64,000 nucleotides of DNA from positions 3,100,001-3,164,000 of the forward strand of contig CM038998.1 of NCBI GenBank assembly GCA_017499595.2, read 5' to 3'. Positions 1 to 64,000 of the stretch are shown one piece after another. Source of the DNA: Psilocybe cubensis. Its lineage: Eukaryota. The notes beneath the pieces are model-generated. The model did not search any database, was not told the DNA's origin, and was given only the letters and a program-made list of their open reading frames with translations. Every line of letters begins with the position of its first letter. Position 1 is the first letter of the stretch. The translations under genes were made by a program, and so were the position numbers.

Positions 1-2003
1 GATTTGATGACGGATTTGAGGTTGAAATGTTTGGGCTCGGCGTTGGGATTATCTGATGCAACCAGTAGCGCCAGTTCCTCTGCAGTTGCTTCCTGTTTTG
101 AAGATGCCTCTTCATTTTGAGCAGGCTTCGTTTTGCCTTTTTTCGTTTTCGGAGCGGGCTTGTCTTGGTCACTATCTGGCTCAAAGAATTCATCATCCAA
201 CACCTTTTCTTTCTCCTTTTCCTTTGGTTTGGCTTCCTTGAGCTCCTCCTTCCTCTTTTTCCTTTTCTCTCTCATTTTGCGCTGGTATTTCTCCAACGAA
301 GTCTCGTTTTCCTCATCCTTCTTTTCAGTCAGCCCTGGAGTAAAGGTAATTTCCATATCGACATCATCCTTCGCATCGTCGCCCCACCCTTCAGGCATGG
401 CCTCATCGTTGCCCCCCAAAAGGAGTGCGCGCAGCTTATCTCTCGAAGCCTTCTTGTCCTTCTTCTTCTTCTTGGGAGCTGTTGCTGCGTCTTCACCTTC
501 TGATTCGGACGAGGTGTTGGCGATGTACGCTCTGAAATCTGATTCTTCTATCTCTTTACGTGTTAGTGCTCGGCGGGTGATCTGGGTGCGCTCCGGATCG
601 TCCTCGTCCCATGTGAGCTTGACTTTGGAGTGCCGTAGAGCCTAGAGTGTTGGGTGAGCTGTATGTGAAAGATCATGAGCTTTTGATGGGTAGCGTACAT
701 CTGTGACGAATTCGACGGCTTTATATGTAGTGTTGAGTTCGTCCGTGGCTTCATCTCTGAGTTGACCCAAGTCAGTCGTAGGTTTATAAAGTCAGAAAAT
801 TAAATACCGGGGTTCATTTTCAAAAGTCATGTCGTCGGGTACAAAGCTCATATCAAAAACGTTTGCAGAACGTTCCAGCTCAGTCCCTTCGAGCTCGTTG
901 TAAATATGCGACGCAGCGTCCACAGTGTCGCATGTCACCACAGCATAATAATATCTAGCAGGTCCATTAACAAATTGTTTTACAACGTAAAATAAACGGC
1001 ACGCACCGTAGCCTTTCAAGCTGATACTTTCGCAACGCATCCTCGTCATACTCATCCTCGCCTCCAACTTCAAACACGGTCTTTTCATTGATTTCATCAA
1101 CGTCCAGATCCTTCTTTTTGAAAATCTCAGGTGGCGGGCCCTCTGTCTCCTCGCGCGCCATCCGCTCTTTTCCAAATTCGCTGGGGTACACACGGACACT
1201 GAGGACCTTGCCGCGGACGACGTTGACCTGCGCAGGGCCCTCGCCTCGCTTGCCCTTGCGGTCTTTCGTCCTCTCCGGCACCTTGGCGGCGGACGCGCGG
1301 ACGACGGGTGCGGTGGGCGAGACGAGGGACGCGCAGATTTTGTACAGGTGGCTCGCGCGGACGTGGTCCCAGTCGAGGTTGACTATCGCCAGTCGGCGCG
1401 ACCTTTGCCCGCCTGCGTCTTCGTTCTCGTCTTCGTCCTGGTGCGCTTTGGCGTAATTTGCGGCTTGCGCTTCGAGGTCTGCGAACGTGTCCTCGTCGAG
1501 GTCGATCTCTGCGTCTTCTTCTTCGTCGTCGTTTGGGACGGCTATAGGCCGCGAAGAGTCTCTGCCTAGCGTAACGAATCCATCATCCTCCTCCTCGTCC
1601 GAATCCTTTTCCTCTGCCTTTCCCTCCTCGTCCTCTTCGTCTGAAGACTCCAGGAGAACCTCTCCGCGTGCCAAATCAGGTTTTCTTGGTGCGCTCTCGG
1701 CATCTTCGTGTTGTTCAGCATCACGTTCGAGGCGGTAGAACCGTTTCAGGTCGTCCTGATCTTGCGTATCAGAGATGGGCCGCCCGTACTTGTCGACTTT
1801 GCGACCTGCTACACAGGACCCATCATGATCATATACATCAGCAAAGAGTATTGTCACACAACATGGTGGGACTGACCGGGCTTTTTCTTGTCCTTTTCGA
1901 AAACGCTCTTGAACCGCTCGTCGATGACAACTTTGTTGTTCTTGGTTTTGGGACGGCGGAAGCGGGGATCTGACTTGAGTCTTGCGAAACGGGGGTCGGA
2001 CAT
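1..2003 (-). CDS. ESF1: Pre-rRNA-processing protein ESF1 (multi-exon, runs off window start)
   Basis: ATG at 2003 gives MSDPRFARLKSDPRFRRPKTKNNKVVIDERFKSVF. Later exons read VDKYGR, RRLAIVNLDWDHVRASHLYKI, SVRVYPSEFGKERMAREETEGPP, LRKYQLERLR|YYYAVVTCD, ELERSANVFDMSFVPDDMTF and ALRHSKVKLTWDEDD, all ESF1-type motifs. Confidence 0.93.
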
Positions 2004-2202
2004 GATAACAGTCTTGAGAAAAAAAGGTGACGTCCAATCAGGACAACTTTTGACCTGACTACAAAACTTTAGATGGAGGTGGAAAGTAAAAATATGAAAT
2101 CACGTGTGTGCTATTATTGGACGGTTGTGTTGTCTGGAATTGGTGGTTGCAGGGCGACCATCAGTTGTCGAGAATGTTACATCAGTCCAAGGACAGATCT
2201 GT

Positions 2203-2319
2203 TATATAGCCTCCTCTTCTCACTCTCCCTTCTTTCCTTCCGTTTCCCTTTCTTTCCTTCCTGTAAGTCACTTTTGATTTTGCTCGTCTATGTACAGCTA
2301 ACACAGTTTTGTATCCTAG
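2203..2319 (+). promoter_or_regulatory. TATA-like box, pyrimidine-rich start region and 5'UTR intron of the KEP gene
   Basis: TATATA at 2203-2208 followed by a CT-rich tract; GTAAGT donor at 2263, GCTAAC branch point and TAG acceptor at 2319, upstream of ATG 2425. Confidence 0.55.
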
Positions 2320-2424
2320 TTCTTTCTTCGTTCTAGTAGCCCAGGCCGCAGGCGCGCCCTATCCGACTTGACCCATCTTGCAACTATTTTTTCCACTTTC
2401 GTTTTTATTTTCCCGTTATACGCC

Positions 2425-3388
2425 ATGCTTTCACGCGCCGCCCTGTTTTCTCTGTTTGTGGTTTTCCTGACCGGTCAGGTCATCGCGGCGCCCATGCCGA
2501 TGCCCGCAAAGGTGTGTAGTGATCGGGTTTTGATGGCATGGCATCTGACAGCGACTGCGATAGCTCTCGATGAGAGGGGTAGCCCAGCGCTCCCCTGAAC
2601 CACTGGAGACGATCGCTGTGTACCGCAGGGCAGTGAACACGATTCCTGCTGAGGAGGCGACCAAGGCGCCGGACGGTGTGATCCAGCCGTACAAGAGGGC
2701 TGTGAACACTATCCCTGCTGAGGAGGCGACCAAGGCACCCAATGGAGTGATCCAGCCATACAAGCGCGCTGTGAACACTATCCCAGCTGAGGAGGCGACC
2801 AAGGCGCCGAACGGAGTGATCCAGCCTTACAAGCGCGCCGTGAACACGATTCCTGCTGAAGAGGCTACCAAGGCGCCAAACGGAGTGATCCAGCCATACA
2901 AACGAGCCGTCAACACAATTCCCGCTGAAGAGGCTACCAAGGCACCGAATGGAGTGATTCAGCCATATAAACGAGCCGTCAACACGATCCCTGCCGAAGA
3001 GGCAACCAAGGCACCTAATGGAGTGATCCAGCCTTACAAGCGGGCAGTGAACACAATCCCTGCTGAAGAGGCAACGAAAGCACCCAACGGAGTGATCCAG
3101 CCGTACAAGCGGGCAGTGAACACGATCCCGGCCGAGGAGGCGACGAAAGCGCCAAATGGAGTGATCCAGCCTTACAAGCGTGCGATCAACACAATTCCTG
3201 AGGAAGAGGCAACAAAAGCACCGCAAGGGGTGTTGCAGCCATACAACAAGCGTGCTGTTAACACGGTGCCGGAGGAAGAGTCAACCAAGGCGCCGAATGG
3301 AGTGATCCAGCCGTACCGACGTGCCATTAACACGATCCCAGCTGAAGAAGCGACCAAGGCACCAGAGGGCGTGATTCAGCCATACTGA
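2425..3388 (+). CDS. Secreted Kex2-processed repeat protein (KEP) / multi-core peptide precursor, 303 aa
   Basis: Exon 1 (2425-2511) MLSRAALFSLFVVFLTGQVIAAPMPMPAK is a signal peptide. A phase-0 intron spans 2512-2563 (GTGTGT..CTGAC..TAG). Exon 2 (2564-3388) carries 11 repeats of AVNTIPAEEATKAPNGVIQPY separated by KR/RR. Confidence 0.92.
2630..3385 (+). repeat. Coding tandem repeat, 11 units, 69-bp period
   Basis: Units start at 2630, 2699, 2768, 2837, 2906, 2975, 3044, 3113, 3182, 3254 (unit 9 has one extra codon) and 3323. Confidence 0.95.
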
Positions 3389-3676
3389 TTTCAAGACGGA
3401 TGGAACAAGGCCTCGTGTTGTGCATGTTTATTTTATTACTAGTTGCAGATGGATGTCGAGATAGTAGTGGGATTTTTTAATACATGAACCGGATTGGATG
3501 GAAATGAATATTATGGCAGTGACTCGGAGATGAGCCGGAGAGAATACAGTAGATCCGGGGATGCCACAGCCTTTGTGACTGCAGAGCCTTTGTCTGCGGC
3601 TACAATGTCTCCAGGCAACGGTTATAATATAAATTGACATCATCGAGTCTGGCTCTTTCCATCTCCTCTTCTTACA

Positions 3677-4227
3677 ATGACCGAGTACGACTATTCGCCC
3701 GAGGCATACGAGCGCCATCTTGCCACTCAGAACAGGATAGCCAACTGGGTGCAGCACACAGAGCAGCACAGACCCCAGTTTGAGAATGCGCGCTCTCCCT
3801 CACCCCCGCAGCGCACTCGCCACCATCAACCCCCGCGCCCGCTGTACATCCACCCGCCATCCCCCGCGTCAGACTCTTCAGAGGGATACGCGCACCGCCC
3901 AGGGCCGATGCCTTTGAGCAGTCCCCCGATAATGATGTACCCGCCGCCGCCGCCGATGCTCATCCACCCATCCTACACCGCAGCGCCGCACCACAAGCCA
4001 TCGCACCACCGCCATCGCTCCCCCCACGCCCACTCGCGCTCCCACTCCCAGCAGTCTCCGCCGTACTACAGTCCCCCTGTCTCGCCAGGCTACCAGTACC
4101 CGTATCCCGCTGGAGGCTACTTTGTCGTCCAACGTGCTCCAGGACCGATGCCTGTCATGGTGAGTACTCCTTCTCTTTGCTCCACACCATCCTTTTCAAC
4201 CATCCTTTCTCCTAGTATCTCTCCTGA
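3677..4227 (+). CDS. Pro/His/Tyr-rich hypothetical protein (~164 aa)
   Basis: ATG 3677 gives MTEYDYSPEAYERHLATQNRIANWV followed by a low-complexity Pro/His tract. GTGAGT donor at 4160 and TAG acceptor at 4215 give a YLS* end. The 3' end is uncertain. Confidence 0.65.
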
Positions 4228-4863
4228 GCTGAATCGTCATCCAGTCCAACATCCCAGCTCCCCCCAACATCTCCTCCTTTTCCAGTGCCAGCACCGCCTA
4301 TTTCCAGCCAGCCACCTCTGCTGCATCCTCCCACTCCGCAGCCCACCTCTACCCGCCTCCCCTGCCCGGCCCGGACGCCTGGTCTTATGGCGCTGCATCC
4401 CCCTCGCACTCTGTCGTCTCGGGTTCTGTCCCTGCCCACTACTTTCCCCAGTATCAGGGAATACACTCCGCCATGGCCTCGCCTGCCTACTCTTCCCCTC
4501 AAGGCCTGCCTCAGTTGCACCAGCGGGTATACCATCTCCAGACACACCACTATCGACGAAGCGTCGGCTAGATCCTCGGCTCTCTCCCTGGGCGATTTTC
4601 TAAGACTCTTTTTCTGTTCTTCTTTCATGTCCGAATCGATCCCCTTTTTATTCTTTCATTTAGATAGATCATCATGAAGTCTTCCAAAAGGGCATCAGTC
4701 CCCAACTCGCATCGGACAATCTTGTCATCATTAGCATTACGTACCATAGACTGCATACATACCACTGTTGTACGATTACACTTCATTCAATCCAATAAGG
4801 CTCCCATCGCCTTTAACCTTGTCGTCTATAGATACATTTCAAAGATACACAAATCCTACAGTC

Positions 4864-7125
4864 TCATCTTACCATCCGCCAAACCCACACGCCCCCTTTG
4901 GTCCCCACCCCAACGATCAGCTCGCCCTCCAGCCCAACCGCACAGCTATTCAACGTCTCCCCGGCCAACCGCGACTTGGACGTCTCCATACTCACCGTCC
5001 AGGAATCGATGCGCGGCGCAACCCTGCCATCGCTGCCACGCACACCCTCCCGGGACTGCCCACCATTCGCCTCGTCCTCGAATCGCGCCTCCTGCTCCTC
5101 TTCCTCCGCCAGCCCCTCGCGGTGGCTAGCATCCCCACCCAACTGCATCCGCCCCGCGATATCAGCAAGCGACACGCCACCCCCAACCGCAACCGCCGAG
5201 TCCCCCAACAGCCGCTCCGTCGTCTCGCGCGAGAACGCCGGGTGCTGCCGCGGCTCCAGCTGCTCGACCGGCACCAGATTCACCTTGGTGTCCCCCGGGA
5301 CCACGTACGAGATCAGCGGCCCGTGCGTGTGCGACTGGTACACGCTCAGACTCGGCGCTGTGTAGTGGTCCTGTGTATCATCAAACCGGTGCACCGCGAT
5401 GACCTTGTACGATCCTGCGCACACTTGTGATGCCACTTTTTATTTATGAAAAAAATAAACTTACCACTTTCGTAATAATCCTGAGTGTTAGAAGGGTTGG
5501 TGTCAGGGAAAGATGGTTGATTTTCAAGGTGGTTGACTCACTGATGCGCAACCTCTAAGCCCGTGTATGTTTGCTTCTTCATGAGTTGCAGGGAAAAACC
5601 GATCCAGGCCGAGCCATTGCCACACAGCCAGTTCTCCTGGCTCAATATGAACTCGTTTGTTGTTTTTATCATCTGGAGCGTCTCGCATTATCGCAGGTGC
5701 CGTATGGGACAGCAACATATCGGTGCTCAGCCTGAAAATGACCTGTATCAGATCGCGATAAAAAAAATAGATGCATTCCACGCACCATGAGATCGAAACG
5801 ACTCGAGACTTGTGGATATTACCGCTCGAAAGCAATGGTTTGTCTTCTCTATGAATCACAGTCTCCGAAGAAGGCCTCACAGGCCATATCTTAACAGCCC
5901 TGTCCAACTAACAAGAAGCGAAAAAAGCATCACAAAAGCCAAATCAAACGATCATATAAATATGAAACTTACACCAGACGTAGCAATCAAAGGATGCGTC
6001 GGATGAAAAGACTACAAAGATAAACCCCGAATCAAACAAAGAAAAAAAAAGAGCGTTGCAGCGCGTGTACACAATCAAAGATCAGATCTCTCTTACAGAC
6101 GCGAGCGTTGCAGCTTTATGCCCTCCCGATCGTTCGCCTAGTAACACAGCGACACACCTGCCCCGACCGGCTCCTTCACGCTCGATTGGGGGGTGACCGC
6201 GCTTCCCGGTAAGATTTGGCACGTTGATCATCCGAAGCCCGTGCGCAGCGCCTGCGACGCTCGCTCCTTTAACTGGTGGCCATGGGGGATTGGGAACACC
6301 TGAGAATTTATCCGCGATTCTGTGCGACTTTGGCATCATCTCGAACGACGCGCTTAAATCTAGATCGTATATCCGTGTTGTACTATCTCTGGATGTCGTA
6401 CAAAAGAGGTGCGGTGTAGTAGGGTGCACAGAAATGGACGTTATTGCCTGGATTAAGATATAAGTTTGATTTATTAGTAGGAAGTGTGTAACTTACACCA
6501 CCGTGGCCACGGATGCATCCAGCCATACCCTTTTGTAGAACATTGTAGATAAACAACAAACTGCCTCGGGAGAATATAACAAGAGGAAGAAATGGGTTCT
6601 CCTTTGCCAATGCCCATGCGACACACATCTTATCAGCAGAGTGCACCTCTTGTTTATTCTGAAAAGGTTGCAATAAGCCAACAAATTGACCAAAACCGAA
6701 ATATCAACTGACATTGAGAGTGGTCCACAAGGGCATAGACTTTCTCTGTGTGAAGCATACAAACAGATCCAAGGGCGATCCCACAGCAACAGCATCCCAA
6801 AGCTGATCGATAACCTCGCTCCTCCACCTCGCCACATCTTCCTCAACAGCCAGCACACCACCCCACAAATAGTCCAAAGAATCACCGTCCCACGGGAAGA
6901 TCGCTAGACTTTGCAGGGAAATATCACCATTGCCGAGCTATACAAGTCCATTGTTACATTCACTGTGCAGCTTGTTTTTTTTTACTCAGAAAAATAGACG
7001 TTGATACCGACAGATATTTTCCTGACGAGTTTGAACGGCGGAGGCGTATCGCGATCTTTGTTCCACCATGGTACCTCATCCTCCTCGATTTCGCCAGTAA
7101 AGTAATTTCCTGGAGCTACAGACAT
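4864..7125 (-). CDS. WD40 protein, Polycomb EED/ESC-like
   Basis: Spliced segments CVAWAL..PLVIFSRGSLLFIYNV..CIRGHGG|AITSISVHPTTPHLFCTTSRDSTTRIYDL, AVLLGERSGGHKAATLAS..FHPTHPLIATSG|MDRAVKIW and NIHKSRVVSISW follow the EED WD40 order. ATG at 7125 (MSVAPGNYF). Confidence 0.7.
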
Positions 7126-7310
7126 TTCATAGGGCCATAAGCAAAGAGAATCTCAAAGTCTCGAAACCAGAAGAAGCAGAAGAGATGGCGGTTCAAAAGG
7201 TTGTATTTTAGGTCCCGCGTCACACACACACAAAAGAAGTTCGCCGTCCCAAAAAGGCAGTTGATCCCGTCCCAACCCAATCCGCTCGCCTCCGTTTCGA
7301 AAAAGCCGCC

Positions 7311-7923
7311 ATGTCAGAAGAAGCAGAAGTGAGCAACAGCAACACACCCGCGTTCGACGCCAAGTCGCCCGTGCAAGAGGCATCGCGCATCGCCCTCCAA
7401 GGCGCCGCCGTCGGCCTCGTCCTCAGCTCCGTCCAAAATGCCCTGGGCACACATTCTCATGGCGCGATGGGTGTGGTGACGAGAACTGGGGGTACCATTG
7501 GCTTCTTTGGTGCGTCCTGGTCCATATTCCATCCCTGATCCTGCGTCGAATTCACTTTGTACACCCCCCCAATTCAGCTGCTATGGGAGCTGCTTTCAAA
7601 TTCACAGAAACTTACGTCGCCAATGAGCGACAGAAGAACGATGCGCTGAACGGAGCTGCTGGTGGCTGCGCCGCTGGCTTCCTTGCTGGTCTACGTTGTG
7701 AGTCGATTAATCCCCAAGTATGCAAAATTCCTCCCGACTTATTTCTTTTACCCCAGCCCGCTCACTTCCAATGGCACTCGGCGGTTGTGCCTTCCTTGGT
7801 CTCGCAATTGGAGGCTTCGATTACACAGGACAATTGACTGGATCAACAGAAACAAAGGACGAGAGAAGAAAGAGGTTCTTCAAATCCCCACCACCACCAC
7901 TCGTAGAAGTCCCATCAGAGTAA
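7311..7923 (+). CDS. NDUFA11: Complex I accessory subunit NDUFA11/B14.7 (Tim17 family, 21.3 kDa subunit)
   Basis: Three exons: SSVQNALGTHSHGAMGVVTRTGGTIGFF|AAMGAAFKFTETYVANERQKNDALNGAAGGCAAGFLAGLR|ARSLPMALGGCA..DERRKRFFK. Confidence 0.85.
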
Positions 7924-8159
7924 TTCTACAATCCATTTTACTTGCTAGACCTCAATTGCTCGATTGTGCGAAAAATAGAAGTGTATATATCTCAGGTAAA
8001 TGGTTATTACTACAAATGCGCCACAGTTACTCTGTGTGCGCGTATCCTTTTAAATAGGTGAATAAGATACTCAAGAAAATGCTAGGTATTCCTAGCAGGC
8101 TGCGAATTTATGATACAATTGGAGGTGCTGCAGTGTGGCTTTATGATTTATGTCCCTTG

Positions 8160-10805
8160 TCAATGATTACTTTCCTTGCTACTAATCTCGGCATAACGCC
8201 GTTGAACTTCTTCATAGTGTGCTTGATAAAATTCTTGCCAATTGCTCCGTGTCTGGCATGGATACTGCAGCAAAAAAAAGAAAAAAATAAAGAGTTGCCT
8301 AACAAAAAAAGAGTAAAAGCAGCTTACTGTTGACCCCAATCGAGACCACACCTCATCTTCGTCTTCTGTGTCATCAGTCTGTGCAAAAAATTGAGAGATA
8401 ACATTGAGGTCGTCCTCTTCTAGCAATTTAAATTCTTCCTCTGTTAATCCATCACGGGTACTGGGGTTGACATGACCATTGGGATGGGCAATCTGCGAAG
8501 GGATAAAATCATGGGGGATGGGCGTAACACTCGTCCTCGGTGGTGATTCTTCATCCATAGGACTTTCAACTACGCTGGAAGACGAGCCAACTTGGGACAG
8601 GCGCAGAGATTTCCTAAAAGCTATACTGGCCCGTTTGCGCCATGCATCCATGTCCTTCCCCAAGTCTTTCACAAGATGTGTTTTCCAGGATCCTAAAGTG
8701 TGGTGTGGCATCTAAATTTCATTGTCAGCTCAAATCAATAAGTTTTTAATAGGAGTATGCTAGCCTTTTTATAGATCGCCGTGCCTATAGCGTTGTTAGT
8801 TATAGTATGGTCGCGCTCAATAAGCAGTTCTGCATAACTAGCAGCAAACTGTCTTTCTTCCAAGGTAAACGCGTAGCCTTGACCGCCTAACCTCCGTGTA
8901 TGCTCTGGAGGAACAGGAGGACTTGGAGGACCCTCCATGGCACCATTTGATATGGATGCAGAGTTTGAGGCCTCCATCATTTTTGCCTTAGCGGCAGCCT
9001 TCTCTTCTGCTTTTCTTAAGCCTTCAGCCAGCATAGCTTTCTTTGCCGCCACTTCTGACAATGCAGCTTTCGGCGCTTGAGCCCGCACTTCCAAAAGGCG
9101 TTGCTTCCTCCGTTCATTCTGCTGTTGATTCCGAAGCAACCGTTTTTCCTCTGCTTTCCTGGCAATATCATCTGATTCATCAACAACTGCAGCCGTGCTT
9201 GGTCTCTTCCGCTTTCCCCCCACCACATTATCGAATTCATATTGTGAGGGAGAAAGCAGTTTTCCCTTTTCGACACATTCATAGATATATTTCGACGGGA
9301 CTGCAGTCTTCCCCGCAAGCTGGGCAGCACGCAAGAGTTCGTTAAATGTCTTCTGTACCTTGTTGGCGGAATAAAGGACAACATAATCCGCGAGTTCGTG
9401 GTCTTTCTCTATAAGACCCCCATTTTTCTTATTCGATGTAAGCTTGTGATGGGCGAAACCTTAGGTGAATGACCTTACCTTAATAGCATCTACAACGTTG
9501 AAACGATTGTGAAGATCTATTTGGACAAAGAAAGACAGTGGTCGACCGGATGTAGTGAATATTTTTCCCTTTGATGAACTTGCAGTCGTTCCAGCAGACT
9601 TTTTGGCCTTCATATCATTGCTTGTGTTGGTTGAAGGTGACCCCAACACCTTACGACGCTTTGGAGGAGGAGTGCCTTCTTTATGTTTACCTTTTTTGTC
9701 CAACATTCTAGAAAGAGGAGGCGAGTCTGATGATTCGCTCGTCATGCGACGGTGCGACAATTTTCGCGGGACTTCAGGAAAAGGCAATGCTTGTTCAGGC
9801 ACGGGTGAAGGGGAACGCGTTTCTTGTCGATTAAATGTTGAAGCTTGCAACTGTGATCCAGGCATCTTGTTGGTGACTATGTCTGCCAAGGCCAATTTGA
9901 ATGCATCTTCATTAAATTGACCACCCGTGGCGCTCATCATCATGTTATTGAACATTTGCTGGAAAAGCATTTGGTTCATCATGGGGTTTACCATGGGGTT
10001 TACCATACCGGGCATTTGCATGGGAAATTGCATCTGAGCCATGGGGTTTGCCATTGCCATGGCTTGCATTGCCATAGCAGGTGTTGGGACTTGGGAAAGT
10101 TGCGACTGGGATACACTCATAGGCGTCATTGACCGACTGTCTGTAGGAGACGTCGAGGCTGCGGGTGGTGGCATGGACGTTCGTGCACTTTGTTGCAACT
10201 GGGAGAAGGGTGTATGACGATCATAATCCGATACACGAGAAGATGGCTTTTTAACCTCAACCGGCTTAAAGCTAGACGATGGAAGAAGACTTTTATATCG
10301 TCAACAACGAGAATTCATGAACCCGAAGAGGCAAAAAAGAAAAAACGGACTTCCGAATGTCTTCGTCTTCAACGCCATCCTCTCCGATCGGTAACCCATC
10401 ATCACGCGTTTTGCAGCCTCCCCAATTGTCATCAGCAAGAAGAGGCCTCTCCTGCTCGATAGATTTAGTGACCCAAGTGTAATGCAACACAACCTTAGTG
10501 TCGTCTGTGCCCCAGTCGCGAATAAATTGTCGTCCTTGAGTTGTGTCTTGATTAACGAGGATAATCTCTGCTTCTTTAGGATCGCTGCAGATGAATGCGC
10601 CATACTTCTGAGAAAATAGTGCGTTCGATATATAAGTCTTATCAAACTACAGCGCAAAAAGACACACTTTCAATCGTCTAATAAACTTGGGGCGACCGCT
10701 TATGCCCCCGGCCTCCGTAAAGATGGGCAGAGAGGAACCATCTGAATTGCGGAATATCTGAGGAGCATCCGCTTGGGTCGCCTGGGACGAAGGAGGCGCA
10801 TCCAT
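8160..10805 (-). CDS. Two-BRCT plus Myb/homeodomain-like protein, Rap1-like architecture
   Basis: ATG 10805 (MDAPPSSQ..QIFRNSDGSSLPIF). BRCT-like 1: YGAFICSDPKEAEIILVN..VLHYTWVTKSIEQ. BRCT-like 2: IFTTSGRPLSFFVQ..ADYVVLY..VPSKYIYECVEKGKLL. Myb-like segments: YAFTLEERQF..MPHHTLGSWKTHL and EDEVWSRLGST|YPCQTRSNWQEFY. Confidence 0.65.
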
Positions 10806-11235
10806 TGACTAACTAAGGGCGTGATTGTTCAGGTCTAGAGACAAGAATTTGCCCCCTCAAAGAATAAGTCCCGGTCCAACCTCAGTTTGTGTGCATACGT
10901 ATGGGGAAACATACATGTGTCACGGTCACACCTTTTCCCGAGATTACAATGATCTTAACACTAACAGTAATAGATCTATTCAACCGACTGGACCCACAGT
11001 ACCTTTGATGTACTCAATGGTCGAATATCGGGCTATGACTCTCTCAAAATAAATATACAATAGAGTTCATTCATTCAAAGCTTCTGCACCGTGCCTATTG
11101 AAGTCGGCCTGATCATAAAACCCATACGCGAAATCGACATATCATGTTCATAGGGTTGGAGAATTGCATTAACAAACGCATATGGTGTAGAGAACATGAT
11201 GCAGATGTAGGAATACAAGCAAAAGGACGTATCCT

Positions 11236-11788
11236 TTAACGGTAACTGAGTGAAGGTGGTGAGCACTTCCCCGCAACCCAGAAAACCAGTATGAACACAC
11301 CTCTTCTGTCTGCGGGCACGGGCACCATGACCACCGAACTTCTTGGGCTCCATCCGTCTGGGGTCAGCAATCAGCAGAGTTCGGTCGTAAGCCACCAACT
11401 TCTTCTTCAACTCCATGGCACTGTAGGCGTCGATGTACTTGGCGTAGTAAGCGACGATGGCCTTAGCGATGGCCTGGCGGATGGCATACACCTGTGAAGT
11501 GTGTCCTCCTCCTTTCACACGGACACGGATATCGAGGGGGGCGAACGACTCCTCGCCAGCGACGAGAACGGGCTCGTAAACCTTGAGACGGAGGACTTCA
11601 GGCTGGACAAGGTTGATGGGGGAGCCATTGACACGGATGAGTCCGCGGCCTTCGCGAGCGTGAGCAACAGCGGTCGCGGTCTATACGTTCAGAACCTTTG
11701 TTTAAATGATTGTCCATGGTCTCCAAAAAGCATGGCTACACACTTTCTTTTTGCCGAACGTTTGGACGGCCTTAACTGATGATGCCAT
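11236..11788 (-). CDS. RPS16: 40S ribosomal protein S16 (uS9)
   Basis: [74 protein letters not shown]. Confidence 0.98.
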
Positions 11789-12081
11789 TTTTGAAGAAAG
11801 TCCCGGCTTTGGCGGCGGGTCGAAGGTGTCTAGCAGAAAGAGGGATTAAAAGAACGGCGGGACTGCAGACCGACAGCGACTAACCTTGTTCTTGAGGTCG
11901 TTGAGGCCAGCGCCGGTAATACTACAGACGAAAAGGGAGTTGTGGCTTGGATCAGCTACCTAGTTTCACTCGGCATTTTCCGTGCCGATGCTGACTAAGC
12001 ATAGTCTGTTCCGAACTTCCACCTGCTAGTCCCGCTGGCGCGTAGTCCTGGTATTCCTTAACATCTCATTGGCCGTTAATA

Positions 12082-13073
12082 ATGCTGGGGAAGGCCATAT
12101 CGCGGGTATGTAACTCTCAGTGTTACTTTAACCCATAATTCATCATTTTCTTTAGGTTTCTCGCCTTCCTTCGCGCGCCACGCGCCTCACCACACGAATT
12201 GTGAAGCCAACAGTAAACGTTAAGGAGCGGCCACCTGTACAACAACAAGGTTCGTTCGCGTATATTGCTAGCGAAAGACAATTTTGAAATTGTTTACCAG
12301 CCGCTCCCATTCTTGAACCTGTGTATCTTTCTCTCACCCCTTCACTCAAGCGCGGGCGATGGGATCCTCCCGCCGAAAGCAACGTCGCTGTCCTTGAACC
12401 CACCGTGTTCCGACACCCACTTCGAAAGGACATCCTCCACCTCTGCGTCACTCATTACCTAGATTCCTTGCGTCAAGGCTCAGCAAACACTAAAACTCGT
12501 GGAGAAGTCCGAGGGTCTGGCCGCAAGGTTCGTCGTCAGAAGGGAACAGGCAAAGCGCGTCTCGGTGATAACCAAAGTCCCATGCTGAGAGGAGGAGGTG
12601 TCGCCTTCGGACCTAAGCCCCGAGATTTCAGCACTAAACTACCACGAAAGGTCATAGAGATGGGCATGCGCGTCGCCTTGAGCGCTAAGCTTCGGGAACA
12701 GCGACTAGGCGTCATGACTCGATTATACTGGCCTAATGGTAAAACAAAGTACCTTGTGCGGAGAATCGACCAACTCGGCTTGCGCAAGACTTTGTTTATC
12801 AGCGGAGAGCCAACTGTGCATGAAGGCTTGCGACGCGCTATTGGTAACATCCCCCTCGTGCAGTTGAGCAGCGTGAGCGACATAACCGTCTACGAACTCA
12901 TGAAATGGGATAGAGTCGTTATGGATTTGAAGGCTGTCGAATACTTCGAGCAGCGTCTGAAGAAACAAAACATCCCTACAACTGCTTTACCCATCGCCGC
13001 AGCTGAAGAAGTCAAGGTGCCAGTAACCCTTCTTGCTGAGGAATCCCAGACACTCCAGACTAGTTCGCCCTAA
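12082..13073 (+). CDS. YML6: Mitochondrial ribosomal protein uL4m
   Basis: RQGSANTKTRGEVRGSGRKVRRQKGTGKARLGDNQSPMLRGGGVAFGPKPRDF is the L4 signature. The Arg-rich presequence is split by two introns from ATG 12082. Confidence 0.92.
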
Positions 13074-13319
13074 TACACTGTAACTTATATCAACCATACC
13101 CTACTGTGCAACTTATGTTCTATGAGTACGAGAGTTGCTTTTCAATATTATATGCCTCTTATGTTATGTGTGGCTGCTGTGGCTTTTGTCTTCACACACC
13201 TGGCGCTTCATATCGACCCGCTATGCTTATGTTCAGTCATGCCCTTCTGCACAATTTGTGTTGTATACGTTACTTCGTGACAAAGTGGCCAAACAGGTAG
13301 CTATAAGATACATCGAAGA

Positions 13320-14856
13320 TTAGGGCCAACCATCGAGATAGTCTCCAGGATGTATGTCTATGCTGTAGTTGGAGTCATCCGAGTGAAAGTCATCCTGGTA
13401 ATCTTCGAAGTCATCATCGTCGTCTTCCTCTCCCCATGCTTCCCATGTCTCGTTCAGTAATTGTGTTTGCAAAAAGTCACCTAGAAAGCCGTTCTCCTTA
13501 GACGGGGGCATAACGTGAGCTAAACTACTGCCCAGTAGTTCCTGTATCTGACATTCAAATTCCTGCCAATCACTTGCTTCGGGAGGAGATCTTAAGAAGA
13601 AAGGAAAGCGTAGGTTGGGTAAAGCAATAGGCTGGCTGAAGAATTGATAAAAAGATTGCGTCTGTAAATTCAGGGTGACGGACTTCAGGTTGGTGGTATT
13701 AAATATATATGGCAGACCTATCCGCAGTGTTGACAATAGATCCCCGCTGTGGAGATGCAAATCGGTGGTCGCCGGAAGGGATGACAGAATGGATAAACTG
13801 CCACTCCATATAACGTCGCTGTGAATATGCAGAGTTCGAAGATTGGATGATCTAGTTAACTCGTAGAAAATAGACTCGAGGTGTGCATCTATATGATTGG
13901 AGACATACGCGATTTCCAGATACTCGAGGTTGGGAGCGGACAAAAAGGGCAAGAAACAACTACACCCAGTCTCATGGCTGTCATCAATATTAACAGACAA
14001 AGACCGAAGCGACGAGGATGCGATCTTTTGTCTGCTGTCTTCCGGGACCGCGCCGTTCAGTGACCCACTAAATTGTCGAATGATGAGTGTCTCGAGCAAC
14101 CGGCAATTATCCACTAGAGCTCGAAGATCTTCCAACCCTTGGTTGAATTTGTCCACTCGCAAGAAAATTAGATTTGGTAATGGGTAAAATCCTTGAAACA
14201 GGAACTTCTCCACAATGAGAGATCTGAGGTTGCTCATGTCACTGAATGATGTAAGACCAAAGAAAAGATTGGAGTCGGATGGAATGTATGGGGATATAAT
14301 TTCCAAAGTCCTAAGCTGGGTCGCTTGTTTACCCTTCCATGCGCAAAGAATAGAAGTGGCTTCTTTTTCTGCCCAAGTTCTGATCTTCAAGCTTCGAATG
14401 CGTGATATGTTGGATGATATCGCATCTAGAACTTGCGATGGGGCGTCATATAGGTCATCGATCCAGTGAAAGTGGCTGCGGTCGTAAGAAACATCGACCA
14501 ATGCAGGAGCCGATCTCTCAAAGTATGTCGCAACATTATACCGAGGTTGAAGTGGTAATTGGATGGTCGTCCACAGAAGAGGGGAGTTCAGTATCAGACT
14601 ACGCCATTCTTTGCACACCGTAGACAAGATATCCTGAGGTAGCGTATAATTTTCTTCCAGACCCGTGGATCCATGTATATATAACTTGAAGATCTCTCGG
14701 AGCAAGTCGTCGGATAGGTTGTGTATGTATGATAAGGAGTTTTCATGCGGGGTATCAATTAAGCTCGAGTTTGCGTCAGACGTTGGGGAGTGATCCTTAT
14801 CTGTCTGTGAGATTTAATTGAAAGCATCATATCTCAATACATACGTTTATTTCCAT
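13320..14856 (-). CDS. F-box protein with degenerate LRR-like region and acidic tail
   Basis: YIHNLSDDLLREIF..ILSTVCKEWRSLILNSPLLWTTI is an agaricomycete-type F-box, followed by LxxLxI repeats. The start (MEIN plus a 40-nt intron) is tentative. Confidence 0.8.
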
Positions 14857-15156
14857 GATTTATGGGTCTTGAAGTGCTTATTCAAGTTCCAGTTTACCTT
14901 CGAGGGCTGAATGGGGAGGAATGATGAAAGATCGACCTAGATGACCATTCAGCTTAAGCGTCAGAAAGACACAGGCTTGATGATAGCTGTATATCTCAAT
15001 AGTATCGGGGTAAGCAGTGAGATGAAGATCAAATCCTCACGGCATCAAGTTCAAGTTCAAGTGAGATTTGGCGCCTAAGTTCGGAAGGTGTTACCAATAT
15101 GGACATTTACATGTGACTTTGTGACACAACTGTTCAATCGCGAGCACGTGGTAGGA

Positions 15157-15171
15157 GCGCGTTCGCGTTTT
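15157..15171. promoter_or_regulatory. Tandem MCB/SCB-like CGCG elements upstream of RAD51
   Basis: GCGCGTTCGCGTTTT (reverse complement AAAACGCGAACGCGC) lies ~90 bp upstream of the RAD51 ATG, consistent with MBF/SBF-type control of repair genes. Confidence 0.4.
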
Positions 15172-15253
15172 ATTCCCGTGGGAGTATGTTCATTTGAACC
15201 GTTTGACTCATCACTGCACGACCACCTCAGGCCTTTCACCTAACACCAGCATA

Positions 15254-16587
15254 ATGTCCCAACCTTCCCAATCACAAGAGCTTGGCGAAGATGAAGAGCA
15301 AGAGTTTCAAATGACAGGCCCCCTCCTTGTGAACAAACTCCAAGAATCTGGAATCCATCCAAACGACATTAAGAAACTCTCAGAGTTCGGTCTGAACACC
15401 GTCGAATCTGTAGCGTTTACACCGAAGAAGGTGCTGCTGACCATCAAAGGGATATCTGAACAAAAAGCGGATAAGATTCTTGCTGAAGGTCCGCTGTTGC
15501 ATCCTATTAATTTTCCTGCATCCTGCTGATTGTGCCCACGCTCAGCACACAAGATCGTGCCTCTTGGGTTTCAAAGTGCCACAGAGGTTCATGCGCGTCG
15601 CTCAGAGCTAGTACATATTACTACCGGATCGAAGCAGCTCGATGCTCTCCTCGGAGGTAAGTAAAAGGAGCATATATGCGCACCCTTACCACACATTCAA
15701 TTTGCCTCCTTTGCACATAGGTGGGATAGAAACTGGTGCAATTACGGAACTTTTTGGCGAGTTTAGAACAGGAAAATCGCAATTGTGCCATACACTCGCC
15801 GTAACATGCCAGCTTCCCGTTAACATGGGAGGCGGAGAAGGCAAATGCTTATACATCGATACCGAAGGCACTTTCCGTCCAGTCCGTCTTCTTGCCGTCG
15901 CCGAGAGATACGGGCTTAATGGGGAGGAAGTGCTGGATAACGTTGCATATGCACGAGCATACAATGCTGACCATCAAAACGCCCTGCTAACCAGTGCTAG
16001 TGCCCTGATGTCAGAGTCAAGGTGGGATAAATTCGCTATTATTTGCATGTATAGTGCATTGAGCTCTCCTGCGTAGATTTTGCCTTTTGATCGTCGATTC
16101 TTGTACCGCACTTTACCGAACCGATTTCAGTGGTCGTGGGGAACTGTCATCAAGGCAAAACCATCTGGGCAAATTCTTACGCACCCTGCAACGCCTCGCA
16201 GATGAGGTATGCACCCCGTTTCTTTTGTTTTATGTGGTACGGCCTTTCATTAAACTTTTTTGGTCCTTCTTTAGTTTGGAATCGCAGTTGTAGTGACGAA
16301 TCAGGTCATGTCGAGTCCTGATGCGGCTGCTGGCCCCTATGCTGGCAATGAGAAGAAACCGATTGGTGGCAACATCATGGCTCATGCGTCTACCACTCGG
16401 TGCGTTTGTCTATTTGATGGATTAACTTCGAGTACTTGCTTCTGACGATGACAATAGACTTCAATTGAAGAAAGCACGAGGCAACACACGTTCATGTAAA
16501 ATTTACGATTCCCCATGCTTACCAGAGTCCGAAACGCACTTTGCCATTCTGGCGACTGGAATTGGCGATCCTGAGGAGGAGACTTGA
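15254..16587 (+). CDS. RAD51: DNA recombinase Rad51
   Basis: Walker A in [51 protein letters not shown] and [32 protein letters not shown] are Rad51-type rather than Dmc1-type. Confidence 0.97.
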
Positions 16588-16951
16588 TTGCTCTACTAAC
16601 AACGGCCTTTTCCCGATTAAAGGGAAACTTGATTATCCGACGTTTTTTAAGCTTTATCAGCTACATACGTACTCTTCTTACCATACACCGAGTGTTTCCA
16701 CATTGGAGGATGTTGTTATATTATATTACACACATTGTACATTTTGATACAATTCCATGCATGCCATATGGCGAAACAGACTAATTGAATGACGAATATC
16801 CAGTTGAATGGGTGAAAACGACCAGTTGAGTGGACGGATAACTCAAAGCGAAACGAAAAAGATGCAATGCAGAAAGCGGGAGGAACCGTCCAAGATCGGG
16901 GAGGTGAATAATGTACAATTTAGTATGCTAGTTTTGTAAGGGTTACTTTTT

Positions 16952-18386
16952 TCAGGCCAGGAATCGAGTGATGATGTTGGAATCTGTGGAGCTGATGCGG
17001 TCCTTGAGATGAGGGAGATCCTTGAAGCTGACATCTGCGATATCGGCCATGAGGTACGCGACCTCGCCTTTTGAATCTGTATACTGCTTCTCAACGTTGT
17101 ACGGGGACAAGGCCTCGTTGACCTGTTTCAGGACACCAGGCTGGTTCTTGTGGATGTGGCAAATACGAATCTGGCCACCTTGCTCCGCCGAGATGGCGCG
17201 CAGGTCGACTTCCGGGAAGTTGACTGCACCGACGGTTGAGCCGTAGCTGAGATATCGGGACAAAGCCTGTGCGACTTCCTCGCCAATCATCTTCTGAGCC
17301 TCTTCTGTTGAGCCTCCGATATGAGGAGTGAGAATGACGTTAGGAAGCGCACGCAGTACGCTGGCCCAGGAATTCAATTGGTCGTCGAATGGGGCGCCAT
17401 TCGCACCTGGCTCGGAGGGGAAAACGTCAATAGCTGCACCAGCGAGATGTTTCGATTGCAGAGCCTCGATGAGAGCGGGGATATCGACCACTTTGCCGCG
17501 GGCATTGTTAATGAGGTAAGATCCCTTCTTCATCTGAGAGAGCTGTTCCTTGGAGATCATATTGATGGTCTCTGGGAGTTCGGGAACATGGAGGGTGACA
17601 AAGTCAGACTGAGAGAGCAGACTGGCGAGAGTCTCGACCTGGCGCGCGGAGCCTAGGGGCATGATGTTGACGACGTCGTAGAACAGCACACGGAGACCAA
17701 ATGCCTCTGCGAGGACGGAGAGCTGGGAGCCAATATGGCCATAGCCCACAATTCCGAGAGTCTTGCCGCGGATCTCCCAGCAGCCCTTGGACTGCTTGTT
17801 CCAGATGCCATTGCGGAGCTCGTATGTGCGCTCGAAGAGCTGGCGCGAAAGTGCGACAAGCTCAGACATGACGAGCTCTGCGACGGAGCGGGAGTTGGAG
17901 AAGGGGGAGTTGAACACAGGAATACCAGCGCGTGCGGCTGCGGTGAGGTCGACCTGGTTTGTGCCGATGCAGAAGCAGCCAATGACCAGGAGCTAAACAA
18001 AGTAAAGAGATCAACAGGGTAAGAGGGAGAAGACGCTATGTGAATACCTTGGACGCAGCTTTGAGCACTCGCTCGGTTATCTTTGTCTTGCTGCGAATGC
18101 CGATGGCATGGTAAGAACCGATCTTCTCGACCAGCTCGTCCTCAGACATGGCCTTGCTAAAATGGTCGACATGATAGCCCTGGGCCCTGAATGCGGCGAC
18201 TGCATCGAGACTGATGTTCTCGAGGATGAGCAAACGCAGGCCCTCGTTCTCCAGGGGATGGAGGACCTTGGGCTGGCGAATATCGGAAAGAGACTCGCGA
18301 TGGCGAGCAGTTCGGAAGCGGTCGTGAATGGTGGTGCCCGTCGGGGAGACAGAGGCGACGACCTTTTGAATGGGAATGGACATCAT
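16952..18386 (-). CDS. SER3: D-3-phosphoglycerate dehydrogenase
   Basis: AIGIRSKTKIT, GKTLGIVGYGHIGSQLS, LINNARG, LTPHIGGSTEEAQ and a C-terminal ACT domain (HKNQPGVL); one intron. Confidence 0.96.
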
Positions 18387-18494
18387 CTTGGTAGTGGTGT
18401 CGATGAAAGGGGGGATTTGTTGTGGCTGGCAGTGCGCTGGCCAGCTATATACCGATAATTTGAGGGGGCAAAAGGGTTTATGATCATCTACCAA

Positions 18495-18501
18495 TGACTC
18501 A
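18495..18501. promoter_or_regulatory. Gcn4/CpcA (cross-pathway control) element TGACTCA in the SER3-HIS7 bidirectional promoter
   Basis: ATGACTCAA lies almost exactly midway in the 221-bp gap between the two start codons. Confidence 0.7.
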
Positions 18502-18607
18502 ATCAGCACGACACACATTTATTTTTTTTATTTTTATTTCCCGGTCCGTCAGATCCGGAAAGTAGATCGTCCTTTCCTCTTTTTTATTCCGTTTCTCAAC
18601 CACCATC

Positions 18608-20335
18608 ATGGGTCTCTTTCTGCTCGACTACGGTGCTGGCAATGTCCAGAGTCTCGCAAATTCCCTCGTTTCTCTCGGATACAGTTTCCAATGGATCAAG
18701 CAGCCCTCCGATTTCGCACAGGCTACTGTCAGTCTTCTTGGTCGCACCTGATTCTTTCCCAAAACCCATACTGTACCTCCACAGAGCCTCATCTTTCCCG
18801 GTGTCGGTGCTTTTGAAACAGCAATTGGCCACCTCACTGCCCGTGGGCTTTTTCAGCCTTTGAAAGAATATATTCTCTCTGGCAAGCCGTATTTTGGCAT
18901 TTGCATAGGAATGCAGGTCCTCTTCGAGTCATCGGCCGAAGCTTCTTCCATGGGCTTGGGTATCATCCCCTGTCCCATTCAGAAATTCGATGACGAAGAC
19001 AAATCTGTCCCCCACATGGGCTGGAACACTGCTGACCCCCTCGTGAGCACCGATACCGAGGGCGTCGATGCGTCATCGTACTACTACTTTGTCCACTCCT
19101 TCTGCGCCAAATATGAGCCAGAGCGCTATCCTGACGCCATGCGCTGGGTCCACACCACCACCCAGTACGGCCAGGAGGTCTTCGTCTCTTCCGTGCGTAG
19201 AGGCAACGTATTCGCGACGCAGTTCCACCCCGAAAAATCCGGAAAGGCCGGCCTCGCCCTCCTCGAAGAATGGCTCAGCAAACCCGAGGCGGCGCACACG
19301 CACGCACCGAGTGCGCCCCTGCTCAACCGCACACCGAAGGCAGCGCACAACCTCACCAAGCGCATCGTCGCGTGCATGGACGTGCGTGCGAACGACCACG
19401 GCGACCTCGTCGTGACCAAAGGTGACCAGTACGACGTGCGCGAAAAGACAACCACCGCGGACACAGCAGGCGCCGTGCGCAACCTCGGCAAGCCAGTCGC
19501 CCTCGCTGCGCGGTATTATCAGGCCGGCGCAGACGAACTGTGCCTGCTCAACATCACTTCCTTCCGCCACTCTCCGCTGCAAGACCAGCCAATGCTTGCC
19601 GTCGTGCGCGCCGCGGCTGAGTGCGTGTTTGTTCCACTCACTATCGGCGGCGGGATTAAGGACAGCGTCGACCCGGACGGCACGCCGCGCAGTGCTTTGG
19701 AGGTCGCCGGTGCATACTTCCGTGCGGGCGCGGATAAAGTCAGCATCGGCTCTGAAGCTGTGTACGCTGTTGAGCGATACCGCGCGTCAGGTGCATTCGA
19801 CCCCAAAGGCGCGATCGAGAGCATCGCGGCAGTGTACGGTAAGCAGGCGGTCGTGGTGTCCATTGACCCACGCAGAGTGTACATTGATGACCCGAGCACA
19901 TATGACGGGCCGTACAAGGACGAGCTGGTCTACGGTGCCCCTGATAGTGTAGATGAACGCGAGCGAGGCAAGGCGTGGTGGTACCAGTGCACCGTTTCGG
20001 GTGGACGCGAGTCACGGCCGCTCTCAGCCGTACAACTCGCGCAGGGCGTGGAGGCACTTGGAGCTGGCGAGATCCTAGTGAATAGCATCGACCGCGATGG
20101 GACAGGGCGCGGGTTCGACCTTGCGCTGGTGAACCTCATCAAGAAGAGCGTGAAGATCCCCGTTGTCGCGAGCAGTGGTGCCGGGACCGCTGACCACTTT
20201 GTGGATGTATTTGAAGGAACGCCGGTTGAGGCTGCCTTGGCCGCTGGCATATTCCATCGTGGCGAGGTGGGCATCGATGAGGTCAAGCAGAAGATGAAGG
20301 CGGCAGGTATCAACGCTAGAGAGACAAGCAAGTGA
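18608..20335 (+). CDS. HIS7: Imidazole glycerol phosphate synthase (fused HisH-HisF)
   Basis: MGLFLLDYGAGNVQSL, FPGVGAF, GICIGMQ, YFVHSF and QFHPEKSG form the glutaminase; RIVACMDVRANDHGDLVVTKGDQY starts the cyclase. Confidence 0.97.
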
Positions 20336-21373
20336 TGAAATATGTTATGATATCTAGATTTGTGTTTTATTTTTCGGAATGGGAAACCTGATGTACATTG
20401 ACCATGCACTAAATGTCCGTCAAGTTGCGAGAGAAACGAGGAGGAAATGATGTCTTCGATATATGAAACGTAGCATACAGGGGAACCTCAAACGTAATAT
20501 CGAGCGCATACAAAGCAGACAAATGAGAGAGACGGAACGAAAGTTGAAATGCGTAAGACTACGAGGACAGAAGACTGAAAAGGAGAGAAAAGAAAATACA
20601 GTAGAAAGGATGGGTAAAAAGACATCCAGAGGTATAAAATGACAGTGGAAAGGGGAGGAATCGTGTGTATGTAATTGTTACATGTACATTCTATCTTTCC
20701 TCACAAATACTGGCTGTAGAAAAGGATTTACAGTACGTATGACAGGATGAGTTATTTGAGATGATGGCGAAGGGAGAAAAAAGAACGAAGGAAACAGATA
20801 TTAAAGATTCGAAGCAGGTGAAAAATTTGGTTTGGCGTACAGTGGATAGGCCGAGGATGATCGCTTAACATGACGTCGTCGTTGGGGTTCCGTAGGTGGG
20901 GGGCGTCAAAGTGGGTCATTTCGAATATTAAGGGAACAAAAAAAAAAGGAAAGGCATGAGGTTGAATCTTGTCAGTTCAGTAGACATAGGATCTGAAGTG
21001 AATAAAGGAAGAAAAAGGACAGGAAACACAAGAAGAAAAGAAACTAAAGAGAAAGGAGGGTGGGAGCGGAGATCGTAGCTGGATGGAATGGTGAGGCGTT
21101 AAAGGGTCCATTCGAACAAAACATGGTAAAAGGCGGAGGAGATATCCAATTAAATACAAGAAAGAGATAGGCGGGAGTGTTGATTCCTGAGGTCGAGGAG
21201 GGACCGTTACGCTTTTGCTCCATTTATGGCCTTGAGCTCCGGGGGGAGATGGGTACGCGACTGAGTGGGAATGTCGGAATTTTGAGCAGAGGGTGATGAT
21301 AGTGGCTTGGATTGCCGGGGGTTGGAACCGATCATGATCGATATGTGAGCGCTTAAGTGGGTGACAATCATTT

Positions 21374-22870
21374 CTACTTGGTCCCTCGCACGACCCTTCC
21401 GACCTTCTTCATTAAACTGGTCTTCCGCCCCAGACCGCCTCCTCCACCAGGAGAGCCAAGGCCGTTGCTTTGTGAATTGTCAAAATAGCCTTCGCCCGAG
21501 GTAGAAGGCTCCTCGTTCATCTGAGGAGGCGGGGGCAAGTCTTTGTTATTGTCCCTGTTGGTATGGGCGTCAATGAAAACAAAGGGTTCCGCGCTCGGCG
21601 TAACTTCGCCTTGTGGGGACTGATTAGGCCGATTACCTCCAGCCAGACGCCCAAGGAACGAATTCTGGGATTTGTGGGTCGGCCGATTGCCATTGGCGTA
21701 CTCGGCAGGCAGGGGCGGGGACTGCGGGGGTGGGGCCTGGTGTTCATAATCATAGTCGGTGGATGAGACGGGTACATTTGGGGAATCGCGCATTTTTCGG
21801 AAGCGCTGCATGATAGATTTGGATCGTTTTGGGAAACCTGGGGAGGTAGCGGGGGGAGAGCCCGTAGGAGGATCCATCATATCTGCGTCTGCGACGAAAA
21901 TAGGCTGGGGAGGCGGGACGAGAGACCTACGTGCGGCAACATGAGGCCGGCCCTCCCGGGAATCGCGGGTGTCCTTGGTGGGGCGCCTCGATGACGAGGC
22001 AGGTACATTTCGCTCTTTGCCGTTGTAGATGGAGCTTGCAGGGGTATCACCATCAGGACGGGCGGATCCACCGCCAGCGAAAAACTCTTCAAAAGGCTCA
22101 GGCTCGTGGATGCCCCACGCCTCGGCGATGGCGTCTACTTTCTTCTTTGGAGGGTCGGGATAGTCGTTTGTAAAGGCCTTGTATGCGCCGGGAGCGGGAT
22201 AAGCACTGTCGCCATAGCGTGGGGCAGGAGCGTCGTCCTGGCCATAGGCATACATAGGAGCCTTGTTGCGATGTTTGTTCCGGGATGGAGCACAGGCATC
22301 GAATGGACCGTCGTGATGGAACACTGGGGTTGGAAATTGGGGCATGAATATGATTCCGGCTTAGCAATCTAGACAGGGAGACTCACTGGGGCCCACGCCG
22401 GTAAAATCGAGTCTGTCGATGACATCTGCATGCTGAGAACCCTTCTTACTGGAGCGAGACTTTGCTGGAGGAGCTGGAGAACGGGCCTTTTCCGAGATAT
22501 AGGTAGTGTCTTCTGACTGGGAACGCTTGCCGGATGGACGGGAAGCACTGGTGGGAGACCTGGGGAGAGTGAGTGGAGGTAACTAGGAGGAAGAAAAGAG
22601 GACACACATAGCTGTCTGGGTGCGAGAGACCTTTGCGCGGGGATCGGAGCGGAGCTGAACGGTGTCGCGGACAGCGTCGACGATGTCGTTCTGGCTGGAG
22701 TTGCGGGAGGAGTGGACGGCGGCGGGCATCCTGTGGGACTTGTGTGGCGGGGGCGGAGGGTGGGGAGGGTGCTGCTTGGTGTGTCTGGCGGCGGCGGCGG
22801 GGTCAGTGAAGGGATCAGAGGCAGACCTGAGACGGGACTGGGACTGTCTGGAGGGATGGATGCCCGCCAT
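21374..22870 (-). CDS. PAL1: Pal1 cell-morphology family protein
   Basis: SKKGSQHADVIDRLDFTGVGP|..FHHDGPFDACAPSRNKH is the Pal1 signature; the protein ends GLGRKTSLMKKV. Confidence 0.85.
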
Positions 22871-23059
22871 CTCGATAGTTTCAACTGCAATTCACACGCC
22901 AAGGTCTCCTTCACCTGCGGAGTCTCTCCCTCTTTGCCACTCCGAAAGTGCCATCTCTGCCGCATTTCAATCTCCGAAAGGGGATTCCCTGCCGAGTTTG
23001 CACCCCGAAAGAGGAATCTCCTCCATTGCTTGCCGGCAATTCCCTCGACGCGCTGGACT

Positions 23060-24966
23060 ATGGGCGCAACCACTCTCTGGACCAGAGACCAGGTCGCTGC
23101 CCGCATTCTCACCGGTGACACCCTCATCGTCTACCACGGCCATCTCCTCAACATCCCAAAAAAGTGGCTCGATGCCCACCCCGGCGGCAGTCTCGCCCTC
23201 CTCCACTACGTCGGCCGCGACGCTACAGATGAGATCGAGGCTAACCACCAGGACGATACCCTCAAGCTCATACCCAGATACTCTATTGGCCGCGTTGAGC
23301 TCACAGACGGCGTGTGGGCTCCCTTTGTCCCCCCTATCATGACAGGCTGGGTTCGTAGACGCGCCTCAGGGGCCAACCACGATGTGTGGTTTAAGGAGGC
23401 CCTTGAGGTCTACTCTACTGAAGACACTAAATTTACGCCCTCCTCGTCAATTCTGCTCAAGGAGAACACAGCTCACACTACTGACCTCTCAGGCCCATCT
23501 CTTGCGTCTCTCCAGCCCCCTCCCACCCCCCTTTCCCTCAAGCAGCAGGCACGTCAGTCTGCAGCATATCGCAAGCTCCACAAGCGAATCATCGATGCAG
23601 GCCTGTACAAGACCCGCTATTTTACGGGCTACGGTCCCGAGGTTGCTCGCTATCTGCTCCTCGCCTCCACATCCGCCTACGCTTACTCCCACAGCTGGTT
23701 CATCGCTAGCGCCATATTTCTCGGCCTGTTCTGGCACCAGCTCGTCTTCACTGCCCACGATCTAGGCCATATGGGTGTCACCCACAACTGGACCTACGAT
23801 CGCATCATTGCAACTATCATAGCCGATTATATTGGTGGATTGAGTATAGGCTGGTGGGTCCAGGTGCGTTCGCTTGCCCCTTGATTTATTTTTACACCGT
23901 GATCTTACAGTAGCCAACTTAGAACCATAATGTGCATCATCGTAAGTGCAGCATCCATGGCTATCATATACAAACAGCTAAACCATCATCATTCAAGTCG
24001 TCACTAACCATCCAACCCAGTAAGTACCTATTTTCCCAACTCCAAAGCTCCCCCCTGATCCCCCACGACTATGCAGCGACCCGGACATCGAGCACATGCC
24101 CTTCTTTGCCATCTCTCCTGCATTCTTAGATTCCCTCTGGTCATCATACTACAAGCGCACTATGAAGCTTGATGCATTTGCCAAGTTTCTCCTGCGCGTC
24201 CAGCACAAGATCTTTTATCTCGTCATGGCCTTTGCCCGCTTCAACCTCTACGCTAACTCGTACACGTATCTCTACCAAAAAGCATTTGACACCAAACGCG
24301 CGCGCGGCGGTTGGTGGGCCTGGCGCATGGAAGTTGCAGGCATCGCGTTCTTCTGGGTGTGGTTCGGGCGAGTGCTGTACGGGTGTGGATCCTGGCAGAT
24401 GGCACTCGCGTACCTCCTCGTCAGTCATGCCGTCACCAGCCCTCTACACGTCCAGGTATGCATATTTGCTCCCCCGGTCATCTATTTGCTAACTCTCGCT
24501 TTTACATTACGTTACTTAGATCGTCCTATCCCATTTCAGCATGCCCACTGGTGATTTGGGCCCGGTCGAGTCTTTCCCGCATCGCCAGATGCGTACTACT
24601 ACAGACGTCATTTGCGCAGAGCCGATCGAATTCATCCATGGTGGCTTGCACCTCCAGGTAACCCACCACCTCTTCCCTCGGCTCCCTCGACACAATCTCC
24701 GTCGTGCGAGTGCACTCGTCAAGCAGTTTGCCAAGGAGGAGGGGCTAACATATGCAGAGTTTGGCTTCGTCGATGGCAACTTTGAGGTTCTCGACACTCT
24801 CAGACACGTTGCAGAGCAGGTCAAGATCATGGGCACCGTGGCAAAAGTAGAGGCCAAAGAGGCCATTGAGAAAAAAATGGATGCCACGGACGCCAGATTC
24901 GGACTCGGAGGTAAAGATAAAGTTAACGGCGTTCACGCAAGTCGGGTCATAGAAACTACATTTTAG
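23060..24966 (+). CDS. SLD1: Sphingolipid delta-8 desaturase (cytochrome b5 fusion)
   Basis: HPGG b5 motif; His boxes HDLGH, HNVHH (on a micro-exon) and QVTHHLFP; HDPDIEHMPFFAIS. Confidence 0.9.
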
Positions 24967-25194
24967 ACCATTTGTTAGAGTTTTTTTTCACACTCGCAAA
25001 CTCAGGGTTTTGAACCATATTCATCATTCAGTGTGTGTACGTGAAAGTCAAGCGCGTTCATATTGGTGTCTGCATAAGGCATAGTGTGCAACAAGACGGG
25101 GCATGCATTCTCCGCCAATATTTTGTGGGGCCTCGGAGGTAGGTGTATATCAACAAAGTGAGAGGAAAGAGTAAGTACAACAAAAAAGGCATGT

Positions 25195-26003
25195 TTACTT
25201 CTTCTTGGCAGCTTCCTCCTCATCTTTCTGCAAAATAATGTTAGTTTTGTGCTTGCCAGTACATTGATGGAGACGGCCGTACCTTGGCAGCGCGTGCCTT
25301 GCGGGCACCCTCGTGTCGCTGGTTGGCACGAGCGATACGGAGAGTCCTGAAGGCCTGGAATTCCTTCTCCTCGGCGGTAATCTTGCGGGGGGCTTCGAGA
25401 GCGACAGATGGGGGGAGAGCGATGGGGGCACGGGTGGTAGCAGCCTTGAGGTCCTCAGCCTGATAAACAAGATAAAACTGTAAAATTCCAAAATTAAGAC
25501 ACCAATACGCACTGATGAGTCTCCCTTCTTGGGCTTGCCAGCCTTGCGGGGGAAGACAATCAGGCGGGCCTTGTAGGCCTGCAGCCGCTCAACATTGACC
25601 TTCTTGCCCTCCTCGCTCAGGTTCCTCCGCCTGTGGTCAACGACGATTCCAACACCACGTGCCTCCTTCCTTCCGATCCCAGCCTCCTTGAGCTCTGCAA
25701 GGGTAAATCCACGGCCCTCACGGACTTTGCGGTTGTAGCGGACGGTCTGGGCGCGGACGGCGGGGCGGAGGAGGGTGAGGGGGCGAACACCAAGGGTAGC
25801 AGCCTTGGTCTTGCGGGCAGTGCGTCTGCGAAGTTTGCGTCCGGGCTGGTCAAACCAGGTGCGGACGCGGCGCTGCCAGTCCTTCCTGAAGTGGTTGGCG
25901 TGGAGGACTAGATGATGCCAATGGTGTTTAGAGAAACAGAGCTCTTCGAGACAGCCAGATATCCGAGCAGAGGTTCCTCACCGTTGTTGTGGGCGAAACC
26001 CAT
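25195..26003 (-). CDS. RPL13: 60S ribosomal protein L13 (eL13)
   Basis: [61 protein letters not shown]; a 5'UTR intron is also evident. Confidence 0.97.
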
Positions 26004-27219
26004 ATTTTAGTCTGAAATTTAGGGGAAGAAGAGGTGTACAGTGAGCTCGAGGTGTGTGGGATGCGTTCGGGGGCGAGAGGGTCGTACCTTGTGTCTTGAA
26101 GTCGTCGGGGAGGCCGATGCCAATAATTCTCGTACCCATCCTCCCAATCCAGACGGGTGGCTTGATTTCAACTAGCTAGCACCACCGGGTATCACCGAGA
26201 CCCTAACCCAGCAGCTCTTCGGCAACTCGGCAGGGCTCCCACGGATAATTGCCTTTTATGGAGGTGTACTGTAATCTTGTAGATTCACCTCCATTATTGT
26301 TTGTGCTACAGCCTTAGTATGCCCTTGGACTCATGATCATGCACTGGATCAGTGATTGACAGATTGGTCCACTATGCAAGGGAGTGGCTGCGCGGCGCTA
26401 TCTCGAATCCGGCCTCGGAGTGCACCATGTTGTTCGTGCGCGGACCCGCTTTTCGGTTCGAGCTGGATTCTGTGCTGCAGACTGCGCGCTTGAATGCTAA
26501 TCGCTGTTTGGTCGTCCGTAAGTCGGGAGTGGTGCTGCACCAACCAAGCCCCATTTGGCGCTCGCCCTGCCACACCCTGCGATCCGTATTAGGCAGAATT
26601 TTACCTACTTCTTCCTTCTATCCTGGGTTCGATTCTAAAATGACCTGGATGTAATCAGAGTCTTGCGTACTTAATCGCACCAATCCCGTGTCATAGTCAA
26701 TCCGTAAGTGTCATTTCCGTCCAGTGTTCCGTATGGTACACATCTTTTATTTTTGGCTTATATCCTTCTCTCCTGGCTTCAGCCCTGGTTCATCTTTGTC
26801 ATTTATGTCTAGCTGGAGTTGAGGCGTCTGCACATCATTTTTCGCTTTTCAATTTTCTTTTTCTGTTTTATATTTTCCATGCCATGCCATGCCATGCCAC
26901 TTGCTCGCTACTTTGTTTTCTATTCAATTCCGCCCGACCATCCGTGCGTTCTGCTTAAACTATCTACGGATTTTGCTCGTACGGTGGTCCATGGCCAGAT
27001 TTGGACTATGCGATTGCATCGTTCATTCCACAGGCTGGGTAAGCAAAAAAGAAACAGAAACCACCGTGCCCGGAATCCAATTACGTCCTCAACTCAGAGT
27101 TTAACCCGCCGTGTGTTTGCGATATAAGAAGCTCATGATAATCGCACAAAGTTCACTTCGTTTTCATCCGGCTTTTAGCTCCTGTCCTACCCTCTTTCCA
27201 TTGTCCTGGACGCTGCCAA

Positions 27220-29138
27220 ATGTCTCCACCATCTGTTACTGTGTACACAAACCATCCGTTCCGCGCTGCACATGTCGGCTCGCTTCTCCGCCCAAAGCCA
27301 CTTTACAAAAAGCGCCAGGAGCTGGAGGCCGGGAAATGTGATGGACTGTCTCTTAAGGACGTCGAGAACGAAGCTATAAAACATGTGCTTAAACTACAAC
27401 AAAACGTTGGCATTAAGCTTGTCACAGACGGCGAACTTCGTAGGTCAGTGAGGTTATAATATCGTGATGAGAATTGGTTCTTATGTTCTTGTGGTCGGCT
27501 TAGGGGCTACTTTTTTGATGGTGTCTTTGAAAAGCTGGAAGGCATGACATATGTACCTAATCGTACGCTCTTTTCCACTTCTTCTCTGTATCCAAACACT
27601 CAAGGACTTTTGTATTCATTAGGCCCTATTTCCGCTTTCAAGGTGGGTCCTATACTCATAATGTGTATCGTATTGTTCTCGCGTACTCAGCGTCGGACAC
27701 TGTAGCCTTATATTCCCCATATCGCACTCATGTACGCGGCAGGGCTGCAAGAGGCCGAAACTATCTTTTGCGACGTCAGTGTCCGGTTTTACCATCTCCT
27801 TTCTCTTTTCTCCGTTTATCTCTTTTGTCCCTTAGGGAAAGGTCAGAAGGACACAACCATTCTATGTGGATGATTTCAAATTTCTCAAGTCACTGGTTGC
27901 TCCGGAGGTATAAAACGAAGTGATAATAATTGACCGGAATGAAGGTCTAATGTTACAAACTAGGATGTTAAACACATCAAGGTCACCATGTGCTCTCCGT
28001 CTTGGTTTCATCAACGACACGGATCCGACGAGACATACGACTTATCAATATACAACTGCGATGGTGGGTTTGCTGTATTTACCGCCGTTTATACAGTCTG
28101 ACCTCTTCCAGACGAATATTTTGACGACGTAGGCAAAGCTTTTCGAGAAGAAATCAATGAGTTATACGAGCTTGGGTGTCGTGAGTATCAACTGTTTCTG
28201 ATAAGTAATGCACCAACAAAAAGGCCAATTTACGCGTAATCACAGGTCATATCCAAATCGATGATCCAACCTTCTGTTATTTTTGTAACGACGACATGAT
28301 CTTTGGCATGGAACAGGCTGGGGTCGACCACGAAGCTCTTCTTGACACCTATATCCGCGCAATCAACGTCGTTACTCAGGGACGACCCGATGATTTGACT
28401 ATCGGCGTTCATATGTGTCGTGGAAATTTCAAAGTTTGTCTGTTCTTGCTTCATGGTTCTGATCACCTTATGGATGATATCAATTTCCAGGGTGGTATGC
28501 ATTTTACAGAAGGAGGGTACGAAAGAATTGCAATCAAGGTCTTCAACGCATTGGATGTAGATGTATTTTACGCAAGTTTCATTTTTGATCCAATGAGGGC
28601 CTATTGACCAAAATATTCATCAGCTTGAATATGACACAGAACGTGCGGGAGACTTTCAACCCCTGAAGTTTCTGCCTCTGGGCAAGGTGGTCGTCCTCGG
28701 GCTGGTGACAACCAAGAATCCAAAAGTATGTGTTACCTGCTTCTATTCTAGTATTTGTTGCCTTAACACTAATGGATTCCGTGGAACGCAGCTGGAATCG
28801 ATCGAACACATCAAGGCTCGCGTCTATGAGGCGGCAGAAGTTTTGTGTCAAGGAAGTCCGAGGCGGTCAATGGAAGTCGCACTGAACCAGTCAGTATCCA
28901 GTGCTTTGTACCGATAAAGGCTTTGGACGTTTATCCACTGCTCACTTGCGAATCCTTTCAGATTGTGCATCAGCACACAGTGCGGGTTTGCCTCTGTATG
29001 GGAGGGAAATCCTGTCACGGAAGAGGCACGTATCTCTGCTCCATTGTTTTTGTTTATGGTTCTGAAGTTCGTGAGTAGGATGAGATCAAGAAGCTCTCAC
29101 TTCTTGTCGAAGCAGCCAAAAAGATATGGCACGACTGA
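27220..29138 (+). CDS. Single-barrel cobalamin-independent methionine-synthase-like (UROD/MetE C-terminal) protein
   Basis: PFRAAHVGSLLRP, TDGELRR, IQIDDP, HMCRGNF, EGGYERIA, LEYDTERAGDFQPL, VVLGLVTTK and STQCGFAS; many short introns. Confidence 0.9.
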
Positions 29139-29560
29139 TATATTCATTCATGGTTTCGTCTTGTACAGCATCTATACGTTATATTCTAATTTACCTGGAA
29201 GGTTATATACGCCACAATTTTATTGAACGTCCTCTTACCTATCAAAGTTAAATATATACATATGCAATGTCCCCATATTTTGAATTATATTAGGTGAAAC
29301 GACATTCATGTATTATTCGTTTCTTTCCATTTATTATTTATATGGAATTGCTAGTCTTTTCTGCTTTTTCAAGGCATTTCTTTCGCAATGTAGTTGTGTT
29401 GTCACGCGCGTCTAATTTGATCTATTCGCAAACAACTTTCGGTAGTTGCCGTAAATAATGATGATGACATTCCTTGGGCCGGAGTTAGCATTGAACCTTA
29501 CCAAACAAAACCATCTACATATACAATACGACCACTTTCTGCACATTCCTACGTAGGGTG

Positions 29561-31744
29561 ATGGTCAAGGTAGGGCCACGTCTCCCCCCGCCAACTCGCA
29601 GAGAACTGGCGAGGCAAGAAAAAGAGGCAAAGCGCGCCGAGCAACTGGCCAACGGCATAGATCCTGCTCTCCTTGGCGAGCCACGGGAACACCTAGCATT
29701 GCTGATAGCTAAAAAGACGCGCTCCAAACGTCTTGAACCATCTGTTCTTGAACAATCCTGGAAGAAGTGGGAAAAGAACCAGAAGCGCGCCCACGCTAGA
29801 AGATTGGCAAAGTCTTTGAAGGAGAACATCAACTCAGAGGGGTAAAAATTTTCATCATCATCTATGATCCATTCTGTCCCCTTTTTGCTGATTTTCCTTC
29901 TATCACCCTCTTGTTGATCAGATCACAGGATTATGGGGATACATCTCAATCTGCGTCTTCCATCACCAATGAGAGCAACCAGGACCCTAAAGTGGAGACA
30001 ATCCGAGGTGATTCTGTCGATGCTCGCCTCCCTGATATGAATTCGACGGCTAGTGAGATGCACGGCATTCTAGTGAGCTCTCCTGCATGCCCCCTTGGCC
30101 CTGTTTCTAGTGAATTGTCCTCTTTGTCTTTGACTGGGACCAGTCTTTCTCTTTCGTCTTCCGAGTGTCGTGGTGTTCTAGATCCTGGTTCCAGTACATC
30201 TCTACTGCCCTATGCATCCAATACTCCTCTTCTGGGCGTCCAAATATCGACAGGCGACTTCTGGCCAGATAAAAATGCTGCTCCATCAAATCTGCTTGAT
30301 GACATGAAAGAAGCAAACGAATCTGCAAAGATAAAGGATATAACTCACTTACAAGGAACCCCAGAAAGAGGAAAGGTAAGAATTGCGCCCCTCATCACAT
30401 CATCATATAATTCATACCGCATATATGCAGTGTACCGATCCGCCCACAGTGTCTTCCCAGTGTCCTCTTAATACACTATCTCGGGTTTCGTCTCTTCGTA
30501 AATCACGAACAGTGATGAATGCAGCCTTAGCTCCTCCCCGTCTGACATCGCGTAAAGGTTCTGCTAGTTCTTTCATCTTCAGCGAGCCTTTGGATTCCTC
30601 TAAGTTTTCCTCAAAATCCTCTGTTTCTGCCAGTATAAACACTCAGCGGGGGGAATCTAGCGTTGTTGGTGGTTCTGAATCTGTTACACCGACTGTTGAG
30701 TCAATCCGTGGACTAAATTTGACGCCTCGAGCTAGAGTATCTGCATATGTTCGTCCAAGGTGCCCTGTGCTTGACGCGGATCAAACTATTTTGGCCGAGT
30801 CTAGAGGTCGAGACCGTGATGTCAATGACAAGGATACAACAAAGCTTACCACCTGGCAGCCCCCTGTTCCTCCTTCCAATGATACCCGCCCAGGGATCGA
30901 AAATACGTTTGGGACCATCGCCGCACCTGCGTCGTTGGCAAAGCAAGTTACGAAGAATGCCTATAATAATCACAATGACGTTTTGAACGTCGGGATTTTA
31001 TCAGGTGGTATCTCGCAACATACAAACCGGTATGCAGCATCTACACCCGAGGTTACTAGTGCCTTGGAGCCAAAACCTATTCAGGATCGTGTTTTGAAGG
31101 AACTATCCAATAATGCTCCAACCGACCAGGCTGAGTTACAACCAAATACCTACCAAAGTAATACCCAAACTCCAATTGTTAACGAAATTAAGCCGAAACT
31201 CGGTTCTTCGTGTTCCAACGTCATCAACGAAGGTTCTTCCAGCGTGCAGACTATGGATCAACCAAATGTCGTTGGCGCAGGTGGTGAACCTGTAGGCCCA
31301 GATACATCACGAACACCGGCCGTTCTTGCCCCAGCAGCCTGCATCGTTCAAGATAAGAAACCCAAACCCATCAAAAAAGACGAAGTGGTTGAGACGCAGA
31401 GGAGTCAGCGCAGGAGCTTTTTCAATATTCAGCCAGTTCTTAGGTCTATGTTACGACCTGCTGCCCGCGACAACGGAAGTGAGCAGCCCACTGCCTCTGG
31501 AAAATATCCGGATACACCTTTGAGTTCTTGGTCTGGAATTGTCCCACCGGTGCCCACGCCTGCCACAAGGTCCCCTCTTATCTTTGCTATGGGTCTTCCC
31601 AGTCCGCCCTGGTCGCGTTCGAACGTTCTGCCTCGCCACGTAGCGGACACAAATCCGGAGGCAGGGACCTCACGAGGATTTGTATGTGCCTTGAAATGGG
31701 TATTGAGAAAAACATTTGGGTATTTCTGGCAAAAAAGAGGATGA
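29561..31744 (+). CDS. Hypothetical low-complexity protein (basic N-terminus, Ser/Pro/Thr-rich body)
   Basis: Three long consecutive ORFs (29558-29845, 29911-30471, 30383-31744) can be joined by GT-AG introns; no recognisable domain. Confidence 0.55.
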
Positions 31745-31975
31745 AGAGGGGAGAAATTTGTTATCATTTGTAGAACTAGAGTTGGACAAACGGTTGTCCC
31801 CATGGAAATTCAATTTGCGCGTTAATTATTACGTAAACCATACTTTGAAGCCCCACGGGCAAGCATTCGCGCTCCCTTCGCTCCATACATCAGGGCCGTT
31901 CAACATTCCTGTCCTTTACAGACGGTCATTCCTTTCACTTTTATTCTCTCTCACTGTCTTTTCTTGCCTCATGCT

Positions 31976-33740
31976 ATGTTTTTCTCTTATTTTCGTCGAC
32001 CAGCGGCCGTTCTACCTTTTCTTACCCTCATCAACGCATTCACCTTTACTTTTTCTGAGCCTTCAGAATGCGATGACCTCAATTTGACATGGACAGGCGA
32101 GTAAATTAACGAATCAGTCGAAACCATGCATTCTAAACTGATCTTACCAGGTGGAACACCGCCATTTACACTTAACTTGATTCCTGTATGTCTTTCAACT
32201 CCGGAGGCGCTTAGTGCATGCATTCATTTGAATCAAGGTCTTTGGGACTCCTCGCAATGTGTCAATACCATCTTCTGCATACAATGATGGAAAGGGCTCA
32301 TTTTCTTATCAACTTCCGTTCGACAATCAAACACAATTGGCGATTATGATGTCGGATTCCACTGGATTCAATGCGGGAGGCGTTTCCGAACTGCAGTCAG
32401 TTCGACCGTCGAATGGACGGAGTTGCAATACCACAGAGCCGAGTAAGTCAGCCTATGACTTTGTTGACCAGGTTTACTGACCTTACTCAAGGGGTGGATT
32501 TCTCTTTCCAGTTGAATACAGCTCTGCAACAATGCAGGTAATCTACTCATACATTCCATTCGCATATCAAATTCTGCGATTCACAATTCTTTCTTAGACC
32601 ATACCTGATCGAAGCATACACACAAGCAGTACAGCCTGTTACAATATACGTAAGTACACGACGATCGCGCTCGGTTTGTTTCTTGTCTAACATTGCATCG
32701 ACCAGGTTATCGTCCCCGGCGGGAGTGTGACTACGCTAAAGCCTCCAACAGGGCCCACCTCATTCACTTGGAATGCCAATGCTGCTCGTGGAACGTCCAT
32801 GATGTTCATGCTGGTTGATGCCCAGGGACGTCAAGGTGGGAGCTCCGATATTATTCCTGTCGGGGTATCCGACGACACTAGTTGCCTCAATGCTTCCTCG
32901 CCGTCCACGACATCAAATCCCCCATTTTCAACCTCTACATCGTCTTCCTCTCCTTCATCCACCTCGGGATCCAAGAGCGGAATATCTATCGCTGCTGTTG
33001 CAGGGACAGTTATTGGAGCCCTCATTTTTTTGTCTGTTACAGTAACCCTTGGACTCTTTTTTCTTAGGAGAAAGCAAGAAAAGGCTAACCTTGGCTTCTC
33101 TGATAATAAGCCGAGTCGGCCACCAAGGATGGGATCTGGAACTGATCTACCTTACGATTCCAACCATGGGTCTGGTGTGCTGCACAGCGGTGGTATTCTA
33201 CCAAGCAACTTGCCACCTTTATCTCCATATCCTTATTCACCCAATTCTAGCATTCCACAGAGTTCTAATCCTTTCTTGGATTCTCACTCAGGCGGACCAA
33301 ACACTGCATCATCGCACAATTTACTTTTACCCTCAGGGCAATATCAACCCAGTCCTTTCGATGCATCCAGCGAATATTTGCCTCGTCCTCCCCATATACA
33401 AGGGTATCTCGACCAGTCGCCTTTGGAACCAAACAAGTCATCCTCTCCCTCTAAACCCCCTGGAATTGAACCCGAAACCTATTTAATGCAAACCAGGCCC
33501 CCGTCTTCAATACCAGAGACGATTTCAACATCACGAAAGGCTGCACTTGCAGCAGCAGCGTCAAACCAGAGACCAACAAGGTTTATTGTCCATACAGATG
33601 TTGAAGATGACATTCCTCCTCCCAATGCAGACGGCATTGTTGAGCTTCCTCCGCAATATAGTGAGCGGCGCGGTGCGCCTAGCTCTGCCATTCATCCACC
33701 AGAGCAGGCCGGTCCTCCTCCTGGTACATACCCTCTATGA
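31976..33740 (+). CDS. Type I membrane protein A (signal peptide, Cys-containing ectodomain, S/T stalk, TM, PPxY tail)
   Basis: MFFSYFRRPAAVLPFLTLINAFTFTFSEPSECDDLNLTWT|GGTPPFTLNLIP|..; TM IAAVAGTVIGALIFLSVTVTLGLFFLRRK; tail FIVHTDVED..ELPPQYSE. Confidence 0.8.
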
Positions 33741-34211
33741 TTGGTAATCACCTTATTTATTTCGTTTCACTTTTTTGGCGGCAATGGAGCCTCCTTCCAG
33801 GTTCTGGAACCGTATTTCTTATTTATCTTTAAACTATCAAGGACTTGTAATTTTGTTTGCGCGATAGGCTCCCCTTGTTTTCAAGAAAGAAAATGTTATT
33901 AAACGCCTCAGTTTGCTCTAGAGGCCATGAACCGCTGCGTTGCTTGCTTTAGCGCTTTAATTAGTCGGGAGGCATTTCTCTGACAAGGATCCAGATATGA
34001 TGTGAACCGGCACTGATAGTTCTAACCACCAGCGGTGTGACCGAGTCGGAGGCCTTTTTTGCACCTTCGCTCACCGCTGGTTCTTGGCTACGTTCATCAA
34101 TATTTTCTACTCAATAACTAAGTTATTGCATAAGTATAACTAGATGGTCCAAAACGAACAATTTGCGATGAGGGTTTGCAACTCATTTAATTTGACATCT
34201 CGACTATTGTT

Positions 34212-34912
34212 GAGACCGTCGGATCGACTGGGAGGGAGGGCCAAATGGACCTGGACCTGGACTTGTACTTGGACCTCACGTGGATCTGGGAAGATTGGTC
34301 ATATTTTCCCAGCGGTCCAAGGCAAGGTCCATCCCTGGTGTTATTTCGGTGTTACCTTTGCCCGTCATTGACGTTCAACATGTACCACAGCTGAGGGTTT
34401 AGATGAATTGAATCATTCAGCAGCTTCTCCATTTTTTAATGAATTATCACAGTACTATCTCATTAATCTCCTGCTATTCCAATTTTATACAAAATTGATG
34501 ATAATGGACATTATGTGAAGATTTCTGCTATTACCTTCTTGTTTACTGGTCAGTATTCACAGACTTATTAGAAATCCATTACTTATGTGATAGAGCACTA
34601 TCATTTGATTCTATTTGGCAATTCACCACTGTGTATGCATGAAATGATGTTCAGTGAATATCATTACTAAAATTATTTCAAGTTCAAGCTAAGTTTTGGC
34701 TGAGTTGGAAACAATGTGTATTTGTCACTTATGGTACAAGACTGGAACAAGAGCAGGAACATCTAAAGAGCATACACGGTCCACAGCAGGTCTACATAAA
34801 GGCCACACATGGGCCACCGTGAGGTTTTGCTCAAGGTCAAGGAATGATGTCCAAGTCCAAGTCTGGGCCATGGTCCACGTTGGACCTGTGACCCAGTCGA
34901 TCCGACTTTCTG
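34212..34912. mobile_element. Non-autonomous hAT-type MITE, 701 bp
   Basis: Perfect 15-bp TIR core GTCGGATCGACTGGG (34218-34232) / CCCAGTCGATCCGAC (34892-34906), extendable to ~21 bp. Identical 8-bp flanks CTATTGTT at 34204-34211 and 34913-34920. Subterminal GGACCT/GGACTT repeats and an AT-rich non-coding interior. Confidence 0.88.
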
Positions 34913-35412
34913 CTATTGTTCATCAGTGTAGTGTCACGTCGCCTGTGACTGATCCAAAAATTCGTTCATTTAGAATCTGTATCTTATGGTAGCCTCAGCT
35001 AGTATGACTATTTCAGAATTCAATTTGTTATGCAGAGAAGTGCATCACTTGTCCACAAACAGTTGTACGCAAGTTAGGCGCCATGAACCAAAAGAACCGA
35101 AAAAGAACTGTCAGAAATAGGCTGAAATAGGTGACATCAGAGCTTTTCGGTAAAAATAGCTTCTCCAAGTAGCTAGTGCCGTTACGGCGCCGGACGTACA
35201 TCCCTTGGTTAACGGCCTTTGCCTGGCGACCAGATTTGCTGGGAGCCAGTCAACTCTCAACGTCAAACTCTGACCCTGGCATACATGCCTTGTTGTTCTC
35301 TTTACCTTCGACCTTGAAGTCCTCCACCGAGCGCTGAGGCATAATAGTCCTTGTTGAGGCACCTACTTGAACTCGGACATTTTCATTTTTTCCAAGAGCC
35401 GAGCAAGAATCG

Positions 35413-37068
35413 ATGTTCTTTGTTGCAAGGTGGGGGAGCGCGGTCTATCTGAGCGCCTTCCTGGTTCCGCTCGTCGTCAATGCTTTCAATTTTACGAATA
35501 CCAATCCAACGCAATGTGATGATTTAACGATCCAGTGGACAGGTACGAAAAACTCATTCTGAGAGCTTTATGAACTCACAAATGCTTACACCAAAATTCT
35601 GACCATGCAGGAGGTCAACCACCTTTCAATTTGTTAGTGATTCCTGTGCGTAGCGGCCCTCAATGTGTTCAAATTGTGGAAATAACAGTCTAGATGATAG
35701 CCTGGACAAATTTTGCGCAATATAACGATACCCCCGGCCGCGTTTGCAAACAATGCTGGGACGTTCACGACACAGCTTGCACTTGCTGAACATCAGCGCG
35801 TACTTTTCGCTCTATCAGACGCCACTGGTGTTACTGCTGGGGGGACGTCTGCTTTGTTTGACGTAGGTGCATCAATCAGCGGTGCACAATGCAATACGAC
35901 GAGTCCTAGTGTGTACCTATACGTGCATCAGTGCTGATCACTCACCTTCTCATATTAGCTGCGGATTTTTTCTTCTCTACGGACAATGACCTGTTCCAGT
36001 GCCAGTAAGTGCGCCCTGCTACCACTTGGTCTGAGGTTCTCATGGTCGTTAATTTCTTCTTTTGCATCCAGACCTTTTCCTTTCAGCCAATATCCCAACG
36101 CGGTCCAGCCCGTTACTATAATTGTGAGTCATAAATAATAAATAATCGATTATGGATTGGATTAACCGGATGTATAGGGATTTATACCTCAGAGCCCACC
36201 ATTGATTTTCCATCCTCCCATCGGGGACTCCTTTTCATGGAATCCAGTAAATCTCACTGCGGGGACATCTATCGCTTTCTACATGACAGATTCGCAGGGA
36301 CGGAACGGAGGAATCGCGAACATCGAAGTAATTCGCCTTTCTAATGATCAATCTTGTTTGACGACGGCATCGTCGTCAGGAAACCCTCTACCGACTGGAA
36401 CGCTTCAGCCTGACTCCACCAGAGTACCGAGTTCGCATACCCCCCTTGTTGCAGGCGTTGTGGCCGGGGCTGCGGCTCTCATCCTTGTGTTGGCTTTTGC
36501 GCTATTCTGCGTCAGACGTCGCCGCAATCAAGGCCCGACGGAGAAAAGAAGCTCCAGGAAACCAATTGATCCTGTATACGAGCATGCAGGGTCCCCTGCG
36601 CCCGAAGGGGCTTCTTACTTGATGATCCCTACTCAGTATACGGTCACGCCTCTGTCTGAAGCAGAGACTATGAGTGCACGTTCGAGAAAGCGACAAATGA
36701 TGCTAGAGGATAGAGCAGAAAATCAGTCTTTCCCTTCTGACACATCTCGAATTCAGTCAATGACACAGTATCCTCCAAGCACACCAGGTCCATCATCACA
36801 GTTCGGTACATCTGGTCATAGCATTCTCAGCGGTTATTCTTCTATGGTTGCAACATCGCCGGACTCCGATCCTCGCAGTCAATACAAACCTTCACCACGT
36901 TTAATAATACATACAGATATTGCAGAATCGAGCGCGGAGCCTTTGGAGCTCCCACCACAATATTCAGAAGGACGTATGCCTATCCCCGGTATGGTGACAT
37001 CTGAAGAACCAGATACCACATTATCACAAAATTCAAGCTCGAGACCGGGAAAAAACTTTAGGTCGTAG
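35413..37068 (+). CDS. Type I membrane protein B, tandem paralog of 31976-33740
   Basis: MFFVARWGSAVYLSAFLVPLVVNAFNFTNTNPTQCDDLTIQWT|GGQPPFNLLVIP|..; TM LVAGVVAGAAALILVLAFALFCVRRRR; tail LIIHTDIAE..ELPPQYSE; intron positions match gene A. Confidence 0.8.
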
Positions 37069-40000
37069 GCCTACAGGACAAAGCTGTCAATACTTGGATC
37101 CAAGGTGTAATTTAGACAACGGACTAGCTATTTTACTTCATCTATAAGTACACTGTAAATATACCACTGTTAGCCTTTTACAAGTTTCGTAGGTCTGCTA
37201 GTGGGAAGGTCTGAGAAGATATATGGGATATTGATTTATACAAAAGCTGCCATCCAACATAAATTTGTTTACGATGAAGTTCATCGGACACTCGAAGTAA
37301 GCACTTACTACGTGTGCTTAACTGAGGTCATGATATGATGGGTTTGAAAGTTCGGGGACACCCGGCGATTGCTCGATAGGCTGGGCCCACATGACAGAAC
37401 AAAGTCCTTGACATTGAACGACAACTCCGCAGATATCCAGGATGACTTGCCGTTGAACGCCTCCTCTGTCATCACCGAATGTTAAGCCTCCTCGACATCA
37501 CCCCCGTCATAGGCTCTACTTCAACTTTGCTCCCTTTGATACCCACTCATCTACCCCACTGCAGCCCATTGGTTATTTGGCGAGTTAGTTGTTTCGCAAC
37601 GAAGATTTTCTCAAGGTCTGGGACTCGATGTATTGAAGTTTATAATATTGGAATATTCTTCCACACAACTTTGCGGATTTTCTCCAAACAATTTTCGCCA
37701 ATAGCGTGGGCAGCAGACGTTTCCTGGATAACGCACGCTGCTTTTACGGACGTTGTAACAATTAGCTCAGCTCTATGGTTAAAGATTTGGACTGAACTCC
37801 TCAAAGACTTCTTCTTACCTTGCTACCCTCATGCTCTAGTGCCCTCGATCTATGCGGCACTGCGTCTCTGATCTCAACCCCAATGGAATGGGCACCGTAC
37901 TGCGCAGGATACAATGTTTCTAATACTCAACGGGCGAAAGATCGCACCTATACTTATACACAACATTGGAGTATTGTTGCACGGCAATCTGAAATACTCC
38001 AAATTTCTAAAGCGAAGCCTTTCGGGCACCCTTCAACTTTCCTGATTGGTCAAACGATTCGTCCTTACGTTGAACTCGGTACACCAAATACTCTCCCCAC
38101 CATTGTGAAATTTACGCCTAGATTGAATGGTTCCATTCCAACAAGACGGCTTCACCAGGCAGCAGAATTGTGTGCGCTGTTGCAAATATATTTCCTTCCA
38201 GATCCCAACTCTCCATTATTCTTGAAGACTTTGTCGTGGTTGTCGCTCGTTTTACAGTCGAGCATCGCATGAAAATATCCAACACGTCCATCCACTTGAT
38301 AATAGATCCACACGCTTGTGAACTCACTTCCAGGTGCTCCGAGCAAGTGCATTAACACCTCGGGTCAAATCCTTATTCTTCGCGAAGCGAGTCCCGAACC
38401 GATCTTCTATGAACTCATTCCACTAGTCAGGTCAGTTTTTCCTGGTCCAAGACTTCGGTACCGATGCGAAATGTGCTTTATGTATTGTTTTCGTACATCA
38501 CAGTACTAGCATTTATGATTGTCATTTAGTGTGCCATTCACTATTGTCATGTGCAGACGACACTGATGGCCAGTCGTTTCTAGCACTCTTTATTTGCTCA
38601 GAACCCCGAAATTATCGAGGATAGCCATTTGGGATAGCACAACTAAAAAAGGCCAGAATATTATATTATTACAACTCAGGCTTCGCTTTGCTTTTGCCCA
38701 CTTTTTTGCCTATTCAACTTATTCCAAAGCAAAACTTACTCTACCAGAGCTCATTTTTTTAGTAACAACCCGCTATTATCCAGGTGTAAAAGACCCAAGG
38801 TCAGGAGGCGGACCTGTTGTAATTGTTGAAGTGGAGTACCACATAGACGTCAACGAATTCAGACCACGTCGTTAATATATAAGTAACAATAATATGTTGC
38901 CGAATATTCCTGCACGGTCAGAAAGATATATAATTGCTCGCATTCCACAAACAATGGAGAAACAAAAAACTATTTCTAAGAGATACTACACATCACTCAA
39001 GCAAGTGTTAAGTTATTACAACAGGAAGAGACAGTTCATTTACTGGACGCAAAAAAGGAAGTGCATGTTCAGATTTATGGTTCGATTTGTTCACGACGTG
39101 GGCTGTGGTGGACCGACTTCCTGCGGCGTTTCTGGGCTCAGATTCTGACGAGCAAAGGCGTCGATCATAGCTTCTTGATCTTTACGCCTGCGATGCCTCT
39201 TTCTTCGGTCATCCTTAATCAATCTTTCTATCTTTCGTCGAGATTTGCTATGAGAACGAGGGTCCGCAACAGCCTGTTTGCACTTGTAACAAGCAAGCTC
39301 AATGCTCGCAAGAAGGCGAAGTGTCTCCGAATTGTTCAAAGCCTAATTGACATAGAGAGTGAAATTAGCCCCTTGCATGAATGTAGCAAAGAGATTACGC
39401 ACATTTAAAGACCATGATATGACGCGGTTTCCATCCACACAACCAATGACCACAAAATTTCCCCGCTTTTCGGCTTGTAGATCAGACGACTGAAGTTAAC
39501 ACAAAAGAGTCAGAGAGATATCATGCAATATGAACGATGGGCGCACTTCTCCAAATGCAGTCATAACCTTGCCAGTGGTCAGACTTCGGACAACTGACGC
39601 AACATGCTCTTAAAATCATTTTAACAGCGTAAACCTCGAGGTCAACTCACCGACGCGAGATGAGTGCCCTGACACCTCCTGAGTGACTACACCCCTGCCT
39701 TGATAGGACCAGGTGTCTCTTCCAGGGTTGCGAACATGAACTTTCACCTGGATTTCTCGAAAGTTGTCCCGAATTGTTGGAGTGGGGGCGTGAGGAGCTG
39801 AAGTATTACATTTGAAAGATCCATCAGGAACGAAGTGTAGTTGGCCTTGTTACATACCTTGGTTTGTGTGCGTGGATATTATGGAATGGTGGATGTTCTG
39901 GTTCGACGGAGCCACCGTAGGCGCGCTGTCGATGTCCATCGTTTCGTCTGTCATCTGTGGCACAAAGTGGAAAAGATTCATTTGAAATTTGAGAAAACAT

Positions 40001-40515
40001 GATGCTGATAATCAGTGGAAATGAATTCACTTACAGTATGGAGGGTAAAAGGTGAAAAAAACGATGTAAATTAGACCCTGCAAGGAATGGCCGTCGGACG
40101 TTGAGGACGAGTTGAGTTTCAAAGGTCACGGTTCACATCGCGAAGCCAATTAGAGGTCACGTGCACATCATATCTAAATTGCACTCCTATTTCATCCTTT
40201 TGCACATATCTCTCCACCTTCTAGTCACACCTGCGTCTTTGTTGTCTACCTTAAAACTGTACGCGCCAGTTTTTTATTCTATACGACAGGCAGCTGGATA
40301 AAAGAAATCGGCGTTCCAAAACAACCAACATGTTGCCAAGCCCTTTCAGCACTGACCTTTTAGAGGGTCTTTTAGTCTTTTAGCATTCTTTGAGGGTCCG
40401 GATTTTGGGTCGTTTATGTCAAGTCTTAACTTGGAATATACAAAAACACTGTGAAAGGATATTGTGTACCTTCAAGCCACTTCTCTAGGGAATAAAAGCT
40501 TGCCCGCTTTGCCAG

Positions 40516-41015
40516 AATGAACTCATCTCAGAAGTCAAACAAATGCCCGGCGCCGTTTCTGTGTCCTCGCAACAAACTGCGCAATATCAAGATCCCATTG
40601 AGGCCGGAGAAATACTGGCCCATGGAGAGGAAGAGGTCGATGCAAACCAACACGAAATGGAGGAGGAAGATGCGAAGGCGGAGGAAATCAATAAGAAGGT
40701 GTGCTATTAAATGATGATGCTACTATGGTTTAAATACACTATATTCATTGTCCTTTTTATTAGAGAGACGAGGAAGACGAGGATTACATATATTCGTCGC
40801 AACCTTCTAGTGATTTGGCTTCCTCACAAGCAAGCAAATCAAATGAGGTATTCATCTATCCCATATCCCATTCATGAGGTCAATAAATTAAATGAACAAT
40901 AAATATTCAGAGCGACGACGAAGAAGATGAAGCTGAATTTACAGACGAGGAGGAATCCGAAGGCACTGAAGTGCCCGATGCTGAACTGCATCCCCAGAAA
41001 GAAACTACAATCTAG
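40516..41015 (+). CDS. Small, highly acidic hypothetical protein (start uncertain)
   Basis: Three in-phase exons joined by GT-AG introns: ..MPGAVS..EEEDAKAEEINKK|RDEEDEDY..SNE|SDDEEDEAEFTDEEESEG..TTI*. Confidence 0.45.
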
Positions 41016-41274
41016 CAACATTAGACTGGTGCCTCGTTTTTGTGGAGGGATTTTGCATATCACTTGCGGATTAGATGTTACCCCGTCTTGCTCATAAGTC
41101 GTCGATGTAGAAGACATTAGTACTATTCAGACTGGCGGTATTGTGCGAATTTCGTGATGCAATTGGTGTTGATACAAACAATATCCCAGGTCAAATGACC
41201 ATAGGATAATTTTTGTTTAGGATGATACATTAGGACCATGTCCATTTCTGGTATAAGTATACAACATGACAGCG

Positions 41275-44088
41275 TTATCGAGAATCTGGGGATAAATATA
41301 CACCTCCAACCAAGCAGAGATTTCGAGACGTAAATTGAACATTTGTGATTGGTGTACGTTTTGTCGGGAAGGTCGCTAATAGGTCAGAGCTAATTTTCAG
41401 CCAGCTTTCAGAAAACATAACAACGGCAGGTGCAACCAATGAACTTACGTCTCGGTACTTTCCTCCTCACCGTAACTGCGACTGCCATTGGTTGCTCCAT
41501 TTTTTTGGGGTTTGGTCCGAGGTCCCCCTGCCCCCTTCACGTCCCACGATCGCACCGTCCAATCAGCTCCACCACTCACAAGTAACGATGATTCGGCGCT
41601 GAATGCGAGGGAGTAGATTGATGAAGTATGTCCTGTCATCTTCTTGATACGCTTTCCTGAACCTATGTCCCATAGATTGATGGCAAGGTCTTCGCCTATT
41701 GGCGAAGATATAAATAAACATCGCAACCAGACGAACCAAACCGCGTATAACATACCAGCTGTAGCTAAATATTTGCCGTCTGGACTGAGAGCGAGAGATG
41801 ATACAGCTCCCTGGTGTCCAATGAAAACCCGCAAACAAGAGCCACGTTGCACGTCCCACAGACGCGCTGTCCAATCACTTGATCCAGTCGCCAGGTAGAG
41901 CGAATTGGGATGGAATTGCACACACTGGATATAAATCATTTAACATCATCCTCGGTAACACGAACCAATCATCATCTTACATCAACGTCGCTCAGATGCC
42001 CCGCATACACGCGCAAACATGATGTGCGTTCGGTGGACCAGAGTCGGGCTGTTTTGTCTCTGCTGGCTGTTGCAAAATATATACCCATCGGGCTCCACTT
42101 TACGTCCCAAATAGGATTTTCATGACCTCTGAAAGCGACAACATTTGTCATTGTGTCCATCGACCACAGTCGCGTCGTAGTATCTGCAGAGGCCGATAGA
42201 AGATATTTTGGAGGCGCAGCTGAGCCGCTTAATGGGTCGAAGGCGACAGAGTAAACGGGTCCACTGTGACCAATTAGCTTTCTTGTAGTGCTGCCCTTCT
42301 TTTCCTTAATTTTACTCAGGGATGAGGCTGTTCATGATATCCATTAGACGAATCAACTCATTGGGTAGAACATGGACATACCGTCTTTGACCGTGCTTGC
42401 TGAGAAGTCACTTCGCAATCCCTTCAGCTTTTCCCCTTTAAGGCTCCAAAGACGAATATAGCTTTCAGCAAAACCAGCAGCCATCAGAGAAGTGTCTGGT
42501 GAGAAAGTGCAACACGGTGACCTAGCAATGAAGCATGAGCGTTAGCATTGACACAGCATATGATGTTTCCTAATCCTCACCCTTCCGCTACGTCATGAAG
42601 TGTATAAGCGCATATACTGGGCAAGGCACGAGCACGTAATGCACTTGCTTGAGGAGAATTGGGATCTATGTTTGCCAATACCGAGGGTTCTAGTCGTATT
42701 CGTTTTCGGGCATCCCGTACAGCGCTGACCTCGCGTTCGATATCAATGGTTTTGAATGAGGGAGGATGAGGCAATAGATCTGCGTCAGTAGGGGCGGTGA
42801 CCCCTGGAGGCATTGCGATGGGTCGCGAAAGTGACATATCATACTGCGAGGTCAATTCACGATCCATCATAGCTTGCTCTCGAAGAACGCGCTCCGCTTC
42901 AGTCCGAAGATCTTCAGGAATAGGTGCTTGACCAAGTTTGAGTGCTCCTTTACTTGCATTGAATGCTTGTGGATTTGTCAGATTTGTTTTGCTTCCACTG
43001 GCCTGAGGAATAAGCGATGAAAGAAGGCCCGTTGATTCTTCCCATGCGTAAGGAGACACGGATATTGGGTTGGATGACGTGACTGCAATAAGTGTGAATA
43101 GTTAAACCAGTAGAACAACGAAAGCGGGATTCACCATCAAAGCGAAGGTGATTATTTACGACGCGCATGACCGCTGCCCGACCGCGCTTTCCCTTTTCAC
43201 CTGTGAAACCGTCACCAGCCCCTAAGGCTTCTCCACCCACACCCTCTGTTAGCCATCCAACTAATAGTCCAAATCCAGAACGGCTCATTCGAATAGCATA
43301 TTTCTCGTTGCGAAATCGTTGCGCTAGATCATCGCTCTGTACGTGGGCAGGTAATAGTAGAGTTGATAAATGATGCAAAGTTGCGCTATGTGATGGTGCC
43401 AAGGAAGAAGAAAACTTTTGGAAGAATCGAATTGCTGTAAATAATGGTCGGGTCAAAATAAAACGATATGTGAGGATCTGATTTATTTTCATACCAGCGT
43501 CTTTAAACCCATGCTGAATCAAATCAAGGTAAAAGTGACAGAATATGGGGAATAGTATTGGACGAAATTCAGGCTACGTCGCTACCGTCAGCATAATAAT
43601 TTATCAACATGCGAAATAGTACATACTCGATACATGTCCAAAGAACCATCAACCCATGCTTCAAGTTCCCGAAAGCCCTCCTGCTTGTCCGTGGGATCAA
43701 GTGAAAGAAGTTCTTCCGCGCCAACCGTGCCAATACTTGCAATCAAATTTTGGATATTGACAGAACTACCCAAAGATGTGAGCTCCTGTATAACATTGGC
43801 GGAGTCCTTTAGGGCATTCTCTCCAGGTTTCGACTGCTTCTGCGCAAAAACCGAAAGCAATTTAACAAAGTCTTCTGCAGATATAGTTTCTCCTTGTTTC
43901 CCGCTTTCGTTGGGAGAGGCTGCTTCGATTTCATCGAGAAGAGCCTTCGCGGCAGATGGATGACCGCGTGCCTTTAGGTATTCGACAATGAGACGGTCTG
44001 TCGCAGGTACACCTGAAGCTGCCTCCGGATTACTGGGAGAGGGAGCAGATGGAGATTGCGACGACCCTGTAGGAGTCGCGACGGACAT
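41275..44088 (-). CDS. TAF5: TFIID/SAGA subunit TAF5
   Basis: LisH-like IVEYLKARG, NTD2 (WVDGSLDMYR|PEFRPILFPIFCHFYLDLI), LPSICAYTLHD, and WD40 repeats including FRGHENPIWDVKWSPMGIYFATASRDKTARLWS and FHPNSLYLATGSSDWTARLWDV. Confidence 0.95.
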
Positions 44089-44270
44089 AGAGGATTAGCG
44101 AAGAACACAAATGAGTTGTATAGAGTAGCAGCACAAGAATGACTTGCCCCAATTCCTGATCGCCTTTAACCGGTCATGTGACTATGTTCATTAGGCGCGT
44201 CGAACTCAACTTCAAATTCATTAGCTGGCCCTTTCTGTCTCTTTCATCATCGGTTTCTAGCAAACTCGCC

Positions 44271-45125
44271 ATGGCATCAAAGCAAGCTAATCGCCAGGCT
44301 ATTACTCTCAAAGGATCGACTGCTCTGGTAACTGATTTCTTCAAATATGCTGTAAACACGTACGTTCTCAAGGTTGTAGTTGATTCTTCCCTGATAGTTC
44401 TGCCCTCAGAATCTTATTCCAACGCGAAGTATATCCCTCAGATGATTTCCACATGGTAAAAAAGTACGGTCAAACTGTTCTGGTTACCCAAGACCTGGCT
44501 CTCGAAAACTACCTTGAAAGGTGAGTGGCTACAGGCCACCTCGACCTGGATTTCACGAGCTCTAATACGACGGTCATACAGGATTTTGAAACAAGTTCAG
44601 AGTAAGTTCATGACAGATCCTGCTGTGGCCATTTCATAACGCGAACCAATCAGAATGGCTGCTCACTGGATCAGTTACACAACTTGTACTCGCGATCATC
44701 TCGAAAGACACAAGGACGCCACTCGAGCGTTGGGTGTTTGATATCATGTTGGTCGAGCCCCCAGCTGATGGACCAGACCAAAGGTAAGGTCAATGTTAGC
44801 GGGCTCGATGTTTATTGAACACTGACGAACGCAACGACACAGCCGACAAGCCAAGCCGGAGTCCGAGATTCAATCCGAAATTAGGGCTATTTTAAAGCAA
44901 ATCATCTCAATGGTGACTTATTTGCCCGTCATCCATGAACCAACGGTATTCAACATCCTGGCGTATACATCTGAATCTGCAGATGTGCCCGCAGGAGAGT
45001 GGGTGGACACGGATCCGCTTGCAATTGAAGCCGGAAAAAGCCAGCAGGTAAAGATGCGTAGCTTCAGCACTGATGTGCACCGTATTGAGGCGATGGTGGC
45101 ATACCGATACGATGAGGAGGAGTAA
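44271..45125 (+). CDS. MAD2: Spindle checkpoint HORMA protein Mad2
   Basis: ITLKGSTALVTDFFKYAVNT|ILFQREVYPSDDFHMVKKYGQTV, LERWVFDI, VTYLP and QQVKMRSFSTDVHRIEAMVAY. Confidence 0.96.
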
Positions 45126-45464
45126 GTAGGACGAGAAGTAGACAGATATGATGTGAATGAATGATATTCCTGACTGTTGGGTCGCAAGTGTCACGACCGG
45201 ATTGACCGATGGGATCAGAATGGGCAACAAAGATTGCCATGGAAGCCGACTTGTTCCCATACCCTTGGGCCAGCCATATTACATACATGTCTCCTCCGCC
45301 ACCTCTCTCAGTCTGGCTCACCCTCTTTTGTCCCCCTTTATCTACCCTTCCGACTCTCCTTCGCTCCTCCTCCCTCTTTTTCTTTTTTCCTGGCAGGTCC
45401 CAGTTTCTTAGCACTAGGCAGTTCATATATCGGCTCTACTGGGGTTTCTAGATACTATTAAATA

Positions 45465-47544
45465 ATGGGCGAGACTTGGTTCCAACGAGAGTTTTTGTCG
45501 CCACGCCGACTTTTTTTTAATATTTTGTTCTATGGCTCTCATGTCGCCCTCTTTGCCTATGGCTGGTGGAGTCAGGTTCGTTATTGGCTGGTTTTGCTCT
45601 CGAGACCAACGCTCTAACCTGTGCATTCAGGCCACAAATACCAGGTTAGCTGGCCTCAATACTCTCAAATTCTCGGTTTGGTTGTCCCGCGGTGCGGGTC
45701 TGGTCCTGGCGTACGATGGAGGTCTCATACTCCTCCCCATGCTCCGCAACATCATCCGTGTCATTCGTCCCAAGCTCGCCTGGGCATTCCCCGCCGACGA
45801 AAACATCTGGTTCCACAGACAGGTTGCCTACTCTATGGCTTTCTGGGCCATGGTCCACACAACCGCCCACTACGTCAACTTTATCAATGTCGAACGCACC
45901 CGTAAGCTGAGATCGTTTGCAATGCTCTTCTAGTGGCTGATTCGTTTGTCAGAAATCCGTAAACAAACTGCCCAAGATATCCATTACACTCAACCCGGTG
46001 GCATAACTGGTCATTTCATGTTGCTTATCATGGTATTGATGTATACAACCGCCCACAAGAAGATCCGCGCTCAATGCTTCGAGGCTTTCTGGTACACTCA
46101 CCACCTCGCATTCTTCTTCATGCTCGGCCTTTACACTCACGCAACTGGATGCTTCGTCCGAGACACTGCAGAGCCTGATTTCATCAAGTCATTCCCCTTC
46201 TACTCTACTGAGCACTGCCTGGGCTACTTGAGCTGGAGGTTCATTATCTGGCCCGGTATCATCTACTTTGGAGAACGTGTTTGGCGTGAGATCCGTGCAC
46301 GCAGAGCTACCCGTCTCTCCAAGGTCCTCGTACATCCCAGTGGTAGGTATCTCTTGTGAATTATGGTTGCTATCCCTTGACACTCTCAATTTAGGTGCCA
46401 TGGAGCTTCGCATTGTCAAGCCAAGTTTCAAGTACACAGCCGGACAGTGGCTTTTCATCCAAATCCCGGAGTTATCAAGTTTCCAGTGGCATCCAGTGCG
46501 TATTTTTATCTTTGTTTCGCATGGTTTCCGATGACATCCTTTACTGATTGATTTTTGACATCTCAAGTTCACCATCACCTCCGCACCCGAGGATCCATAT
46601 GTTTCAGTGCACATCCGTCAGGTTGGAGACTGGACACATTCACTCGGAACACGCCTGGGAGTTGGCCCGTCCGTCGTTGCTGCCATGACTCAAGCTGCTA
46701 TGAAGGGCGCTGAGAAGGATGAGAAATACGGCATCTCTCGTGGCGACTTCGTTGAACTTGACCCCACCGTTTCCTCTATCACGCTTCCCAGCGTGCGCAT
46801 TGATGGTCCTTACGGTGCACCAGCCGAAGATGTGTTTAACAACGAAGTTGCTATACTCATTGGTGCTGGTATCGGTGTCACACCATTTGCGTCCATTCTC
46901 AAGCACATTTGGTACAGACAAAAGAAAGGAAAGCTTGGTTCTCTCCGTCGCGTCGAGTTCTTCTGGGTCTGCCGTGATGCCCCGTCTTTTGGGTGGTTCC
47001 AAAGCTTGCTTCAGGAAGTCGAAGCTGCTCAAGCTGATCGTAAGCCATCTTGATCTTTTCTACGGTTTGCTGTTTGATGACCGTTTTTTAAAAAGCGAAC
47101 TTCCTCCGTATCAACATCTACCTCACCCAAAAGATTGGAGAAGACATGCTCTGGAACATTGCCGTTAACGATGCTGGTGCAGATTACGACCCCTTGACAC
47201 TCCTTAGGTCTCGTACCATGTTCGGACGCCCAGACTGGAAGGCCATCTATTCCCAAATGAGGCAAGCTATCGAGTCTGGCCAATACCTCCCCGGATCCAC
47301 CTCGCAACTGAAAACCAAAGTCGGCGTACGTTACTTTTCGTAATCTACAAATACACGATTGTCTAACGATATACATCTTTTAGACATACTTTTGTGGACC
47401 TGGAGTTCTCGCCAAGGCAATCAAGGAGGCTACCGTTGAAAATTCTAACAAGTCTGTCGAATTCCTGTTTGCAAAGGTTCGTTGTCATGTTTTTTTCACC
47501 TATAGTGTCATTGATAATGATGTCGATATTAGGAACACTTCTGA
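45465..47544 (+). CDS. noxA: NADPH oxidase A (Nox1/NoxA)
   Basis: SRGAG, NIWFHRQVA, HTTAHY, FEAFWYTHHL, QWHP|FTITSAP, DGPYGAP, IGAGIGVTPFASIL and C-terminal YFCGP..KEHF*; no N-terminal extension or EF hands. Confidence 0.95.
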
Positions 47545-47815
47545 TCTTTTGGCTTGGGATCGACATGTGTGTCGATGAGTTGTCATGGCATATATCAATG
47601 TATTTAGCTATCCTAGTGATACATACCCTGTGGAATTTGCTATCTTTTCGTTTTCTTTTTTTTTCACATGATGTCACAGCTACCAGTACAGGTGTAGCCG
47701 AAATGGAAAGTTCATGCCACTAAATGATACTAGATTATTATTATAAGAGTTGGTTCGGTGGTATGTATGTATTTTATCTACAACGTCTATTCCTCCGTGT
47801 TGTCTACATGTTATA

Positions 47816-50218
47816 TTATCTCGGGGCCTTGATTTCCTCCGGGTGGCTGTCCCATAGCCGGGTCTGTCGCCGTCGAATAGGAGACCCGATCTGTTCTTCT
47901 GCTATCGTCCTGACACTCTTCCTGACGTATTTATGGTGTGAAGTATCCCGATCAGTGTCTTCTTCCATGGTGTTTTCAACCACAGCGTTCAAATTATGTG
48001 ATGGGAAGAAATTCTCCAAATGCGTAAGCACCTCTTTGACGCCGGGCCTTGTGTCGCCAAGATTTCTCTGAGAGTGTCTGGAGAGTGGAATAACACGTAG
48101 TGGTTGTGAAGTTCGGTATTGCTCTTGTCTCTCACCAGAATTTTTTCTTGAGATGGGCAAATCGGCAGGAGGTTTTTTCCAGGTTGAAGATGTGCTGAGC
48201 GTGCTGTTCGTGTCGCTGAACGTATCGTTCTCGTTATTCTTGACAAAATTCAAATCCGTCGGAAAGGCTTGCGAAGACGATGATGGAGCAGACAAATCAT
48301 TTTGTGAAGGCATGATTGCCTTACTTGTGCTTCCCGTATTATTAAAGGGAGGATATCGGTTTGGAGCCAAAGGTGCAAGATTGTTCGAATAAGGTGTCTT
48401 TTCTATTGGTGGGAGCGGTGGCGGCTCATATCTGAAAGGTGGTGGTTGGTTATTTTCACGCTGTTTTTCCTTTCGCCGCCGAGATGTGTCCTGTGGGTCA
48501 TCATCGTCTGGGTTGTAAACAACCAGGCGAGCTTTTCGGGTAAACGATTGGTTGGATCTCTGGCTTTCTGAAGATTCAGACGCTGTAGAAGTCCGTTTGG
48601 CGCGTGTCATTGAGTCGTCCGACCGATGCATTCTATCTTTTCGTGGACCCGGAGGCTCAATTGTAACTATCGGTGGGCTGGGGAGCCTAGGAGGAGCTAT
48701 CACAGGGGGATTGTGTGGTTGGCGAGACGAAAGATTTGGATGTGAATTCCCTAAATTCACTGGTACGACAGGGGACGGCGCTCGAATCGTAGGTTCACGG
48801 GGATCTGCGATGAAAGTTTTCTCCTTAAGGTCTGCAAATTCAGTGATATCATCATGACTTTTGTTGAGAGGTTTATAGCCCAGATACTGCATCCCCGGGA
48901 ATGACCAATCTGAAGGGAGTTCAAGATATGCATGGTTCAGGAGCGCAGAGGCCGAAGAACGCTTTGCCGGTTCACTATTGAACACTATAGTTAAATGATG
49001 TATTTACGAGAGAAGGAAAGGCGCAGCGCACGGTTGAAAGCATTCGTTCCTAAATTTCTTCGCAGCATCTGATAAATGACAGTCTTTAGGGAGTGGAGGC
49101 GCGCTTTTCTCATTTATCAACTATATGCGTTTGTCATTACGGGGGAGGAAATAACAGTCACAAATTCAGAAATAGCCAACCTTCATCAATACAGGCAAAA
49201 GTTCCTGACCGAACCATGGTCTGTTTCCGGTCCACATTTCTATAACGATGCATCCTACACTCCATATGTCTACCTTGGTGGTGTACCCATCCTCTGATGA
49301 AATAGCTTCTGGTGCCATCCAGAAAGAAGTACCCTTCATCGAAGAAAAAGCACGGTCAATTTCCTGGAGTTTCTTTGAAATGCCAAAGTCGGAGATTTTG
49401 CAGATTCCGGTCTCTTCGACGAGAATGTTGTCTGATTTCAGGTCCTGTATGTCAGTTCAGCTTTTGAATTCAAAGTAGACGATCTGTGACTTCACTCGAT
49501 GGATGATACCCTTAAGGTGTAGGTACGAAAGACCTTCCAGAATTTGGCTAGTAAAATATTTGGTGACTTCTTCTTTGAACTTTCCACACTTGCGCAAAGA
49601 ACTGCCAATAGTTCCGCCAGAGACATACTGCAAGAATCTACGATAAAGCAATTTTAAGTGTGCAGGAATGTATGTCCAACTTTCTCAATACACACATGTT
49701 CAGAGTTTCCAGGTTTTCTTCAAAGCCAAGATATTGAACGATATTATCATGGTCGAGATCTTGCAACGTTTCTCGTTCATCCTTGAGCGCCTCAACGATT
49801 GTCTTCATGTCTGTCTTCATTCTATCGCTCGCCGTCTGCGGTAGTTCAACCTGTTTGACGGCCATGACCTCTCCAGTGGTAGCATTGAATCCCATATACA
49901 CCCTTCCATGGCTTCCACTGCCTATCAATTCACCTTTCATCCATCGGATTTTTGCTGATCAAGAATAGTATATACATTAGCACGTTGTCAAGACTGCATT
50001 AGAATAATAAGGTCACCTTTGGGACGCTCTTTATGGCTTTCTTTGGGTAGTCGTCTGGTGGCTTGACGGCTTGTCTCCGCTCTTGGTGCCGCATTGAGTC
50101 GACGAACTGGGGTCGACGAAGAACCATGGGGATCAAAAAAGTATTCTTCAAGACTTTGCTTATAAGTTACAGTACGAGGGGGCCGGAATTTGGGCGCGCC
50201 TGAAGGATTGCTCTGCAT
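47816..50218 (-). CDS. STE11/Bck1-like MAPKKK-family kinase with short N-terminus and long C-terminal tail
   Basis: RWMKGELIGSGSHGRVYMGFNATTGEVMAVKQVELP, HR|DLKSDNILV..DFGISKK, MKGTSFWMAPE and KVDIWSVGC; catalytic motifs intact. Confidence 0.85.
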
Positions 50219-51122
50219 GTCAAGCAAGCCTTGCAACGTTCTGGTTGCAGAAACAATGACGATAATTGTCAGACTTTTGTCAAGATGAAAGCGGCCCAAG
50301 TAGGAATGGGGAATAAGAAGGCTTCTAATCACGGACAGAAAGAGACCGTGGTACTTGGCCACAGCTCATCTGATATCCGAGACGACTGTAACGAGAATGA
50401 TGCACTGGCATATGTCAATGGGCATATTTTTGTCTTTGCGGCAATAGCCCGTGTTGGTGCCACGCGGCACGTTGAGTATATTGTTGCTAACAGTAATAGA
50501 AGAAGACATTCCAAGGTCCTTTCCAGCGGACGTGGGGAGGACTCACAAACTGTCGCTTAGATAATGCTAATCAGACACCGCCACTGACACGAGACTCCGC
50601 CATAGAATTTTCCTCCATTTAGAACTTAGTCGATCGCGCCAGGTACGCGCAGTGGCATACTCTGCTCTTTCTTTTCCATCCCCACCTCCTTCCGTCCAAT
50701 GAGGTTCTAATTCATTCACTCTAAGCCCAGTCTTCTCATAACGCATGCCTCCAGCAGGCCCTTTGTTTTTCGCGCCGGAGAAACCTTATCCAAATTAGGC
50801 GCCGCCCACGTTAGTACCTACAATATTGTCATGCCAGTGGTTTGCAAAGGCATAACGGGGTTCCACGGTCCATGTCAGTAAGCAGACATCCATGATTAGA
50901 TGTGATTCGGAACGGTCTTTGGCAGTCTCCGAGGTCCAATAAGCGACGGTACTAAAATTCTGCGATGAGCGCTCGGCTGCCAGATAAAGTTAGAACAACA
51001 GCACGAGTACAAAACTCGTGGTAAAAGGCATATCTCTTTGTGTACAAATACCATCCACAAGCCAATAGTCTGTAGTATACACTAATATACAGGAGTTGTT
51101 ACAACTTCGTTCTTGCCACGAT

Positions 51123-52504
51123 TTAATCGATAACTATTGGATTCTCACTGCTACCTGTATTGGAGCTGCTCTGCGATTGATGAGTCAAGAATGAGCCTTG
51201 ACTCGATCCCTGGGGATGATTGTAACCTGGTCCAAAATTGATTGCAGAAGAATTGAGAAAAGGTCGCGGGCGCGAAGGCCGAGGCTGAATTTCGTTTGAA
51301 GGAGGGCCTTGAGCATTCTCATACGTGTTTGTCAGCTGTGAGCATTTCATCTCAGATTGAATGGGCAAAAAAGTTCCTATGTCGAAAGTGTACGCCTATA
51401 TTTTAAGAGTGTTAACATAGACAAGTTACTAGTAAATTCCTGGAAATTTTTACATGATGCGCCGGTTCACCTTTTGCGGGGTTTGAAAAAGATATCTGAT
51501 AAGTAAAGCATTGTTTGATAAATAAGCTTAGCAAGAGAAAATGGATAGATGGTCTACCTGTCTTTGGGTAGACGATAGTTGCATAACCGTTGAGCTGGGA
51601 CCTTCCAGGATTGCACACGCATCAGGGTTGTCGTCTTTAGTTAAATCAATCACTTCAGTGATTTTGAGGGGCTCTACTTCTGATGAGCGTCTGCCTTCTC
51701 TGGCTTTCAAGGATGCCTTTTTTGCATATTTGCGTTGCAGCACCTGTGTAGTAAGTCGCACTATAATTGTAAGCAAGCCATGTGTATAATAATGTGGACT
51801 GAACAAAGCTTACTCTGAATGTTTTTCCCATGTCTTATAGAATGCTCCACATGTAATTTGGGCGCACGAGGGCGTTCTTTACCAGGAAATTTCCAGTGCA
51901 TTGATCTAATCGCGTTGATTCAAACTATAGTGTGGGTCTAGAACAAGGCGTTGAACGTACTCATAAACCTTGTCAGCATGGCCTGCCCGGAGGATCAAGG
52001 CCGTAAAGTATTTTTTGAAATACTCTCCAAACATTTCTGGACCTTGCTCATGATGAAAGGCCGCCATGATAGATTCAAAGATATCGCCCGCTGCTTTGAC
52101 GGGGCTATCTATGGTGCTGGATCCTACTTTGATCATTAAATGAGCGAAAGTAGAATTCGCTTCGAGAACAGAACGAACACGCTGATAGACGACAGATATG
52201 AATGACACGGTGCAATACAGGGAGGAGGAAAAATGACCGTATAAAAGCCTGGAGTTTCGTAGGGGAAATGCTCACTGAGACCATCAGAAAAATGGGAATG
52301 CATCAGAGAGTCGCCTAGGAATTCAAGTCGATCTGCTGTCGAATGATCCCAATTCATCTGTCTCCAGAGTTGCGGCGATATATCAGGAAGCTCGAATCGA
52401 TAGTCAGGACTTTGTATCAACGCAACGAGGTCTCGTTGAACATAATCCAGTATAACCGAATGTTGAAAAGGAAATAACGAACGTTTTTTGCTCGACTTCC
52501 CCAT
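51123..52504 (-). CDS. Stand-alone single-domain RNase III protein (3' exons uncertain)
   Basis: ATG 52504; DRLEFLGDSLM (RNase III signature), then RSVLEANSTFAHL and KAAGDIFESIMAA. Downstream exons give a basic segment, VIDLTKDD and possibly a GSSENPIVID end. Confidence 0.75.
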
Positions 52505-52815
52505 CAGAAACAGCGTCTGTGGAGATAAGATGGAACGTAGTATAAGATGAAGTAGGTGCGAATCCTGCACATCTTGCCCATAGTGGCCTGTGGCCACACA
52601 CGGACCTATCACATGACAGCTGTAGGACTACAATCACTGCTAAAGTTGTGGACCTGGTCTACGGACCTAACAGGTGGTCCATCTATTGGAACACGTGTTG
52701 TCAGTTTTGAACGCGATCGACGTCGTTTATGTTCGTCCTTGTGCGTGAATCCATTGTATGCCAGATCTCAGGAGCATTCCCTCGTCCTCTATAGGCTAGC
52801 TAATCGTCTCTATTC

Positions 52816-55800
52816 ATGGCAACATCCATATCCCAGTCTCGTTCTTTTCCTTTACCCAATACGTCAACTCAAAATAACCCAACTTCGACCCGGCAAGTAC
52901 CAGGGACGAAGCCTGCACCTGTGGATCTCCCTGCTCTTCAAAATGCTAGTCGTGTCTTGATAGACCAGCTTGAAAAGGATGCCCAAATTATCCCTGATCT
53001 CGGAGAAACCTTGACTGCTTGTACGTTCATCTTATCTATTGGGGAACTAAGACTAACTGTCTGCAGCTGGGAGCCAAGCCACTTCTTCTTATAGCATATA
53101 CCCCGACGATATTCGAGTACCATTTCAGAAACGCAAATTTGTAGGGATTCCAGACGGCCTGTTTCAATATTATGAAAGTATGCGAATTTGTGTGTTTTGT
53201 TGTTGTGAATTTAAACTGATGAATTTAGCTGTAAATGTCACTTCGCATATGGGTTTGATGCCCGAAATTGAGAGAGTGTGGATTTCTATCGACCACAAAC
53301 TCTTTCTCTGGGATTACAATGATGGGTGAGCGTCTGTTAAGCGCGTTGTATCCTATGGAGGTTGAATTAGTCCCAGTCAAGAAATTGCTTCCTTCACCGA
53401 CCAACCAGACGTCATCACTGGTGTTGCCCTTGTTAAGCCAAAAACGGGCCTATTCATCGACGATATAACCTATCTTCTTGTTATTTGCACTCCAATAAGC
53501 GTTCTCCTTATTGGCGTCGCCCTGGCAAACCAAATCACACCTGACGGAAAATCACGAAGAGACATTAAACTATATGCCACAGACCTTACCATCTCAACTG
53601 ATATTGAAATGACTTCTGTCGCGGGATCCTCAGACGGCAGAATCTTCATGTGTGGCCAACAGGATGGAAACCTATATGAATTGCATTACCAACAAAACGA
53701 ATCCTGGTTTGGGAAGCGAATTCAACTCATTAATCACTCAGTTGGGAGAGGACACAGCCTGCTTCCGAAGTTTGCAGCAGGCTCCACCGATGGTAAGGCC
53801 TCTCTTTGTAATCCGTTTTCACTTTCACATATTTTCCATTCAGAACGTATCATCTCTGTGGTCTCTGATGTTAAAAGAAATTGCTTTTATACTCTCAGTG
53901 CAACAAACGTTATCACCATGTACGCCCCTGCAGGAGACAAGGGGATCTCACGTATTCAAACACTCCCGTCTCTTTACAAGTCAGCCCAGGAAAAAGCACC
54001 TGGGTCGCCTGCCCTGACTCCAAAGAGTTTTCAAGTTGTCGATATTCACGTTGTTGATCCCTCAGAATCACGTATGGGTATACAACTCATAGCCATTACG
54101 ACAAATGGAGTCCGTCTCTACTTCGCCCCATCATTGTCATACGACTACTCTTATGGGTCTAGCTCTTCATCAGGTGGCATCCGCCAAATTTCCATGGTTC
54201 ACGTACGTTTGCCACCGATGAATTTGATTCACCCGGATGAGCAAGAAAAAGTACATAGACCTGCACCGACTGCGTATGGGATCCCGCAGCCCCCAAAGCC
54301 ATCAACGACAGGAGGATATACCGTATCTTATCTGGATAATACATGTTATGCAAATGGATTAGTTGTAGCAACTCAGGCAGGCGATGTCGATGGAACTGAC
54401 TACATCCTCTGCCTTGCTCCGGACCTCACTCGTATCGGTAACATCGGCCAGCTTAACCTGCCACCGCAGCAGCAGCAGCAGCCCCAGTTTAACAGCTACC
54501 AATACAATGTCGGAAACAACCCCAACAGACGACCGCTCACTGAATATGCTACTGTGTTGACGATACCAGGAAGAACATGGGCAATGGCCTCTGTACCTAA
54601 AGATACTATTTCAACTCCAACTGGCACACCTGCTCCTTCTGGCATAAACGAATTGGCCTCGCAATTTGGAGAATATCCCAATCAATTCATGCTTTTGACC
54701 AATGTAGGATTAACTTTCTTGGTTAAACGGCGAGCATTGGACTACCTTAGGGCAGTGCTAGAAGAATTGCATTCCGAAGGAAACGTTCAGCCTATCATTG
54801 AATTTCGAGATAGGTGCAGATCACTTCTTTTTGTCTGGTCGTCATTGGTACTTAATAATAATTTTAATACCCTGAAGCTTTGGACGAGATCAGACGTGTT
54901 CGATGTTACTTGGTCTTGCCTGTGGCAGTACTTTCTTAGACCCATCCGGTACTTCTACAGCCGGCACTATCAATACTGTCAGCCCCGAAATTGCCGCTGT
55001 TGCTAAACAAGCATTCTATGACTTTGGGGAACGCCCTATTTGGACCGAACGGGTTATGTATGGAACTACCGGTAAGTGACTCATATTAATTATCATCATG
55101 ATCACTTACGAGTTTTAATTGCAGCGGAGAATAAGGGATCAGCTATTTATAGTGGTAGAAGAGAAGGATTCGCTCTCTACTTTGCAAGGCTTGTCAGACC
55201 TTTCTGGAAGAAAAAAATCACAGTTGCCAAGTTCGTATTTATGCGTTTTCTATCCGGGCCGTCTCCAAATCTCATAATTCCAAAGTTCTTCGGGGGTGCA
55301 AGTGTTGAACGCCTCAGAAACTTTGTTACTTAACGTCCAAAAGAATCTTTATGCACTCAAAGAATTTTTGACTCGCAACCCTCATCTGTTCCACTCTTCT
55401 CCGAGCGAACCCACTTCAAGTCGCGCGGTCGTGACCGAACAAGAGGCATGGAAGGTAAGCGATCTTGTTGTTAGACGAAAGGAATTATTGCTTACTTAAC
55501 AAAACTCAGGCTGAGCAAAATTCTGTGTCAGAATTGCAGGTACTTTTGACAAGGACCATAGAGGCACTTTCGTTCGTTTTGCTGCTGAACGATTACAGAT
55601 TTGGAGAGCTTATATCCAAGTAAAGTTACACTATTCAACCGGGAGATATTTAATCTGACGGTTTTTAACTCAGATGTGACGCTGATGTACAAAAGTTGAT
55701 TTTCGACCAATCATTCGAAGGATTGATTACCACTCAGCACGGAATGACAATCTCTAGAGCGCTTGTGAACGTTGTCATCGATCAGCAAATAGGACAGCAA

Positions 55801-57910
55801 ATCAGCGTATGTGACTGACCTTATTATTGGGTGCACCCTCCCCTAAATTCACCTTCTAGGTGGACACTATAAGCGAAGTGTTGCAGCAGAGATGCGGGTC
55901 ATTCTGCAGCACTGACGATGTTATGTTGTATAAGGTACAATTTATGATACACGACACTTCATATTTATTTAACGAACTGTCGCAGGCAAAGGAAAATATC
56001 CGCAAAGCTGCTGAGACTCGAAACCCTAATGAGCGTCAAAAATGTCTTACTGAAGCATTACGGTACGTTTTTATGCCCAAGTACCATTCATCCCATCACT
56101 TACATGAAGTTTAGACTTTTTTCGAAAGGAGCCAAGATCTTGGAGTTTGAGAAACTTAGGGAGATCATTGGCGACTTCCAGCAATTGAATTATGCTAAAG
56201 GTCAGAATACTGTTGTGTCCTACACCTCAAGATAAAAACTGAGTATATGTTAGGCGCTGTCATTCTCCCTCTCACGTGTGCACAAGTTCAAGACGCAGAC
56301 AATGTTGGGCTAGAGTGCTGGTATGCCGGAATGATAGCTGGCGACACTCGCCGTCCACTCGCAGAACAAAGATTACTCTGCTACGATCTCATTTTGGACT
56401 CGTTAACAGTTTTCGAAGATAAGTGTAGCAAACAAAATTCAGAAAGTACCGGCGGTCATCCTGTAGACGACCATGAAACGGTTCGTAGTCATGCATACGA
56501 GCTTGCCTTTGCCAGTGAAGATGAGATGTTCCACTCTACTCTTTATGATTGGTTAATACAACGTAACCTCGCGGACGATCTGTTGGAGGTTTGTTTTCAA
56601 CCAAATCTTCATCTTATTTCTATATCAGTGACATATTATATAGATGAGGCCTGCATACCTGGAGGCGCATCTTAAACGCGAGCCTGCAACTGTCCAAAAG
56701 TTCCAATTACTATGGAAGTTCTATGTGAAGAACGGACAGCCGCTGAGAGCAGCTGAAGTACTTGGCGCGTTAGCGGAGTCAACGCAGTAAATGAGTATTT
56801 TGTATTTTTTTTTCGCTGCGATGCTGATTCCTTTCTTAGGTTTGAACTTCATTTGGACTCTAGACTAGAATGTCTTACTTTGGCCGTCGCGAATGCCAAA
56901 TCACACCCAATTTCAGTTGGAGGCAGACACGAAACAGCGATCGCATTCCTGACAGATTTGGAAGAGAAGCTGGATGTTGCCCAAGTCCAATTAGAGATCT
57001 ATAACACCCTCCTCCCCCATATTGATGATGCTCCCGAAATTGGAAATCGGATAAAATCACTTTCTAATCAATTGTTTACCATGACGGAGGTTAGGTTTAT
57101 ATATCTTATAAAACATAGGTGCTGATCCTTTTCATCTGCAGCTTTACGAAAAATTCGCCATTCCTTTCGACCTGCCCGCAATCAAGCTCTTATGCTTACA
57201 TGTTTCAGAGCATCGGGATGATAACATCGTGAAACCCATTTGGCATCAGATATTCGACGAAAGTTCGTACCAAAAAAATGCTTTTTGTACAGATCGAATA
57301 ACTGATTCTATAACAGTCATGAATGAGACGGATGATCCGGTGGAAAGGGCAGATCTCATTATGGCTCGTGTAATTCCACTTGGTCAGCGCTTCTATCCGT
57401 CGGAAAGCTCATTCCCCACTCGTATGTACCGCAACTTGGTTTTCGATTGCGTTGCCGGCTAAGTTTAATTATTTATACAGGATACATTGCGAATCTCTTG
57501 ATCAAATTTTTGCTGGTCAATAAGGAAGTTCTTCCTATGGGTTGGGCAGCTCGTATTCTTAGACAGTGTAATGTCCGCTTCGCGGAAATATGGGAATTGT
57601 TTCATGAGATGTACGAATCACAAGTACGTCACCATCTCATCGCATTGAGTACCAAATCTCACCTTGGATGCAGGTACCACCGTTCAACGACCAGGCGAAT
57701 GTGCAGGCCATCTCTGGGGAGTTTGCTATCCTAATAACAGATTGGGTGACTGAGGCTACCCGACCCCAGGCTAATGTTCTGCGTGCAGAATTTCCCGTGG
57801 GGCGTGTTGACGCTGCTATCGATCAGTATCTTTCGGAGCTTGAACCTGCTCGCACAGAGACCAAAGCTTTGTACGAGGAAGCTAAACGCCAGCTTCGTAG
57901 ATATTGGTAG
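52816..57910 (+). CDS. NUP170: Nucleoporin Nup155/Nup170
   Basis: HMGLMPEIERVWISIDHKLFLWDY, DGRIFMCGQQDGNLYELHYQ, YSGRREGFALYFARLVRPFW, EDEMFHSTLYDWLIQR and RLECLTLAVANAKS. Confidence 0.93.
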
Positions 57911-58042
57911 GATAGCACAAGATCATTGTAACTGATGTTTGTATATGTATCTGGTGTCATCCTTTCTTTGGCAAATTTTTATTTACTATTAACGAGATAC
58001 ACCACCCGATTATAACATCTACTCGATTAAATATGCCTGATA

Positions 58043-58995
58043 TTAATTGACTTCCAATATGGCATCCTCTGCCCTCAGAAGAATACGTTTTGTCAACTTT
58101 TGAGTGAATCGGTACACTTGATAAAGAGCCCTAAAGATTGGGTGTTAAAGGTTTTCTGGAGATAGACTAAAGAAGTACCTTAAAGCTCCCATGATCAGTA
58201 GGCTGACCACGATTACAGCAGCAATATCTTTTGAGTCTCGGTTTCTGCGGTTACCTCTGTATCGGGCTATCCATTGAACAGGACCGATGAAAGGGGCGGA
58301 AATCAGCATTTGCACTAGCGAAGCTGCCCCCACGAGTGGCAATCCGAGGATGAATCTACGAATAAATCGCCGAACAATGCCTGGTGCTTGTGGGGCAACG
58401 AGATCTTCCAGTGGATCTTTTGGGGACCAAAACCATGATGGGTCCTCGGGTATGTCTTCAAATTCACCGTCTCGTATTATACGAAAGGCTGCTGCTATCA
58501 GATCACTGGCCACTTGGGTAGGGCTTATAAAGAAGTAGAAGTTATCCTCGGAAGGATGGTTGAAAGCAGGCATTAGGAATGTTGTTATAAACGATGCCAT
58601 CATGACGATGATGGTAAAAAGAAGACCAGATATGCCTCCTACGATGACTAAGGAGGGCCGAAAATCAGCGTCATTGCCTTCACATTAAGCAGGGATCGTA
58701 CTGGGGTTGGCTGCCAGGCCGACAATTTGTGTTCTTGCAAATCGGTACTCATAGTGACACTGAGGGCAGGCGAAAAATGCACTCTGTGAAGATGATGTTT
58801 TTCTCCACTGTTCGAGACATTTTACGTGCACGTACTAGAAGGATGTCATCAACAAGTTTGAACGAATTGCACTCAGCTTTACCAGCTCACACTAATAGAC
58901 CCCTTGCAAAGACAGGGGCGAATCAAGCGGCCAAGCTCTGGTTCTGCGTCAACGCCATCGAGACAAATCCTACATTGCTTCTCCTGGTCTGCCAT
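58043..58995 (-). CDS. RING-CH (C4HC3, MARCH-type) membrane E3 ligase-like protein
   Basis: MADQEKQCRICLDG..GRLIRPCLCKG..YVHVKCLEQWR..FFACPQCHYEY followed by hydrophobic TM segments. Confidence 0.88.
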
Positions 58996-59213
58996 CTGTC
59001 GCTGAGGATAGTAGAGAATAGTTGGGGGTCAAAAGTGTAGTGATATAATTACAGAACAATTCGCTCATGCCACGCGACCACCACGGCCGTCATCGTTGTT
59101 CGGCATCGGCTCGCTCACACCAATGCCGAACCTGCGAGTGATCGCATGTCAATACGTTTACATTGACCATTACTTGTTGCTTTCGACATCAGTGGTACTG
59201 GAGTCCATACCGG

Positions 59214-60798
59214 ATGAGCCAAGATGCAGGATACACGAGCATTAGGCTTGCCGGTGCCGTTGCGGGCATGGGTAGTGGTACGCACTTCATTTTCCGCCAA
59301 AGTCATTTCCAACTTACATCGGTTTTCTTGGTTGCAAGGTCTAACAAAAGTTATTTCTGTTCTTGTCTGACTGGCGGTCTGGTGTTGAGGCTGCAACTGC
59401 TACAGGTCGCTGTTGGTCATGGGTATGTAGGTTGAAAGTGAAAAAGTGAGTATGCTTAGATCGTCGTCTCATGAGTATAGGCTCATTGGCTTGTAGTCAC
59501 AAAAGCTCATGGAGCAATGCCCTTTTACACTGAAGATTTGACACAATAAAGACTCGAATGCAATGCTCTCCGTCAGGGACATATCGAGGGGCCTTTGATG
59601 TACTCACTAAAATTGTTAGAAACGAGGTGATTTCAATACAAACATTTGTCAGTCGTATCGCCGTATTTAACATTTGCAGGGAATATTCGCGTTATATAAA
59701 GGGGCAACTCCCCCCGCTGTCGGCTGGACTGCGATAGATTCAGTTTTGCTTGGGTCCCTTCACAATTACCGGTTGTTTCTAATTCGCAACGGAATGACCG
59801 AAATGTCACCATCTGGTATTCCTCGATTGTCGTTATTCGCGCATGGAGTAGCTGGCCTGTTTGCGGGATGGACCAGGTGAGTGCCTAAGTTTCGGGAATC
59901 TTTTTTAATTGAATAACTCCGATTTCGCTTCTCTACAGCGCCCTGGTCGCAACGCCAGTGGAGCTTTTAAAAGGTTTTCATAACTTCTGTAATCTCCATT
60001 TACCGCTCTAAGTATCATTTGCATTACAGTCAAGCTGCAGTTGCAATCACAAAAAATAGTGTCGGATCGACAATTCAAAGGTCCTATAGATTGTGCACGC
60101 CAAATTGTTCGGGTACAAGGAGTGACAGGGCTATGGTCAGGGTTCAGTGGGAGTCTCGCTTTCAGAAGTAATTTCTTCTGGATGTTTCTTTCTTTCGAGG
60201 TGCTCTCAATCCTTTTGGCAGTCGGAAAGTTGATGATTTACCGGCATGTGTCACAAGGCATTAATGCGTGGCTTTTCGACATTGGCAGGGACACCTTACG
60301 AGGTATTAAAACTCGGATTTCGGAATTTTGACATACATACTTAAGCTACAAAAAGATAAGCACAGGGACGGCTAATTTCTTGTCCGGTGGACTCGGCTCG
60401 TTTGTCTTTTGGGCTATGGCAATTCCTTTCGACAATATCAAGAAGTATGTCAAATTGCTTTCTAATATCCATCATTTGCTCTTTTAACCACCATCGCAGT
60501 CGGATGATGGCCCACCCATACCCACAGCCTTACCCCCAATCTGCAATGGGTGCAATATCGGTCTTGAAGCGCCCATCCTTTTTCTATGTAGCACGAAGTA
60601 TCTTGGCCCACGAAGGACCAGCCGGATTCATTCGAGGCCTTGGACCCTGTTTTTTGCGCGCTTTCCCGGTTAATGCTTCTGCTCTGTTTGTGTATGAAGG
60701 GACGATGCGGATTCTAGGTGCAGAACAGGTATTTATAAATTCGGAGTAACCGCACGACCCTTGTGTCTAACAACCCTGCATCGCAGACACGCAATTAA
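59214..60798 (+). CDS. Mitochondrial carrier (SLC25; carnitine/ornithine/Ymc-like subgroup)
   Basis: VGHGFDTIKTRMQ, GIFALYKGATPP, ATPVELLK|VKLQ, FKGPIDCARQIVRVQG, IPFDNIK and RGLGPCFLRAFPVNA; start codon tentative. Confidence 0.88.
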
Positions 60799-61227
60799 TT
60801 AGAGTTGTGATAAACTTGTCCATATAGATTACCTTTACAATACATGTTTTTCTAAGATAAATCTTTCAATGTTTGAGTTCGCACACTATTTCAATTTCAA
60901 TTCGAAACACTAAGTGACGGTTTGTGTAACATGTCTCCTTTTGGGGTATGTCATACCAAATACAGACAATCAAAATAACATGGGTCCATTTTTATCACAG
61001 AAGATCAAGTAAGAAATTTTTTGTTGTGGTGTTAGTAGTAACGAGAATTTGAGAATGTCAATATGTGATGACGTCCTCTACACTCTTGAAATCTATCTAG
61101 ACTCTGGAATCTATCTCTATACTCCAGTGGGTCATTGGCAGAAGGCTAAGTATTTTATGTACATCATTACTTCATTCTAAACCAAGAAAGACGCCGAAGG
61201 GCAACGTTTAGCGAATATTTGTTTGAG

Positions 61228-62212
61228 TCAAAGGTAACAGCGAGAGAAGGTACTCGGCGGAAGAGCACATGGCCAATTTCCTCGGCCAATGGCCGCCTCC
61301 CATGCATCTGCGTCGCTTCGATAAAGATCCAAAGCCGCACGAGCATTCTCAACCTAGATCCAGGCGCAATTTGTGAGCGGTACTCTTCATAACCCTGTAT
61401 TGTGCCTGCCGAATAACACTGACCGGGTTTATCTGTCCCTCTTGGCAGCGCCTTGACATGAGTTGCCACATGAGAGTTTGGAGTCCAATTGTTTGGCTTG
61501 GGCTTCTCAAGGCGTTGCGAAATGGCTATGTAGGTAGTTTCGATATCAGATATTGAACCGGGAAACTTGAGAAAAATAGAAACAAAAAGGTAAACTAACC
61601 ATATATAGTCCCACGTCGCGAGTGTCGATCGCCCGATGGGGCAAGCCAAGAACTGTGGACGGGTCGAAAAAGAAGGTTAATGCTCGAACTTCAACCAAAG
61701 TTAAATGGTTAGATTCAGCCTCACCAGCGAGATCATTCCAAAGACTATGACCGACCAAGATTTTTCCTCTAAAAAATTGAGAACAGTGCCTTTGAATATC
61801 GGCAAAAGACATCGCTTCCGCTATCAACAGTGTATGAGTTATCCACGACCCTGCACGGTGAAAAAACATAACCCTTACCAGAATTTAAATGTTCGTGAGT
61901 AATTCCCGTTTGCTGTGTCCGATAGTCTGTCACCTAAGGGGTAGATAATAATATTTAGGGTTTTTGACGAATTTACGTCAAACACTTTGACTTACCGTTG
62001 TAGTAGGCGTGACATATGTGTCGAAAATCGTTGCGCCGCGATAGTCCACAATGGCGAGACGTCTATCAAACCATGGGTCAGTTGAAGAGACGCGCGTGGA
62101 ACTAGTTTCGTTGAGGAAAAAAGACTTGCGCAAGTAAGCTGGTCGTTCCACCAGGACCGACCCCAACAACAGTGCACGAGATGGCAATGAAGCGGTCGAT
62201 TGAAGGAGCCAT
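61228..62212 (-). CDS. REX4-like DEDDh exonuclease-fold protein with degenerate active site
   Basis: MAPSIDRFIAISCTVVGVGPGGTTSLLA|RLAIVDYRG..|VTDYRTQQTGIT..GKILVGHSLWNDLA|VLGLPH..DTRDVGLY..|VENARAALDLYRS; seven exons. Confidence 0.8.
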
Positions 62213-64000
62213 CTTTGAGATATACGAGAGCGAGATAATGCTTTGGATGGCGCTTGCCGCCAGTCATCCTGGTCTTATAAACATTTTCGGCAGTGCCGTA
62301 TGTATGTCTATGGGTTCTCGTATGATACACTCTTGAATGGAGTCCTGCGTGACTGGAAACAAAGTTATGGACAGGGTGCAACGTATCATGGCATGTTCGG
62401 AAGGGGAATTGGAGGCATGCCGCAAGAGATTTCGAAATGACACCAACTAAACGACAAGTGTGAGCAGTATTGGATAACAAAAAACCTGAAAGATACCACG
62501 TCGAGAAGACCGAAGGAGGCAGAAAGCGCTGACCCTGTCCAAGTTAGATTTCACAGATTTTTTTCAAGATTGTACAGCTTTAGATGCAGATGAAGGAAAT
62601 GACGATCTACTCCCGGTTCAATCGCGCGCTTTGAGCGATAAATTCCGAGTATATGCGCCAGGTTTAACAGACTTCTGCAGGGAAGCGAGTTCACTAAAGG
62701 CATGTGGCGCAAACGAACCTGGAAGGTAAGTCAACAGTCCATAACAGTCCATGTAGGAACTGAGAGAACAACGATATGGAAAGGATAGAGCTGTATTTGA
62801 CCGAGTACACTCCCTTCGCATGAAGATCAGAGTGTACATGCCGCCAAAGCAAAAGGGAATTTAATGAGCTTCGCCAGATACGGATCACGAAATCAGCGGG
62901 GTTTTCAAATGAAAAACCTCAGCAAGAAGGATGACGTCTTGAAAAAAGCGTAAAGCCTTTTTGCTTATGGTACCGTCGGCGTCCTCTAGGTTTGAAGGTA
63001 ACGAGCGGCTGGCGACAATCTCCCAAGGAAAGTTGCTTGGTTATTCGGCTTGTGAAGCCTGGGCGCCAACTATTTACACTAGCCTTCTTAGGCAGATACG
63101 CGTCGAATATTGCTCCTCCTCAAAAGAACGAGATAGCTTTCCAATGCGGATATAAGTCAAAAGTTGACAGTAGAGCCCCCAAGAAGTCAATCCCTCGTCA
63201 CCGTGACAGGGAACTTGGTAGTCAATCGAGAATTTTGAATTGATCATCATCAACTCCTGAATGGTAGATGACTAAGGTTATCCACTGAGATCTTTTTCGG
63301 CTCTTTTCTTCAGGACCGTTTTCTGTAATAATGTTGGAAATATAAGGTGCATACTTTGTAGAGGGTGTAATCTCCATATAGTTCTATAATTATTGCTGCC
63401 ATGTGGACGGTGAAGCTTATTGGATTAACCTAGGCTAACGTTACTTAGCTTGATTGGCGCTCAAATTTAAAGTCAGTTCTTGCCGTATATTTTTGTTGCA
63501 TTTTGATTGTGAGTTTCACGATCCGCGCCTTTGCCCACAACATCACAACCCTGCGTGTCCATAGTTCTTATGGTTGTCACTAAAACTTCTTGTAATAGCA
63601 GCTCCACCTTTCGTAGACACATACATTGGGAGTAAATGGAAATCACGAAAACATTGAATGTACACAACTATGTGGGATTGAACCACTGGTTTGGCTAGAT
63701 TTTAAGACAAAATAGGAAGTGCAAACTCCCGAGGCGATAATTTAACCAAATGCCGTGGTCGAGGAATAGCGTTAGCGAACAACATAATAAGGGCCATGAA
63801 TATCATGTACGTTGTCTTAGATATTTCGTCCGGCACCTTTCCTCTTCTTGAGAAAATTCCTGAGTTTTCCCCTCAGTCGAGTCCACAACCGTGTTTCTCG
63901 GCCGTACTTAGGGTACAATTCGCGTGGGGGAAAATGAATATGCCACCCTGGACGTCCTCTGTCCACCCCGTTGGCCATAACCTCTTCATGTAATCGCCGC

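Follow-up and report, generated by a model that had tools for sequence, protein, structure and literature searches.

Eleven tandem peptide units in a Psilocybe cubensis precursor that groups by sequence with the Coprinopsis cinerea KEP 497993 family

The closest described system to the locus analysed here is KEP 497993 of Coprinopsis cinerea, for which LC-MS/MS against synthetic standards revealed pyro-QIPAELPTKSINGNIEPY, its +K form and pyro-QVPVDEPA; the knockout no longer yielded these peptides (Vogt et al. 2022, PMC9769878). According to that report, the precursor is highly transcribed, the peptides are linear with pyroglutamate as the only modification, and cleavage at dibasic sites was seen both natively and in Pichia. 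In C. cinerea the peptides persisted in single kex knockouts, a result attributed by the authors to redundancy. No growth or fruiting phenotype is reported there for the KEP 497993 knockout, and no antibacterial activity for the synthetic peptides (PMC9769878). KEP 497993 is described as strongly conserved; 13 or more homologues are counted, among them those of Lentinula edodes, Pleurotus, Hypsizygus and Panaeolus (PMC9769878). In Umemura 2020, type G-1/P-2 (type number 7) is given as the most widespread KEP type (PMC7329392, Table 2), with 64 KEPs from 62 strains and 49 genera, nearly all of them Basidiomycota with about one copy per strain. The type is described as Tyr-rich, with a DUF3328 gene within 15 genes in 0 of the 64 cases, and its genera include Termitomyces, Fibroporia, Coprinopsis, Pleurotus, Hypsizygus and Panaeolus (PMC7329392).

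Here we describe a KEP gene of Psilocybe cubensis that lies in a 64-kb window, the whole stretch of DNA that was analysed. It shares with yeast prepro-alpha-factor the Kex2/Kex1 logic and the many copies from one precursor, and with the dikaritin precursors (ustiloxin, phomopsin, asperipin) the KEP architecture and a Tyr in the core. An earlier note on this DNA had recognized the architecture and had described the peptide as one that could not be matched to a characterised product. The architecture is right, while the claim of novelty is not: by sequence the gene falls in the family of KEP 497993, whose peptides were detected by mass spectrometry as reported in PMC9769878, and a new kind of system is not revealed.

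Gene structure and transcript evidence

The gene, its 5' region and its left neighbour comprise the following features.

970-2037, minus strand: first large exon of a divergent ESF1-like gene (Pfam RRM_ESF1, E 1.2e-23)
2100-2262, plus strand: 5' untranslated exon, covered by contigs of runs X9 and X10; its start lies at or left of 2100
2263-2319, plus strand: 5' UTR intron of 57 nt, GT..AG; joint in X9 and X10, absent in DNA run X2
2320-2424, plus strand: second part of the 5' UTR, covered by spliced contigs
2425-2487, plus strand: putative signal peptide (residues 1-21, reading MLSR / AALFSLFVVFLTG / QVIA); cleavage predicted between VIA and AP
2488-2511, plus strand: start of the pro-region (APMPMPAK) and end of exon 1; PxPMP element shared with the family consensus of 24 aligned sequences
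2512-2563, plus strand: coding-region intron of 52 nt, GT..AG; spliced out in a contig of X9 and in one of X10, not in X2
2564-2629, plus strand: remaining pro-region (LSMRGVAQRSPEPLETIAVYRR) to the first dibasic site; aligns with the family element RxPxPLETIPxYxKR
2630-3385, plus strand: 11 peptide units with cores of 21-22 aa and KR or RR after ten of them; from translation, tandem repeat and unit HMM
3386-3388, plus strand: TGA stop directly after the Tyr of the last unit, from sequence reading

Translation of the spliced exons (2425-2511 and 2564-3388 on the plus strand) gives a precursor of 303 aa, in which a putative signal peptide, a pro-region and 11 units bounded by KR or RR follow one another. 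Exon 1 encodes MLSRAALFSLFVVFLTGQVIAAPMPMPAK, and exon 2 encodes the pro-region part LSMRGVAQRSPEPLETIAVYRR, the 11 units and the stop; the intron between them has a ctgac branch-like site in addition to its GT..AG ends. The signal-like N-terminus, MLSRAALFSLFVVFLTGQVIA, is followed by a pro-region consisting of APMPMPAK and LSMRGVAQRSPEPLETIAVYRR. By eye, this N-terminus shows a single basic residue and a hydrophobic core of 13 residues, with V in position -3 and A in position -1; the signal peptide call combines this reading with the conservation of the N-terminus in the family. Units 2 to 8, seven of the eleven, are identical (AVNTIPAEEATKAPNGVIQPY plus KR). Unit 1 carries N15D; unit 9 is a 22-mer ending in YN that also carries V2I, A7E, N15Q and I18L; unit 10 carries I5V, A7E and A10S and is followed by RR; and unit 11, with V2I and N15E, ends at the TGA. 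A KR or RR pair stands at all ten internal unit boundaries and at the pro-region boundary, and Tandem Repeats Finder described the repeat with a period of 69, 10.9 copies, 81% matches and a score of 782. All elements on which the KEP architecture had been based, namely a signal-like N-terminus, a pro-region, dibasic-bounded repeats and a last unit at the stop, can thus be read in the sequence. The variants listed earlier are also present, with seven identical units, D, Q or E in place of N and a 22-mer ending in YN; that list was slightly simplified, as units 9-11 carry further substitutions. The AlphaFold2 model of the precursor (pLDDT 52, pTM 0.18) contains zero secondary-structure elements, a low confidence that is consistent with disorder.

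The region 2100-2720 was compared with contigs of four sequencing runs. Contigs of X9 and X10, two samples of one study, join 2509 to 2562, which with the cut shifted by +2 corresponds to 2511/2564 and leaves an intron bounded by GT..AG. The DNA run X2 passes through both intron sites without a break. The intron at 2512-2563, which had been proposed for checking by RNA-seq, is precisely the segment removed. In the 5' UTR, X9 and X10 show a joint from 2262 to 2337 with 14 letters between that equal 2320-2333, from which follow an intron at 2263-2319 and a 3-nt TAG difference at 2334-2336. X12 (another organism, small share) covers only 2660-2720, a piece of the repeat, and is uninformative. Exon 1 is independently backed by the N-terminus of the Agrocybe chaxingu protein P0067, with 20 of 32 residues identical (E 6e-11). 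These data demonstrate the structure and the splicing of the gene, and we conclude that it is real and expressed in P. cubensis, where the RNA kind of X9 and X10 is a guess supported by their spliced joints.

The spliced contigs extend left of 2100 into the divergent ESF1-like gene, and because they run on into that gene, the start of the KEP transcript cannot be read from them. The 5' regions of the two genes may overlap, or the assembler may have merged both genes. Compared with the window, the 5' UTR of the RNA-like contigs has lost the TAG at 2334-2336, and X9 alone has a TTT insertion at 2386; these look like strain differences.

Selection on the repeated peptide

The seven identical units differ at 18 of their 69 nucleotide columns, and every variable column is a codon position 3 of the plus frame. 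At least 28 substitutions have occurred among these units, all of them synonymous. Silent changes make up 51 of the 207 possible single changes (24.6%), and the chance that all would be silent is about 0.246^28, or roughly 1e-17, in a simple independence calculation. Since all of these substitutions are silent, the peptide sequence itself is the target of strong selection. The mean nucleotide identity among the seven units is 0.847, with a mean of 10.6 synonymous differences per 17.2 synonymous sites, and this silent divergence among identical units indicates that the copies are old and that the peptide sequence has been conserved. Across the nine units of 23 codons, 349 synonymous codon differences stand against 40 nonsynonymous ones. 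The restriction of variation to position 3 also fixes the coding strand and frame; an antisense open frame at 2483-3280 is a by-product of the repeat. The locus is an unusually clean case in which selection sees the peptide sequence, every substitution among seven copies being silent.

Family members and the relationship to KEP 497993

The single-sequence search yielded an Amanita thiersii protein (E 2.2e-35), and the representative search returned 115 proteins at E<=1e-3, 30 of them at E<=1e-10. A unit HMM, iterated once, found 304 units in 88 of 129 collected proteins; the family is widespread among agaricomycetes. The unit consensus is (T/N)IP(A/E)Ex(A/P)(T/V)K(A/S)P(N/D)GxIxPY, and P. cubensis has the majority residue at nearly all positions. 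In the motif IPxE...K..NG.I.PY, 235 distinct units have P in 92%, E in 78% and G in 87% of cases. With 11 units, P. cubensis has the most among the 88 family proteins, the next having 9 and 8, and in certain members the units are set apart by spacers or lack a dibasic pair between them. The named members come from Amanita thiersii, Termitomyces, Macrolepiota, Hymenopellis, Agrocybe, Lentinula (3 species), Desarmillaria, Mycena, Fibroporia, Somion, Hermanssonia and Phlebia, that is, from Agaricales and Polyporales, plus one ascomycete.

The ascomycete protein, P0128 of a Naviculisporaceae sp. (Ascomycota), has 103 aa and contains three QIPAEVP...G..(I/V)PF units bounded by RR or KR; by these units the family extends beyond Basidiomycota. 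Type G-1/P-2 likewise has one ascomycete genus in the published table, and Psilocybe, Amanita and Lentinula are absent from its printed genus list (PMC7329392). On the overlap of these genus lists, the P. cubensis KEP family is probably G-1/P-2.

Several candidates were set aside. Long matches such as P0009 (1951 aa) are K/S/N-rich low-complexity proteins, none of which was matched by the unit HMM, and Pfam hits to DUF6884, ApeP-like and HVO_B0008_N on the repeat protein proved to be summed repeat noise, with 0 stretches passing alone. The best scores in the ESM Atlas, 0.78 and 0.76, were below lead level. The single-sequence and representative searches of the protein collections returned no P. 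cubensis protein matching the KEP gene, and the unspliced ORF at 2570-3385 had no exact match in the protein collection; the gene may be unannotated or modelled differently in public collections.

Conservation was also found upstream of the units. A 24-sequence alignment gave the prepro-region consensus MFSR...GQVxAxPxPMP...RxPxPLETIPxYxKR, and the recognition of this region as a family feature is a finding of the present analysis that goes beyond the account in PMC9769878. The X-Pro dipeptides pointed out earlier are present in the sequence, but they belong to this family-wide conserved prepro-region and do not follow Kex2 sites. In its degree of conservation, the pro-region element PLETIPxYxKR (2564-2629) roughly equals the core; it looks like a shorter version of a unit and might be released as a separate peptide.

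The link to C. cinerea was drawn through the printed peptide and intermediate homologues. In our own comparisons, the P. cubensis unit is identical to the published C. cinerea peptide at 11 of 17 positions over IPAE...PY, and one unit of the Termitomyces protein P0027, which matches the P. cubensis query with E 3.4e-13, differs from the C. cinerea peptide at 2 of 18. None of the single-sequence, representative and profile searches returned the C. cinerea protein itself; the first and last of these scored the approximately 8000 candidates sharing most words. Lentinula edodes, named as having a KEP 497993 homologue in PMC9769878, was also matched in the present searches. Both precursors consist of a signal peptide, putative in P. 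cubensis, a pro-region and repeated cores bounded by dibasic sites, share the core motif IPAE..TK..NG.I.PY and have no modifying enzyme nearby, in P. cubensis as judged from the ORFs of at least 100 aa in the window. Compared with C. cinerea, the P. cubensis unit has a 4-residue N-terminal extension, AVNT, and its Tyr is followed directly by KR without a spacer; moreover, P. cubensis has 11 units, 7 of them identical. The P. cubensis units begin with Ala, whereas the C. cinerea peptide begins with Gln, so that a pyroglutamate cap is impossible in P. cubensis. Judged by these sequence comparisons, the P. cubensis gene belongs with KEP 497993 in one conserved agaricomycete family.

The exact unit and three of its sub-strings were absent from the literature searched. 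By title or abstract, none of the publications listed for Psilocybe and KEX2 concerned the P. cubensis KEP gene, and in one publication found for Psilocybe cubensis and RiPP the matches were to the surname Ripple. The sections of Le Marquer 2019 that were consulted make no mention of the unit motif, the available text of the fruiting-body review PMC10282164 contains no relevant KEP passage, and PMC11455885, in its available part, only cites KEP papers.

Neighbourhood, processing and possible role

Within the window, 155 stop-to-stop ORFs with a length of 100 aa or more were compared with Pfam, 20 of them also individually. The families found were ESF1, RPL4, Rad51, HisHF, RPS9, cytochrome b5, Pal1, Tim17, Nup133, TAF5, RPL13e, mitochondrial carrier, ferric reductase, kinase and desaturase, which are housekeeping and unrelated families only. 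The HisHF ORF shows 100% identity to a P. cubensis protein and 87% to its P. cyanescens counterpart, which assigns the window to P. cubensis. To the right of the KEP gene lies the following feature.

3677-4600, plus strand: proline-rich gene starting MTEYDYSPEAYER; no Pfam match, matches the C-terminal half of A. thiersii P0003 (E 3e-18)

This ORF is proline- and histidine-rich with a conserved N-terminus. The public model of A. thiersii P0003 (405 aa) runs the KEP gene and its downstream neighbour (MTEYDYSPEAYER...) together, which looks like an annotation error; since that neighbour matches 3677-4600 of the window, the gene order is conserved. Five long open frames of 296-497 aa had no Pfam match at E<=1e-5.

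13323-14813, minus strand: long open frame without Pfam match
30380-31741, plus strand: long open frame without Pfam match
47819-49003, minus strand: long open frame without Pfam match
32691-33737, plus strand: long open frame without Pfam match
36178-37065, plus strand: long open frame without Pfam match

We consider it highly probable that the gene is the P. cubensis orthologue of the conserved agaricomycete KEP represented by KEP 497993 and that its product is cut in the Kex2-/Kex1-type manner to linear peptides; for P. cubensis itself, signal cleavage, Kex2/Kex1 processing, secretion and linearity are what we infer. The 303-aa precursor would enter the ER via its signal peptide, with a predicted cut between VIA and AP. 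In the Golgi, Kex2-type proteases would cut after the final RR of the pro-region and after each inter-unit KR or RR, and a Kex1-type carboxypeptidase would trim the trailing basic residues, which the last unit would not require. About 11 linear peptides, each 21-22 residues long, would result, among them seven copies of AVNTIPAEEATKAPNGVIQPY; further modification is not expected, and with eleven copies per precursor one selected peptide would be made in high molar amount.

The conserved Pro-Tyr at every unit end and the reported association of Tyr-rich cores with UstYa-dependent products (PMC7329392) would also fit a RiPP precursor with cores that undergo additional modification, such as dikaritin-like Tyr macrocyclisation, by enzymes encoded elsewhere in the genome, all the more as the window holds only one flank of the gene. 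Against this, none of the 155 ORFs of at least 100 aa encodes UstYa/DUF3328, a tyrosinase or a prolyl oligopeptidase, as had been stated earlier for this window, nor a P450 or methyltransferase family, in a scan that reaches 2.4 kb to the left of the gene and leaves short exons outside. In addition, the peptides of the C. cinerea homologue are reported as linear with only pyroglutamate (PMC9769878), and G-1/P-2, probably the same family, has 0 of 64 members near DUF3328 in the published table (PMC7329392). The cores are also of 21 aa, compared with 4-6 in dikaritins. A modified product is therefore improbable.

Somewhat less probable still is that the gene encodes an intact secreted or wall-bound disordered repeat protein which is not cut and in which the KR pairs are merely part of the repeat. 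The disordered AlphaFold2 model and the spacers or missing dibasic pairs in certain family members would agree with this, as would the fact that peptide release in P. cubensis is deduced by analogy. However, the dibasic pairs stand at all 10 internal boundaries and at the pro-region boundary with the last unit ending at the stop, and the C. cinerea homologue is reported to be cut at exactly such sites, natively and in Pichia (PMC9769878). An alpha-factor-like mating pheromone precursor, which would share the overall architecture of prepro-alpha-factor and recall the Basidiomycota KEPs with alpha-pheromone features reported in PMC6339444, is hardly credible, as the repeat protein has no sequence similarity to it and no MF_alpha Pfam match at E<=1, its units begin with A-V-N-T without the Ste13-type X-Ala/X-Pro dipeptides after the dibasic sites, its cores are longer and have no mating link, the KEP 497993 knockout is reported to have fruited normally (PMC9769878), and basidiomycete mating is described as using lipopeptide pheromones (PMC6339444).

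With Kex2-/Kex1-type release of linear peptides as the preferred reading, the peptide most likely acts outside the cell, as a signal or in the interaction with other organisms, and not in axenic growth, for which it may, by analogy with C. cinerea, be dispensable. A bolder proposal, which we regard as speculative and on balance unlikely, is that the family peptide is a conserved hormone- or quorum-like extracellular signal of mushroom-forming fungi with a dedicated receptor, amplified to eleven copies in P. cubensis. Under such a signalling role, the seven exact copies and the near-saturated synonymous sites would point to a tight sequence-specific partner and not to a bulk or surface role, and the pro-peptide (PLETIPxY), which is conserved to the same degree, might be a further bioactive product. 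Among the KEP-derived peptides of mushrooms, the KEP 497993 family is the most conserved. With its selection signal and the highest copy number seen here, the P. cubensis gene, in a species that can be cultivated, would be a good subject for peptidomics, synthetic-peptide or receptor work.
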